A program made the translations under genes and the position numbers. A stretch of 64,000 nucleotides of DNA. Origin: Cladosporium halotolerans. Taxonomy: Eukaryota. Within the stretch, counting starts at the first letter, position 1, and each line of letters starts with the position of its first letter. Positions 1-64,000 of this stretch are shown piece after piece. The DNA lies in assembly GCF_011745625.1 (NCBI RefSeq), contig NW_027191503.1:1-64000 (forward strand). The letters are read 5' to 3'. The notes below the pieces were generated by a model. The model was given only the letters and a program-made list of their open reading frames with translations. It had not been told where the DNA came from and searched no databases.

Positions 1-1078
1 CCCCCCTCCGTAACACAACATCATCGTCCCAAACCCCAGACCCCAGAACCCCAGCTCCCAGCTCCCCCTCCCATCCCAAACCAACATCGCACAGCCTCAA
101 AAACCGCAGCCAGCACCAGCGTACCTACATCCGCGCGCCGCGCGCCGTAAGCGCAGCGCGCAGCCCGTGGCTAGATCCGTACATGTAAAATAGTAAGCCG
201 CACAATCTCCAAACCCCCCGAACGGCCCAAGCTGAGCGAAAGTGCGCCAGGACCGGGGCTCTACAAAGCTACAAAAGGAACACAGACGGCCGCACCTGCC
301 GGCTCGGGGAAATCAGACGTGGGAAATGTCGATTGATTTGTCAGGGCCCGTGGGCCCCTGTAGTAAGGCTTTGATTCTCGCGTGAGAGCGACGTGGCTAT
401 CTCAGCTAATAAGTTGGTAGGGCAAAGAGAACAGACAGCAGCTAAGTAGTGACTCGCCGTCTGGCGGCTGTGGGGCGCGCAAGAGGGGGAGAGGAGGGTA
501 TAATCATCAGTAAGGCAAGGAAATCCATCGCTCGCTTCCTTCGCCGACGTTGCTGCAATGCCTGGACGGTTTCCTATCTTTTTTTTTGTAATGTCATCCT
601 TTCTTATGTTCCACCGGGTCTCACTCTGCTTCATCTCCCGGCCTGGGAACCATGCTTGGTAAGCCGAAATGAAGCTATGCCGCCTCGTGTCAACGCCGAA
701 GAGCCCGCATCAACCAGTGCGGGTAGAGTGGTGTACTTACCTGCCAGCTCTTCGCACTGGCGCGCCGAATCTTCGTCGTCGACGGGCTCGATCAGCCGGC
801 CAGCCCATCGGGGGCTTGTTTTTGTTGTTTTTTCGAATAGATCTCGACGATCTCGTAGGGTTCGCCGAGTTTCAAGCCAGCGCGTCGGCATCGGTCGCGC
901 GGTCTTTTGTGTCTTTGGGCGTGTCCATGCCCGCCTCTTGGGTCTCGTGGAGTCCGATGTTCTCTCGAGCTACACGTCAACGTCAGGCGTGGCAAATCCA
1001 AGGACGCCTTTCAGCTCAGCTAGATTTTGAAGCAAAAAGGAACAAACATCTTCCGACACCTGTCCGTTGTTGGCTTGC

Positions 1079-3108
1079 TCAGGGCCCTTTGCCGTTAGCG
1101 TTGCCGTTGGGCAAGCCGTTCTCCGACTGGCGGCGTTTGGCGGGGTCTTTGTTTTCCTGCGATGGGATGTCAGCGATCGAAAGTTGTACTGCACAGGGCG
1201 GTCGAGAACAAATCGCTGGAACTCCGCCCTCAAAAAAGACACGTACATCGAGTCCTGCGCCGGAGACCGTGCGTTTGTTATTCGCCGGCGCCGCCTGTGG
1301 TGTGCTCTTGGCCGCCTTCGATTTCTTAGCCCGTGTCGGCCGAGCTTCGCCTTCTCCGAAGAGATCGGCTGGGAGGTCGTAGCTTTACAGATGTTAGCGG
1401 TTGCATCTTGGTGAAGGTGTATCAGTGGAGCGGATGGCATGGGAACGTACTTGCGGATGTGCGTAACGCGGATGGAGTTGATGTCAGGGTTGTAGAGGTC
1501 GGCGCTGGTGACGATGTTCTTGTAGTCATGGATGGCATAGGAGATGTCGAGCGACTTCTGGTTCGGCTTTAGGTCAATGCCGACGTAGTAAGTCGTTGTG
1601 TAGATCTTGTGCTTGCCATCCTTTGCGGCCTCGCTTGAATCAGCACCTTCCGCGACGGGCACGGGCATGCCCTCGGCATCCGTCTGAGCAGCGGCTTGCG
1701 TTTGCACATCTCCAGCCGTCTCAGTCGTCTCAGACTCGTTGATCTGATAGTCGAGACCGCCTTGTAAAACGGTATCTGTTTGATCTCCAGGCAAGCATTC
1801 ATGTACGCGATCGAAACCTTTGTTGAAAGGATGCGCGAGCTCGACGCTACTTTGCAGCTCCTCAATCTTCATGATAAGCCTGCGCAGGCGAGCCTGGCAG
1901 AGACCGGACCACGCTTGTTGCGCTTCTTTCGAATGACTAGCCGAAACAACCATAAGATAGTGCTTGTAATCTTTCGTGAAGAATGTGTGTTTCTGGAAGA
2001 GTTCCTTCCATTGTTTGGTGCCGGAGTCGGTAATCTCATTCGTGAGATCAAGGCCCCTCTTCAGCTCCTTCAGCAGAACCTTCTTGGTCGAAGGTCCTAT
2101 GTTGTGCGTCGAGTTCATGGATGGGTATGCGGGTGTAATGATCGGCATGAGATGCTTCTTGTCGTGGAAGCTAGTGTTCGGATCCCACTCACGGAGCTGC
2201 AGAGGCGCGTCTTCTCTGTTTTGGAGTCTGACAGGATCCGGCCATCTCCAATTTGACATGAGCCAGAAGAAACGTGAGACAATGCGGGCGGCAGCGGCCT
2301 TCGGATATAGCTGGCAGACCTTTGCGACCATCATCGCGAACGCGACACCTCCTGGGAAACCAACGATGTTGCCATAGATTGCTCGCCGTTGCGCCCATAG
2401 TTTAACGGCGCGAAGAGCTAGTCGGAATGGCTTCGTTTGAGGGACAGACGTTAGGATGCGATCAGTAACACGAGTGCCGTTGACACATCGAAGATCAACT
2501 TCGTTCAGTCCACGGAGCAAGTTGTTGTCGGTTAATTGGAGTGAGCTAGGGACTGATGCGATCTGGAGATTCGAGAAGATCAGATCAATACTGATTCCGA
2601 AGAGCTCGATTTTGATGATCGGCACGCTGGCGTCGGGTACCGCGGTCAACTCTGTGATGTCCTTCGCGGCAATATTGCTCTTGAGCAGGTCCGGGAAGTA
2701 TTTGAAGAAGTCATCGCGCGTGACATGCTTGGGTGCGACCACCAGTGTGTCAATATCCGATCCTGGCCCGTACACGCCCAAGCTGTAGCTACCATACGTG
2801 AAGACCTTGCCGCCTGCGGTATCCAGGATGGCGGAAGGGAGTTTCTTTGCCCTGCCAACAACTTGTACCAGCTCTTTTGTCAGTTTTTGTAGTTGCCGAA
2901 GAACGTTCTCCCTGATGATCATTGTCAGCGCATGCGGCAGCTCTAGTGCTCTTGCGACAGCCTACCTTTGTTTCCCTTCCTCGGGCGACTCGAAGTTCTT
3001 CTGCGCTTTGAGCTCGGCCATCAACCGGTCGCTGAGCTCAATGTCCTTCGGCGAGGGAGGGTCAATCGACAATGGCTTGAACGGCACATTGTTCTCCGAG
3101 TCCGCCAT
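1079..3108 (-). CDS. PAP1: Poly(A) polymerase, 4 exons (introns about 2912-2965, 1383-1450, 1158-1246)
   Basis: Nucleotidyltransferase motif GSYSLGVYGPGSDIDTLVV, plus CVNGTRVTD, AVKLWAQRRAIY, GFPGGVA and MPIITPAYPSMNSTHN. ATG at 3108 (MADSENN...). Spliced C-terminus ...NGNANGKGP* ends at 1079. Confidence 0.95.
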
Positions 3109-3686
3109 CTTGCGCCTTGAATGTTCGTCCTTTGCTCTTTCTGGGGCCCACGGTTGCACGATTTGCTGAACTGAGGTGTGGCTCGTGGCGTGCAATGAGT
3201 CGACCGTAAGGAGTGAGTATGCGCTACAACACGGGGTCCCGTGCGCCAGACGCCGCGGAGTGGTAGAACGAACTGTGATGGGATCGGAGAGCTGAAGACA
3301 AAACGGCGGTTGAAGGTCGGCGACGGAGCGATGATCAGTTGCGGCGCCTGGAGCAACGGCCCGCCCGTCGCAGCTGGCTTGTTTCTCCACGCAGGGGTCC
3401 CTTGGTTTCGGCTTGATACATGTGACAGATCACTAGAATACATGATAACACGCTTTGATCTAATTACACCATCATCACGATGCACACGTGCGATGATAAC
3501 CCTTCCTTAGCGAGGGCTTGTATCGGGCAATAAATGCGACTATTGAGAATCTGCAAATATGTCTTGAACGAAGCTTCGAATGAATTCACAATCCGTGGTA
3601 CATGACGGAAAATGCGCTCTGAATACGGATCACCGCCGATTAACACCATAACTCCGCGCTTCAATTGAAGGCATCCATAGGGTATC

Positions 3687-4511
3687 TCAAAAGTCCATGA
3701 CAATGCCAGCGACGACCTTCTCCAGGTCACTCTTCTCCAGCCACCTTTCCTCGCTTTGGCTCGCGACCCCATTTTCAACATCCTCCTTCTTTGCCAAAGA
3801 CGATCTTGCGATTGTCTCGCGAATATAGATCTCAAAGTACTTCTCTAACACAGCTAGTGCATGCTTATCAATTTTCGTGTCCTTCGAAGCAAAGTTCTCG
3901 TGCAAGAGGCGAAGGAGGAGAGGGCGGGGTATTGAAGGAACATCGCCTGATTGAGAAGGGACCCGCGGAGCGACGATGTCGTTGACCGAGCCCATATACG
4001 TGTCCATCTCATCTTCTGAGATAGAGAGCGGTGAAGGTTCCTTGCGATTTGGCGGGCGGCCAGGCCTTCGCTTAGCAGGCGCTGTTGGCTGAGGCGGTTG
4101 TCGTGGTCTTGCTGTGAGCGGGTCGTCGGCTAGGTCCTCCTCAGAGTCATCCGCTGCCTCCTTGTTTGTATTATCTGTCCGTCTGCTGGATTCATCTTCA
4201 ATCCCATCCTCGTCCTCGTCACTATCGATGACGCGAGCCTTTCGCTTCGCGCCAGCGTTGCTCGTGCCAGCGGCTATTCCAGTGCGAGCAGAGGCAAAGT
4301 CTGAACCGCTTTTCTTCGCAGCAGGAACACTTGTTCTGCCTGTAGCTGGAATATTCGCACTCGGTGTCCTACTCGCGGGCCGTGAGGTGGTATCCGTGGA
4401 GGTTGACGCGACGCGGGGCACTTGGCTCGGTCGTTGAGGTTTGAAAGGCGGTGGTTTGCGTTTTGACGGAGGGTATGTCACTGTCTCCTTGGGCTCCTTT
4501 CGAGGAGGCAT
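3687..4511 (-). CDS. MHF2: CENP-X/MHF2 histone-fold protein with a long disordered N-terminus
   Basis: C-terminal IPRPLLLRLLHENF..TKIDKHALAVLEKYFEIYIRETIARS...LEKSDLEKVVAGIVMDF resembles the CENP-X fold. Single 274-aa ORF. Confidence 0.8.
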   Translation of the reverse strand: MPPRKEPKETVTYPPSKRKPPPFKPQRPSQVPRVASTSTDTTSRPASRTPSANIPATGRTSVPAAKKSGSDFASARTGIAAGTSNAGAKRKARVIDSDEDEDGIEDESSRRTDNTNKEAADDSEEDLADDPLTARPRQPPQPTAPAKRRPGRPPNRKEPSPLSISEDEMDTYMGSVNDIVAPRVPSQSGDVPSIPRPLLLRLLHENFASKDTKIDKHALAVLEKYFEIYIRETIARSSLAKKEDVENGVASQSEERWLEKSDLEKVVAGIVMDF

Positions 4512-4605
4512 GCTGCCTTCGCTGTTCTTGTGTCAAGGACCAGATGACGGGCTTGTTGCAATGCGAACACTTTCAGGGTAGAGAGGTCAAGAAGCCTCGG
4601 CCATG

Positions 4606-4640
4606 CGCGTCACGTCACTGGCGCGGTGACATGTGACGCG
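4606..4640. promoter_or_regulatory. Imperfect inverted repeat in the divergent MHF2/ARL3 promoter
   Basis: CGCGTCAC-GTCAC-tggcgcg-GTGAC-at-GTGACGCG, containing MCB-like GACGCG half sites. Confidence 0.35.
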
Positions 4641-4812
4641 GATTTAAATCCTGCATCTAATCTGATCGCGATCAGCAATCCTCCGCCCTCCCTTCGCGAA
4701 AGAGTGTACGTGGTCAACCACCACAGCTGCCTGTAACCTCACAAACTGTGCTGTCAAGTCGAATCTCGGGCGAAAGCGCGATGAGACTGAAACCGCACAA
4801 GTGAGCCGGAGA

Positions 4813-5555
4813 ATGTACCATCTGGCCAAATCGCTGTACTTGCACGCTACAAGCAAAGAGGGTAAGCTTAGCATCACGTACAAGAGCTCTTACTTCAACG
4901 TGTGTTACAGACCGCTGACGAAATATCGACTGCAGAGTATTCCATCTTACTCCTCGGCCTCGACAACGCCGGTAAAACCACCCTGCTCGAGCAGATCAAA
5001 AGCTCATACAACCCGGAGCACAATGCGCGGCTGAACACAGTACCAACCGTCGGACAAAATGTCAGTCTGGTGGATCTTGGAGAATGTTACTTGAAAGTTT
5101 GGGACGTGGGCGGACAGCACACGCTGCGAGGCCTGTGGCAGAATTACTACAGTAGCTGTCACGCGATTGTCTTCGTAATCGACAGCACGGATGTAGGCGA
5201 TGCGGACGTGGAAAAGATCAATGAGCATGATACTCCCGGAGGCGGAGGGGTGGATGTAGGACGACTCGAAGAGTGCAAGATAGTCTTGGAGTCTATCCTG
5301 GAGGACCAGCAAACCGAGGGTGTACCTCTGCTGGTCTTAGCGAACAAGCAGGACGCGGAGGACTGCGTTGAGGTGGTCAGGATTAAAGAGGGTCTCGTCC
5401 GGAGAGTCATAGAGGGCGAAAAGGGCGCGAGCGTACGAGACAGTAGGGTGCTGCCATTGAGCGCGTTGACGGGCACGGGTGTCAGGGAGGCTGTGGAGTG
5501 GGTGTGCAGCCGTGTGAAATGGAATAAGGAAGCAAGGCCACCAGTCATGAGGTGA
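4813..5555 (+). CDS. ARL3: ARF-like GTPase Arl3/ARFRP1 (intron about 4862-4935)
   Basis: N-terminus MYHLAKSLY (no Gly2, typical of Arl3/ARFRP1), GLDNAGKTT, PTVGQN, WDVGGQ, LANKQD, SALTG. Confidence 0.93.
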
Positions 5556-6772
5556 GATTAGGGAATAATAACACCACGGTATTGGAAAGACACGTTCGAT
5601 TGGAGGTAATCAAGGTTCGACCCCTACTATTTAAATCGGTGCGGCTCTGGCCCTCCTCGTCGACCGGGAGCTCAAGTTCTCCCACACACCTTGCATGGCA
5701 CTGGAGTCGTTGAATGCATCAAATCGTATCTCGCGTTTCTCGAGCACCATGGCTTGCATTAGCTACCTTGAAAAATAGTCGTCCCTATATTCGTCGCTGC
5801 GAAAGAGCGTATCGAGATCTAAAACGATGAGGCGCCAAGCATGAAGCGCATCACGCATCACCGCCACTGCACTGCTTCACCCGGTTGCTGCGTTCAGGTA
5901 ACTGAACCATCAGCCTCACGCACCATTTGCCCTATCAACAAGCGTATCCGCCTACACCTCCCTGAAACCCGTCACATCCGACCCTCCATCAAGCCACCCT
6001 TGCGACGCGGAAGCGGGAGAGCCCTTCCCACACGCGCCTCAAAGCCCCCCGGGACACCACCAGCGGCCTCAGCACCAGACTACCGGCATTCCGCGCCCCA
6101 TATCTTCCTTATCGAACACGCGGTATCGCTTAGGACGCCTGCTTTTTCCTGCGCCGTGTTTCTGGAATCTCCGACTCTTAGGCGAAGGCCTGTCATTTCG
6201 TTTGTTCGCGCTACAAGCAGGCCCCCCTGGACAAACGGAGACACTCTCGCTGGCCGGGAGTGGCGGTGTGATATCGCCTTGCGTCGTTAGAACAGGGAAG
6301 TTATTGACAACAGTCGCTGTTTGATGGGCGGTGACGAGATGGCTGTCATGGAGGTAAGGCAAATTTCCTTCATTTTTCCCAGGAGAAGTACCTAGGACCA
6401 TGCGCTCCTTCTTCCCACTCCAACCTGGGCCGACTCAACGTTGCTGTTCATCCAATCCGGAGCCACGCCGGAATCGATCAAGAAAACCAACTGTGAAGGG
6501 CAGTGGCGCTGCTGGTAGCCGCAACAGCGTGATGTGATCAGTCACTATCCCGACAGTAACGGTGGTGTTACATTTGTTGCCATTTGTGTAAGTCTATCAA
6601 ACCAGAACCTCCTTCGCTCGTGTCACATCAGCCGTATGGAAAGACGAAATAGTCCTCCGTTATCGTTGCGCATCTGTTCTCGCCACCAGGCCGGCTACAA
6701 AACACCATCTCAACATTGCCACTTGACCTTCGATTCCCATTCTAACAGTTGTTTCCATGTCCAGATCCTGCC

Positions 6773-8129
6773 ATGCATACCCTCTTCAGCTCGAATATCC
6801 TTAGCCCGCCGCCTGCCCCAGCGACCCAACAGAACCCCTTTGAGTTGCTTTTCAACTCGGCAGCGACGAGCAATTCGACAGCTTCTGCCTCAAACTCATC
6901 GGCACACAGCTCACCGATCGAGTACAATCTGTTGACACGACGCTTGCAGGACGAGCGACGCGCAACTGAAGATGCTAGGCATGTCGAGCCCACAGCTGTG
7001 CGGCGAAAGGGGCACCCGAAGCTGTTACTCATGGGCCAGCGAAGGTGAGATGGAATTGGTCCGGCGAGCTTTCTCGAGTTTAGCGACTGACTCTCAGCAG
7101 GAGCGGCAAATCCTCCATCCAGAATGTGATCTTGCAGAAGATGCCGCCCACAGAGACTCTTTATCTCGAATCAACAAATACCGTGAAAACTGTCTCGATG
7201 CAGTGAGTCCAATAGAACCAAAATGTTTTGCCATGTGCTGACGTCCGAATCAGATCTTTCGCTCAATTTGAGATGACGGAGGTTCCCTCACAACTCTCCA
7301 TCGAATCTCCAGAAATCGCATACTCCGAGGCCAACTTCCGCGAACTAGGTACTGTCATCTGGGTCATCGACGTGCAAGATGATTACCTGAGCTCGATCAA
7401 CTCGCTCGTGCACACGGCAGGTTTTCTCGCTGAGAACTACCCGCGAGTGCACTTCGAGGTCTTCATCCACAAGACGGACGGCCTGAGCGAAGAGTACCGT
7501 TACGACGCCTTTAGGGAAGTGCGGCAGCGCGTGCAAGACGAGCTCTCGGACGTCGGCTTCGGGCACCGAGAAGTCGCGTTCCACCAGACGAGCATCTTCG
7601 ACCACTCGATTTACGAAGCGATCAGCAAAGTCGTGCAGAGGCTCTTGCCGCAACTGCCTGCGCTGGAAGCTCTGCTCAACAGATTATGCTCGACCTGCGG
7701 TATGCAGAAGGCATATCTCTTTGACACAGCGAGCAAGATCTACATTGCCACGGATGCGAGTCCGACGTTTCTGAAGGATTACGAGGTGTGCTCTGATTAT
7801 GTCGATGTGATTGTCGACATCAAAGCCCTATACGGCTGGCAACAACCAGCGAAGAAGCCGGCAGGCGGCTCAGATGCCGACGATGAAGGTATCGGCGAGA
7901 GTGTTGTCACGTTTGAAAGGAACGGTGACACCTACATCTACGCTCGAGAGATCACGGAGTAAGTATCACCTCTACAGAATGTTTAACCTGGTAATCGGTG
8001 CTGACGCATACCAGACACCTTTCTTTGATCTGCCTTATGGGTAAAGGCAGTGGAATCGACAAGAGGGTTCTGATTGACTACAATGTCAGTCTGCTACAAG
8101 ATGCCGTGGTGGAAGTGTTCAAAGTCTGA
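6773..8129 (+). CDS. GTR2: Rag GTPase Gtr2/RagC, 4 exons (introns about 7045-7100, 7203-7253, 7959-8014); extra upstream exons possible
   Basis: [53 protein letters not shown] and C-terminal LIDYNV. Confidence 0.92.
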
Positions 8130-8702
8130 TGAGAAGTTGAAGGCTCATCAGATCAGGAAATGCTTTGGTATCATATTAGCGTGTACATTTAAGCGCATAG
8201 TCGTGTACTCGTGTATTGTGCGGTTCGAAATCCCCTTCTGAACAATAGTATCCATGCCGTCGGACGTTTCCTTGATCCGTCGTCTCACATGTGCTAAAAG
8301 ATCGTTAAGCGAGCTCAAGCTCTCGCAGAGCCCCACGGCCCTGCGGCCCACTCCCTCCGCATTGACCGTTGATGACCCTTGCCCTAAAACAAGCTGGCCA
8401 TTTGTCACGATGCCATAGAAGCTCTTGCGCCAGATCACACCATCGCCTTTTACACGCTTCCGGTGCATGCTGATCGCACCAGTTGAGCGCTGAAGGTGCC
8501 AACGAACGAAGTTCGCTCGCGCCTCAACATCCCGTTGAATTCCTAGTTTGGCACGATCGGCCCAATACCCCTCCTTCTACCGGCGAGATCTACGACTTTC
8601 GAGCAACGTGCCGAGGGATCATTGCTTGCGGGCTGGTATAAGAAGCAGGAGAGTCGCTCTGTCAAAAACCGCAAGATTGTACCTGCCGAAGACTAGGCGA
8701 CG

Positions 8703-9551
8703 ATGTCCACCGACAACGATCTAAGAAGGAGGGTTGGACTTCAAGACAAAGACGCGACAGGATCTCAAAATGAAAAGAGTAATAAGGACAAGAAGAGTGC
8801 ATCCAGCAGTGGAGGCGTAGGAGTAGTGGACGTGTTGCGGATATTGGGTGGGCTCTTCCTTCTCAACTGCCTGCTGAGCTACTTCATCACAAACGATTCC
8901 GTGCTCTGGGGCTACCGGCCATGGTTCGTTCGGCCGGCCGCGGTGATGCGATACTTGGTAAGAAATTCAGTACTCAAGTGCAGTTCACACAATCAGGATA
9001 CTAACAAAATTCTACAGCAAGGCCCCGTCTCCCTAACCGATGCCGAGCTCCTCGCCTACGACGGCAGCGACCCAAACAAGCCCATCTACCTCGCGCTCAA
9101 CGGCACGATCTACGACGTCACGGCCGGCCGCCGCGTCTACGGCCCCGGCGGCAGCTACAACGTCTTCGCGGGCAAGGACGCCGCGCGCGGCTTCATCACT
9201 GGCTGCTTCGCGGAGGACTCGACGCCGGACTTGCGCGGCGCCGAGTGGACATACGTTTCGGTCGACGTGCCGGGCTTCGAAGAAAAGGAAGTGACGCCTG
9301 AGCAGAAGAAGCTGAGGGAGCAGGAGCTGCGGAATGCGAGGAAGAAGGTCAAGGATACGATTGAGGGCTGGTCGAAGATGTTTAGGGGAGCAGGCGGGAA
9401 GGATTACTTTGAGGTCGGAACTGTGAAGAGGGAGCCGGATTGGTTGGAGAAGACGCCGAAGAGAGGGCTGTGTGCGCAGGCTCAGAAGAACAGGCCGAAG
9501 CCTAAGACGGCTGGAAAGGACGCTGGTGCGGCGTATAGGCCGGGCGCTTGA
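8703..9551 (+). CDS. Membrane-anchored cytochrome b5-like heme/steroid-binding (MAPR) protein; in-frame 60-nt intron 8958-9017
   Basis: N-terminal TM segment followed by LLAYDGSDPNKPIYLALNGTIYDVTAGRRVYGPGGSYNVFAGKDAARGF. Confidence 0.88.
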   Translation: MSTDNDLRRRVGLQDKDATGSQNEKSNKDKKSASSSGGVGVVDVLRILGGLFLLNCLLSYFITNDSVLWGYRPWFVRPAAVMRYLVRNSVLKCSSHNQDTNKILQQGPVSLTDAELLAYDGSDPNKPIYLALNGTIYDVTAGRRVYGPGGSYNVFAGKDAARGFITGCFAEDSTPDLRGAEWTYVSVDVPGFEEKEVTPEQKKLREQELRNARKKVKDTIEGWSKMFRGAGGKDYFEVGTVKREPDWLEKTPKRGLCAQAQKNRPKPKTAGKDAGAAYRPGA

Positions 9552-9911
9552 GATGTTGAAGCTGTGATCAAATAGATGCGTAAAGCGATGATTATCTCAA
9601 TCGGAAGGACGTGTTCTTCACCACTTAACGTCCTTGCATGTCCCAGTGAGAATGATAGCTTTGGGTGGCTAGTAGCATGGTCGTGTACTTCCATCAGGCC
9701 ATTCTCTTCGTGGTTTTCGCATCGACGAGCTCTGGTAACCCTCATACACACCGCATCACATGGATAGCCTCTCGTTATGATAACGTAATTGAAACGGGAC
9801 AGCAATTCAGCGGAAAAAAATGTGGCAAGCGGTTGATGTCAAGCTACCTGCTCCAAACCGCAGTCCTCAATACGCCGTGATATCATGCAATGCCACCAAC
9901 CCAAACTTCAT

Positions 9912-10472
9912 CTACTCCTGGGCAACAGCGCGGGCTGCAGTCACATGTTAGTGTCCAGTGATTCCGATAGTTGTATCCTCGAGTTGAACGTACTGTAGAT
10001 GTTGCAGGTGTTGTGACCGACAACCTTCTTGATTGTGCCCTGGGCTTCGAGATCGTTCAGGGCCTTGCGGGCGAGGGAGCCGTTGATCTTCAGGCGATCG
10101 ACGAGGACGGCGACGGTGATCAGACGGTAGGACTGGACATCCTTGTTGAGACGCTCCTGGAGGGTCTTGTCGAGGATGACGGCGTGGACGGCCTTGTCCT
10201 TGACTATTGTGCGAATCTACGTTAGCGCTCGTTCCATTCCGGATATCCTGGTCGGCTCGACGACGTCGCTCGATGTCTCGGTTGTTTCGATATCGTGCGC
10301 GATGCGAGACGGTGTTTAATGTTGTCGCCGTGTCGCACGGGGGGAGATGGAGGATGGTGTTCGCGTACCCTTGCCCTTGGACCACTTCTTCTTTTGCTTT
10401 CCGGCGGGAGGCTATTGCATTGTTAGTACGAGCAGCCTTTCGTCGCTTCCAGGCGCGGCGGGCACATACCAT
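9912..10472 (-). CDS. RPS25: 40S ribosomal protein S25, 4 exons; first coding exon is the ATG only
   Basis: Spliced product M|PPAGKQKKKWSKGK|VKDKAVHAVILDKTLQERLNKDVQSYRLITVAVLVDRLKINGSLARKALNDLEAQGTIKKVVGHNTCNIY|TRAVAQE*. Donors GTATGT, GTACGC and GTACGT. Confidence 0.95.
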
Positions 10473-10922
10473 GATTGTTGTCTGTCCGAGGAGAGTAGTT
10501 CGATACGCTGTGGTCGGATGCCCGGTTTGAAAAGGAATGAGTGCGGCTTTCCGTGGCTTGGCGAGCGGGGAGCGAAATTGTGCGCAGCCAGAACGTCACG
10601 TGCGGGCCGGCTTTGTGCCTGCCGTTTGGCTTTCACGGCTTTCAATTCTGGGGGACCCAGTAACGTAGTGCCAGCTTTGGACGTCACTGGATCAACCTTC
10701 AAATTGATGGTGTATGGATAATGTTCAGTTTGACAATATTGCCGCTATTGATGATCACTAGTACTGCCCTCATATGATGCTGATTGCTGCCAAACGCTCG
10801 CAGTATGGAACCTGCAAGATTTTGGCACAGAGACGAATCGCTATGCGCTCAACAGCCATCTCGACAGCCAGACCGATTACGGCAAGAGCAGTAGCTGCTC
10901 TGATAATCACGGTGGGCGGCGG

Positions 10923-12082
10923 CTACTCTTGCTCGCTTTTTGGAGTGTGTAATCGATCTTCCGGCACTTGGCTATTGCGAAGTGCCTTGGCCAAGGCTGT
11001 GGCCTCATCGAACCCATTGTTGATGATCTGAATGTCATCCTCTTCTAACAGCTGATGGTCGCCGTCGTGAAGCTTCTGACCTGAGCAATTCGGCAGGTGC
11101 AGTGCTGTCTCAAGGGCAGCGTTCTCACCAAGCCCACCGTTCATGCTGCGGACATCTTCATCATTGAAACCTTCATCTGCTTCCCCCTCAGGTTGTTGGC
11201 CTGTGGTTGTTTGCGTGTTTAGCATAAGCACGCCGCCCAGACCACGAACTCCGGATCCAGAGCCGTTAGCGCGCAAGAGTTTATTAGGAGACTCAAGGGT
11301 GTCCAAATATCTTCTCTTGCCGCCAGCCTGGGTATTTGGGGTGGCTCTGGCGAATATACTACCGTCCATATCGACGCTTTGTGGTCCACTTCTGCTTCCC
11401 AGACCTCCGCTCATGAAAAGATTTGATCGCTCACTAGACGGCCTCTCGTTATAGCCATCTTCTGGTCCACTCGGCCCGGGACGCATAGGTGGCCTCTCGT
11501 CAGTTCCCGGACAATCTGGCCTATTGGGGCCTGATCTGTTTGGTGGTCCTCTGCCATGATCGCTATCATAGCCAGATTCATCTGATGAGCTGTCACTGTC
11601 TGTCGGTTTATCCGGAAGACCTCTCGCAGTCCGAGCTTGTTTGCGCCTCGTCGCGTTCCGTGACCTGCGCTTGCTCTCTTGACGGCATTCTCTTTCGAGC
11701 GCCTTCCGCCTTGGATCTTTGGATTGTACCAACTCCAATTTGATTGATTCGATATCATCCGCATTCTCAGCCATGAGGTAGCTCCAGGCGAGCCAGAGAA
11801 TCTTCCTCTGCATCAACTCTTTTTCTTTTGGTCTACTGCTGCCGAAGTATCTGGGGTCAAAGAGGGACTCCCAAGCCACTTCGCCGAGCATAGGGTCGCC
11901 AGGGACTGGTTCACCGTGAGGTTTGGAGTGAAGAGCGATCTCTGGCACATAGTTCACATCCTCAAGGCTGGCCTCGTCGATGATGGGCGCAAACCAAACT
12001 TCGGTCCAGTCGCTGCGCCTTCGGTCCAGTCGCTGCGCCGAAGGCCCACCAGTATCCGCTGACGAGATGCTCTAATCACCAT
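10923..12082 (-). pseudogene. Hypothetical protein apparently frameshifted by a 20-bp tandem duplication (pseudogene or assembly error)
   Basis: The 344-codon ORF lacks an early ATG. Removing one copy of the duplicated 20-mer puts ATG 12082 in frame (MVIRASRQRILVGLRRSDWTEVWFAPIIDEASLEDVNYVPEI...). Confidence 0.5.
11999..12038. repeat. Perfect 20-bp tandem duplication CTTCGGTCCAGTCGCTGCGC x2
   Basis: Directly visible at 11999-12018 and 12019-12038. Confidence 0.95.
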
Positions 12083-12766
12083 GGCCTTCTGAGTGGTAGA
12101 CGGTTCTCTTCGGGGTAGCGTTCACTGTATTTCGCAACGATCTCTCAGCTTATTCGTGAAGAGGTTGTCCCGGTTGAACCTCTTCTAAGATAGTATAAGG
12201 TTCTGAGTGTGTCTGTTGGATGGAGGCGATTGTTACAGTGTCGGAGAAGTGGAGGGATGACTGAAGTAATATATGGACCATCAGACACATGTGAATGCTT
12301 TAATCTTGATCCCCACGTGAGTACTTGACCAACGTTCAATGCGACATGTTGGCCATTCAGTAAGTGATGCTCCTGATGTGACGTTGGGAGTGTGAAAAAG
12401 TTATAAGGAAAAATTAAGCTGACAAAAGATCAGGCACCTGCTGTTGTTTAGAAAAGAAGTCTTGGAACATACCCCAGGGGGTCATGTATTCAGTTTTGGT
12501 GTTCTCGAGTAATGTGTTTGTTTATTTGAGCCTCATCCTTCGACACGTCGCTCCACACACATGCTTACCCAAGTTCTGCGCACTCGAAGGGCTTCTCGTC
12601 TGCTGGCTCTGATTCATTTCACAGCTTTTTCGGAACCGGCCCGTGCATCACTCGGGGGGTCCTGATCTCCACGAGTCTCGAATACTTCGAGCTTTATGCC
12701 TGAGTGGCCAACATCACTTGTCGGAGACCCTCAACCCATCCTACAACCTCGCACCTGCCAATCCCC

Positions 12767-13360
12767 TCACGACCAGCTCCACAACTCCAACGACGGAAAC
12801 CTCACCGGCGACGCGTGCCCCTCATCATCAACCTCCATCGGATCCCCAAAATCACAACCTCCCCTCCCACCCCTCCCCTGATCCTTCCTCGGCAACGGCC
12901 TCAATCTCGTCCTCCGCCCCATCTCCCCCATCCCATACAACTCCTTCTCGACCCGGATATAGCACTGCAACCGACTGATCTCATTGACCAACCACGCGAT
13001 CTCTTCCTTCGCCGCCCGCAGCAGCCCCACGCACTCCTCCGCGCCCATCTCGTCGACGTCCGTCGGCAGCACGGCGTCCCAGTCCTCAGGCCGCGACTTG
13101 TAGTACTCGCCTTGCCGGACTTGGATGTTGAAGTCGTCTGCTTCGACGACGAGGAGCGAGATCTGCTCGTCGAGGGTGTCGGTGATCTCGTTGATTGCGG
13201 CTTGCAGCATGACGCGGAGCACGAGGATGGAGTGCGAGGTGGGCGAGACGGTTGTGTGGGAGTCTTGGGTTTGCGAGCGGAGCCAGGCTTTGAGGTCGTT
13301 GAGCGGGGAGAGCTCAGGGTCGGTGCTGTAGAATAGGAAGTTCCAGTCTTCGGGCATCAT
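12767..13360 (-). CDS. Hypothetical protein (about 197 aa, helical/coiled-coil)
   Basis: GC3-rich coding-like ORF from ATG 13360 (MMPEDWNFLFYSTDPELSPL...). No recognised family. Confidence 0.55.
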   Translation of the reverse strand: MMPEDWNFLFYSTDPELSPLNDLKAWLRSQTQDSHTTVSPTSHSILVLRVMLQAAINEITDTLDEQISLLVVEADDFNIQVRQGEYYKSRPEDWDAVLPTDVDEMGAEECVGLLRAAKEEIAWLVNEISRLQCYIRVEKELYGMGEMGRRTRLRPLPRKDQGRGGRGGCDFGDPMEVDDEGHASPVRFPSLELWSWS

Positions 13361-13747
13361 TGGAGCGGTGTGCAGGCTTGTGATTTGAATTGTGGATCTG
13401 TTGCCTTGTTTGGGAAGGGTCTCGAATGATGATAAGAGTCGAGATTGGAGTTGCAGCTTTGCACGAACGAAGCGTTGTTGTATATCAAGTCTCGTGAAAG
13501 CACGGGAAAGCCAGCGTTGTGTCATGTGAACACAAGTACTCATTCACGTGCGAAGTAGCATTTGCTCGTGAATAGGACCGACCAGAACTGTTCGCCGCAA
13601 CCCGCTTCTAGCCGGCTGGGAAATATCAGCCTTCACTCTCAGTAAAAACCGGGATGTTGCAAAGCACATGTATTACGCTGTCATGAAATGTATGGTATAT
13701 CACGCAGATCCGCCACCCGAATCACCCTGTACATCATTAACCACCAC

Positions 13748-15566
13748 CTACTGCTGATACACGTCCAAACTAAACTGCACAGGGAACCTCTCGACACCCG
13801 GCACATCTTTCCTCACATACACCGCCGGGCTCCAGCCCAAACAATGGAAGCCAGCAGAACCAGTCTGATCGATCTGGACCTCGACCCGCTGCCTCGGGTC
13901 ACTGAGCACATCGACCCAGATTTCACCAGGCCTGCCAACCTGCATCTTCTTCGTCGACCACTTGTTATACGGCCCGACGCTGAGCACAACAGCGCAGCCA
14001 GGGCGGTCGTGCGTGCCCGCCCGCGTCCAACCGACGACACTCTGCGCGTCGAAGTAGTCCGTCTGCTGGCCGTAGGCGAACATGCGGCGTGCGAAAACCA
14101 GGTCAGGGAGGAGGCTGCGGTTGCCGGAAGTCAAGCAGGCGGGCGGTGAGGCCTGTTTGCCGCGAGTGCCGTACATGTCGCCCCAGAAGACGCAGGGCAG
14201 GCCCTCGGCGCGGAGGAGAATGAAGGCGTAGAAGAGGGATTTGAGGCGGACGTCGATGGGGGTGGCGGCAGCTTGGCCGGGCTGCGTGTCGTGGTTTGTC
14301 ACGAGGGTTACGGCGCTTTGGGGTCGCTCTTTGAGCAGGGAGCTGCGCATGATGGTTCGGAGGTCGGCGTTGGGGGAGCCCGCGACGACGTCTTTTGATA
14401 CGCGAGAGAAGTCGGAGACGAGCGGTGCATCGTATGCGTACGCACCTTGTCCGACTGTGTCCAGCCACCTGGTGATCTTTGCGACTTTGCCTGTCCATAC
14501 CTCGCCGACGATGAAAGCGTCGCGGCCCCGTTTGGCACGGCTGGCTTCATGAGCACGCGCAATCCAGTCCCGTGCGAATCCGTATGAAAAATGGGCGGCA
14601 GCGTCTAATCGAAAACCATCCAGACCATTCTCTTGGATCATCCAGTCGGCCCATCTGAACAGGTCTTCGCGGACGGCGGGGTGCTTGTGGTCGATGTCGG
14701 AGAACATGAGGTAGTCAGCGTTGCCGTGAAGATCGTCCACATCCTCAGCCCAGTCTTTGCCCGGCCGCTTCATTGCAATGGTCGATTTCGTGTCGGACTT
14801 CTTTCCACTCAAGAAACGAGAAATACGGTGCATGCCCTTCTTGAACAGGTCCGGATGCTCCTGGCCAGGTTTGGGGAAGTTCGCTGGATCGTCGATGATC
14901 TTGTAGATGGCATGCTTCTCCGCCCTTTGGTCCCAGTCGGTACCCGAGAAATGCTCAGCCCTCCACTTCATGGGTGAATATGCGCCGTTGCGGTTGTCGT
15001 GGTTGTACACGATCCAGGGTGTGATTTTCTTAGGAGCAGAAGTCTCTACTCTTCGGTCTAAAACGATTCCACCGTCAGCACCCGTCCACAATCTCTTGAT
15101 TCCCCCTTCACCCCTTGCGAACTTATCACTCACCTTCACCATCCACCTCAACAGCCCAACACTCCATCGTAGTATCGCCCGCAGTCTTATGATTCAAAAC
15201 CGCGTCCCAAATCCCCTCGACGCCATTTCCCTTCAACTGCCGGACCAGATCCCCCAGCTCCTCTTTACTTCCCCACTTGGTATTCCTTCTACATTTCTGA
15301 TCGAACTCGCCCAGGTCCCAGTAGTCGTAGTGGTCGTAGCCGTTGCCGTTGCCGGATGGCTCGTTCGCTTTACAGCCCGGCGGCAGCCAGAACATTGTCA
15401 GGCCGAGGCCGGCGAGCGAAGGCGTGAGGCGCGCGAGGCGGGCATAGTGGGAGCCGGGGGAGTGCGATTCGTTGTGCGAGGGCTTGTCGCTCTTGGTGTG
15501 CCATTCGAAGGTTTGGAAGAGGGTTTGGTTCTGCGGTGTTTGCTGCCCCTGGCCGGGGAAGTGCAT
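13748..15566 (-). CDS. Intracellular GH13 alpha-amylase of the bacterial-like liquefying type (GH13_5, Amy1/AmyG-like); intron 15058-15133
   Basis: TLFQTFEWH, WLPPGCK, GYDHYDYWDLGEFDQK, TKWG, DAVLNHK, ADYLMFSDID, DGFRLDAAAH, GEVW, VTNHDTQPGQ, GLPCVFWGD. No signal peptide. Confidence 0.9.
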
Positions 15567-16410
15567 GGTTGCGATCGATGTGTGTAACGATTGCTGATAA
15601 TTGTACAAACTACTTCCCCTGGTTATGAGACAAACTACAAGGTCACCCCAAGTCTCGTATCCGCGAAAGTATATCCTGAAGACCGTCTGACAGCCCTGGC
15701 GACGTCAGGGCAGACCCACAGCAAAATCCGCCCATCGTTGCGCCGGGCGGCGCGGAAGCGCGTACGGCGGTCAACGGCCAGTGCCTTGGCCATGCTATGC
15801 CATCCGGCTCGGCGAGGGCGATGTTGTCGGCGCGAGGACCGGGGTGGTGCCAGGTTTGCAGTCGGATGCGGTGAGCTGCTGGCAGGCTGGCAGGTCGTCG
15901 GCCGAGGCAGGAAACGCGCATGCGGGCTCGTGGCAGACGCGCTGCGAGAGAGCCAGTGGAACGGCGATCGGCCCTGATCGCCAAGCGCCTTCATGCGCAG
16001 GTACGGACAAGGCGTGAAAAGTCGTAAAACTCAATAGTCACCATTCCTGTTCGCGCACAGTTCCAAGCTGTGACGGCTAGAGTCGACATGGTAGCTCAAG
16101 GTGGAAATGGCCAGTACAAAAAAGAAGACAGAATGCATTACATCTACGCCCGTGAGCGCAGCCCGTGTACCTATGATACATAGCGTCCCAGTGTTCTATC
16201 TTCTATCCAGCAGGCATATCGCAACATTGCCGGCCAAATAGTCATGCATGAACGCTTGAAACCAAGTACCAAAACCCCCAAGTCTTTTGTCGTGCAAGGC
16301 TCCGTGCGCGAGCACGTCGGCCGCCTCGCGTTTGCTTTTTATGTTCCAGAGAATTGACTGTATCCTCTATTACATTGAATTGATAACTCCTCTCCAATTA
16401 AGTGATGCGC

Positions 16411-17585
16411 TTATTTGGCGATCTCGACACCACCGACGGCGCCAATGGCCTGGAAAGATTGTTAGTGGAAGTCAACGTGATGGACTGTGCAATGGCTTCA
16501 ATCTTACCTTCTTGATGTCACCGTAGATGGCGAACTGACCGGCGGTCAGAGTACCAACCATGAAGAGACGGGCACCGATACCGGAGAAAGAGCCACGGAG
16601 ACCGAGCTCCTTGGCGATCTTGATGAGACGGCTGGTGGTGCCCTCACCAGGAAGAGCCTGGGTCTTGTTGATCTTGGAAAGCATGGTGTCGGCGGGCTGG
16701 GAGATGATGGCGGCGGCGAAACCGGCAATGAGACCGGAACCGAGGTTGACGGCGGTGTTGGTGCCGGAAGAGGCAGTGGCCTTGTCGACGTAGTTGGCGT
16801 AGATGGCCTCAGCGACCTTCTCGTAGACGACGAACTTGGACATGGTGTAGGGGATCCTGTGGAGATGTGAGCGGTTGTCCCGATATTCTCGGTGCGTATT
16901 CCTCAACTTACTGCTTGAACAGAATGGGGCCGAAGCCACCGTAGAAAGCACCAACACCCTCCTCCTTGGCGATCTTGGAGAAACCAGAGACGAGGCCAGA
17001 GGCGAAGGTGGGCTGGGAAACGAGACGGATACGGGTGGCCTCGAGAGGGCAGAGGGCAATGTCGGCGAAGAACTCGGCGGCACCAGCAGAGGCGAGGTAG
17101 ACGGCGGTGCGGTTGTTGGCGGCAGACTCGTAGCCGAGGAGGCCAATGGACTGCTGCTTGAAGAACTCGTAACCACCGAACTTCAGGGCACCCTGGAGGA
17201 AGTAACCAGCGAAGGTGGGGCCGGCACCAGTGAGGAGAGCGCCAGCGCCCTCATTCTGGATGACCTGCTTGAAACCGCCGATGAAGCCGCGGTTGTAGGT
17301 CTGGGGGTCGAGCTGGATGCGGGTCTTGACGCTGTGAGCGCGTTAGCGGGCTGCGCTCGCGCATTGCGACGTACGGTGTACGCGGCGGGTGACGGCGGCG
17401 AGAGCTTACACATCGACGGGGGTGAGGCCACCGTGGGTGACGGAGCAGCAGACAGCGCCGGCGAAAGCGAAGCGAGAGTAGAGGGCGAGGCCAGACAGCT
17501 TCTGGGGCTCAGCGGCCTGGACGTTCTGCTTGACAGCGTCGATCTTGGCGCTGCCAGTGGAGGCGGGCGGGGCTTGGGCGGCCAT
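16411..17585 (-). CDS. MIR1: Mitochondrial phosphate carrier, 4 exons
   Basis: [77 protein letters not shown]; ends ...GGVEIAK*. Confidence 0.94.
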
Positions 17586-18162
17586 TGTAATTGATGTGAG
17601 GTGAGTGGAGATGGAGTGAGGTGATGTGGTGTGGTGGTGGGAGTAGGTAGGTGGTGCAAAGGGAGAGGACGTATAAGCTTCGATGTTTTTGAGAAGCCGA
17701 TAATTATTCGGAGGAGCGGCTAGGCGGCGCGTTGGGGCAACCCCCGTCGCCAATGAAAACGGCACGCGCTATGACGAGCTGTGGCACTCCCGCGCAGTCG
17801 CCGGTCGCCCCGGAGCAACGCCTTATCTTGACAGGCCTACCTATACTCTACCATCTGCATAAATATTTCTCTCGCACTGGGCCGTACATGTCGCCCGGAT
17901 CAGCTCATCGAAACACCTCGGAAAATAAGCGATGCCATTGTATATCGTCCTCAGGCCTCACAAACGAAGTGAGCGCAGAGGCATGCCGATTTGCATGTGA
18001 TCCAACTTGTTACGAAAGCATTGGTTTGATAGGCATCACATTAGGTCGTCGGCTTCATTGGCCATAGTGTCAGACAGGCTCACTTCTCCAAAGGTGCTTA
18101 GAAATAGCTGAGAGGAGATGAGTAGTATTCATTCCAGCCTTCACTCTTCAGGCCCCAACCGA

Positions 18163-18924
18163 TCATTTCTTCCAAGAGCCAGCCCCAATGCCACCCAACT
18201 GGGCCAATGTCTTCTCGGGACCCTTCGCATCAATCAACAAACGCATTTCAGGGTCGCCTTTCTCCATCTACCAGTCGTCAGCATATTGATCATTCTCGCA
18301 AATAGTCTGCAGCTTCTGACTTACAGCCTTTTGATACGCTGGCCTGGCTGCGACATCCTGCACCCAGCGAAGGATATTCGGAAATCTTGTGAGATCCAGC
18401 GGCGGACCCCAGTACCTCTGCGTAGTAATCGTATACATCGGCATGATATCCGCGGCCGTGAACTCGTCGCCAGCCAGCCACTTGCTCTTTTTCAAGCGGG
18501 AGTCCATCACGCCCAAAGCGCCGTTGTGCAACCTGTCATCCCTAAACGCCTGAACCTTCTTGTCGTCTGACGGAAACATCGCTCCAACCATCTGAGGCTG
18601 CAACGTCGCGTTGCTGAAGTGGAACCATTGCAGGTACTCAGCGTAGTTGCTGGCCGTCGGCTTGACGGCCAGGCGACCGCCGCCGTACCGATGGATGATG
18701 TATTCAACAATCGCACCGCTCTCGGCGAGCGTGATGCCGGCATCAGAGTCCTCGACGAAAGGCGATTTGCCCGTGGCGTTGCCGGGCACTGCTTTGAGGG
18801 AATCTGGCGAGAGCATAGGAGACCGGGTGTGATGAACGATCTTGTAGGGAATGTCAAGTTCTTCGCAGAGGAAAATGATCCTCTCCGATTGAGAAATACC
18901 GAGGTGATGTATTGTGAGGACCAT
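18163..18924 (-). CDS. Glutathione S-transferase (GTT1-like); intron about 18268-18324
   Basis: SQSERIIFLCEEL, GKSPFVED, LAESGAIVEYI, WLAGDEFTAADIM, FPNILRW; last exon MEKGDPEMRL...WKK*. Confidence 0.9.
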
Positions 18925-19980
18925 ATTTGCGGTTAGTACTGTTCAATGGCTTCAGATCTTCGAAAACAGTCTAATGCTGGAGTGCGATGCCCTGCAAAGT
19001 CAAAGATACAAGGTCGATCAGGAATTCATGCAGTTTGGCCGAGAGTCCACAAGCTGGAAGAGCAGATATATGTTAAGTGCGAGTCTCGATGCCACGGTGC
19101 GATTTGGAATCGAATAAATACCTGCTCCGCAAGTTCAGCCCCACCTTGCGGTCATAACAGTTGCATAAGGTTTTCGGGCGCCCATCTTCCGTAGCTCTTA
19201 CGATCAGCAATCAAGATGGCCAAGGTGCCTCTATTCCATTCTATGGATTGTCTCATGTACTCGATCTGGGCCTTGAAATGGCACAATGACTCACGCGAGC
19301 TGGGCCAGCTGATGGTAGGAGGCTCTTATCGTTGACCAATTGATCAGTTGTAGCGAAACAGCTGGCGTGCGCTTTCGCTTCCTTCCGAAAGCGAGTGCTT
19401 AATGCCGGACAAGAGCATCTTCCAAAAGTCATGCAAAAGCAGGTCATCGGAGATTATACTTGACAGGGTCTCCCACATAGGCAACCGCAAGAGAACGACC
19501 TTCACTACTAGCTGATGAAGGGTGGACTTTGAACCAACCAAGTTTGGCTTTGTGGAGCTGTTTCTGCTACGGTCGACTACATCTAAGACTTTCTCAGCTC
19601 ATCTTGGAATACGAATCTGGGTTAGCGTGCCTGGTAGAATCCACTCTTCATCCTGCCACGGGATATCGTCCTGTCGCTGACCGGACATTCCTCCCGTAAC
19701 ACCGCATGTCAATAATTGGTCCATCGTGTCAAAACGGACAAACAGCACGGCTGCGCTCGCAAATGCTCTGCCGTGTAGTCAGGGAGCGTGGGAGGTGGCC
19801 GGCGGACTTACACGCCATACCTAGCTCCGTTCGATGCATCCTTCAAGGAGTGCATAAGGATAGGACGTCTTCTCTCGCTTGCCCAGGTAGTCACCATCTT
19901 GTAGCATTCTTGCGTCTCCCGATCAGTTATTCCAGCTCACTAGACAGTTTCATTGTCATTACCCAAAGATCGCAAGCAAG

Positions 19981-21059
19981 ATGTCAAACAACAACCACTT
20001 GAAGAACATTGCCATCGTTGGCGTAAGAGCCTCCCTGTGTTCACTTGATTCGAACTCAGCTGACGGTACTCCTAGGCCGGTGGCAACAGTGGCAGCTTCA
20101 TGGCCCAATCCCTTATTGACACTGGTCGCTTCACTGTCACTGCAATCACGCGCCCAGAAAGCACCAGCAAGCTCCCTGCAGGCATCAAAGTCGCTAAAGC
20201 CTCGACCAACGACCATGACGCTCTTGTCTCTGCCCTTCGCGGTCAAGATGCCCTCATTATCACCCTCAGCGTCACCGCTGCCGCGGAAACGCACGGCCAG
20301 CTCGTCCGTGCTGCGGCCGACGCTGGCGTGCCGTGGGTGCTGCCAAACGATTGGGGCTTTGACACCACGATCGATGAGGTGGTCAACGACATCCCCGGCG
20401 CTTCAAAGGGACCTAAAGGCCGTCGAGATGTCCTTGACACAGGCGTCAGCAGCTACATCTCTGTCACCACTGGATTTTGGTACGAGTGGTCCCTCTCCAT
20501 CCCGTCGGCTTACGGCTTTGATTTCGCCAGCAAGACGGTCGATTTCTGTGACGATGGCGAGACGAAGATTTCCATCTCGACATGGCCTCAAGTTGGCCGA
20601 GCGGTGGCCGCGTTGATGAGCCTTCCGATCAAGCCTGAAGGCGGAAACACCGAGCGCTGCCTCGAGAACTTCAGGAACAAGATTGTCTACGTCAATTCTT
20701 TTACTGTGAGCCAGAAAGACATGCTTGACTCTGTCTTTCGTGTGACCGGCGACAAGGTCGAAGATTGGACCATCGTCAAGAAGCCCGCCAGGGAAAGACA
20801 TGCCGCTGCGGCAGTTGCGTTGCAAGGCGGCGAGCGCATGGCGTATGTGCGCGTGATGTACACGCGCATTTTCTATGACGACGGAAACGGTGACTTTGAG
20901 ACGAGGAAGGGAACCTCCAACAAGCTTCTCGAGCTTCCGGAGGAGAGCCTTGACGAGGCGACCCTTCGGGCTGTCCAAAGGGCCGAAGTGTCTCAGGCGG
21001 CATTCGCTCGGCTCGTCGAGGAAAGACTTGAGCAGGAGAAGAAAGGCGTCGCACTTTAG
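19981..21059 (+). CDS. NmrA/isoflavone-reductase-like (CipA-like) NAD(P)-binding oxidoreductase; intron 20023-20075
   Basis: Rossmann motif IAIVG|AGGNSGS, AAADAGVPWVLPNDWG, TGFWYEWSL, STWPQVGRAVAAL. Confidence 0.88.
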
Positions 21060-21503
21060 GCTAGTACACGAGTGACATGATCGGACTTAGGATGTTGCTT
21101 TCTCACCCATCAGCCTCAGCTTGATTGCTGACAAACGTCCCAAGTCTCTCGAAGGATCACTTGTTTGGCCAATAGGCGAGCTGCTCAGGTTGGACTGCAG
21201 CCACACACTACTTTGACACGGCAAGGGAACGAAAACGTGCTCAAAACTACTTTACATGCAATCCCAACCGTATAGTCTCACACGGTCTCTCCCCTAATAG
21301 ACACGGGGATGGCTGTCCCGCGGGGCTATATGCTGCTGCCTGGTACCAGCTCACTCCTAGCAACACCCAAATGTAGGTCCAAGGTAGAAGCGTACAAAAG
21401 ACCGAAAATATGTTGGAGCCCTGACCGCACTTGTGAACAAGCAATCTAACATCTGGTTCATTCGAAATTCGAACAACTCAACGCCAACGCGGTCTGACCG
21501 AAC

Positions 21504-22465
21504 ATGCGTTCGCTAACGGCATATGCAGTGTGTTGCATAGCAGCCCTTCTGATGTCTAGCGGCAAGGTTTTCGCCGCATACAACTATATATACACCGGTT
21601 ACCCTCCCAAGTACTGTGTGTATCACAAATATGAACCTCCTTCAGTTTCACCTACGCTCTGCTAATCACCCTAAGGTGTCGGCAACAACCCAGGTCCAAA
21701 CTCAAAGGCTCCCCCAAACAAATGGGGCTTTGTTCTTTTCCGTGCTTACGAGCCTCTCGATATCTTCGGTCCCTACGAAGCCCTCTATGCACTTTCTCGC
21801 GTCCACAAAATCGATATCTCCTGGCTGGCTGAAACCCTCGACCCGGTTACTACTCAGCCTCTTCTGGCCGCGATGAACCCCAAGAACAGCAGCTCATTCA
21901 TCGGCATTCCACCGACACACAGCTACGCCACCGCTCCGCGCGACATTGAAATTTTACTCGTCCCTGGCGGGCTCGGATCTCGCTCGCCATACATCAACTC
22001 AACTCTGGACTACATCACCAAGAGCTTTCCCAAGCTCAAGTACCTGATCACCGTCTGCACTGGCTCTCTGGTCGTCGCCAGGACCGGCCTTCTCTCTGGA
22101 AAGCGAGTCACCACGAACAAAGCTGCTTTCAAAGACGTAGTCGCCGTCGATCCCTCTGCGCGCTGGATCCCGCACGCCAGATGGGCAGTCGACGGCAAGA
22201 TCTGGTCCTCAAGTGGCGTCTCTGCGGGTATCGACGTGACTCTGGCGTGGATCAGCTGCCATTATGGAGACGATGTTGCGACCATGGTGACCAAGTGAGT
22301 ATGCGGGTGTTTACTTCTCAGCTGTGCCTGGTCCCGATCACAAGCCTTGCCAAGCGAGCATTCACTAACGAAGCGTGCAGTGCCATGGAATACGAACGAC
22401 ACACCGACTCCTACTGGGATCCTTTTGCTGAGATCTGGAACGTCACTGCGCCCTCGGGAGCGTGA
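21504..22465 (+). CDS. Secreted DJ-1/PfpI-family protein, isocyanide-hydratase-like (introns 21616-21675, about 22295-22380)
   Basis: Signal-peptide-like start MRSLTAYAVCCIAALLMSSGKVFA; LFRAYEPLDIFGPYEAL, LLVPGG, TVCTGS (nucleophile Cys), TTNK, RWAVDGKIWSSSGVSAGID, MEYERH..DPFA. Confidence 0.88.
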
Positions 22466-22731
22466 GCGAAGGGTGCAGGCTTGGCGTACACATGCAGCAC
22501 AATAACTTGCTCAAATGGTCGCACGACCGCCGCAATTGCGAGCTGCACATGTGATAACGAGCCGAGAATGCGACAAAGCTGAGAAGGTTTTTTGTTCTGC
22601 CACGTGCGATATTATTAGGATGTATCCACTGATATAAACTCTGTAACCACGCTTCATGCCGATATGCTACTACAAGACAACCCTTCACAAGCATCCTCAA
22701 ATTTGCACAATCACTGCAAGCATTACCAAGC

Positions 22732-23549
22732 ATGGACATGTCAAGTATGTCAAGCTCTATGACAATGGATATGACCATGGACATGGCTGGTCCAACAACC
22801 TCGAGCGTAATGCCCTCGGCAACAGGGCAGGCCATGGACCACGACATGGGAGGTATGGGAGGCATGGTCAACAACTGCAAAATCTCCGTGAGCAGATCTC
22901 TAATGGAAATCACCGGCAACATGCCTTGCTGAGGTACCCTTAACAGATGCTATGGAACTGGAACACTATCGACTCTTGTACGGACCCTCCACTGATGCCT
23001 TCATTCCGCCACCGCTGACGAAAGTGCAGGCTTCATTTCGAGCAGCTGGCATATAACAAGTAAAGGGATGTTCGCCGGTTCCTGCATCGGCGTACTCCTC
23101 CTAGTCATGATCCTCGAAGCCCTCCGCCGTGCTTCCCGCGAGTACGACGCCTACATCGTCCGTTCACACCAACAGAGCATTGGCTCGCCGCAAGTCTTCC
23201 CGGCAAACCTCGAAGGAAGCCCTGGCAATGCGAACAAAACCCCTTCGACCCAATCAACCACGCCTCTCCTTCAACCGACGACGTTCACTCCGACGCTCTC
23301 ACAACAGCTCATCAGATCTCTTCTCCACATGGCGCAGTTCGCGGTCGCCTACTTCGTCATGTTGCTGGCTATGTACTACAATGGGTACATGATCATCTGC
23401 ATCTTCATCGGGGCATTCGTTGGTGCTTTCGTCTTTAGCTGGCATAGCATGGCGTTGCCGTGAGTTCTCCGAATCTTCGTGAGAACTGTGTGTGTCTGCT
23501 AATATGAGGCAGGGGAGATCAGCGCTCGGTGACATACTGTTGTGGTTGA
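22732..23549 (+). CDS. High-affinity Ctr copper transporter, 4 exons
   Basis: Met-rich ectodomain (MDMSSMSSSMTMDMTMDM...MDHDMGGMGGM), CKIS|MLWNWNTIDSC|F..SWH, MLLAM (MxxxM), GAFVG, spliced C-terminus ...VTYCCG*. Confidence 0.92.
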
Positions 23550-24278
23550 TGGTCGGAGGTGTGACTATAATGTGGGGCTCCGGCCGAATGTTACAATGAT
23601 CTGGGAGCTGCAGCACGCCGATCGTGAAGACTTTGGCAACCTTTTAGGCTTACGAGTGGCTGGCATTATCTAAAGATTCCGTCTCCGAGCTTGAGTGTAT
23701 CGGAGACGATAGGAATCGAGAGTGGTTTTCAAAGGCTTCTTAGAAAATTTCTCTTTTGAATTATGATACGATGACTCGTACAAAGTAGCGTAAGATGCCT
23801 ACGAACTTTTGTGTAAGCAATGGTATGATCATCGTCATCCGCCCAAAGTGTGCAGCAAACCTGGCCATGAATCACCGTGCAGAGCAACGACACAGTAAGC
23901 AATTTGGTATAAAGACTGAGAATCCCTCGCAAGAAATTCACAGATAGGAAGGAACTCATGCTCAAATGTTGTTCTGGAAAAGTGAAGCAACCGTAAGGTA
24001 GCAACTCGTGCTGCTCGTTCGGCGGAATGGCTTATCTCCGAAAGCCGGACTCTTCCGATCCGATCACCGCCGTAGGGCTGAGGCTGGGAGTTTCTCATCC
24101 ACTCACGCGTTGTTGGCGACACTTTCGAGCGGAAGACATAGAACCTTCATACTCGGCACATACGTGAGAAGAGTAAGGCTTACGTTGCATTGGGCGTAGT
24201 CTTACCTTCACTTTATGCTCATTCTGATTTTCCGTGCCGGAAATCCCCCAGCCGGGACACCGACTAACCCCGAGCATC

Positions 24279-26692
24279 ATGGCTGAACGGACATCCGAGC
24301 ATGGACTCGAGCTTCTGAGCTCGGCGACAGCGTACATGCAAAACGATCTGATAAGACAACCGCTTCCAAAGATGGAACCGCAAGACCCGCCGCGTCCACG
24401 TAAACGCCGTCGTGCCGCGCTCTCGTGTGAGCAATGCCGACAGAGAAAGCTAAAGTAAGTAGCCTCAAGGCTTAGAAAGGTGTACCCGTACTTCACAGAT
24501 CCGGTGTAGCACTGTGGCAATCGCTGTTCCATTTACGAGGATGTTGACGTGGTTCTCATAGGTGTGATCGAAGCGATCCATGCGGCGCTTGTGTCAAGTC
24601 TCGTCTTCCAGCTTGCGTTTACAAAGACAACAGTGCTATCGTTGCACAGTCCAATGTAGGTAGGATGTCGTGACGACATACAATTCTCTTGAATGTGAAG
24701 CGCATCGGATTTGAGAGAGATATTGACATAGTCCAGGCGTCGAGAGAATTGCAAAGTCACACGCCATCACTTCCAATATCTTCTCAGCCTCACCAATCTT
24801 CGATTACATCTTCAATACTGCCACCTTCACCAGCTGTCACACAATCGCCTCTGATCCGACCAAGTGAGCAGCAGCACGCCGCGAAGCAACACCTCCCTCT
24901 TGATGGCCTCGAGCATATGAACCCGGCACCGCTCAGAGGCATCCGCGGAACTTACACGAAGAACAGGCTCTATGGCGAAAGTCACTGGACCAGTTATCTG
25001 ACCACGTCCTCCATTGCTATCGAAGGCATTCGCGAGATCGCCCATGAGGGCTTCAGCGATGCCTTCGGCCTTCTCGCCAAATGTAAGGCCTTGGCCAGAG
25101 AAGTAAAGACCCAAGAGTCTCCCGATGATATAAAGCTCAGGGAGGGTGAGAGCCTTTTACCGAGCCGGTCAGTGGCAGACATGCTGGTTCAAGCCTATCT
25201 GCGGTCTACCGATAAAGTGTTCCACGTCCTCGATGTTCCACAGTTTATGGGCTTCTACGAGCAGTACTGGAGAGATTCCACGAATGTACCTCCAGGCTTT
25301 CACGCAAGTATGATACTTGTGTTTGCCAATGGTGCTGCTGTATGCCCAGATCACGGCCTCAGCCGCAAGAACATCATACACTGGATCTACTTAGCATCAC
25401 GATGGCTCAATCAACCACGCGCAAAGATGCGCATGAACTTATGGAGTCTGCGCACCCATTGCCTCCTCCTCCTTGCCCGCCAGTCGAATGGCGTCGACGG
25501 GAAGATGACAGCGCTCTCGGCTGGATCTTTGGTTGTAACAGCGATGCACATGGGGCTTCACGTTGATCCTATCCATTTCGCAGAGTCTCAAGTGCCTCAA
25601 CAGGAGTATGAGGTCCGTAGACGACTTTGGGCAGCCGTTCTCGAGCTGGAGTTGCAGGCCAACATTGACTCCGGAGGAAGACCACTGATAAGGGAAGACG
25701 ACTTTGACTGCATGCCTCCTAGCAACGTTGACGAGGCTAGCTCGTCGAGCGCCACCAACCGACGTGCCGCCTCTCCGCTGGAAAGATACACACAGTCTTC
25801 AGTCCAGATACTGCTTGCACGGTCGATACGAATTAGGTTGAAAATCGCCAGATTTGTTAACGACTTTCGCCCTGCGCCTAGCTACCAGGAAGCGCTTGCC
25901 CGGAGCAAGGAGCTGGTTGAAGACATGCGCCAGAGCACAGCGCTCATCGAAGGCTGGCGAAAAGCCAACGCGCCAATCAGCCAATTCCAGATCGAGCTGT
26001 ACAATCTTCTCATGCAGCGCTTCTTGCTGGCCCTACACTACAATTACGCGCTCAAAGCGAAAGACGAACCTCTCTTCTATTACTCACGCAAGATTTGCCT
26101 CGACTCTTCATTTTCCCTGCTATCTCCGCCAGTTCTACAGCGTGACCCAGACTTCTACCGAGCGGTGCTCCACGGCTGCAGCGTCTTTCAAGACGTCTAT
26201 ACCGCGGCAGCCAACTTCTTAAGCGAATACGTCTGCGCTGAGAATGCCAACACGTCCCTCCTGATGCCTTCGCCTGGCACATCATCAGAAAACCACCTCA
26301 TCGCAGCCATAGAGGGCCACCTACCCTTGAGTCTGGCAAGAGTCGAAGCAGGGCAGACGAACGTCAAAGCTCAGCTACTAATGCGCTGTCTTCTGACGTT
26401 CGCCAAAGCAATCCACAACGGCACGGACGTTAAGAACGACCTTCGCAAGGCGATAAACATCTCTTTGGAAGATGCTTACGCTGCCCTGAGGACGAGGCTT
26501 GAGGGCTCGTCCCCGGCGTCGGAACCGGCGGGGAATATGCCGTTGGGCGACGATGTGTCGCTGGAGAATCTACTTGGGTGGCTTCAGGGTGATGACGTCT
26601 TTGGGTCTAATGGGGATGATATGTGGCTCAATGGGTTTGACTGGTCGGGTGGGAATGATGGCACGATGGCCGGGGAGGCACCCACGATGTGA
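24279..26692 (+). CDS. Zn(II)2Cys6 transcription factor with fungal middle homology region (introns about 24455-24561, 24656-24736)
   Basis: RKRRRAALSCEQCRQRKLK|CDRSDPCGACVKSRLPAC; later AMHMGLHVDP and EVRRRLW; acidic C-terminus. Confidence 0.92.
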
Positions 26693-27099
26693 GTCGGGGC
26701 AAAGTGGAGTCACAGAGACTTGCAAACTCTTCGGCTTGAGATACCAACAATGATAGAACGATTTCATTCAGCAAGCTATTTCCTGACTTAATGCTTTCCG
26801 CTCCTGGTTATCAGGTTTCTTCAAAGAAAGTCGAGACAAATGTGAGACGCACATGTGTTGTCTTTATCATGCTGACGAATGGATCGTCAACATATCGACG
26901 CTGACAGTGGGTTTGCCGATGTCATACCAAGCGAGGCATTGAGTGGTCGAACCTTTTCATCGGTCCGTTTCTCAAGCAAGCAAAATCGGTGCAGTACATG
27001 TCGCATTGCGGGCACCCGGGACAAGCAGGGGAAGCCAAGAGCAAGCGAGTGTATAAGGCACCGAGTGATGAGCCATCAGTCGCTCTATAAGCTAGAGGC

Positions 27100-27582
27100 T
27101 TACAGTTCGTGGATAATCCCATCCATCTCCTGAAGAGTCTTGATAAAAGCCTCATGATTGTCGTTGTACCTCACGCGGGTGTCAGACGTCGGAAGACGAC
27201 AATACCATGCGTGGACGTACTTGCGGGCGTTAATAGCAGTCTCGAGCCATCCTTTGAGACGTTGGAGAGAATCGTTGAATATGGTGCCGTTACCCACCAG
27301 AGCGCGAGCAAGCATGATATACTGCTTGCAGGTGACGTAAGGCACGTATTGAGAGGAGCCTGGGCCGTCCTTGATGAGCTTTGTCTGCACACGGATGCTG
27401 ATGATAACCCCACGGATATTCACGTCCATGAACGTCAGGCGACCGAAACCATCATGCTCGAGCTTTGAAGCAGCATGGTCGCGAAGCAGGTTGAAGACTT
27501 CGACGCCTGCCTCGTGAGCGAGGCCGACCAAGCTGCAGTGATCGAAAGGCAGACGCTCACCGTGCTTGAGCGGCTGGGGCAT
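27100..27582 (-). CDS. Small hypothetical protein resembling a stand-alone DUF6604-type domain
   Basis: ATG 27582. LETAINARKYVHAWY...NDNHEAFIKTL resembles the AI..Rk...w....N..H..FI..L pattern of DUF6604 as I recall it. Confidence 0.5.
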   Translation of the reverse strand: MPQPLKHGERLPFDHCSLVGLAHEAGVEVFNLLRDHAASKLEHDGFGRLTFMDVNIRGVIISIRVQTKLIKDGPGSSQYVPYVTCKQYIMLARALVGNGTIFNDSLQRLKGWLETAINARKYVHAWYCRLPTSDTRVRYNDNHEAFIKTLQEMDGIIHEL

Positions 27583-28409
27583 GTCGGTAAGGTTTCTGTG
27601 GGAGCAGATCGTGGGTTTTAGGGTGGAGAGTGAATGTGCTTCGGTCTGAGATGGTGGGTGAACCTTTACTGAAGAATCGGAAGATTGTTGACTGCACGGA
27701 TCGAAGTAGACCCAGGGTAAGAATCCGATACTTAGTACACCAAGCTGTTGTTGCTGAAGGAGTAAGGATCCGTTTGCTTCACTTTGCTCGTACGCGGATG
27801 GTTTCGGTGCCACCAGTGTGGCCGCCCTGACTTTGATGGAAGCACCTAGGCCACCAAATGACGGGTCCGAGACTGAAGTATATTGCAAATTAGCACATGT
27901 GTCTTACAAGTCCGATTATGTGGATGTCGCCTTTGGCTTCAATCCCATTGCATTGGCAACTTACGTCGTATCCCAATGTGTGCGGTCCTCAGGCTTGCTG
28001 CTGTCTGTGATCCAAGACGTGTCGAGAACGTCAAAGTAGCAGGGCGAGCAAGTACTTGTGATGTGAACTGTTGACTGAGGCTCCCTAGTGCTTGAGCGAG
28101 CGTTTGCTTGCAGCCGCAGCTCCGGTTTGGCACGTGCTCGTGTTAGTGAGGTGTGCATTGCCCAAGCCTCAAGTCCGCGGAAGGGACTTGTTAGGACGTT
28201 GTTCTCAGGTTGTTGGCACTGCCTCAAAGTTGCAAAAGTGCAGATGAATGAGATCTCTGAATGTAGCGGTTCTTGTGAGGGCCGAAGCTTGCATATACAT
28301 ATGGTGATCTGAAGACAATGAGCAGATACCTTGGAAAAAGGCTCTCAAATCCAACACCTTACACGTGACAGTCCCATCAGTTTCCTGGTCTTACACTGCT
28401 AGTAATAAT

Positions 28410-30080
28410 TCACTCCGTGTCATCTTCACCAAAGGCGTAACCAAGCTTCTCACCGACCTTCACATGCATTCCCTTCTCAATGCACCACTTCCAGCCACCC
28501 TTCCTGCCTTGGCCATCAGCACCCATGAACCCTTCGTCAAGAGTGGGTCTCCGGCCCTTGGGAGCCTCAAAGACCATCACAATAGTGCTTCCCAGCTGGA
28601 AACCACCCATCTCCTCGCCTCTCTTGAGAGGATGACCACCCAGCACACTCGAAGCAGCCTTGTAGGTAGCCTCTGCGTAGCCAGAATATGGCTCGCCCTT
28701 CTTTTGCGCCTCCTCTGCGGCATGGTCGGCTTGCGTGTCCGTGAGCAGGCTGTTTGTCCGAAGTTCGCGATCGAAGTTGACAACGATGGAGCCGACATTG
28801 GTGGCGCCGACGGGTGTGTAGGAAAAGAAACCATGCTTCCATTTGCCCAACAGGACTACACGCTCGTTGAGAGTGAACAAGCCAGGCAGAGTGCGGACGA
28901 GGTAGGGCGAGACAGAGTAGAGTTCACCAGCGAAGTGTCGTCGAGACTCGACGACCCATGACACCGGGGAGTGGAAGCGGTGGTAATCACCAGGAGCTAG
29001 GTAGACGACGCAGTAGTAGAGTGCAGTGGGAGTCTCGGGCTGGCCACCAAAGTAGTACCAGGGTTTCGACTTGGGTGAAAGAGCAAGATCTGCCTGCACA
29101 GCTGCTTCTGAGCTTGCACGAGACGGCGTACTTTGATCTTCAGCCTTGGTGACGGTTTCGTGAACCTTAGCACCCTCCCTTGAGCGCGGCTGGCCCTTTC
29201 CAGACTGAGCAGCACCCGAGAACAACGAGGGAAGATCATAGGAAATACCGTTGACTCGAGCAAATTCCTCATCCGCCTTGATCTTGTCTTCTTCGCCTTC
29301 CCTGATCCTAAAGCTGCTCGTCTGTGGTGCTCCGGACTGCCCGGCGACGTTGCTGCTAGGCTTTCCACTTTCGTTTGGCCTGTCTCCAAGCAGGGCGTCC
29401 ACGGAATATGTCACACCCTTGACTTGTTCGATGTCACCATGCTCGATGACACCGAATTGAACAATCTTTCCGTCAGCCGGGGAGAGCAGAGCATTCGGGT
29501 TCGGATCCAGAGGTCGAGCGCCAGGCTTCAGCGTACGATAGAAGAACTCTGCGAGATTGCGAAATTTGTGCAGATCCTTCTCCTCAATTTCATCAAAATT
29601 GACACCGAAGACCCAACCATAGAGTTTGAAGCCAGGAACACGTAGGTAATATGGAATATCCATGCTGTTGAACTGGCCCCATAATCTGCTGAGCGCCTTC
29701 AGCGGCAGCGTGGACATGATCTGAACCGCCCATGGTCCGCTGGGCCTGATCCTGTGTCTTCCTGGCTGCCGGCCATCTCCTTCTCCATTATCATTCCTCC
29801 GCGCCCATTCATCGTCTTGTTTTTGATCGCTAACGTAACTCCGATAGAAGTGGAAGCCGCCGAGGAAAGCCACACCAAGTGCGATGGGAATAGGACTCCA
29901 TATGATCTGTGTACCGTCTAGAGCTGTTCGAAGCCTTTTCCTGAAAGGCTCTCTTTTGTTTTGCGAGTGTCGTTGGTTGCGTGAAGACGAGAAGTTTCGA
30001 CCCCTCGGTACCGTGGTCCGGCGATGAAGGGCGGCGCGGAAAAGAGGAGACGTCCGCCGCGAGAAGACCGGTGTCGACAT
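28410..30080 (-). CDS. PSD1: Mitochondrial phosphatidylserine decarboxylase proenzyme
   Basis: Arg-rich presequence, TM segment, FFYRTLKPGARP, SPADG, QVKGVTYS, YLAPGDYHRFHSP, LNERVV, VGATNVGSI, FQLGST autocleavage motif. Confidence 0.95.
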   Translation of the reverse strand: MSTPVFSRRTSPLFRAALHRRTTVPRGRNFSSSRNQRHSQNKREPFRKRLRTALDGTQIIWSPIPIALGVAFLGGFHFYRSYVSDQKQDDEWARRNDNGEGDGRQPGRHRIRPSGPWAVQIMSTLPLKALSRLWGQFNSMDIPYYLRVPGFKLYGWVFGVNFDEIEEKDLHKFRNLAEFFYRTLKPGARPLDPNPNALLSPADGKIVQFGVIEHGDIEQVKGVTYSVDALLGDRPNESGKPSSNVAGQSGAPQTSSFRIREGEEDKIKADEEFARVNGISYDLPSLFSGAAQSGKGQPRSREGAKVHETVTKAEDQSTPSRASSEAAVQADLALSPKSKPWYYFGGQPETPTALYYCVVYLAPGDYHRFHSPVSWVVESRRHFAGELYSVSPYLVRTLPGLFTLNERVVLLGKWKHGFFSYTPVGATNVGSIVVNFDRELRTNSLLTDTQADHAAEEAQKKGEPYSGYAEATYKAASSVLGGHPLKRGEEMGGFQLGSTIVMVFEAPKGRRPTLDEGFMGADGQGRKGGWKWCIEKGMHVKVGEKLGYAFGEDDTE

Positions 30081-30479
30081 GGTGGGTGATATGGCCCGAT
30101 GTTTAATTACAATTTCATACCAGGAGGCCGGTGCGTGTTTCCCACGCAAATTCGCGATGAGTATAGTGCTGTGGTTGTCGAGCTCGGAGCCCGCCTTTGC
30201 TTCTTCTCCTTGTGCTTCCCCAGACCTGCCACATGACGTTGCGGCAGACTTCGCTAGCGGCCGGCCGAACAGCTTCCCTGCAGCTTCCCCATGAGGCTGA
30301 TGCCAAAGGTCAAACGTTACAGCCAGCTGGTCACCAACAATTGCGCTCACCGATTGCCACCTCTCATCTTTGCAGCGTAATTTGCCCGGCGCGCTGTTGT
30401 TTCCATTTTTCAGCAATGACCGTTTGACATTCTTCTTGACTCCATCTTTTCTTGTAATTCACGATAGCCGTACGCAAAT

Positions 30480-32927
30480 ATGGCTCCGAATGATCCGCCA
30501 ACGGAGATCACTATCAGAGTGAAAGTCCCTCCAGGGCATATTGCTGGAAGCAGCGCCGACGAATTCACACTGGGCGTTCTTCCGACATCCTCACACATCG
30601 GCGATCTTCGCCAGCAGATCCAGCAGCTTCTCCCATCAAATCCAAGCCCGGAACGTCAGCGATTACTATACTTCGGCCGAGCGCTCGTCGATAACGAGCA
30701 GACGATCGCAAGCGCCCTGAACACGAGTCGAGACACGAGTCAGACGGAATATGTTATACATTTGCTTGTGAAGGGTGAGCAGGATGCAAACGGTGGACAG
30801 ACAGCTCCGAGTAGGAGGGTTCACAGCGCTCTGGGCGGAGGGCCTGGGTTGCTGAGCGCTGGGTTGCCGCAAGAGCAAGGGAACATTCCTCGAGCTGCCA
30901 GTCAACCTGAGGGCGCTGCGCCGCAAGGCTTGCCAACATTACCGCAAGGGCCACATCATCCGCCGTACAATCTGCAGCATGCACAGCACTTGGCGTTGCT
31001 CCAGCAGCGGCAAGCTCAGCAAATGCACATGCAGCAGCAGCTAGGTCGCCAGAGAATACCACCATTCGGCGTTCCACCAATGCATACCGGCAGGCCCCTA
31101 GCTGGACCTCCGGGTGCCTCGCCTTTAGCCCCAGGACAGCCATCACCGCAGCAGGGCGCACGCAGCGAGGATACTGTTGGATCAGATCAACGAAGCGCGG
31201 AACATTCTAATGACCACAACGCGACCGGTCAAGATAGGGCATCTGATCCAGACATAGCCCAAACCCAGGCAGGCGAAACCGGTCAGGCACCACGAGCAAC
31301 TCAAGTGCCACACAGGCCGGTCAGCGGCCAGGGATTCCATGTGCAAGGCGTTGGCCCGGATGGAAACCGCTTTGAGATCCACCAGCAAACTCTCAATATT
31401 CCTTTCCCTGGACAGCCAGGTCCCTTTGGTGCTCCCATGCCACCGATGCCTAGCATGGGTCTTCCTTTTCCTTTGCCAGGCATGGCTCAGCAACGTCCAA
31501 CAAACCAGCCACAACAACCGAACGCGCCCTCTGCGCTCGATCGTGCAAGACAGAATGTGACAGAGATGAGGCAGATGGTCGACGACATGCGCAATGCGAA
31601 TGCGACAGAGGAGGATCGCACCCGTATTGCACGATTGCAACAACACATTCAAGCAGTCAACGACTACATTGATCCCTTTGGAGTTGGGAGGCCGAACCCA
31701 AGATCTCGTTCTTCCTCGCCATTCCCGCAGAGGATGGCCCAAAGCATGCGATCATCGCCAGCACTTGGGCTTAACCCTTTCATTCCACCGCCGCGAACAC
31801 CTTCCAATCCCCTGATCCCAAGCCTGGTGCCAGGTGTACGGCAACAGCCATCGTCAAGTCGAGACGTCACTTGCTACCTACTGTCATCGCCTCAGGGACC
31901 TCAGGCACTTCTGTTTTCTCCGCAGCATGGATCATATGCCGGTAGCTTTCCTGGCGCAGCAACCACAGGTACCAGCATGCCAGGTAATGCTCCCACTGGG
32001 TTTCGCCGGACAGTACACGTGATCGATCCTCATGGCCAGCCGACTCCCACACCCACCCAGACCGCCGGCGCCGCGCATGGTCAACACGGCCAACAAGGCG
32101 CCGCACCAGCTGCTGACCCCGCAGTCGCAGTCGCGCACCAAGTCGCTCAACAGCTTAACCAAGCTCAGCAAGCTCAAGCCCGCCCTCCTCCTCAAGACAA
32201 CGCTCTAGGCCCTCTGCAGCCTCTCCTTGCGCATTTCTGGCTGCTGTTCCGCGTCGTGATCTTCGCCTACTTCATTCTTGGCACGAACATGGGCTGGCGG
32301 CGCCCACTTGCGCTCGCTCTTATCGGATTAGGGTTCTGGATGATCCGCGCAGGACTCTTCGGAGAAGGCGGCGTGGCACGCCGCTGGTGGGACGGCATCG
32401 TCCGCGTGGAGCAGAGACCGCGCCAGCAGCAGCGGGCGCAGGGCGAGGGTGCAGCCGCTGAAGGTGATCAGCCTGGCGATCAGAGACCGGGCCAGCTTCC
32501 TACGCCCGAGGAGCTGGCGCAGCGATTGATGCACGAGCGCGAAGAGGCTTTGCAGCGCGCCCCTCTCCACAGGATTAGAGAGCATTTGCGTCCCGTGGAA
32601 CGCGCAGCGGCTTTGTTCGTTGCCAGCTTCTGGCCGGGTGTGGGCGAAGCTCACGTTCGTGCTCGTGAGGCTGAGGAGAGGCGGAGAGCGGAGGAGGAAG
32701 TGGAGCAGAGGAGGCGGGAGGAGGAGGAGAGGCAGCGGGCTATTGAAGCTAAGAAGGATGGAGAGAAGAAAGAAGGGGAGGGCTCCGGTGATGCTGGAGT
32801 CGCTGGGGACGAGAAGTCTGCCGTTGAGGCGGTACAGGCCGATGCCTCAGCGCATGATCGCAAAGAGCCGATCAATGGTGAAGGCGCAGTGCGGTTGCCT
32901 GTGTCTACGGGATCGACAGAACAGTAG
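30480..32927 (+). CDS. Ubiquitin-like-domain membrane protein (Usa1/HERP-like ERAD scaffold)
   Basis: N-terminal UBL (PSPERQRLLYFGRAL...VIHLLV), P/Q-rich linker, hydrophobic hairpin (HFWLLFRVVIFAYF...), LFVASFWPG, charged tail. Confidence 0.72.
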   Translation: MAPNDPPTEITIRVKVPPGHIAGSSADEFTLGVLPTSSHIGDLRQQIQQLLPSNPSPERQRLLYFGRALVDNEQTIASALNTSRDTSQTEYVIHLLVKGEQDANGGQTAPSRRVHSALGGGPGLLSAGLPQEQGNIPRAASQPEGAAPQGLPTLPQGPHHPPYNLQHAQHLALLQQRQAQQMHMQQQLGRQRIPPFGVPPMHTGRPLAGPPGASPLAPGQPSPQQGARSEDTVGSDQRSAEHSNDHNATGQDRASDPDIAQTQAGETGQAPRATQVPHRPVSGQGFHVQGVGPDGNRFEIHQQTLNIPFPGQPGPFGAPMPPMPSMGLPFPLPGMAQQRPTNQPQQPNAPSALDRARQNVTEMRQMVDDMRNANATEEDRTRIARLQQHIQAVNDYIDPFGVGRPNPRSRSSSPFPQRMAQSMRSSPALGLNPFIPPPRTPSNPLIPSLVPGVRQQPSSSRDVTCYLLSSPQGPQALLFSPQHGSYAGSFPGAATTGTSMPGNAPTGFRRTVHVIDPHGQPTPTPTQTAGAAHGQHGQQGAAPAADPAVAVAHQVAQQLNQAQQAQARPPPQDNALGPLQPLLAHFWLLFRVVIFAYFILGTNMGWRRPLALALIGLGFWMIRAGLFGEGGVARRWWDGIVRVEQRPRQQQRAQGEGAAAEGDQPGDQRPGQLPTPEELAQRLMHEREEALQRAPLHRIREHLRPVERAAALFVASFWPGVGEAHVRAREAEERRRAEEEVEQRRREEEERQRAIEAKKDGEKKEGEGSGDAGVAGDEKSAVEAVQADASAHDRKEPINGEGAVRLPVSTGSTEQ

Positions 32928-33973
32928 GCATGTACAAGTATGAACATGGCTATTGCCAGCTTTCATTGGGCAAACAGCGGCAACGTACCTAGTGATCGCT
33001 TGGTTTTTGTAGAGTTGTCCTTGTATCCACTTGAACGAAACTGCTTCTACCAAGAACTGCGTTCCAGCTTCTGCTAAATTTTGGCCACCGCAGGGAGCTG
33101 TATCTTTATATGTACGCACAGCCAGCGTCCTTGGCAGCATCCAGAGGAGAATGGTAATTCCTCAAATTATCATACAACTATTTTAGCCTTCTTGACTCTC
33201 CAACGACCAGTATCGTGGATCAGGTGCAGCTGCGTGGAGGTTACCAGGGTTAGGGTTGGGGCAATGTCGCTTGGAAGTTCGCCCTCAGTCAAATTAGCCA
33301 TAGAGACCCAAGAGTTCAGGGAATATAGAATCATAATGTACACTTATGTAACTCTCTCTTTTTTTTGTCAGCTTTCGATTCCTGACGCAACAACACCCGT
33401 TCAAACACCAAGCAAACGTGCGCAGCCATCGACGAAGTGAAGTCGACCTGATCCCTACGAGAAGGAAGCCGGACGGGCCGTAAAGTCGCCGAACTCGTGC
33501 AATGCGATTTGAGAGCGTGTCGTCATCAACCCTGACTTTCCAACAGCAATGTTCCCGTCCTTCGGCGCCGTGCCTTACTCAGGTACATTCCAAACCTTCT
33601 TCTTTGCATCATCGACCGGCCGCGGCTTTGCACGGAAGCTCCACGGCTGCAACCTACGCGGCACTGCGATGCCGACGATGATGACCATTGGCTGTCGCGA
33701 TTTGTGCGACACGAGAGTGAGACAGGAAATCGTGAGTTAGGTACAGGCTGCGCCCATATCGTCATCCCTCCCTCCCGTCTCAATGCCTTCGCTCTGAAAT
33801 ATGTAATTTTTTGAATCTTCATCGCGTGTGAATTGGTTGAACCGTTCTTTATCATCTCCTTCTCACTACACTCGCTGTCTGTCACACGAAGACGCGCATT
33901 GCTCTCCCCCCAACTCAAACCAGAGCCACGGAATACAGCACTACAAGGCTCCAACAAGCCACCCGCGAACAAA

Positions 33974-34642
33974 ATGTTCGAAACAACCTTCTCCCACAAA
34001 TCCTCAACTCCTCTCCCCCCCACAGTCTCCATAGCCACCGCGCTCCAACTCCTACACGACTTCGAAACAATCAACCGTCTCAACCCCGACGTGCGCGGGC
34101 AGAAACCCATCGAGCCCAAAAACGGCTCCCTCAAAACCAACTCCACATCCGCCTACCCCGTGCAATACTACGAGGTCGAGGATGATCTGCCATTCATCCC
34201 CAAGAAACTCTGGAGCGGCGGCGTCCGCTACCAAGCAGACTTCGTCCCGCTGCCCGAAGGCTGCGACATCACTGTGCATGCGCCGGGCGGCTTCACGTCC
34301 GTGAACCACTGGCGGCTGGTGCATCAGGAAGAGCGGACAGTGGAGTCTATTCAGGAAGATGGCGCGCCGGCGGTTCAGGAAGTGGATGGCTCGGGACGAA
34401 CGAAGAGCCGAAATGAGCTTTATGCCACAGGCGGGCAGTGGTATGTGGAGATTGTGAGCGATGCAAAGTGCAGCAGGACGTTTTCCGGGTTTGTCAAAGG
34501 GTTCTTGAAGAACAGCCATAGTCAGCTGCAAGGGGCTTTCGTGGATAGGTTGAAGGAGGCTTCGAAGGCGCAGCAGGGAGCTCGTCCGCAGGCTGGAGGT
34601 CGGAGGCCTACCATTGGGAGGCGGAAGTCCAGTAGGTTTTGA
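33974..34642 (+). CDS. Conserved fungal hypothetical protein (DUF7053-like, START/SRPBCC-type)
   Basis: MFETTFSHKSSTPLPPTVS...LHDFETINRLNP; GCDITVHAPGG; FVKGFLKNSH. Confidence 0.65.
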   Translation: MFETTFSHKSSTPLPPTVSIATALQLLHDFETINRLNPDVRGQKPIEPKNGSLKTNSTSAYPVQYYEVEDDLPFIPKKLWSGGVRYQADFVPLPEGCDITVHAPGGFTSVNHWRLVHQEERTVESIQEDGAPAVQEVDGSGRTKSRNELYATGGQWYVEIVSDAKCSRTFSGFVKGFLKNSHSQLQGAFVDRLKEASKAQQGARPQAGGRRPTIGRRKSSRF

Positions 34643-34837
34643 GGGATCCAGCTATCTTGCGATTTCCCTTCGTTGTTCTAAGCCGAGACGGAACCATGGT
34701 AGTTAATGACGACAGTAATGTTTATTCAATTATTCAAATTCAATATAGCGTCGCCTACAAAGAAATCAAAGGAGAGGGCCCTAAAAAGCCAGTCATTAGA
34801 GACATAATGCCCTGGATTCACGAAACATCTTACAGGC

Positions 34838-37177
34838 CTATCTCTTGCCTCCCCTGTTCGCCGGCTTCCCTCTCGTAGGTCCCTTACCAGCTCCACCACC
34901 CTTCCTGTCAGGGCCTCTGGCATCGACCTTTCCCTTCTTCCACTCTTTACCGTCTCTCCTATCGTCTCTATCTTGCAATCTCTTCTTCTCCTTGTTACTG
35001 AGCTTGCCCTTCTTACCAGAATCCTTAGCTTTGCTGGCCTCCGGACCGTTGAGCGCCATCCGACCGCGATCTCTGGCATTCTCCTTCTCCTTACCCGACT
35101 GGAACCAGGTCTTCTTAGGCCTCGAAGCAATCTCATCTTGGTGTTTCATAATGTTCTCACTGCGCGTGATATCGCGCTCGGTAGCTTGCAGAGCCTTCTC
35201 CTCCTTCTCCTCACGCATGACGGCTTCGATCTCATCAGCCAGAGCCTCGACGCGCGCGAAGCTCTTGTCGGCTTCTTTGGAATCGACGGTACGCTGCCTG
35301 ATGATGGCGCCTTGCGCACGAGCAGCCTTCACGGCAGCCTTGACGACCTTGCGATCCGGCTCGGCGGCGAGCGTGCATGATCGACCGGTGCGGCCAGCAC
35401 GGGCAGTACGACCGACACGGTGGAGGTAGATCTCGTGCGACTGCGGGGCTTCGTAGTTGATGACAGAGTCGACGCCCTTGATATCGAGACCACGAGAGGC
35501 GACATCGGTGGCGAGGAGGAAGCTGGCGTTGCCAGATCGGAAAGACTCGATAGCTTGGATACGCTGCTCTTGAGACATGGAACCGTGCAGCTCGGCGGCC
35601 TTGAGGCCGCAGAGAGCGAACACGACACGGACGCGGTGAGCCTCTTTCTTCTGCCGGAAGAAGATGATACAGCGGTTGGTGTGGACGTTCTCGCAGAGGT
35701 GGAGGAGGTACCCAAGACGCTTTTGCTCGCGTCCGGGGCGCAGGCGGACGAATTCTTGGACGAGACCCTCGACGGTGGACTTCTGGCTGTCGACCATAAG
35801 ACGGACGGGACGTTGCAGACCGACACGAATCAGATCGTCGACCTTGCTGGTCATGGTAGCGGAGAAAAGCATCGTTTGGCGAGACTTGGGAATTGTGTTG
35901 AGAATCTCGTTCAACTCGTCAGAGAAACCCTCTTCGAGCATGCGGTCAGCTTCATCGAGCACCATGATCTCAATGGTATCAACAGCGAAAGCAGAGGAGT
36001 TACGCATGAAATCGATGAAACGACCAGGAGTGGCGATAACGATGTCAGGGCGCTTCTTCAATTCCTTCTCTTGTTCGCGCGAGTTGAGACCACCAATGGC
36101 TTGACCAAATGTGATGTCGGTGAAAGCAGCGAGCTTCTTCGCCACGTTGAAACACTGCAGCGCCAATTCACGCGTTGGCATCAGGATCGCTACACGGGTA
36201 GTTGCGACCTTCTTCGGGCGATACAGCAGGCGCTCCAAGATAGGAATAAGGAAGGCACCCGTTTTACCAGAACCGGTTTGCGCTCCACCAACAACGTCTT
36301 TGCCGAGCAGTGCAACGGGGATAGTCTTCGCTTGAATTGGAGTAGGCGCACCAAATCCAATGGATGAAAGCCCCTTCAAGATCGGCCTTGACAGGGACAT
36401 GGTGTGGAACGCGGCATCCGTCTTCGATACGGGTCCTTTTCCTCCGTCCATGTTGGACTCCGGCGCAAAGAAGGCGTTCCTCTTTGCAACCTCAGCCGGG
36501 TCTTCTCTTTCTTCCTCGCCTTCTGAACCGGCTTCGTCGTCTGGATGTGCCACCGGAGCCGCGACATCATCATCTTCGTCGTCTTCCTCTTCGTCTTCAT
36601 CCCCGTCCTCGGACCCTTCGTCCTCAGAGCCCTGTTCCGCGCCATCCTCATCCTCATCGTCATCGCCAGTAGCTCCCATACCAAATCCATCGGCCGCCAA
36701 CATCTCATCGTCCTCGTCATCCTGGCGCAGATCTGCCTCACTCTCGCTTTCGGCCTCCGGCGCAGGCTCGTCAACCTTTCTCCTTTTGCCTTGCCTCCGC
36801 GCAACAATCTCATCCACATCCACAGCTGGCCCTCCGTGTCTACTCGACGCTGCAGTAGACTGCTGTTGCTGTGCTGCTGCGCCGGCGCCTAGGCCCCATG
36901 CATCGAACTCCCTCATACCTTCCGCACCGGGATCCTCGAGTTCGAAGTCGAAGTCGGATGCGACACCATCGTCTTCTTCGTCACCCTCATCGCTACGCTT
37001 GCGTTTTTGACCATTGTCGTCCGACTTTTTATCCGCTTTCTTGTTTTTCTTACTTTTCTTAGGCTTTGCGGCCGGAGCCTCTTCCTCTTCTTCGTAGTAT
37101 TCCTCCTCGTCCGGAATATTCTCGTCGTCCGATAGTGTCAAGACGAAATCATCGTCATTCTTGGTTGATGGTGCCAT
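34838..37177 (-). CDS. DRS1: DEAD-box RNA helicase Drs1/DDX27
   Basis: N-terminus [52 protein letters not shown]-terminal RPKKTWFQ. Confidence 0.95.
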
Positions 37178-38087
37178 GGCTGCAATTGTTTGCACCAAAT
37201 GTGTGTAGTGTCACCAAAAGCGCTATCGCAGGCCTCGTCCTTCGTCTTCACCCCAGCCGAAGCGCTGGAACTTTTTTTAGTCCGAGCCGAGCTTCCCAGA
37301 TGCGCCCGCTTGCGCCGCGCCGACGGCAGGCGTGGGACGGCCCGCTGAGCCGCATCGAAGCTTAGCCTGACCCTTGAGAAAAGGGTCTCAGAACGTTGGA
37401 CGGCACTCTCTTCCGTGGATACTGCATTACTGGCATAAACAGGAGTGTTGCTCTCTGCAAAAGGTATACCAGTGGACCGGAAGAGACTGCTTCCGCACAG
37501 TGATCCTCAACTCTCTGTCAGCCAGAGGACATCGACGTCACCAGGCAACCAGAAGGACTCAGCGGTGCAGAATCTCAACAATCTGCGCACGGATCCAGTC
37601 AAAAAACGGAACCCGGGCTAAAGCTTTTTCCTGAAGGTTGAAGATAGCGAGTTTCACCCTGTCCCGGCGTTTCTGGCATGCATCGGTATGACCAAACGCC
37701 TAAGGTTTCTTCCCCGAACAACCGGTTTCGTCTTCCAGCGTGCCTCTGCTGGATGAACCTTTTGCATGCTAGATGCTATCGAATATTTGTGGAATCTGCA
37801 CGATGCCATCTCTCGAACAGACTCTCAACGACGCAATGGTGGACACCCGACTGTGGGTTCAATGTGCGGTGCTCCGGAGAACCCACACGCCGTGCCCGTG
37901 GGGTCCGTTCAATCAAGCTAAGAGTTTTGCAAGCCTCGTGCCGCTTCTTAATCATGCTTATGCTCCCTAAGATCTCCCTTCCCGCAGCCACAAGCGCGCT
38001 CTCTCGTCGCGCGATCTTCCTTGTACTTGTTGAGACGCATCTTTGATTCATTTTCCTTTGCTTGACGAAGAATACACAGAGGCAATC

Positions 38088-39788
38088 ATGGGTGTTCTCG
38101 CAAAGGTTGAAGACAGGCCAACACCTCCGGCGGTGTACAACTGGCGCGTCTATGTTTCCGCCATGGTGGCTTCCTTTGCTTCGTGCATGATTGGGTACAC
38201 TACCTCGTTCATCGGAACAACAGTGGCCCTTGACTCCTTTGGCAACGAGTTTGGTTTCGATGAAATGAGTACGGCAGAATCGACTCTCATCAAAGCCAAC
38301 GTCGTCTCGCTCTTCCAAGCAGGCGCCTTCTTTGGATCGCCTCTCGCGTATACTACATGCCATTACATTGGCAGAGTGAAGAGTCTTTGGATCACTGCAA
38401 GCATCTTCATCGTTGGAGCTGCAATTACTTTTGCGTCCATCAACGGTGAGCTGGGGCCGCTTTATGCAAGCAGAATCATTTGTGGTCTTGGTGTTGGCGG
38501 TTGCACCATGGTTGTAAGTGCATGGGTGCCCAAAAGGCTCGCTAGTTACCCTTATTGACGGACCGAAGGTTCCTATCTACATCGCAGAAATGGCTCCGCC
38601 AGCCATTCGCGGGCGTCTTGTCGGTACATATGAACTTGGTTGGCAAATCGGTGGTCTGGTTGGATTCTGGATAAACTACGGCATGATCAACACTTTGCCT
38701 GGAAGCCGGAACCAATGGTTGATCCCTTTCGCCATTCAGCTTGTGCCTGCAGGGATGCTGCTTATTGGCAGCTTGATGCTGAAGGAGACGCCCCGCTGGC
38801 TCTTCACGAAAGGCCGGTACGACGAAGGTATCAAGAACCTATGCTGGATCAGGAAACTGGAAGCCGATCACACATACATTCTTGAAGAGATCGCAATGAT
38901 GGAACAACAGATTCAGGACCTTCCTCGGGGCTTCTTTTCGCCAATCAAGGATGCTTTGGAGGATTCGAAGACCCGTTGGCGGTTGTTCCTTGGTCACTCG
39001 CTATTCATTCTGCAGAACTTTGCAGGTGTCAACGCCATCGTAAGTCCGCATTTTCGTCTGGCATTCGCGAATCTTAATCATATACTGACTCATCTCAGAA
39101 CTACTATTCCCCTGACATCTTCAGATCAGTCGGCATCAGAAGCCAGGATACTATCTACCTTACTACCGGCCTTTTCGGCGTGGTCAAAACGGTCATCACT
39201 GTCTTCTGGCTCACAGTTCTCATTGACAAATGGGGTCGTCGCCAACTCCTGATCTTCGGAGCCATTGGCGGTTCCGTGACTATGTTTATCATTGGCGCTC
39301 TCGTCACCACTAGGGTCCACTCCGACACCCCTACCACTATGAGCCTGTCATCTTCTGGCATCGCCACCGTCTTCATGGTTTACCTCTGGACGGCCATCTA
39401 CGTCAACTCCTGGAACGGCACTCCCTGGGTCATCAACGCCGAAATGTTCAGCCAACGCACCCGCAACATCGGGCAGCTCTTCGCTTCGATGGCCAACTGG
39501 CTCTGGACATTCATCATCGCCCGCATCACGCCCAACATGATCGACGGCATGGGCGAGTCGGGCTACGGCATGTACTTCCTCTTCGGCGCCGTGACTCTCT
39601 GCGGCCTCGCTTTCGTGTGGTTCTTCATCCCGGAGACGAAGTCCGTGCCGCTCGACAAGATGGACCGTCTCTTTGAAATCCGGCCCACTAGCAAGGCTCA
39701 TCGCACGGTTATGGAAGAGGCGCAGAACGAGTCGTTCGATCATGATGAGATTGTGGCGAAGCTGGAGAAGCCGGACCATGTAGCATAG
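38088..39788 (+). CDS. MFS sugar-porter, quinate permease (QutD/qa-y)-like (introns about 38514-38568, 39040-39098)
   Basis: MGVLAKVEDRPTPPAVYNWRVY, PIYIAEMAPPAIRGRL, ETPRWL, AI|NYYSP, DKWGRR, WNGTPWVINAEMF, IPETK. Confidence 0.9.
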
Positions 39789-40131
39789 ACACACCGGCGC
39801 ACTGCGGCACCCGGTGGATTTAGAGGGCTTTTGTAATGATATTTCTTCATAACTTGAACCGAAAAAGATCCGTCAGATTCGGAGACGCTGCGACTCTGCC
39901 GCGCTGTGAGGTGAATGCTTGTAAATGGCGCCTTTGAGATAGATTCAGGATTCTACTGCCGTACCATAGTTGCGGTTACATTGCCGTTCTTCGGGTACGA
40001 TGCCTATTATCTTTACCATTGGCAAAAGCGCCAGGATCGTTGAAGCCCACCAAGTCAACAGAATCATCCGCTCGCTCGTTTAGTACAGAACATTTATGAA
40101 CATCATATTTTATAGAAGTTGAACAAAGAGC

Positions 40132-40250
40132 ACATACGACCACAGGTCAGTGAAAACTGGGCATCCCGTCCGCTCTGCCATACATAAGCACTGAACCGGG
40201 CGACTAGTACTAGAGTGGGTGACCATCTGGGAATCCCGCCTGTTGTATGT
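40132..40250 (+). rRNA. Dispersed 5S rRNA gene (119 nt)
   Basis: ACATACGACC...CATCCCGTCCGCTC...TAGTAC..GTGGGTGACCA..TGGGAATCC...GTTGTATGT with pairing ends, followed by a T-run Pol III terminator. TATA-like TTTATAGAA about 20-25 nt upstream. Confidence 0.96.
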
Positions 40251-40393
40251 TTTTGCAATTGGGTCGCATGACAGTAAGACTAGCATTTGCTTTTTACTTC
40301 GTTAACTACCGCTTATCGCAAAGGGCAAGCGAGTGTACAGCGCGGAAATACTTCAAATCTGAAGCTTTCCTTCTATCTTTCTACGCTATGGTT

Positions 40394-41496
40394 TCAGACG
40401 CAGTGGAGAGATCCATCGGCATGGGAGTGGCAATTCTGCAACAAAGTTAGCCATACAAGTCTCAGAAATGACATGCGAGTACTCTCACCTCGCCATTAGC
40501 GGTGTCATCTGCATCCGCACTGTCAGAGCCGGCAGAAGACGGCTCAGCGACCGCTGCAGATGTTGTGGTTGCAGATGAAGCTGCAGTACTCTCCGCCGAC
40601 GAGGCGGTTGTTGTAGCGCTCGCCGATGACGCAGAGCCGGCGCTTGTGGCAGTGGCTGTCGCCATGGAACTGCTCGTCTCGGAAGCCAAGGGGCCAGACG
40701 GACCCGGGCAACCTTCGCCTGGCAAGATCATGTCGTAGGCGTATGCCTCCAAAGCAAAGTACTGCAAGCCGTCTGAGTCACGAGTGGTGTTCGTGCTGTT
40801 GTTAGCCGCAGCTTCTACGATTCCCTCATAGCCTTCGGCGTAATGGTCGATGAAACCCTGGCCGATCTCTGGCAGGTGGTAGAGACGGTGAATGAGATCC
40901 GAGGCCCAGAAAATGAGGCGCGAACTCTCGCGAACATTGTAGCCTTGTGCGCAGAGCGTGGACAGAGGGCGGCGCTCGAAGAAGGAGGTCGGACAGATGA
41001 CCGTTTCGTGGGAGGCGTTGTCGCCGCGGTAGTGTCCGCCCCAAGCTTGTTGTCATATTAGCATATCTCTTTAAGCTATCGGTGTAAAATAGCACTCACT
41101 CGGCATCAGCTCGCAGTTGCCATCGGGGTCGTCGCAGCGGAAGAGAGTCTCTTCTTTGTTGCCGTTGATAACGATGTCGAAAGCGCCGATAACGTCAGTG
41201 GTCGGTGCCGAAGTGCCAAAGTATTTGCGGTAGATGTCGCTGGTGTGGCCCCATCTGTTCACATGGTCTTTGGCATGGTGAGCGAGCTCGACGGCCTCAT
41301 TCAAGCCTTGGCGAAGCTGGTAAGCTTGAGATGCATTGCAGCTCGAATGGATACGGAAGTCATAGACAGCTCCGGCATCCCAAGGCTGTTGTTCGGTGAC
41401 TTCGAAGGGTGCTTGTCTCTTCGTGAGCTCGATTGGGGTTGGAGCGCCTGATACCGCGAGGGCAAATAGAAGAACGTTTGCGGTGAGAGACAACAT
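40394..41496 (-). CDS. Pra1/Aspf2-type secreted zincophore, 3 exons (introns about 41046-41099, 40437-40488)
   Basis: Signal peptide, IHSSCN, FRCDDPDGNC, WGGHYRG, ETVIC, WASDLIHRLYH, LQYFALEAYAYD, S/T/A-rich linker, C-terminal CHSHADGSLHCV*. Confidence 0.93.
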
Positions 41497-41582
41497 TGTC
41501 GCTTGCGATGTATGCCGGGCAATCTTCGAGCTGATTCAGGACCCTTCAGCATATGGGCGGCACCTGCAAGTACTTATAAGCT

Positions 41583-42417
41583 GCCAGGCCATATCTCTGA
41601 GTTCAACCGGTGACGCATCAACGCAAATCTCTCACCGTGACCAAGAGTATTGGCTCGGCTAAGCGATGGCGTCCGATGGACAAGACCTTGGCCCTGCCAT
41701 TGAGGTGAGGTTTCGCTTCAGACTGTTCTTGAGGTTGAGAAGACGTGATTTCCGGCTGGCAAAGCTGATGAGATGAGGGAAGACGGATGAGAACAGGGAG
41801 ATGGTCGGGCACCTGTGTAAGGTATAATCATAGGAAACTAACTAGCATTGCTGCAACAAGATCTGTTTCAGATGTATCAAAAATGCTGCTTGGTTCTGAA
41901 GTGAAGATCTGCCAAGAGTATGGCAATGCAAAAGCGGTGTTCTGTTCATCAAGGTACTCTGCACGCAAAAACAGATCTTGGCCTTGTGAGAGGGGTCCGG
42001 CGATGAATATCACGAACCTCAAAACGCTGAAAACGACTTTCTGATGGCGTCGCATGCTTGCCTGCAATCAAAAGCCAGTACACGCTGTTCTGGCATCCAT
42101 GTATCAATCAGCCAACGTTACGATCCTACCTGCAGCGTACCAGGCGGCCAGGCTTGCCATGCATGTCTTTTGGTAGAAGACCTGAATGCTGATCAGATCA
42201 AAGAGTGAGAGATCTTTCCCACTTCACTCCTGCTGAGCCTTGGCGCACCTTGATGATAGTTGGTTGACGAGCTTGGAGTTGGAGCCGCATGCAGGGAAGC
42301 GAAGGGAAGCTCGAGAAAGCAATCACGTCAAGCCCGAGATACCACGGATGGATTCCGCGCCTATAGATGTTGAATTGGATACCCAACCCTAACCCTACTA
42401 GCTCCAAATCCCTTGGC
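41583..42417. promoter_or_regulatory. Cluster of PacC/Rim101 (GCCARG) and ZafA/Zap1-like (CAAGGT) motifs upstream of the zincophore gene
   Basis: GCCARG on either strand at 41583, 41687, 41911, 41977, 42147, 42239 and 42412. CAAGGT on either strand at 41685, 41950 and 42247. Confidence 0.55.
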
Positions 42418-42655
42418 GCGGCATGTTTACAAGTGAGCGCAGGAGGATTCCCACAGTCGCTAGCTGCGCCAATAGCGGCTGGAGATTGACGCCGACCAGA
42501 CGCAATCTTGCCAGCCGTGGGGCGAACCTGGTGCGGCTGAAGATTGCATATTGCTGCTCAAGACGATGTGCCGGCATATGCTCATGGCTGTCGAGGCGAA
42601 TGCCTCAGCAGCTCTGTGTCAGCCTTTGTTATTATTCCTAGATGCCCCGTTTTGA

Positions 42656-44809
42656 ATGTTGGTCATGTCTTTTTCGAAGCGAATCAAGAGCGATGGCGCG
42701 AGGAGATATATGTTTGACATCTGGCAGCCTCTGCTCCTCTTGATGTTAATGACCATTTTCACGGCCACTTTCTACAGCTACCAGGACCCCTTCGCGAGCA
42801 GCAGCGATGACTTCTTCTGCAACGCAGATGGAAACGTTCAGCTGCAGAACTTTGGTATGTACAAGCCATTCTGGGACCCGAACTTGTTCTTCACCATCAA
42901 CATACCGTACGGCACATTCTCTTTCACGGCCGCCAAGATCATAGATGCCGGCTGGGATCTCGTCGTCGGCCGGGGTGGCCAAATGGTGGCGGCGCTCATG
43001 GCCTACCGCATTTTGCGTAGATCTCTGACTCTCATCCTTGAGAACCGACCCACGCCTATCGGAGCCGTCACCGCATTCTGTTGTCAGCAAGTCTCGCTGA
43101 TATCTGGATGGGAGCTTCTCCGTACGTCGCTCGGGTTTGGAAGGCTGCAGGCAAAGCAGTCATGGCAAGGACGTCGTGCAAGTGGAGTGCGCATAGCAGG
43201 ACACCTGGTAGTGTTTGCATACGTGCTGTCGTTCGCAACCCTGGCTTCCGTCATGACCGGCTATCAGGCGCGATTGTCGGGCGTCTTTGACTACAACGAA
43301 GGCAGTGCTAGCCAGGTGAAGCCGCTTGGCGACGTATACCGGTCAGAACTCATGATCCACGACGGGCGAAGGATCGGGCTGGCGCAGGACGAAATGCGGT
43401 TTCGCGGAGCGACGGATTCGATCTCCACCGTGCGAGACATGGTGGCATTTCTGCGCGACTCCGGCAGACGGGATGATCCTTACGGTACTCTGGTTGATTG
43501 TGTGTACTATCCTCTCCATTTCGCTGCCAGATCACGATCCTCCGCTGACCACGACCCTGCAGATTTCTATACTTGTGCGGGCCTACAAGATTGGGCCATA
43601 AGCAAGGAGTGGTATGGAGGAGTTAGTAACGAGTCAGTGACGGCCGCATGTTTCGATCACCAATGCTCATGCACGCTTCCCGAGACTAGCGGCTCAGAAT
43701 CGCTAACAGTTCAAAAACGGGTCAGCCTCATGACAAGCAATATAACCCTTAACACGGAGCTGTGGACCATCGGACCGCCACTGCTCAACATTTCTGGCAC
43801 GATGCGCGTAGGTTTCATGCCTGACTTGGATGCGAATATCTCCAGTGCCGAGTCCTTCTTCAATGGGACCGGGGGCAGGTTCTTCAGTAACGGGTATGTA
43901 TCAACAGTCGATTGGCGCAGCGTCGGTTCCATCTCCAACTACGGCTACAATGGCTTGGGAGTGGAGGTGGACTTTGTCAAAGACACCGGCCGCTGTATCG
44001 CCGACGAAGCATATTCATGGGGATTCTCCTCACTGCTATTGCTGACCTTCTGCTCTTCGACGCTTCTATTTGCGCTCGTGTTGATTCTTCTGCAAACGGA
44101 CGTCTACTGGAACAGCCACTCGGACCGCGATCCACAGCATTACAGTATCTACAGCGATATCCTCTGGCTTGCCAAAGGGCTTAGCTTTCACCTAGGGACT
44201 GATCTGGACTCCTTATCACCGAAGGACCTCGAAAAACGAGTCGAGAACGATAGAATGGGAATAGTCGTGGAAGTGGACGAGTTGCGTCTTTCGAGATACC
44301 AGCTTTCGATCACTAAAGTCGGGGCCTCGAGATACAGAGTTTTCTGGTCTCGTATCGCTGGCTTTCGCTTCCCTAGGCTTCACCAATGGCGCCGAATGCT
44401 TGACGACTTCAACGAGTGGCGCCAAAGGCCAGCGCCGAGAGCTGAGGCGCATGGATCTGAAGAGGATGTGATGAGAGAGGCTGCTAGAGGAGCAAGGCAT
44501 GACACTCGCGAAGCGTCGAGTGAACTTTTGGCAGACGAAGAGCTCGTCGTGGGGAACAATTCGCGCAAACAAACGCAAGGCTCTATTGCAACCACGGCCA
44601 CCGATGCTTTGCAGAGCGAGCGCGGATCGCAAGAGGGGTCGACAAGCGCTGCCTCCGAGTCCGAGCTAGGGCAACGAGCCTCGAACGCGTCGCTCCAAAG
44701 CATTGCTCGCCGTCCAATCACACAACGAAGCTCCCAGCATAGTGAAACGACCATGCTCATCAGTAGAGACTCTGGTGATGGGTCACCGCGAACAGATACG
44801 CGTGCATGA
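42656..44809 (+). CDS. Uncharacterised multi-pass membrane protein (probable in-frame intron 43500-43562)
   Basis: Long ORF with several hydrophobic segments, WDLVVGRGGQ, SVMTGY, C...YSWGFS and Cys/N-glycan-rich luminal loops. Start uncertain. Confidence 0.7.
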   Translation: MLVMSFSKRIKSDGARRYMFDIWQPLLLLMLMTIFTATFYSYQDPFASSSDDFFCNADGNVQLQNFGMYKPFWDPNLFFTINIPYGTFSFTAAKIIDAGWDLVVGRGGQMVAALMAYRILRRSLTLILENRPTPIGAVTAFCCQQVSLISGWELLRTSLGFGRLQAKQSWQGRRASGVRIAGHLVVFAYVLSFATLASVMTGYQARLSGVFDYNEGSASQVKPLGDVYRSELMIHDGRRIGLAQDEMRFRGATDSISTVRDMVAFLRDSGRRDDPYGTLVDCVYYPLHFAARSRSSADHDPADFYTCAGLQDWAISKEWYGGVSNESVTAACFDHQCSCTLPETSGSESLTVQKRVSLMTSNITLNTELWTIGPPLLNISGTMRVGFMPDLDANISSAESFFNGTGGRFFSNGYVSTVDWRSVGSISNYGYNGLGVEVDFVKDTGRCIADEAYSWGFSSLLLLTFCSSTLLFALVLILLQTDVYWNSHSDRDPQHYSIYSDILWLAKGLSFHLGTDLDSLSPKDLEKRVENDRMGIVVEVDELRLSRYQLSITKVGASRYRVFWSRIAGFRFPRLHQWRRMLDDFNEWRQRPAPRAEAHGSEEDVMREAARGARHDTREASSELLADEELVVGNNSRKQTQGSIATTATDALQSERGSQEGSTSAASESELGQRASNASLQSIARRPITQRSSQHSETTMLISRDSGDGSPRTDTRA

Positions 44810-47800
44810 CTTGCAAGGTGGAGGAATAGGTAGAGAATGGTAGAGATTTCATACAGCTACAGCGGTCTGGAAATAATGTGCTGTTGACTTTCATGACAAA
44901 CGAACAGACTCTGCGATCACTAACTTCATAAATTGCTGGGCGCGGCAGGGCGGCCTTGCTACTTGCTCGTTGGGCCCGTGGGCGTCGCTGCTGGATCAGG
45001 GGGTCGGTTTGTGGTCGTGAGATGTCGTGATAAGCGCCCGCCGGCCGTTGAAGATGTCGATAGCATCGAGGCAGACTGTCGCGACAGGGACTTTGTCAAT
45101 GTTGTCGAGGATTGGTGGAGAGGTTGCAATTGGAAGACAAGTGAATGGCGAAGAATAGGGCATGAATTGGTGGTTTACAGCGCTTGGACGCGAACTTGGA
45201 GCTGCTGGCTTTCCATAGCAGATGTTGATTTCCATCTGGCATCATCCAGTTCGAGCGAGAAGATTGGTATGGCGCCCATCATTGCTCAACGTCCAGGTCA
45301 GGTCGGAAAGCGGTAAACTGCCACCGCAAGCAAGGCCAGAATTTTGCGAAGGAGGTCGCAGCGCCGCCAGCGATGATTTGTGCGCTCGTCATAGTGATTG
45401 GGGATAGGTTGCCAAGCGTAATGCTAGAACGACGTGTGATGGAAACTCCGGTATATAAGCGGCCGTGGTCGGGAAATTGGCATGTGAGAACGGGAGCACA
45501 ATTGCCTCTGTTCATGAGATTTCTCTCCAATCGTTCCGCTGAAGAGCAACCTTGAGCGGGTAATAGTTTTTCGTAAGGAGAATTTGCGTTTGAAAGGGAC
45601 AGGAATGGGATGGGGAATGAGTTCATAAAACCCAGCCGTCTCATATCAAGATGCAGACTCTTCCTTTCAAAGGTATGCAAGTACACACACAGCTGCACGT
45701 CTGACAACGCTGGAAGCCCGCTCGATCTTTCGTCTTTTTATGAGTCAGCATGTTCATAGCAAACAAGTGATGCAGCCAGTCGGATTGACCAATACCGAGA
45801 CATGCTCTGTGCATTCGTTTGAGAACAAGGCAAATCCGTATTGTCTACCTAGTGATTGACACACGCAGTTGGGGACTGAGCCCGTAGCACAGAGTCCATG
45901 CCTGACGCCAAGTCAAGTCGCTTTGCTATCGGAGCACGTGGCTAGCACGGCAAAGTCCATCTGCCTAGCACATGATATCGCTGGACTATAACCCCGCCAG
46001 CCATGCTTAGTGGTGATGCACACGTAAACCTACCTTTGTCACCTTCTAGCAAGCCCCGTCCGAATACGGATGCATTAGTGGATCAGACGCGTCGACAAGA
46101 GGAGCCGGCCCTCAGCGACACAGCCACGAAGGTCGACGCAGCGAACGTTGCGTTCAAGGAGACTTCACACTCGCCTCTGCCGTGCGATCCGATCGGCCTG
46201 TGGCAGGATAAGTCGGCATAGCAAGGTTAGACGACGCTTGCCCGAGAGCAAATCCCACGTGCTACCCCATAATAACGTGAGGGAAGTGACTGATGCGACG
46301 GCCACGCTTGATGTTTAGACGAGCGGTAGGGGTAGGCATGATTACTCGAACGACGCCGAGGAAGCCCACCGCTTCAATAGAATGTTAGCATGTGACAGTC
46401 AGCAACAAAAGCCCGGACCACGCCAATTTTTTGCCAAAGAAACCAAATGCAGCGATGCGAACTTGCTCATAAGGCGCTCCGCGGACCAAAATTTAGTTCT
46501 TGGAAGCAATCGATATCTGATATTAGTTCTCCCGGGAGGCTGTGCTCACTGCCATGCTTCAAGCGACGCACAATCCAAATCGGGCCGTCGCGGCGCAAGT
46601 GGATACGATACGAGCAAGGCTGACAGCAACCAAGAGGAGCAGATATCAGTCGCGTGGTGCTGAAACAGATGGCGTGCAGAAAAGATACTGAGTGGGGTTG
46701 CGGTGAAAGTGCAAGATCTGTAGGCGATGTCTCGATGCGCTGCCGAGCATCTCGCACAGCTGCACGGCGGCAATCAATTATAGTAGGCCAGGCAGTCGAG
46801 GAGTCTGTGCCCGGCGGTGTTTGTGTGATGAAGCGAGAAAGGCTGGAGCCCAGGAGGCGCGGGCCGCGGTGACAGGCAAGGGTGGGGATATATCAGGCAA
46901 CGCACTCCCTGCTCGCCGTGGCAGAGAAGCGTTCGCAAAGCCTCAGCAGGACTTCGCTCCGATCTGGGGATGTTTCGCATATATGTTGGCAGGGTCGGGT
47001 AGGCAGAGGGCTGACTCTCACGGTGCGGCCAGGCCTGAGGAGCAGGCCAGGGCAGCGCACGGGGCCGCAGTTTCTCGGCAGGAGATGCCGGGGAAGAGGT
47101 GGTGCGATGGGGCGTGAGGGCAAGCGGGTGCAAACAATATGTATCCAGCGAGTTGGAATGGGAAGGGCCGAGTAATGGCGTGCGTGGGATCTTCGGATCG
47201 CGACAATCTGCCAGCGCTCCCCTGGCCGGAGGCGCCACTACCGTTGATGGGTCGTCGTTAGCGGCCGGCCTCGCGGAGAGCAAATCTCACGGCGGCGGGT
47301 CGTCAGGGATGCAGCCGCTGGGCGGCTCTCAGCGATGAACAACCACACGCCCACACGCCCACACACCGGCGCTCGCCGTCGCGGTGGTGCCGCAGCATCT
47401 GCACGCGCTGTTAGCATGCGACAGGTGGCGCGATCATGGCGGTTGCCGTACGCGCCATAGGGCGTTCAATGGATGAAACAAAAGTCTCGCGGCGCCGCGC
47501 GACAAAGCGGATCAGTGGCTGAGAAGCGTCCGCACGGCCATGGCGCACAGACAGGCTGCGGCAAACTTGGCCCTCCTATACCTGCAACTCGCTTGCCCGC
47601 CGACCCATTTGCACCTCGCCTGGCCGTTGATGCGGATACGGCTGGCGCCGGCCGCTCGCGAAGGCCTTGCCGGTAGAGCCAGGCCCCAGCGCGAACTCTC
47701 TGTACATCTACTCCCGTGCCTCCCACGCCTCCCTGACGTACTGCAGTGACCATCACAACCTCCCCTCCTCCGCTCCACGCGCCGTCCGCCAGTTCCCTTC

Positions 47801-48373
47801 TGCTCCGCCCTCTCTTGACCCAGTGTTGGTCTGTGTGCTCAGACAAAATACTGATCCGCCACTCCTTACGCTGCCTCTGACGACTGCGACTCCTGGACCA
47901 CCGTCGCCCTGTCTCTTAGCATTGTCTGCACGCAAGCGCCTCTGGCCTTCCACTTTCTTTGAGCACCACCACGCACGCGAGTCAGGAATCATGCAACAAT
48001 GACCATTGTGCGCCGCAATCCCATTGTTCTTTGTCCTTGAGCCGCCCTGGGAGCCGGGAAGAACGCCATTGTCCACCGGCCTTTGACAGACAAAGCCATC
48101 GCGTCCAGGCACTACTTTGCTGCCCGCCTTCCCGCACACTGGTTCTGCTCCACGACACTCGTTTAGCGACTGCATATTTCGTCAATTGTGCCTGGAGCAC
48201 AATATTCACCAAGCCAACAGCTGCAAAGTCCCAGTTTTGCACGTTACACAGCACGACGCACTTCACACAACGCCCATTCACTCTTTGCTTGGCGATACTG
48301 CACTCGGAAATCCCTTGCGTTCCTACACTCTTTGTTCGAACCGTTTAGCGTCATCGACCTCGTGCCGGTCACG

Positions 48374-50449
48374 ATGAACCACTTCAATGAGCACATTCAC
48401 AACCACGCTGGTTTTGGAGCGGCGTCAAATAACCTCCATGCCAGGCATGTACACATGGCGCCCAGATCACCACACCCCGAACCAGTTCCTGGAGAGGGAC
48501 TCACCGACTTTGGAGATTTCATTAACGCTACCCTGGAGTCCACTGGATACTTCCACGGCCTGAACGGCGTTAACCAGGAACTCAACTACCTCCTCACCAA
48601 TGCCTTGGTTGTTTCATTCTTTGCCCTCCTGGGCTTGGTTCTTGGATACCGATGGCTACACATGAGCCATTCATATTTAAGGAAGCTCATGGCGATGGGG
48701 AGATTTGAGGATCAGAGATACTGGATGTACAACCACCACAAGAAATGGGCGAGCTTTAAGAAGCACGTGCTCTATGCACCGCTAGGAAAAGTGCGACACA
48801 ACCAGGAGTTCAAGATTCCTCTCATCACAAACGCAGAATCTGGCATGGGAACTCTCCCCTCGAGATTTCACACTGTTCTGCTTGTTGGCTACGTCTTCAG
48901 CAACTTTGCCTACTGCATGGCTCTGGACTGGTCCCACCTGGAGAGCTCGGCCGTCCTCGCTGAGCTTCGCGGTCGCACTGGCCAGCTGGCAGCCCTCAAC
49001 ATCATCCCAACAATACTGTTCGCACTCCGCAACAATCCCTTGATCTGGATCACCGGAGTGAGCTACGAGGCCTACAACCTGCTTCACAGATGGTGCGCGC
49101 GAATCATGATCCTGGAAGCCGTCCTTCACACCATTGCCTGGGCGGTTAACGTACACCGAGCCAATGGACCTGAGCAAATCGCACTTTCTCTCGCCACCAG
49201 CAAGAGTTACGCTTGGGGAATGGTCGGAACTGTGGTCTTCAGTTTCCTCTTCATGACGGCGCCTGCGCCAATTCGCCACGCTTTCTACGAGACGTTCCTC
49301 AACGCCCATCGCGTACTGGTTCTGATGGGCCTGATTGGTGTTTACATCCACATCGACGCCGCCAACCTCCCTCAAATGCCTTACATGCAGCTGACCTTCG
49401 CTCTTTGGGGCGCGGAATACTTCTGGAGATTGTACAGGATTTTCTACCACAACGTCAGCCGGAAAAAGGGTATCACCAAGGTTAAGGTCGAGGCCTTGCC
49501 AGGTGATGCATGCCGTGTGACGTTCGAGCTCCGGAGACCTTGGAAATACACACCAGGCTGCCACGTCCACGCATACCTCCCGACGATCGCTCTCTGGTCC
49601 AGCCATCCTTTCTCAGTAGCCTGGGCGGAAGGCCGCACAAGTCAACCAGCGCTTGAGATGGAGCTCGAGAAGCTTCCCTCCAACAACCCAAGCCAGATTC
49701 TCGGGGTCAACCGCCGACCTAGCCTCGTGCCACGCGCCTCGATCTACGGCAAGGACGGCGTCCTCAACACAATCAAAGAGAGCTCCATCGGCGCCGGCTC
49801 AAGTCAGCCCGGCACGAGCTCCAACGCCTGCATCCCCCGCGAAGCCGACATCACCTCCATCTCCCTCGTCATGCGAAAACGCAACGGCATGACGAAGAAG
49901 CTCTTCGACAAAGCCGACGCCCTCCCCTCAAAATCCTTCACAACCTGGGGCGCCATCGAAGGCCCCTACGGCGGGCACGAGACCTTCGCCTCCTACGGCA
50001 CCGTCATCCTCTTCGCTGGTGGTATTGGCATCACGCACTGCGTCGGCTACGTGCACCACCTCCTCCAACTCTACGCGCAGGGCACATGCGCGACGCAGAA
50101 GATCCTGCTCGTATGGTCCGTCACGAACACGGAGTCGCTCGAGTGGGTGCGCACGTGGATGGACCAGATCCTGCGCATGGAGCACCGCCGCGACGTGCTG
50201 CGCATCCAGTTGTACGTCACCAAGCCGCGCCACCGCGGCGAGGTCGTCTCCAACACGGGCTCCGTCCAGATGTTCCCCGGCCGCTGCAACCCGAGCACGG
50301 TAATGGCGAAGGAGATGCCGGAGCGCATCGGCGCCGTCGGCGTGACGGTCTGCGGGCCGGGCGCGTTCGCGGACGTCGTACGGAAGGCTGTGCGCGAGGT
50401 CATTGACGACGGCGCGGTCGATTTCATCGAGGAGGCTTTCACGTATTAG
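48374..50449 (+). CDS. Ferric/cupric reductase (FRE/NOX superfamily integral membrane reductase)
   Basis: RGRTGQLA, RNNPL, LLHRW..HT and HR..H heme His pairs, HPFS, IEGPYG, FAGGIGIT, VCGPG, EEAFTY*. His-rich N-terminus. Confidence 0.92.
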   Translation: MNHFNEHIHNHAGFGAASNNLHARHVHMAPRSPHPEPVPGEGLTDFGDFINATLESTGYFHGLNGVNQELNYLLTNALVVSFFALLGLVLGYRWLHMSHSYLRKLMAMGRFEDQRYWMYNHHKKWASFKKHVLYAPLGKVRHNQEFKIPLITNAESGMGTLPSRFHTVLLVGYVFSNFAYCMALDWSHLESSAVLAELRGRTGQLAALNIIPTILFALRNNPLIWITGVSYEAYNLLHRWCARIMILEAVLHTIAWAVNVHRANGPEQIALSLATSKSYAWGMVGTVVFSFLFMTAPAPIRHAFYETFLNAHRVLVLMGLIGVYIHIDAANLPQMPYMQLTFALWGAEYFWRLYRIFYHNVSRKKGITKVKVEALPGDACRVTFELRRPWKYTPGCHVHAYLPTIALWSSHPFSVAWAEGRTSQPALEMELEKLPSNNPSQILGVNRRPSLVPRASIYGKDGVLNTIKESSIGAGSSQPGTSSNACIPREADITSISLVMRKRNGMTKKLFDKADALPSKSFTTWGAIEGPYGGHETFASYGTVILFAGGIGITHCVGYVHHLLQLYAQGTCATQKILLVWSVTNTESLEWVRTWMDQILRMEHRRDVLRIQLYVTKPRHRGEVVSNTGSVQMFPGRCNPSTVMAKEMPERIGAVGVTVCGPGAFADVVRKAVREVIDDGAVDFIEEAFTY

Positions 50450-51215
50450 ACGCATTTGTCCTTGTTTTGTTTAGTTTTTCTGCCAGAGGTTACATTCCTG
50501 GCTGGGTTTGGGAACTCTTTTTTTTCGTCATCACCTTTCTTCGCTCCCGACCTTGTTCGAAAACCTAAGATCTTTCTTCCGCTTCTTCTCCTGTAATGCA
50601 TAGCGATTGCGCATTCCCTCCCGTTCTTTTAGAGGGAGTTCACAAAGAATCAAAACATATTCCGGACTTCAGCGTTACTTTCCCGCCGCTCTCAACTCTT
50701 CCAGCATGATGCTAATGGGACGGTCTTCTACCTCTCAACCTAACACGATAGAGAGCAGTGAAGGTGGGAAGGTTGGATAAAACATGTGGAGATTACATGC
50801 TTGCCGTGCTATAAGCAATTTAAGTGGCTTCATTTGCTGTATATACAATCTCATATACACATAAGCAAGGAATGGTGTTCTCGCAAGTGCCGCAGGTGAC
50901 GTCCGAACACGATCCCGAACAGCTGTTCCTGACCTCATGCGCCGAGAAGTCAAGCATTCCCCCCACCCCCCGCCCGTCGTTCGTCGCTGCATCGTCCCCC
51001 GCGTTGATCAAGATCGTCGCGCGAGCGTGGCGCAGCTTCCTCGCAATCCCTCAACGCGTGTCTGTCTCTCCCCCTCTCCCTTTATCTCAATCAGATAACC
51101 CCGATCTCGTACCTCGCCCATTATCCACATCACACCACATTGTTCCACACCATCGCAATCAGGCTTCCCCCTTCAATTTCCCCGTCCCAAGGAAACCTCG
51201 AAAATATCAAAAAGC

Positions 51216-52743
51216 ATGAACACCCCCGAACCAGACCTGCACACAGCCATCTCGCTCCGCCCGCGCCCCACCTTCTCCCACCGCCGCAGCAACAGCGACG
51301 CCGCCCCAGATGTCGAGCTGCAGTCCCTCCCCGGGTACACCGAGGCCAACGATCCGTATAGTCTGCGGCACGGGCTCAAGAACCCGGACGAGCTGGGCGC
51401 CCCTACGCGCGCCAACACGTCGCGCAAGCGCTGCTTGCCGGCCGGAGTCGAGCAGAATGCCAAGCAGCGGCAGCTGAAGGCTTTCTACGAGACGCAGAAT
51501 GAGAACATCGAGAGGCTGCTGAAGCCGGTCGATGACCATGTGCGCGAGGCGAAGGAGAAGATGGAGAGCGAGAGCTTGCAGTATAAGATCGCGGTGCAGG
51601 GGTCTTTTATCGTAGGTGTTATGCTCTGATGCCTCCTCGATTCGCCACAGCTATGCCTACCTACCTAGTAGCATGGGGCGAGGTAGTCAAGACTCTCTTC
51701 TGACTGATCGAGAGCGCAGGCCAATATCTGCCTCGCGATCCTGCAAGTCTACGGCGCTGTGGCGTCCGGCTCGCTGGCGCTGTTCACGACGATGGCGGAC
51801 TCGATCTTCGACCCGCTGAGCAACCTGACGCTCATCCTGTGCGCACGCGCCGTCAACCGCGTTGATCCCAGGCGGTTTCCTTCTGGAAAGGCGCGCATCG
51901 AGAACGCGGGCAACATCTCTTTCTGCTTCCTCATGATCGCCGTGTCGTTGATCCTAATCGTGATGTCGTGCAGGGAACTAGCTGAGGGCAATGGGGGCAA
52001 GTTGACGAATGATTTTCACGTGAGCCCCAAACCCATCCTACCCTATGCAGCCGTCGTCGTCTGAAAGATCTCGACCGCTGACCCAAAGTGCCTCGTAGCT
52101 CGCCTCAACAATCGTCGTTGGCATCGCCTTCACAACCAAACTCTGCCTCTTCCTCTACTGCTACGCGCTGCGCAACACGTACAGCCAGATCCGCATCCTG
52201 TGGGAGGACCACCGCAACGACCTGTTCATCAATGGGCCCGGTCTGGCCTGCGCCGTGCTCGGCGCCAAAGTGCGCTGGTGGATCGACCCTGTGGCCGCGC
52301 TGCTGCTGTCCGCGCTCATCATCGGACTCTGGCTGCGGACGGCCTACGCCGAGTTCCAGCTGCTCATCGGCGTGAGCGCTGACACGAGCATGCTGCAGCA
52401 CATCACGTATATCTGTAAGCCCTGGTCTCCGCCTTTGCCCTTACCTTCCCATCGATCGTCAACGCAAGACGAACACCCAAACTGACCCATCACTCCCAAA
52501 GCAATGACGCACTCCCCCCTAATCCAATCCCTCGACACCGTGCGCGCCTGGCACTCGGGCCCGCGCCTCATCGTCGAAGTCGACATCGTGCTGGACCAGA
52601 ACCAGACGGTCAAGGAGTCGCACGACTGCGCCGAGGCGCTGCAGATCAAGCTAGAGAGCCTGCCGGACGTCGAGCGCGCGTACGTCCACGTCGATTACGA
52701 GACAGACCATGCGCCGGAGCACTTTTGGAAGAAGCAGTTGTAG
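51216..52743 (+). CDS. Cation diffusion facilitator, Mn-CDF (MTP8/11-like) clade, 4 exons
   Basis: FYETQNENIERLLKPVDDH, SGSLALFTTMADSIFD (DxxxD), FPSGKARIE, WEDHRND, WWIDP, VEVDIV, LESLPDVERAYVHVDYE. Confidence 0.9.
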
Positions 52744-55228
52744 GATGGCAGGAAGAAGGGAGTGAAGAGGGATGAGAGGGAGAGGTATGTGGGATGTGGG
52801 TTCTGGTGGGGACGGGGCTCTGGTGGAGTCGGAGTTGGAGGATTGCGGTTCCAGCGACGGGCCCCCGGCCGTGATCGCTGTTGAACTCAATGTATGTTAT
52901 CTTACTCGTTTTGGGTGGTTGTTTCAAACTCCAGCAGCTAGCAGCTATCACTACACGACTTCGGACTTGATGGCCCCCAAATACAGCCACAGCTAAGATC
53001 ACGACGCGAGAACTCATCTGGATCAGCTATCTCATGACTGAAATGATGAAAAGAGCCTATGTCCATAATAAAGCAAATCCAGGAGGCACTTGCAGAGGAA
53101 CAAGCTCACAGAGAATGCAGAAGAATATATGAAAGACTTGGGAGCTATCAAAATTGACTGGGATCTGTTCAAAGCAGCTTCTTCGACACCATTTGCTGTA
53201 GCCTTGCTTGTGGCCAAGATCTGCCACCATGATTCCCAGAGCAATCTATGTGCGCATGACGAACAGCAACACAATTTGTGGCAAAGCTGTCAGCAAACAT
53301 TCAGCTCGCCCAACATGCAATGACTCCTAGAGTCACACTTACTAAGACAATCAACAAACGCCCACAAGAAGAATGAGCAATGTGTTGAAACCAAACCCCA
53401 TATGACCGAATCTGATCAGTTCCTTGAGAAAGTGTGGGATCCTCAGCAGGACTCAAGTCCTCCGTCTGGCGCCCCTAGACAGCCCCCAACGCCATGGGGG
53501 ATGCGAGCGCTGCCTCGGTCTCAAGGAAATGTCAGCAAGGAAACCGCATGAATAGCGAAAGAATGATCAGGAACAAGGAAGACTCACCGCCCCGCACTTC
53601 CCGCCGCCGAAGGTGCATCAAGGTCGTGCTCCCTGCGATATTGCTTCAGTACGTCCAGATAGCGCCTCGCTTCGGTGTGCTGCGAGGACAGTAGTTGGAT
53701 CTTGCGGTCCGCTCGATCGATTAAGCATGTTTTACAGGAGCATGGCCAGGGGGCAATGGTACGATCCATAGCCGAGTTGTATCGAGAGCGAGCGCGAGTC
53801 ATCGTTTTCCCCTTCCAAGCCGTGCAATTACATTTGTGCCGGATATCTTCGGTGATGAACTCGATGTTATCTAGCACTGGATCGAGAATGTTGCGGTGGG
53901 TATTAATTCCGACATGTCGACGTTCAAGTCGAGAGGCAATAGCTTGAACACAGGAGGGTCTGATGCAGTATCTTAACCTGGATCTGCAGTGATTCCTTCG
54001 GCACGCTGGCGTTGCATCCACGTTTTGAGCGCTCCGTGCCATGTTGGGTGGCAGCCAACGAGGTTTGGTGGGTAGTCGAGCGAGGCTGATGCCGACATGT
54101 TCAAGGCGCTTTTGTATTCTGATTACTACCCGCATTGTCTGTCACTGACATCCGGCGCGATGTCTTCGCGGATTCACTGTCCAGCTGTGTTGTTGGCCAG
54201 CAGGGAACATGTCTTGTTTCACCAAGTCCGCTGACGAGGACGCAACCACTGTGGGTTTGTGACCCCTTCTCCGCCAGGACCAAATGCGTAGGACTGACAA
54301 ACACATTGCCATCGATGTAGTACCACGAGCTACATTCAGTGGGAACTGTGTTGCATCGCGTCATCGTATACTCTTCTTCTCACGGTTTACCGAGCCATTT
54401 AACGGCGTAGAAAGCAGTGAATTTGCAGATGGAGGAAACCGTGAATTTAGCATGAGATATCCATGCCGCGATCAGATGACATGCATTCTCTTCTGTCGAC
54501 ATCGCGAACGCGGAAGCCATTACCACATGGTTGTTTCTTCATCTCGTCAAATTCATCAACAACGCTTGGCCTCGATGCTTCGTTCCTCGACCCATGTCTG
54601 CCAAAAGTGTAGTCACATTGTTACGCAAGGTTATCGGCAGCGGGAGCGGCAGCGGCCCGCTCGCGCCCTGACGTCGACCGACTTCGACCTTCCGGCTCGC
54701 GCACGCAAGCGCAAGCAACACCGTTCGCCGGCGCAAGCATGTGATTTGGCTCCCACCACCCACCCAGTCGCACTACAAAGAGCGCCTGGATACTTCCTGC
54801 ATATTGCGTGTCGCCCACGCTCAATCAATGCTGCATACACGTATCCGCCTCTCGCCCTGCGTTTTGCGAAGACGTGGGGCTGTCGGCGTTCGCGATCATC
54901 CAGCCGCGACTACGCGCTCGCTATCGTGATATCCCATCGCATTCACTCCAAGCTTCGTGCTCGAAGAGGTATGGCCACCTCACGTGCGCGAACTTTAATG
55001 TGCGCTCTTACTGACGGCCAAATGGAGTTACAGTCTCGAGCGCATTGTCTTAACTCCTCCATTCATTCACCCGCCCAACTGCAACCTGCCCACTGCTCGA
55101 CCGGCGCATTGTCATACTTGCATCGCATCCAATCAAGGCTCGCAGATTCGTCTGCTTAAACACCATCGTCGACTTTACTATCTATCCGTTTCCGATACAT
55201 CAACAAGACACGACTGCGCGCACACTGT

Positions 55229-57856
55229 ATGCCAGAGATGCCTCCGGCAGGCGCATCGCATCCGACCGGCGACAATGCGCTCCCACCTTCACACGCAAAG
55301 CTTAGCCCTGAAGAACGCTCCGAGCTTGAAAAACTAGATACCGCGGTCGGGCGCATGAAATCGTATACACGACCGGACCCCTACTTGGTTTCCGTTTCGC
55401 AGGACAGACAAAGCCAGTATCAATACCAGTACAGGTCTCAGCAATGGCAGTGGCTCCACAACGCGCCCTTCACGCCGGAGGAAGGAGAGGGTATACAGTA
55501 CCAAACATTCACGTACGAGGAGCCTGGAACAAACTTACTGTCGCGCCACGCGCATCATTACCCGGAAGAACGACCAAGGACTGCGGACAGCACGCGCAAT
55601 GGCACGGGCTCGAATACTCCAGCCCAAGGTCCAAAGAAGGTCATATCGTTCGGTGCGTACAAGAAGCAGAAGACAGGCGAAACGCCAACAAGGGAGAACG
55701 CGGGGAGTCAAGACGCAGACAAAGCAGGCAAGCAACCTGCAGTCAAGGGTCCAGCAGAAAGAATCAAGGCAATGGAGGCTGAAAGCGCGGATATGATCAA
55801 AGCTGTTGAGGAAGATGAGAAAGTCGAATCGATTCGCAAATCACAAAGTGAAAAGTTGTCAGTCGGAAAGGAGCAGCCCTCGTCAAAGCAGGCCGAGTTG
55901 AAGCGCAAGAGAGAAGAAGCTCCCGCAGTCAAGGACAAAGGACCCGAAGTCAACGGCCACCTCTCTTCTTCACCCTCAAAGAGGACTAGGACCGAGCCAT
56001 CTCATTCTTTGGACAAGGAGGCGAAGAGACCTCGTTCGCCATTGCGTATGCCCGTGAAGAAGCAATCCCCTCCAAATGCTGAGGAAAAGGAAGCTTATAT
56101 GCCACCGAAATTGTCGCCACTTCACGACCAGAGTCAAAGCGCGGATACCTTTCAGCTTCCGCCACGCTTGTCTCCAGACTTACCCGACGACTTCCACCTA
56201 CCACCCCGCATATCGCCAGATCTTCCAGCAAACATCAGAGCTACACTCGATCGGGACAGGCGCAAGGTCGGGCGCAAGGAAGAGCACATTTCAATCCCAA
56301 GCAAGGAAGATGGACACGTACAGAGAAAGGAAGATGAACCATCAGACGGAGGGAAGAACCATCCCCCGCGCAGCAACCCTCCACCTAGGCCGAGGTCTCC
56401 CAAACCGACTGGCGATCAAGTAGCGTCAAATGCGACGGACGACTCGAGAGCGACGCAAGTCCGGATCGAAGAGCGTCGCCCACGCGAAGGCGTAGAGAGG
56501 GCGTCCTTAGTGGCAAAGATCAAGTTCAAGAAGGCAAGGAAAGAAGACGTACAGCGAATCCTTAAGCTACCGGCAAATCCCAACAAATCTTTAGCATCGC
56601 CACCATCTGCGCCGTCGTCACCTGAAAGAATTGATGCGGTCAATCCCGACGACAGAAAAGGTTCCAAGGTGGTTGAAAAACCAGATTCAACGAGACGATC
56701 CGGTAAGGGAGTGGCTCAAAAGATTGGGCCAGCCTCGAAGAAGCCGCAGTCGATGCAAAACGATCCTGATATTATGTCAACGGCAGAAGCAAATGCAGAT
56801 TCCTCGAAAGCTCCAGACGCAGTCTCAAAGAAGAGGAGAGCAGACGATTTCGCGCAGGAATCGCCGCCCAAGAAAAGGCAGGCCAGTAGTGCTGGCTCGG
56901 AACATGCAGCGAAGAAGAAGACAGCCAGTTCTCTGGACAGTAAGAGACTTCCAAGTACTCCTTCGGGACGCGAGATCGCTTCCCAAGCCCTGTCTTCTGG
57001 TAAGAAGGGCCAACTAGTCAGTCCTGTTGCCAGCAGAGACCGCACGCATACAAGACGCGACACTTCCGCCGACATCCAAAGCGAAACTCCCTCCGCGCAG
57101 CCACACAACACTACAGACCATCTTCCAACATCACAGGCAAACGGCACGATCTCCGCGGCGCCCACCAATCGCGCGTCTAGCGGCAAGACCGCCACGCCAC
57201 AGGAATGGGAAGCAGAACAAAAACGCCTCGAGAAGATCGGTCGCGAAATTAAGCATGCCGCCACCGCCCTCCTCAACGACAATCCCAACACGGCAGCCCG
57301 CGAGGCCGCCGCCGCAAAGTTCGTCGAGTCTCTCATCTGCTACCTCGTGGCTTTCACCTGCTCCGACCGCGCCGCTGAGGCCGCCGGCAACAAACCCGCC
57401 CTGACCCCCTGGCGCACCCTGACGCCATTCTACCAGTTCGTCGCTCGCACCACGGCTTCCGTCCCTGTCCTGTCCGGCCTCGCGTCGAGCCTCGCCGTCG
57501 CTTTCCACGCCCACATCCTCTATATCGTCAGCCAGATGACCGATGGAGGACCTAGCCGCGACTCACTGCTGAACTTCCACGCCGGCATGCTCAGAGCTGC
57601 AAAGAACGCAGACGAGAATCTGGACTTCGACGTTCTCACCGAAAGCTTCCCGCAAAGCTGGAGGAGCCGCGCGAAGACTTCTTCTGCTGCGTGCGTCGAC
57701 GAGCCTAGTGAGCCGAATAAGCTGCTTAATGGCGGGTATAGACTGCCTTTCGGCATGCAGACGAATCCACTGCTGGCTGCAAGGGCGGCGTGGGCGGTGC
57801 TCAGGGAGTGGGTTGCGAACGAGGGTTTGGAGTATGAGTTTAAGATTGGGACGTGA
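55229..57856 (+). CDS. Low-complexity nuclear protein with a C-terminal helical domain resembling Ebp1/AF4 CHD
   Basis: 875-aa ORF with K/P/S-rich disordered body and LSP repeats. C-terminal IGREIKHAA...AAKFVESLICYLVAF recalls the AF4 C-terminal homology domain. Confidence 0.6.
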   Translation: MPEMPPAGASHPTGDNALPPSHAKLSPEERSELEKLDTAVGRMKSYTRPDPYLVSVSQDRQSQYQYQYRSQQWQWLHNAPFTPEEGEGIQYQTFTYEEPGTNLLSRHAHHYPEERPRTADSTRNGTGSNTPAQGPKKVISFGAYKKQKTGETPTRENAGSQDADKAGKQPAVKGPAERIKAMEAESADMIKAVEEDEKVESIRKSQSEKLSVGKEQPSSKQAELKRKREEAPAVKDKGPEVNGHLSSSPSKRTRTEPSHSLDKEAKRPRSPLRMPVKKQSPPNAEEKEAYMPPKLSPLHDQSQSADTFQLPPRLSPDLPDDFHLPPRISPDLPANIRATLDRDRRKVGRKEEHISIPSKEDGHVQRKEDEPSDGGKNHPPRSNPPPRPRSPKPTGDQVASNATDDSRATQVRIEERRPREGVERASLVAKIKFKKARKEDVQRILKLPANPNKSLASPPSAPSSPERIDAVNPDDRKGSKVVEKPDSTRRSGKGVAQKIGPASKKPQSMQNDPDIMSTAEANADSSKAPDAVSKKRRADDFAQESPPKKRQASSAGSEHAAKKKTASSLDSKRLPSTPSGREIASQALSSGKKGQLVSPVASRDRTHTRRDTSADIQSETPSAQPHNTTDHLPTSQANGTISAAPTNRASSGKTATPQEWEAEQKRLEKIGREIKHAATALLNDNPNTAAREAAAAKFVESLICYLVAFTCSDRAAEAAGNKPALTPWRTLTPFYQFVARTTASVPVLSGLASSLAVAFHAHILYIVSQMTDGGPSRDSLLNFHAGMLRAAKNADENLDFDVLTESFPQSWRSRAKTSSAACVDEPSEPNKLLNGGYRLPFGMQTNPLLAARAAWAVLREWVANEGLEYEFKIGT

Positions 57857-58287
57857 GAGCCGCGATGACGGAGTTGCTTTTGCGTAGGGAGGCTTTTACT
57901 GTTTGTGGCATTTCCTTTCTCTTTCTCTGTTTGCTGTGTTTATCGGAGGGCGTACACGGCTAATGATACCCACAAGTGCTGCGGTTTTTGTTGTTACGAT
58001 TTGCGCAGATGGCTTTCCGGAATTTTGCACGGAGGGAGTTTATACACGGCATGTGATGATTGCGTGGGATCTGGCATAGAGAGCTGGCGGTTTCCGCGGC
58101 TTGTACCTGAAACTCAATAGCTAGCTTTGATGATGGTCGGCAGATGCGATGTGCAGTAGCTTGGTTCTGAAGAATTAGAGCACCGAAGAAGACTCGTCAC
58201 CTAGCTTTTCAATTTGCTCGCAACAGCAGCGCGCACTGCCAACAAATCAACAGTCACACCCGCCCCTGCCGCACCTACAGTTGCTTC

Positions 58288-59692
58288 TCATGCATCATCA
58301 CTATCCTCGCCTCGATCGTCCCAACACCACCTCCCAATCCGCTCCCCAATACACGCTTGCAAAAACTCCACCCCACGCTCGTCCTCCCGCCACGCAAGCT
58401 GCGTTGGCCGCTTGACCACCTCCTTCGGCAGAGGGAGCGTCCTCACTTCCCTCCCCGTCCGCAGACTAAGCACGCGTATCTCGTCTCGCGCGCCGTTTTT
58501 CGCGCTGACAGCGACGAGATCCCGCTTGCTGACATCGAAGACCAGCTGCGGCCCCTCGTGCGTGAGCGGGAAGTGTAACAGTGGTTTCGAGGACTTCGAG
58601 GTCGAGCTGCGCGTGTCGTGTAGCGACAAGCCGTAGTTCGTCGACACGAGCAGTTGCGTCCCACTGCTCGAGGGCACGGTCTGCACGCCCGTGATGGTGT
58701 GGGGGCTGCTGAAGCGAGGCGTGGAGCCCTGCGCGCACGTGTCCCAGAGCAGGACGGTTTTGGAGGCGCCGGCGGCGATGGTGGTGGGGTTTAGCCACGA
58801 GAGCGAGCGGGAGTCGGCGGAGCGCTTGAGGGTTGAGAGAACGTCGCCGGACAAGGAAATGTGACGGACAGCGTCGGAAGCGGAGATAGCGGCTGTGCTG
58901 CCTGTGGGAGCGATGGCGCTGTCCCAGAGGGTGGTTTCTTCCGTGCCGAGGGAGAGGAAGACGGGGGGTTGCGGGACGAGGTCGTCGTGCCGGAGCGAGC
59001 TGATGTACGCGTTTTGGAGGCCGCTGCCGGCGCAGACAAGGATTTTTTGGGGGTCGTTGGCGGGCCATACGGAGGTTGACATCACTCGATCTGAAAATGC
59101 CGCTATGAGGGATGTTGGATCGACCGCCGGTTGGGGTTGTTTTGGGGCGGGACGTCGCGTACGCGAGCTGTGGCTTATGTCGCCAGGACAGGTGAAGACA
59201 CACGTGGCATCTCCCGAGATCGATGCGTTCGTCACAATCTGCGTCAAAAGTGTCTGTTTTGAGGATGGAATCGCGTGGGCTGACAGCACGGTGCTTTGAG
59301 CAGAATGGAGATGCTCATACCGAAGCTGCGAGATAAAAGCTTCGTCTGCGTGAATTAAATCACTGGCATGCGACCTCACACCCACCTCGCGATGGAGCCC
59401 GAGGCCAGCATACTGCGGAAGAGCAAGAAGCCTCGATCGTTTGATCGTCTGGGCCTGTCGTTTCTTGTCGGCTCGCTGTTCGACCTTGCGTTTCTTCGCC
59501 GCCTGTCGTTCGTGGCGGACGTTTGATTTGGTGTATTTAGCTCCAGTGAACTGAGCAGAGTGGTTTGCAGTGATCTTGAAGTACTTTCTCTTCTCTTCGT
59601 CTAGGATGCGTTGGTTAGATCGAACCATTCACAATCTCACTGCAGGAGTCCTTCTTACCGAAATAATAGCCTGGGATGTTTCCCAAATTCAT
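58288..59692 (-). CDS. WD40 protein, DCAF4/WDR21-like (intron about 59601-59658)
   Basis: Spliced N-terminus MNLGNIPGYYF|DEEKRKYFKI matches the DCAF4 PGFYFDPEKKRYF-type motif. WD-like repeats (LLWDT, LHDTR). Confidence 0.75.
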
Positions 59693-60052
59693 CCTGCCGC
59701 TATAGGAAGTCTGTAGCAGAGCGCAATGCAGCCTACACGCATGGTCGAGTTTTGCTTGCGTCGTGATTGTTGCAAGAGCCTTGAGCAACTGCAGCCATAC
59801 CCGTTCTGAAGACTTGGAGAAGTCTTGAGATGCAGGCTGCCACGCTAGCAGCACCCGGCACGCCGGAGCCACATCCTTGCTGCAGGGAAAGCTTGGCTCT
59901 GTCCCCGCGAAGCGAAGCGTGATGTCAGCCTCGGTCAGAAAGTGGCGGTCCTGCATCATCAGAGCGTCCGAATACCCCGATACATAACAAACATCATTTT
60001 CTACCAGCGACAACTCCCGTTTCCTTGTTATTGTAAAAGTACCGAAATCTTC

Positions 60053-61993
60053 ATGATACCCACTTTGCGAGGCAGACCGCAAGCGTTTCGCAACCGAGTC
60101 GCCCAAATGGCGAGCCATCTCAGTACAAGCACCAATGGTGCTTCTAATGCATCATCAAAACGATTCAATATCCGAGACTTGCCGAAGAGCAATAACTTCA
60201 CACAGAAACTCCCACCGGACGAGCAGTACCGAACTCCTACAGCATCACACAACGAAGAAAGGAAGAAGCTTGGCCCGCGGCTGGTCAAAAACGCAGCATA
60301 CACATTTGTCCGTCCGGACCCGTTCGAGGAGACGGAATTGGTGGGTGTTTCGCAGACGGCGCTGAAAGATCTGGGTATAGACCCAGAATCGACGAAGGAG
60401 AAAGATTTCAAGGATGCGGTGTCGGGCAATAAGATCATCACGTTCGATGGCGAGCCAAAGGACAGCGACATCTACCCTTGGGCCCAGTGCTACGGCGGTT
60501 ATCAGTTCGGGTCGTGGGCGGGACAGCTGGGCGATGGCCGCGCAATCTCTCTTTTCGAAACAACGAACCCAAACTCCGGCGAACGGTACGAGCTGCAGCT
60601 GAAGGGCGCAGGCAAGACTCCTTACTCGCGCTTCGCCGACGGGCGAGCAGTCGTGCGAAGCAGCATAAGGGAATTCGTCGTCAGTGAGGCCTTGAACGCC
60701 CTCAGAATCCCAACCACTCGAGCCCTCAGCCTAGTCCTCGCGCCCGAGGCGCGAGTCCGTCGCGAGCGCATGGAACCCGGCGCTATTGTTGCGCGGTTCG
60801 CGCAAACCTGGCTTCGCCTCGGCACCTTCGACCTCGCACGCTCCCGCGGCGATAGAGTACTCATTCGGCAGCTCGCAGACTACACGGCCGAAGACGTCTT
60901 CGGGGGCTGGTCCAACCTGCCCTCCAAGCTGGCTTCCACGGAAGGGAAAGACTTACTGGAACCTTCTCGCGGCGCCTCCAAAGAAGACCTTGAAGGCGAG
61001 GGCGAAACGCAAGAAAACCGCTACACCCGCCTCTACCGCGAGATCGCGCGGCGCAACGCCAAAATGGTAGCACACTGGCAGGCTTACGCTTTCACCAATG
61101 GCGTCCTAAACACGGACAACACATCGGTCTACGGGCTTTCGATCGACTTCGGCCCCTTTGCCTTCCTCGACAATTTCGACCCCAACTACACCCCAAACCA
61201 CGACGACCACATGCTGCGCTACTCCTACAAGAACCAGCCCAGCATCATCTGGTGGAATCTGGTGCGGCTCGGCGAGGCGCTGGGCGAGCTGATCGGTTCT
61301 GGCGCGCGGTGCGACGAAACAGAGTTCGTCGAGCAGGGCGTTCGCGAGAACTGGTCAGACGAGCTGATCAAGCGCGCTGAGACGCTGATCGGTCAGACGG
61401 GCGACGAGTATCGCTTGATTTTCATGGCGGAGTACAAGCGGCTGATGACGGCGCGGCTGGGCTTGAAGAGCTTCAAGGAGTCGGATTTCGGCGAGCTCTA
61501 CTCGGAGTTGCTCGACTCGCTCGAGGCGCTCGAGTTGGATTTCAACCACGCTTTCCGACGGCTGAGCTATATCAAGACGGAGGAGATCGACTCGGACGAG
61601 AAGCGCAAAGACATCGCAGGCCGCTTCTTCCACACCGAAGGCCTCACCAGCCTCGCGGGCAGCGAAGCCGATGCGCGCGAAAGGCTCGCTGCTTGGCTGG
61701 AGAAGTACCGCTCGCGGGTTGTGGAAGATTGGGGAGAGGCGTCTGAGGCGTCTGAGGAGCGGTTGCGTGCGATGAGGGCTGTGAACCCGAAATTTGTGCC
61801 GAGGTCCTGGATTCTGGACGAGGTCATTGAGCGGGTTGAGAAGAAGGGTGAGAGGGAGATTCTTGACCGTGTCATGAACATGGCGCTGAACCCGTTCGAA
61901 GAGGAGTGGGGAGGCGATCGCGAAGAGGAGGAGAGGTTCTGTGGTGATGTGCCGAGGTATCAGCGGGCGATGCAGTGTTCTTGTAGTTCGTGA
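60053..61993 (+). CDS. FMP40: SelO-family protein adenylyltransferase (Cys-containing, mitochondrial Fmp40-like)
   Basis: YGGYQFGSWAGQLGDGRA, QLKGAGKTPYSRFADGRAVVRSSIRE, GVLNTDN, DFGPF, VNPKFVPR, C-terminal CSCSS*. Confidence 0.94.
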   Translation: MIPTLRGRPQAFRNRVAQMASHLSTSTNGASNASSKRFNIRDLPKSNNFTQKLPPDEQYRTPTASHNEERKKLGPRLVKNAAYTFVRPDPFEETELVGVSQTALKDLGIDPESTKEKDFKDAVSGNKIITFDGEPKDSDIYPWAQCYGGYQFGSWAGQLGDGRAISLFETTNPNSGERYELQLKGAGKTPYSRFADGRAVVRSSIREFVVSEALNALRIPTTRALSLVLAPEARVRRERMEPGAIVARFAQTWLRLGTFDLARSRGDRVLIRQLADYTAEDVFGGWSNLPSKLASTEGKDLLEPSRGASKEDLEGEGETQENRYTRLYREIARRNAKMVAHWQAYAFTNGVLNTDNTSVYGLSIDFGPFAFLDNFDPNYTPNHDDHMLRYSYKNQPSIIWWNLVRLGEALGELIGSGARCDETEFVEQGVRENWSDELIKRAETLIGQTGDEYRLIFMAEYKRLMTARLGLKSFKESDFGELYSELLDSLEALELDFNHAFRRLSYIKTEEIDSDEKRKDIAGRFFHTEGLTSLAGSEADARERLAAWLEKYRSRVVEDWGEASEASEERLRAMRAVNPKFVPRSWILDEVIERVEKKGEREILDRVMNMALNPFEEEWGGDREEEERFCGDVPRYQRAMQCSCSS

Positions 61994-62142
61994 GGTAGTG
62001 AGAGGCAAGGAGGAGGAAGTTTATGGCAAACCCAGGTAGAGAGCTCGCATGCACATACATACGTGGCACATGTTTTTTTGATGGCCAGGCTACCTGTGGG
62101 ATAAAAATCAACACACATGAGTAATGCAATGTATTTCCAGAT

Positions 62143-62183
62143 GCATAGGAGCACAGGTCAGTGAAATCTGGGCATCCCAACCG
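62143..62183 (+). pseudogene. Truncated 5S rRNA fragment (nt 1-41 only)
   Basis: GCATAGGAGCACAGGTCAGTGAAATCTGGGCATCCCAACCG versus the 5S gene at 40132: 35/41 identical, ungapped. Similarity then stops. Confidence 0.85.
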
Positions 62184-63065
62184 AAGTCCCCTATTCTCAC
62201 CTTCCTATCTGACGTGATCGCCCCTGATGATTAAATCCTAGCTAAATTCCTCGGGGATTAGGCTGAGTCTGGCTCAGGTGTGACGATCGATGGGAGTTCG
62301 AAAGCAGACTTCGCGATTGCAAACTAAGCCATAAGAAATCGATACAACCAGGCACATGCCTGTTCCCAGCTCTTATTGATCTCCTGTCAATGATGTTCAG
62401 ATCTTCGTTTCTCATGCTTGCTTCTTGGCTTCTGAGCACCCTGTCGCTGGATCTTGATTCATAATTCTGTGCGATGGGACCTGATCTTACAACCTTAGAC
62501 AGGAGTCTAGCGGTCTCTGTAAAAAAGGAATACGCTCATCCGGCCAGGTTCGTACATATCGCCGCGACTAGCCCTCATCCGGTGACACTACGTCTGCGTC
62601 GTATGCTAGTCTGCACTATCAGGTCAAGGACCTCAAAGCAGGTTTCAGATATCGAGCGGCGGTAATCCTGTGACACGCGTGAAAGCCACGTTCCTGGAAC
62701 GCGGAAAGGCGGGCCTACTGTACTCTCCACGCCGCTTTTCCGAATCAATTTCTCCACTCGCCATCGTTGCATTTTAGTGCGCATTCAGGTCATTTGGTTT
62801 GCATATGAGCATGAACGCCAAGATGGAGCATGAGCGAGGCCAATCTAAGTGGAGAAGCCCTCGTTCAACCATCAGCCGAAGAGGAAGCAGATGAAGAGAT
62901 GCTTATTGGCTATTCACCCGCCGTCTTGGGCCACCTAATCTATCTAAGCGCCAGTCAAGTCATGTCACATATCCCACTTTTCCCATAAGCTCTGGTTGCT
63001 CCGTACAACAGCGCCCACTCTATGAGTGTCCCCTTCTTCCGTCTTGCTATTTTTCAAGTGGCATT

Positions 63066-64000
63066 ATGAATAGTGCGCAAATGAGCCATCACTCTTATAA
63101 CAATACGAGCATCAGTGGAGATGCGCGAGCTCACTTGGGAAACGTCTTCAACTTCTCGTCGGCAGATTCTGAAGAACAAGACATGCTCGATTGGTTAACA
63201 ACACTCAACCCTTCTGCTAGCCATGATCATGCTTGCAAGCAATACCAAGAGGGCACGCTCCGCTGGATTTTTGACCATGCTACGTTTCGGAATTGGCGCG
63301 ATCGACCAAACACCTTGTTGCCTCAAGCTCTTTGGTGCAGAGGGGGCATAGGAACTGGAAAGACCACCCTGGTAGCGCGAATCTTGAACCACCTCCAAGA
63401 AAGAGGCAAGCCAAGAGGGACCTTGGCTGTGGTGTACTGTCAATACTCCAAACGAGATATTCTGACTGTTGAGACTGTCATGGGCTCTATTTTAGCTCAG
63501 CTGTACCAGCACAGTGAGGGAGGTTTTGGGATACCCGCACACATCAAGGCAGCATACAAATCCCAACCTCGATTCTGGAGAAGGAGTCCGACTCTAGAGC
63601 AGCTTAAAACCTGGTTTCGTCTGAGGCTGGAAGATGAAAATGCTGTGTTTGTGCTGGTGGATGCAGTTGATGAACTCACTCCCAAGCTTCGAAGAAAACT
63701 GCTTCACTCGATGCAATCGACGTCTCGACTGAAGCTCCTAGTTACGAGTCGAGATGCACCAGAAATGGAAACGGACGTGTTTGAAAAGCAAGAGGTAGAG
63801 ATCCGAGCTCACGAGACTGATCTCCAGATCTTGGTGAAAAGCAAACTCCGCGAGGAGGGCACAGAAGCATTGAGACGGCTTATACTAAGCAAACCTGGAA
63901 ATGATCTGTCTTTCTCGACCGATGAAGAACAGATTGTATCTAAAGTCACTCAATTGGCTCAGGAAATGTGCGCTCAGTACCACCATGGCTTTTCGTAAGT
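63066..64000 (+). CDS. NACHT-domain NLR-like protein, 5' part; continues beyond the window, probably via an intron
   Basis: WL..LNP...H, EGTLRWI, F..W, LWCRGGIGTGKTT (Walker A), VVYC, FVLVDAVDE (Walker B), LLVTSR. N-terminal amyloid-like motif. Confidence 0.9.

Follow-up and report, generated by a model that had tools for sequence, protein, structure and literature searches.

Does the broken 5S rRNA gene behind FMP40 in this fungal genome mark the edge of a giant Starship element, the relic of an old one, or only the decay of a 5S copy? The window, i.e. the whole stretch of DNA analysed (64,000 nucleotides), represents positions 1-64000 of the 99,457-bp contig C413 in a 27.9-Mb fungal assembly. 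We consider it highly probable that the site is an old, truncated and captainless relic of a 5S-targeting Starship which has kept its left junction.

A 5S gene stump and the sequence joined to it

The first-pass annotation described the first 41 nt of a 5S gene, ending abruptly, some 150 bp after FMP40, and was accurate on both the distance and the break (Table 1). Aligned with nt 1-41 of the copy at 40132, the single full 5S gene found by Rfam in the 64-kb window, the stump shows 35 identities, and similarity ends after nt 41 (36/45 if the alignment is extended). A 26-nt pattern from this part of the 5S gene, allowing up to 3 mismatches, has 46 matches in the genome including the window stump, against 0 for the reversed control, so the 5S likeness of the stump is not due to chance. 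Age or another 5S isotype had been offered as explanations for its six mismatches (A1G, C6G, C9G, A25T, G37A and T38A, of which only G37A is of the RIP type). Since the orthologous stump in one relative, X3, carries the canonical 5S base at nt 1, 6 and 9, the mismatches point to age, i.e. decay after insertion, and derivation from a different isotype is unlikely. The internal Pol III promoter boxes of 5S genes are located beyond nt 41; because these are missing, no 5S rRNA should be expected from the window stump.

A genome search with positions 62120-62400 returned a match at C246:103597-103657 (87% over 61 nt), which extends 20 nt past the 5S cut. Here, C246:103596-103636 is a perfect copy of 5S nt 1-41 (41/41), followed by nearly the same motif as in the window, and a third copy of the junction, at the same cut and RIPed, lies at C207:34965-35005. 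The missing 5S half is found 97 kb (C246) and 43 kb (C207) downstream of the cut, with nt 35-41 (CCGTCCG) duplicated as a 7-bp direct repeat at both ends of each element; the changes in the window copy of this core are G37A and T38A. Such a junction structure is seen on both contigs, and the window junction is identical with their left junctions: family terminal sequence is joined to the family target at the family cut.

An 18-nt left-end pattern gives six exact matches and one with a single mismatch in 27.9 Mb, compared to 0 for the control. Three of the exact matches stand directly behind 5S nt 41 (window position 62184 included) and three inside the C246 element, all six being at element ends. 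The pattern was composed with the window site in view, and the independent parts of this evidence are the match count and a matrix search: with four C246 left ends as the basis of the matrix and the window site left out, 62184 ranks first on C413, at 26.2 against 14.4 for the next position. The one-mismatch match, C580:341510, lacks any 5S sequence alongside and was treated as chance. The left-end match at the window site spans about 21 bp in this genome, versus about 50 bp among fresher ends.

The source family itself has the attributes of a Starship, as C246:103637-200418 features a captain, direct repeats, inverted arms and typical cargo, with the caveat that the captain is not adjacent to the outer left end. 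The only DUF3435 matches of the genome (C246:129992-131132) fall in this captain, an apparently open frame at approx. 129.4-133.1 kb which lies 26 kb inside the outer left end and 14.6 kb inside the nearest one. Homology searches with it yielded 2 proteins only, both named from Cladosporium fusiforme and taken as a sign of kinship alone, with no classified captain among them. Among 49 frames scanned in the element, DUF3435, DUF3723, HeLo-kinase, ankyrin and Zn2Cys6 genes were recognised, and the GC content of the 97-kb stretch is 0.505, with flanks at 0.576 and 0.552. The right ends of the C246 and C207 elements are 87.6% alike over 233 bp, 5S half included. A 9-bp arm of the left end mirrors an arm of the right end (distances to the core, 9 and 8 nt), and 5S nt 13-25 are matched in register by the right end at 10/13 positions. 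Judged from the sequence, this layout may correspond to what a tyrosine recombinase site should look like, one arm being contributed by the 5S gene.

The C246 element looks like a tandem or nested array. It has at least four left ends (103637, 114774, 178021 and 195127) and three right ends (178020, 195126 and 200418); at its internal right-left joints, all but 1-2 bases of the 7-bp core are gone, and three intervals between ends (5, 11 and 17 kb) are devoid of a captain. A second 5S 5′ stump is present inside it at 198733-198780, 1.6 kb before the outer right end, with a core about 5 bases shorter and a worn left end behind. Other observations on these contigs include a frame matching the single-strand DNA deaminase domain SsdA_C of Pfam (C246:116578-117231, E 7e-16) and, preceding the left junction of C246 by 0.8 kb (approx. 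102500-102780), three tandem units of about 96 bp noted by eye. In the C207 element, the right end and a LINE-like reverse transcriptase frame near 70-73 kb are free of RIP.

Table 1. Features of the window and of related 5S insertion sites (positions without contig name refer to the window)
Feature	Position	Strand or orientation	Remarks
Intact 5S rRNA gene	40132..40251	+	Rfam RF00001, 78.5 bits; reference copy, outside the scar
FMP40/SelO open frame, host flank	59849..61993	+	Stop-to-stop, start codon not fixed; Pfam SelO E 1.2e-120
5S rRNA gene stump, nt 1-41	62143..62183	+	Host half of left junction; 35/41 to intact copy
Direct-repeat core, 5S nt 35-41	62177..62183	+	CCGTCCG in paired elements; 2/7 bases changed in window
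Worn left end of element family	62184..62204	+	17-20/21 identical to five other left ends
Inverted arm	62193-62201	+	Within worn left end; mirrors right end
NLR-type gene, exon 1 and start of intron 1 (63968-64023)	63066..64000	+	Pfam; runs on to contig position 65249
97-kb element splitting a 5S gene	C246:103596-200504		Element body 103637-200418
5S 3′ half of C246 element	C246:200419-200504	Same as 5′ stump	Starts at nt 35
43-kb element of same family	C207:34965-77766		Heavily RIPed, also at the left junction; long stretches with GC about 0.2
5S 3′ half of C207 element	C207:77681-77766	Same as 5′ stump	Starts at nt 35
5S stump (nt 2-40, 82%), worn left end (16/21), 1046-aa NLR-type frame, then full 5S	C46:390904-394815	All in same orientation	
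Further 5S 5′ stumps	C317:33208; C682:552671; C111:606252		
Orphan 5S 3′ halves	C142:112851; C217:155852; C378:25206		

A small, shared island behind the junction

A switch from core to accessory DNA had been proposed at the stump, with more AT-rich sequence behind it. The GC content over 62184-65999 (0.485) is indeed lower than the upstream mean (0.548) and the lowest upstream 3.8-kb window (0.515), but the stretch is neither AT-rich nor RIPed. The switch is present, but small. Behind the NLR gene follow a short unnamed frame, a DUF4419 gene and then, from contig position 69976, Apc15, a carboxylesterase, a cohesin loader and others (Pfam), with a GC content of 0.577 over the remaining 29 kb. 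Conserved genes return 7.8 kb past the junction, and the island has at most this size; for this reason, no giant element has its edge here at present. Of the two readings offered by the first-pass annotation, only that of an old relic stands. A ferric reductase gene (Pfam) at 48167-50449 of the window belongs to a class known as Starship cargo and lies in DNA of normal GC content left of FMP40; no link between it and the 5S scar was seen.

As previously noted from the sequence, the first gene past the stump encodes an NLR-type NTPase (NPHP3_N, E 8e-28; NACHT; weak winged helix; Pfam). A three-exon model with splice sites predicted from the sequence gives an open frame of 689 aa, with a hydrophobic C-terminal part in place of repeats. 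Only about 45 residues precede the NTPase, including a Gly/Asn-rich stretch that matched no family and that we take to be reminiscent of amyloid signalling motifs; it does not fit the published PUASM pattern. An Atlas search with the C-terminal exon gave scores of at most 0.78 and no lead. No close paralogue was found in the genome (best identity 23-30%), and comparison with the C246, C207, C142 and C217 stretches gave no match. Position and GC content suggest that the gene is probably retained element cargo.

The counterpart of the left junction was sought along the whole contig. Searches of the 99,457 bp for the 5S 3′ half gave nothing above 17-18/24 save the two known sites, and when the 3′ half and four right ends were aligned locally with 62184-70000, every score fell in the shuffled range. 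The earlier statement that no DUF3435 captain is visible in the window extends to all of C413 by tblastn with two close captain homologues, and the remaining 35 kb of the contig, where the missing half and recombinase had been expected, contain neither these nor a right end. The locus lacks hallmarks of an intact Starship: there is no captain at the 5′ end, the left copy of the direct repeat is altered and no right copy lies on the contig, and the island falls short of the tens to hundreds of kb, with cargo, of such elements.

Four of 24 listed sequencing runs of relatives were aligned to C413:61001-71000, the other 20 (shares 0.30-1.00) being left out. Three of the four, X3, X15 and X22, have the FMP40-stump-NLR arrangement. 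In X3 the whole 10-kb stretch from FMP40 to Apc15 is contained in one contig, with 406 differences in 10 kb; X15 has FMP40, the stump and most of the NLR gene in one contig (123 differences in 3772), the 3′-end region of the NLR gene being the most divergent part; X22 covers all 30 bins, in pieces. Two of these relatives are 3-4% divergent, and the insertion is therefore older than the split of these lineages. In addition, the X3 sequence is 15 letters longer directly inside the left end, and by manual reading these letters lengthen the agreement with the family motif.

In the fourth relative, X10, FMP40 is followed by a 5S 5′ part at which the contig breaks; the DUF4419-Apc15 side is present, and nothing in X10 matches 62202-65473 with at least 85% identity. 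This could represent an empty site, a fresher insertion or a divergent allele. We did not accept the uncovered stretch as an empty site, as the loose end of the right-hand contig still resembles the reference (27/30 by eye with a one-base offset, 8/30 unshifted) and the X10 contigs break in 5S sequence. At some unplaced locus, X10 also carries a left junction in pristine condition, which would fit a fresher insertion. No 5S gene was found at 18 FMP40 loci of more distant fungi (blastn, 18/18; Rfam, 10/18). An apparent FMP40-Apc15 synteny in three distant loci (tblastx) was dropped, since the Apc15 protein gives no tblastn match there.

Origin of the scar and its rivals

In the reading as a relic, a captain tyrosine recombinase would have integrated the element by recombination at the 7-bp core (nt 35-41) of a dispersed 5S gene, so that 5S nt 1-41 came to be joined to the left end, and the right end to nt 35-120. 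A later deletion or rearrangement may then have taken the right end, the 3′ half of the 5S gene and any captain, with approx. 3-8 kb and one NLR gene staying behind, and stump and left end would have drifted since. Tyrosine recombinases require matching cores. With its right end gone and two of seven core bases changed, the window remnant should no longer be able to excise.

Other scars in the genome fit into this picture. Eight 5S 5′ stumps were seen, on C413, C246 (two), C207, C317, C682, C111 and C46, as well as five 3′ halves starting near nt 35, on C246, C207, C142, C217 and C378, of which those on C246 and C207 pair with a stump on the same contig; these counts are lower bounds. The left-end match to C246 behind six scored stumps is 18, 18, 16, 13, 13 and 8 of 21. 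The last value is that of the C111 stump, cut at nt 41 with different sequence behind, which perhaps represents a second family with the same cut. Repeated insertion at the same 5S base followed by decay to stumps is the normal history of the family in this genome. In two of the short scars, those of the window and C46, an NLR gene comes directly behind the left end. A 36-nt 5S piece (C671:587804-587839) was also noticed just before another NLR-type gene.

How large the first insertion was is the sole point on which the preferred reading differs from an alternative that we regard as unlikely, yet worth weighing, in which a small captainless module, with the NLR gene as its own cargo, was mobilised in trans by the family captain and lost its right end later. 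The many ends, internal fusions and captainless stretches of the C246 element, the position of its captain deep inside the nearest left end, and the second combination of stump, worn left end and NLR gene at C46:394815 all speak for such modules. At the window locus itself no right end is present, neither a second copy of the module nor an empty site was found, and deletion within a normal large element yields the same picture.

A complete giant Starship, with body and right end further downstream or on another contig, is very improbable. The orphan 3′ halves could provide its other boundary, and that on C217 is visibly decayed, like the window stump. No 5′ stump or left end was found within 45 kb upstream of the C142 half or within 35 kb upstream of that on C217, an intact 5S gene (C142:156505) occurs in the stretch searched around the former, and no link of either half to the window locus was found. 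More directly, the return of conserved genes with a GC content of 0.577, the uninterrupted FMP40-Apc15 contig of X3 and the lack of captain, right end and 3′ half on C413 refute a complete element, except in the case that the conserved genes over these 29 kb had been taken up as cargo. Had a partner been split off by an old rearrangement, the window would still hold a relic.

Hardly any more credible is a 5S pseudogene that decayed or was truncated without involvement of an element, next to which an NLR gene arrived independently, despite the six mismatches, the arrangement common to X3, X15 and X22 and the lack of element genes nearby. This conclusion was to be drawn, according to the first-pass annotation, if neither a complementary half nor a captain were found downstream and relatives shared the arrangement. 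Both are the case, the latter for three of four relatives, yet the conclusion fails, since stump and family motif are joined exactly to the base: the 18 bases past nt 41 are the motif whose exact matches all lie at element ends. Stumps that end at nt 40-41 in 7 of 8 cases, the eighth at nt 35-36, are also not expected of random truncation, and this alternative is largely refuted by the shared junction. A 5S-derived SINE or Cassandra-like retroelement, suggested by several copies with a 5S 5′ part and a common 20-50 bp, can practically be dismissed: the common part also occurs at three internal sites without 5S head, left-end similarity ends after 50-100 bp (shared part 21-100 bp) with no tail seen, the head ends at nt 41 without promoter boxes (taken at their customary position), and the complementary 3′ halves and direct repeats at C246 and C207 refute it.

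It may be proposed, tentatively, that the family grows by site-specific accretion, in which captainless modules are added end to end in one 5S gene, most of the 7-bp core disappears from the internal joints, which lock, and the outermost module stays in place on loss of the remainder. If so, small fixed islands, in many cases with an NLR gene, would arise behind 5S stumps over successive rounds, 5S-targeting Starships would regularly supply the host with new immune-receptor loci, and the window would hold one kept module. In the accessible part of the Starship literature, most subscription papers lying outside the search, nested and tandem insertions are mentioned; core-collapsed joints or NLR loci seeded at 5S stumps were not found there. 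The scar itself is a clean, partly datable example of what remains of a 5S-targeting Starship, in which a 41-bp stump and a 21-bp end suffice to recognise an old insertion that captain-based tools would miss. It would gain weight if such scars prove a regular route to fixed fungal NLR loci; the C246 element, where ends are joined to each other at several internal points, is of greater interest.

Relation to known Starships

Among curated Starship insertion sites, 23% are located in 5S genes according to the accessible part of a published compilation (PMC11162782). In the same material, the Arwing (family 9) Starships fusequ2_s05203, fuspro3_s06186 and fusred3_s06256 of Fusarium have the direct repeat cccgtc(c), i.e. 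5S nt 34-40, compared to nt 35-41 here; the core CCCG/GGGC in 5S and this repeat are both matched by the present family. As on C246, the captain is on the same strand as the repeat, and cargo classes such as DUF3723 and NB-ARC/NLR are shared (PMC11162782). In contrast, the terminal repeats listed there (e.g. gttctttcat) are unlike the family motif, the distance between left repeat and captain is 1-4 kb in the published elements (PMC11162782), against 26 kb on C246, and the window locus lacks both captain and right end. The insertion site of laspus2_s07456, listed under clade01, is the reverse complement of 5S nt 25-41 and ends at the same 5S base as the family described here, with the 5S gene antisense to its captain (PMC11162782). 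As this clade01 element has the same site in reverse orientation, a family cannot be assigned from the target site alone; by its sequence, the target site of the Starship that left the relic appears Arwing-like.

Degraded Starships, such as Derelict of Macrophomina phaseolina, provide a parallel for cargo that outlasts its captain, with NLRs as one conserved cargo class in the portion of the report available (10.1101/2021.12.13.472469). Degraded elements are defined there by at least 3 matches to DUF3723, FRE, PLP or NLR without DUF3435; the window island, with its one NLR, falls outside this definition, and the evidence here is junction sequence. Voyager, in the same source, inserts 20 bp from the 5S start, which is another site. 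Osiris and other 5S Starships of Aspergillus fumigatus likewise fragment a dispersed 5S copy, with 5S genes reused in one genome; unlike the few-kb remnant common to divergent relatives described here, those covered in the accessible text are segregating full elements of 48-152 kb (10.1101/2024.06.28.601215). For Hephaestus, integration via a circular intermediate is reported in the part of the source available (10.64898/2026.09.21.753150). Measured against these systems, the window locus works like a Starship left junction and fails membership as an intact Starship: the relic is explained by known biology, and the scar is real but ordinary.
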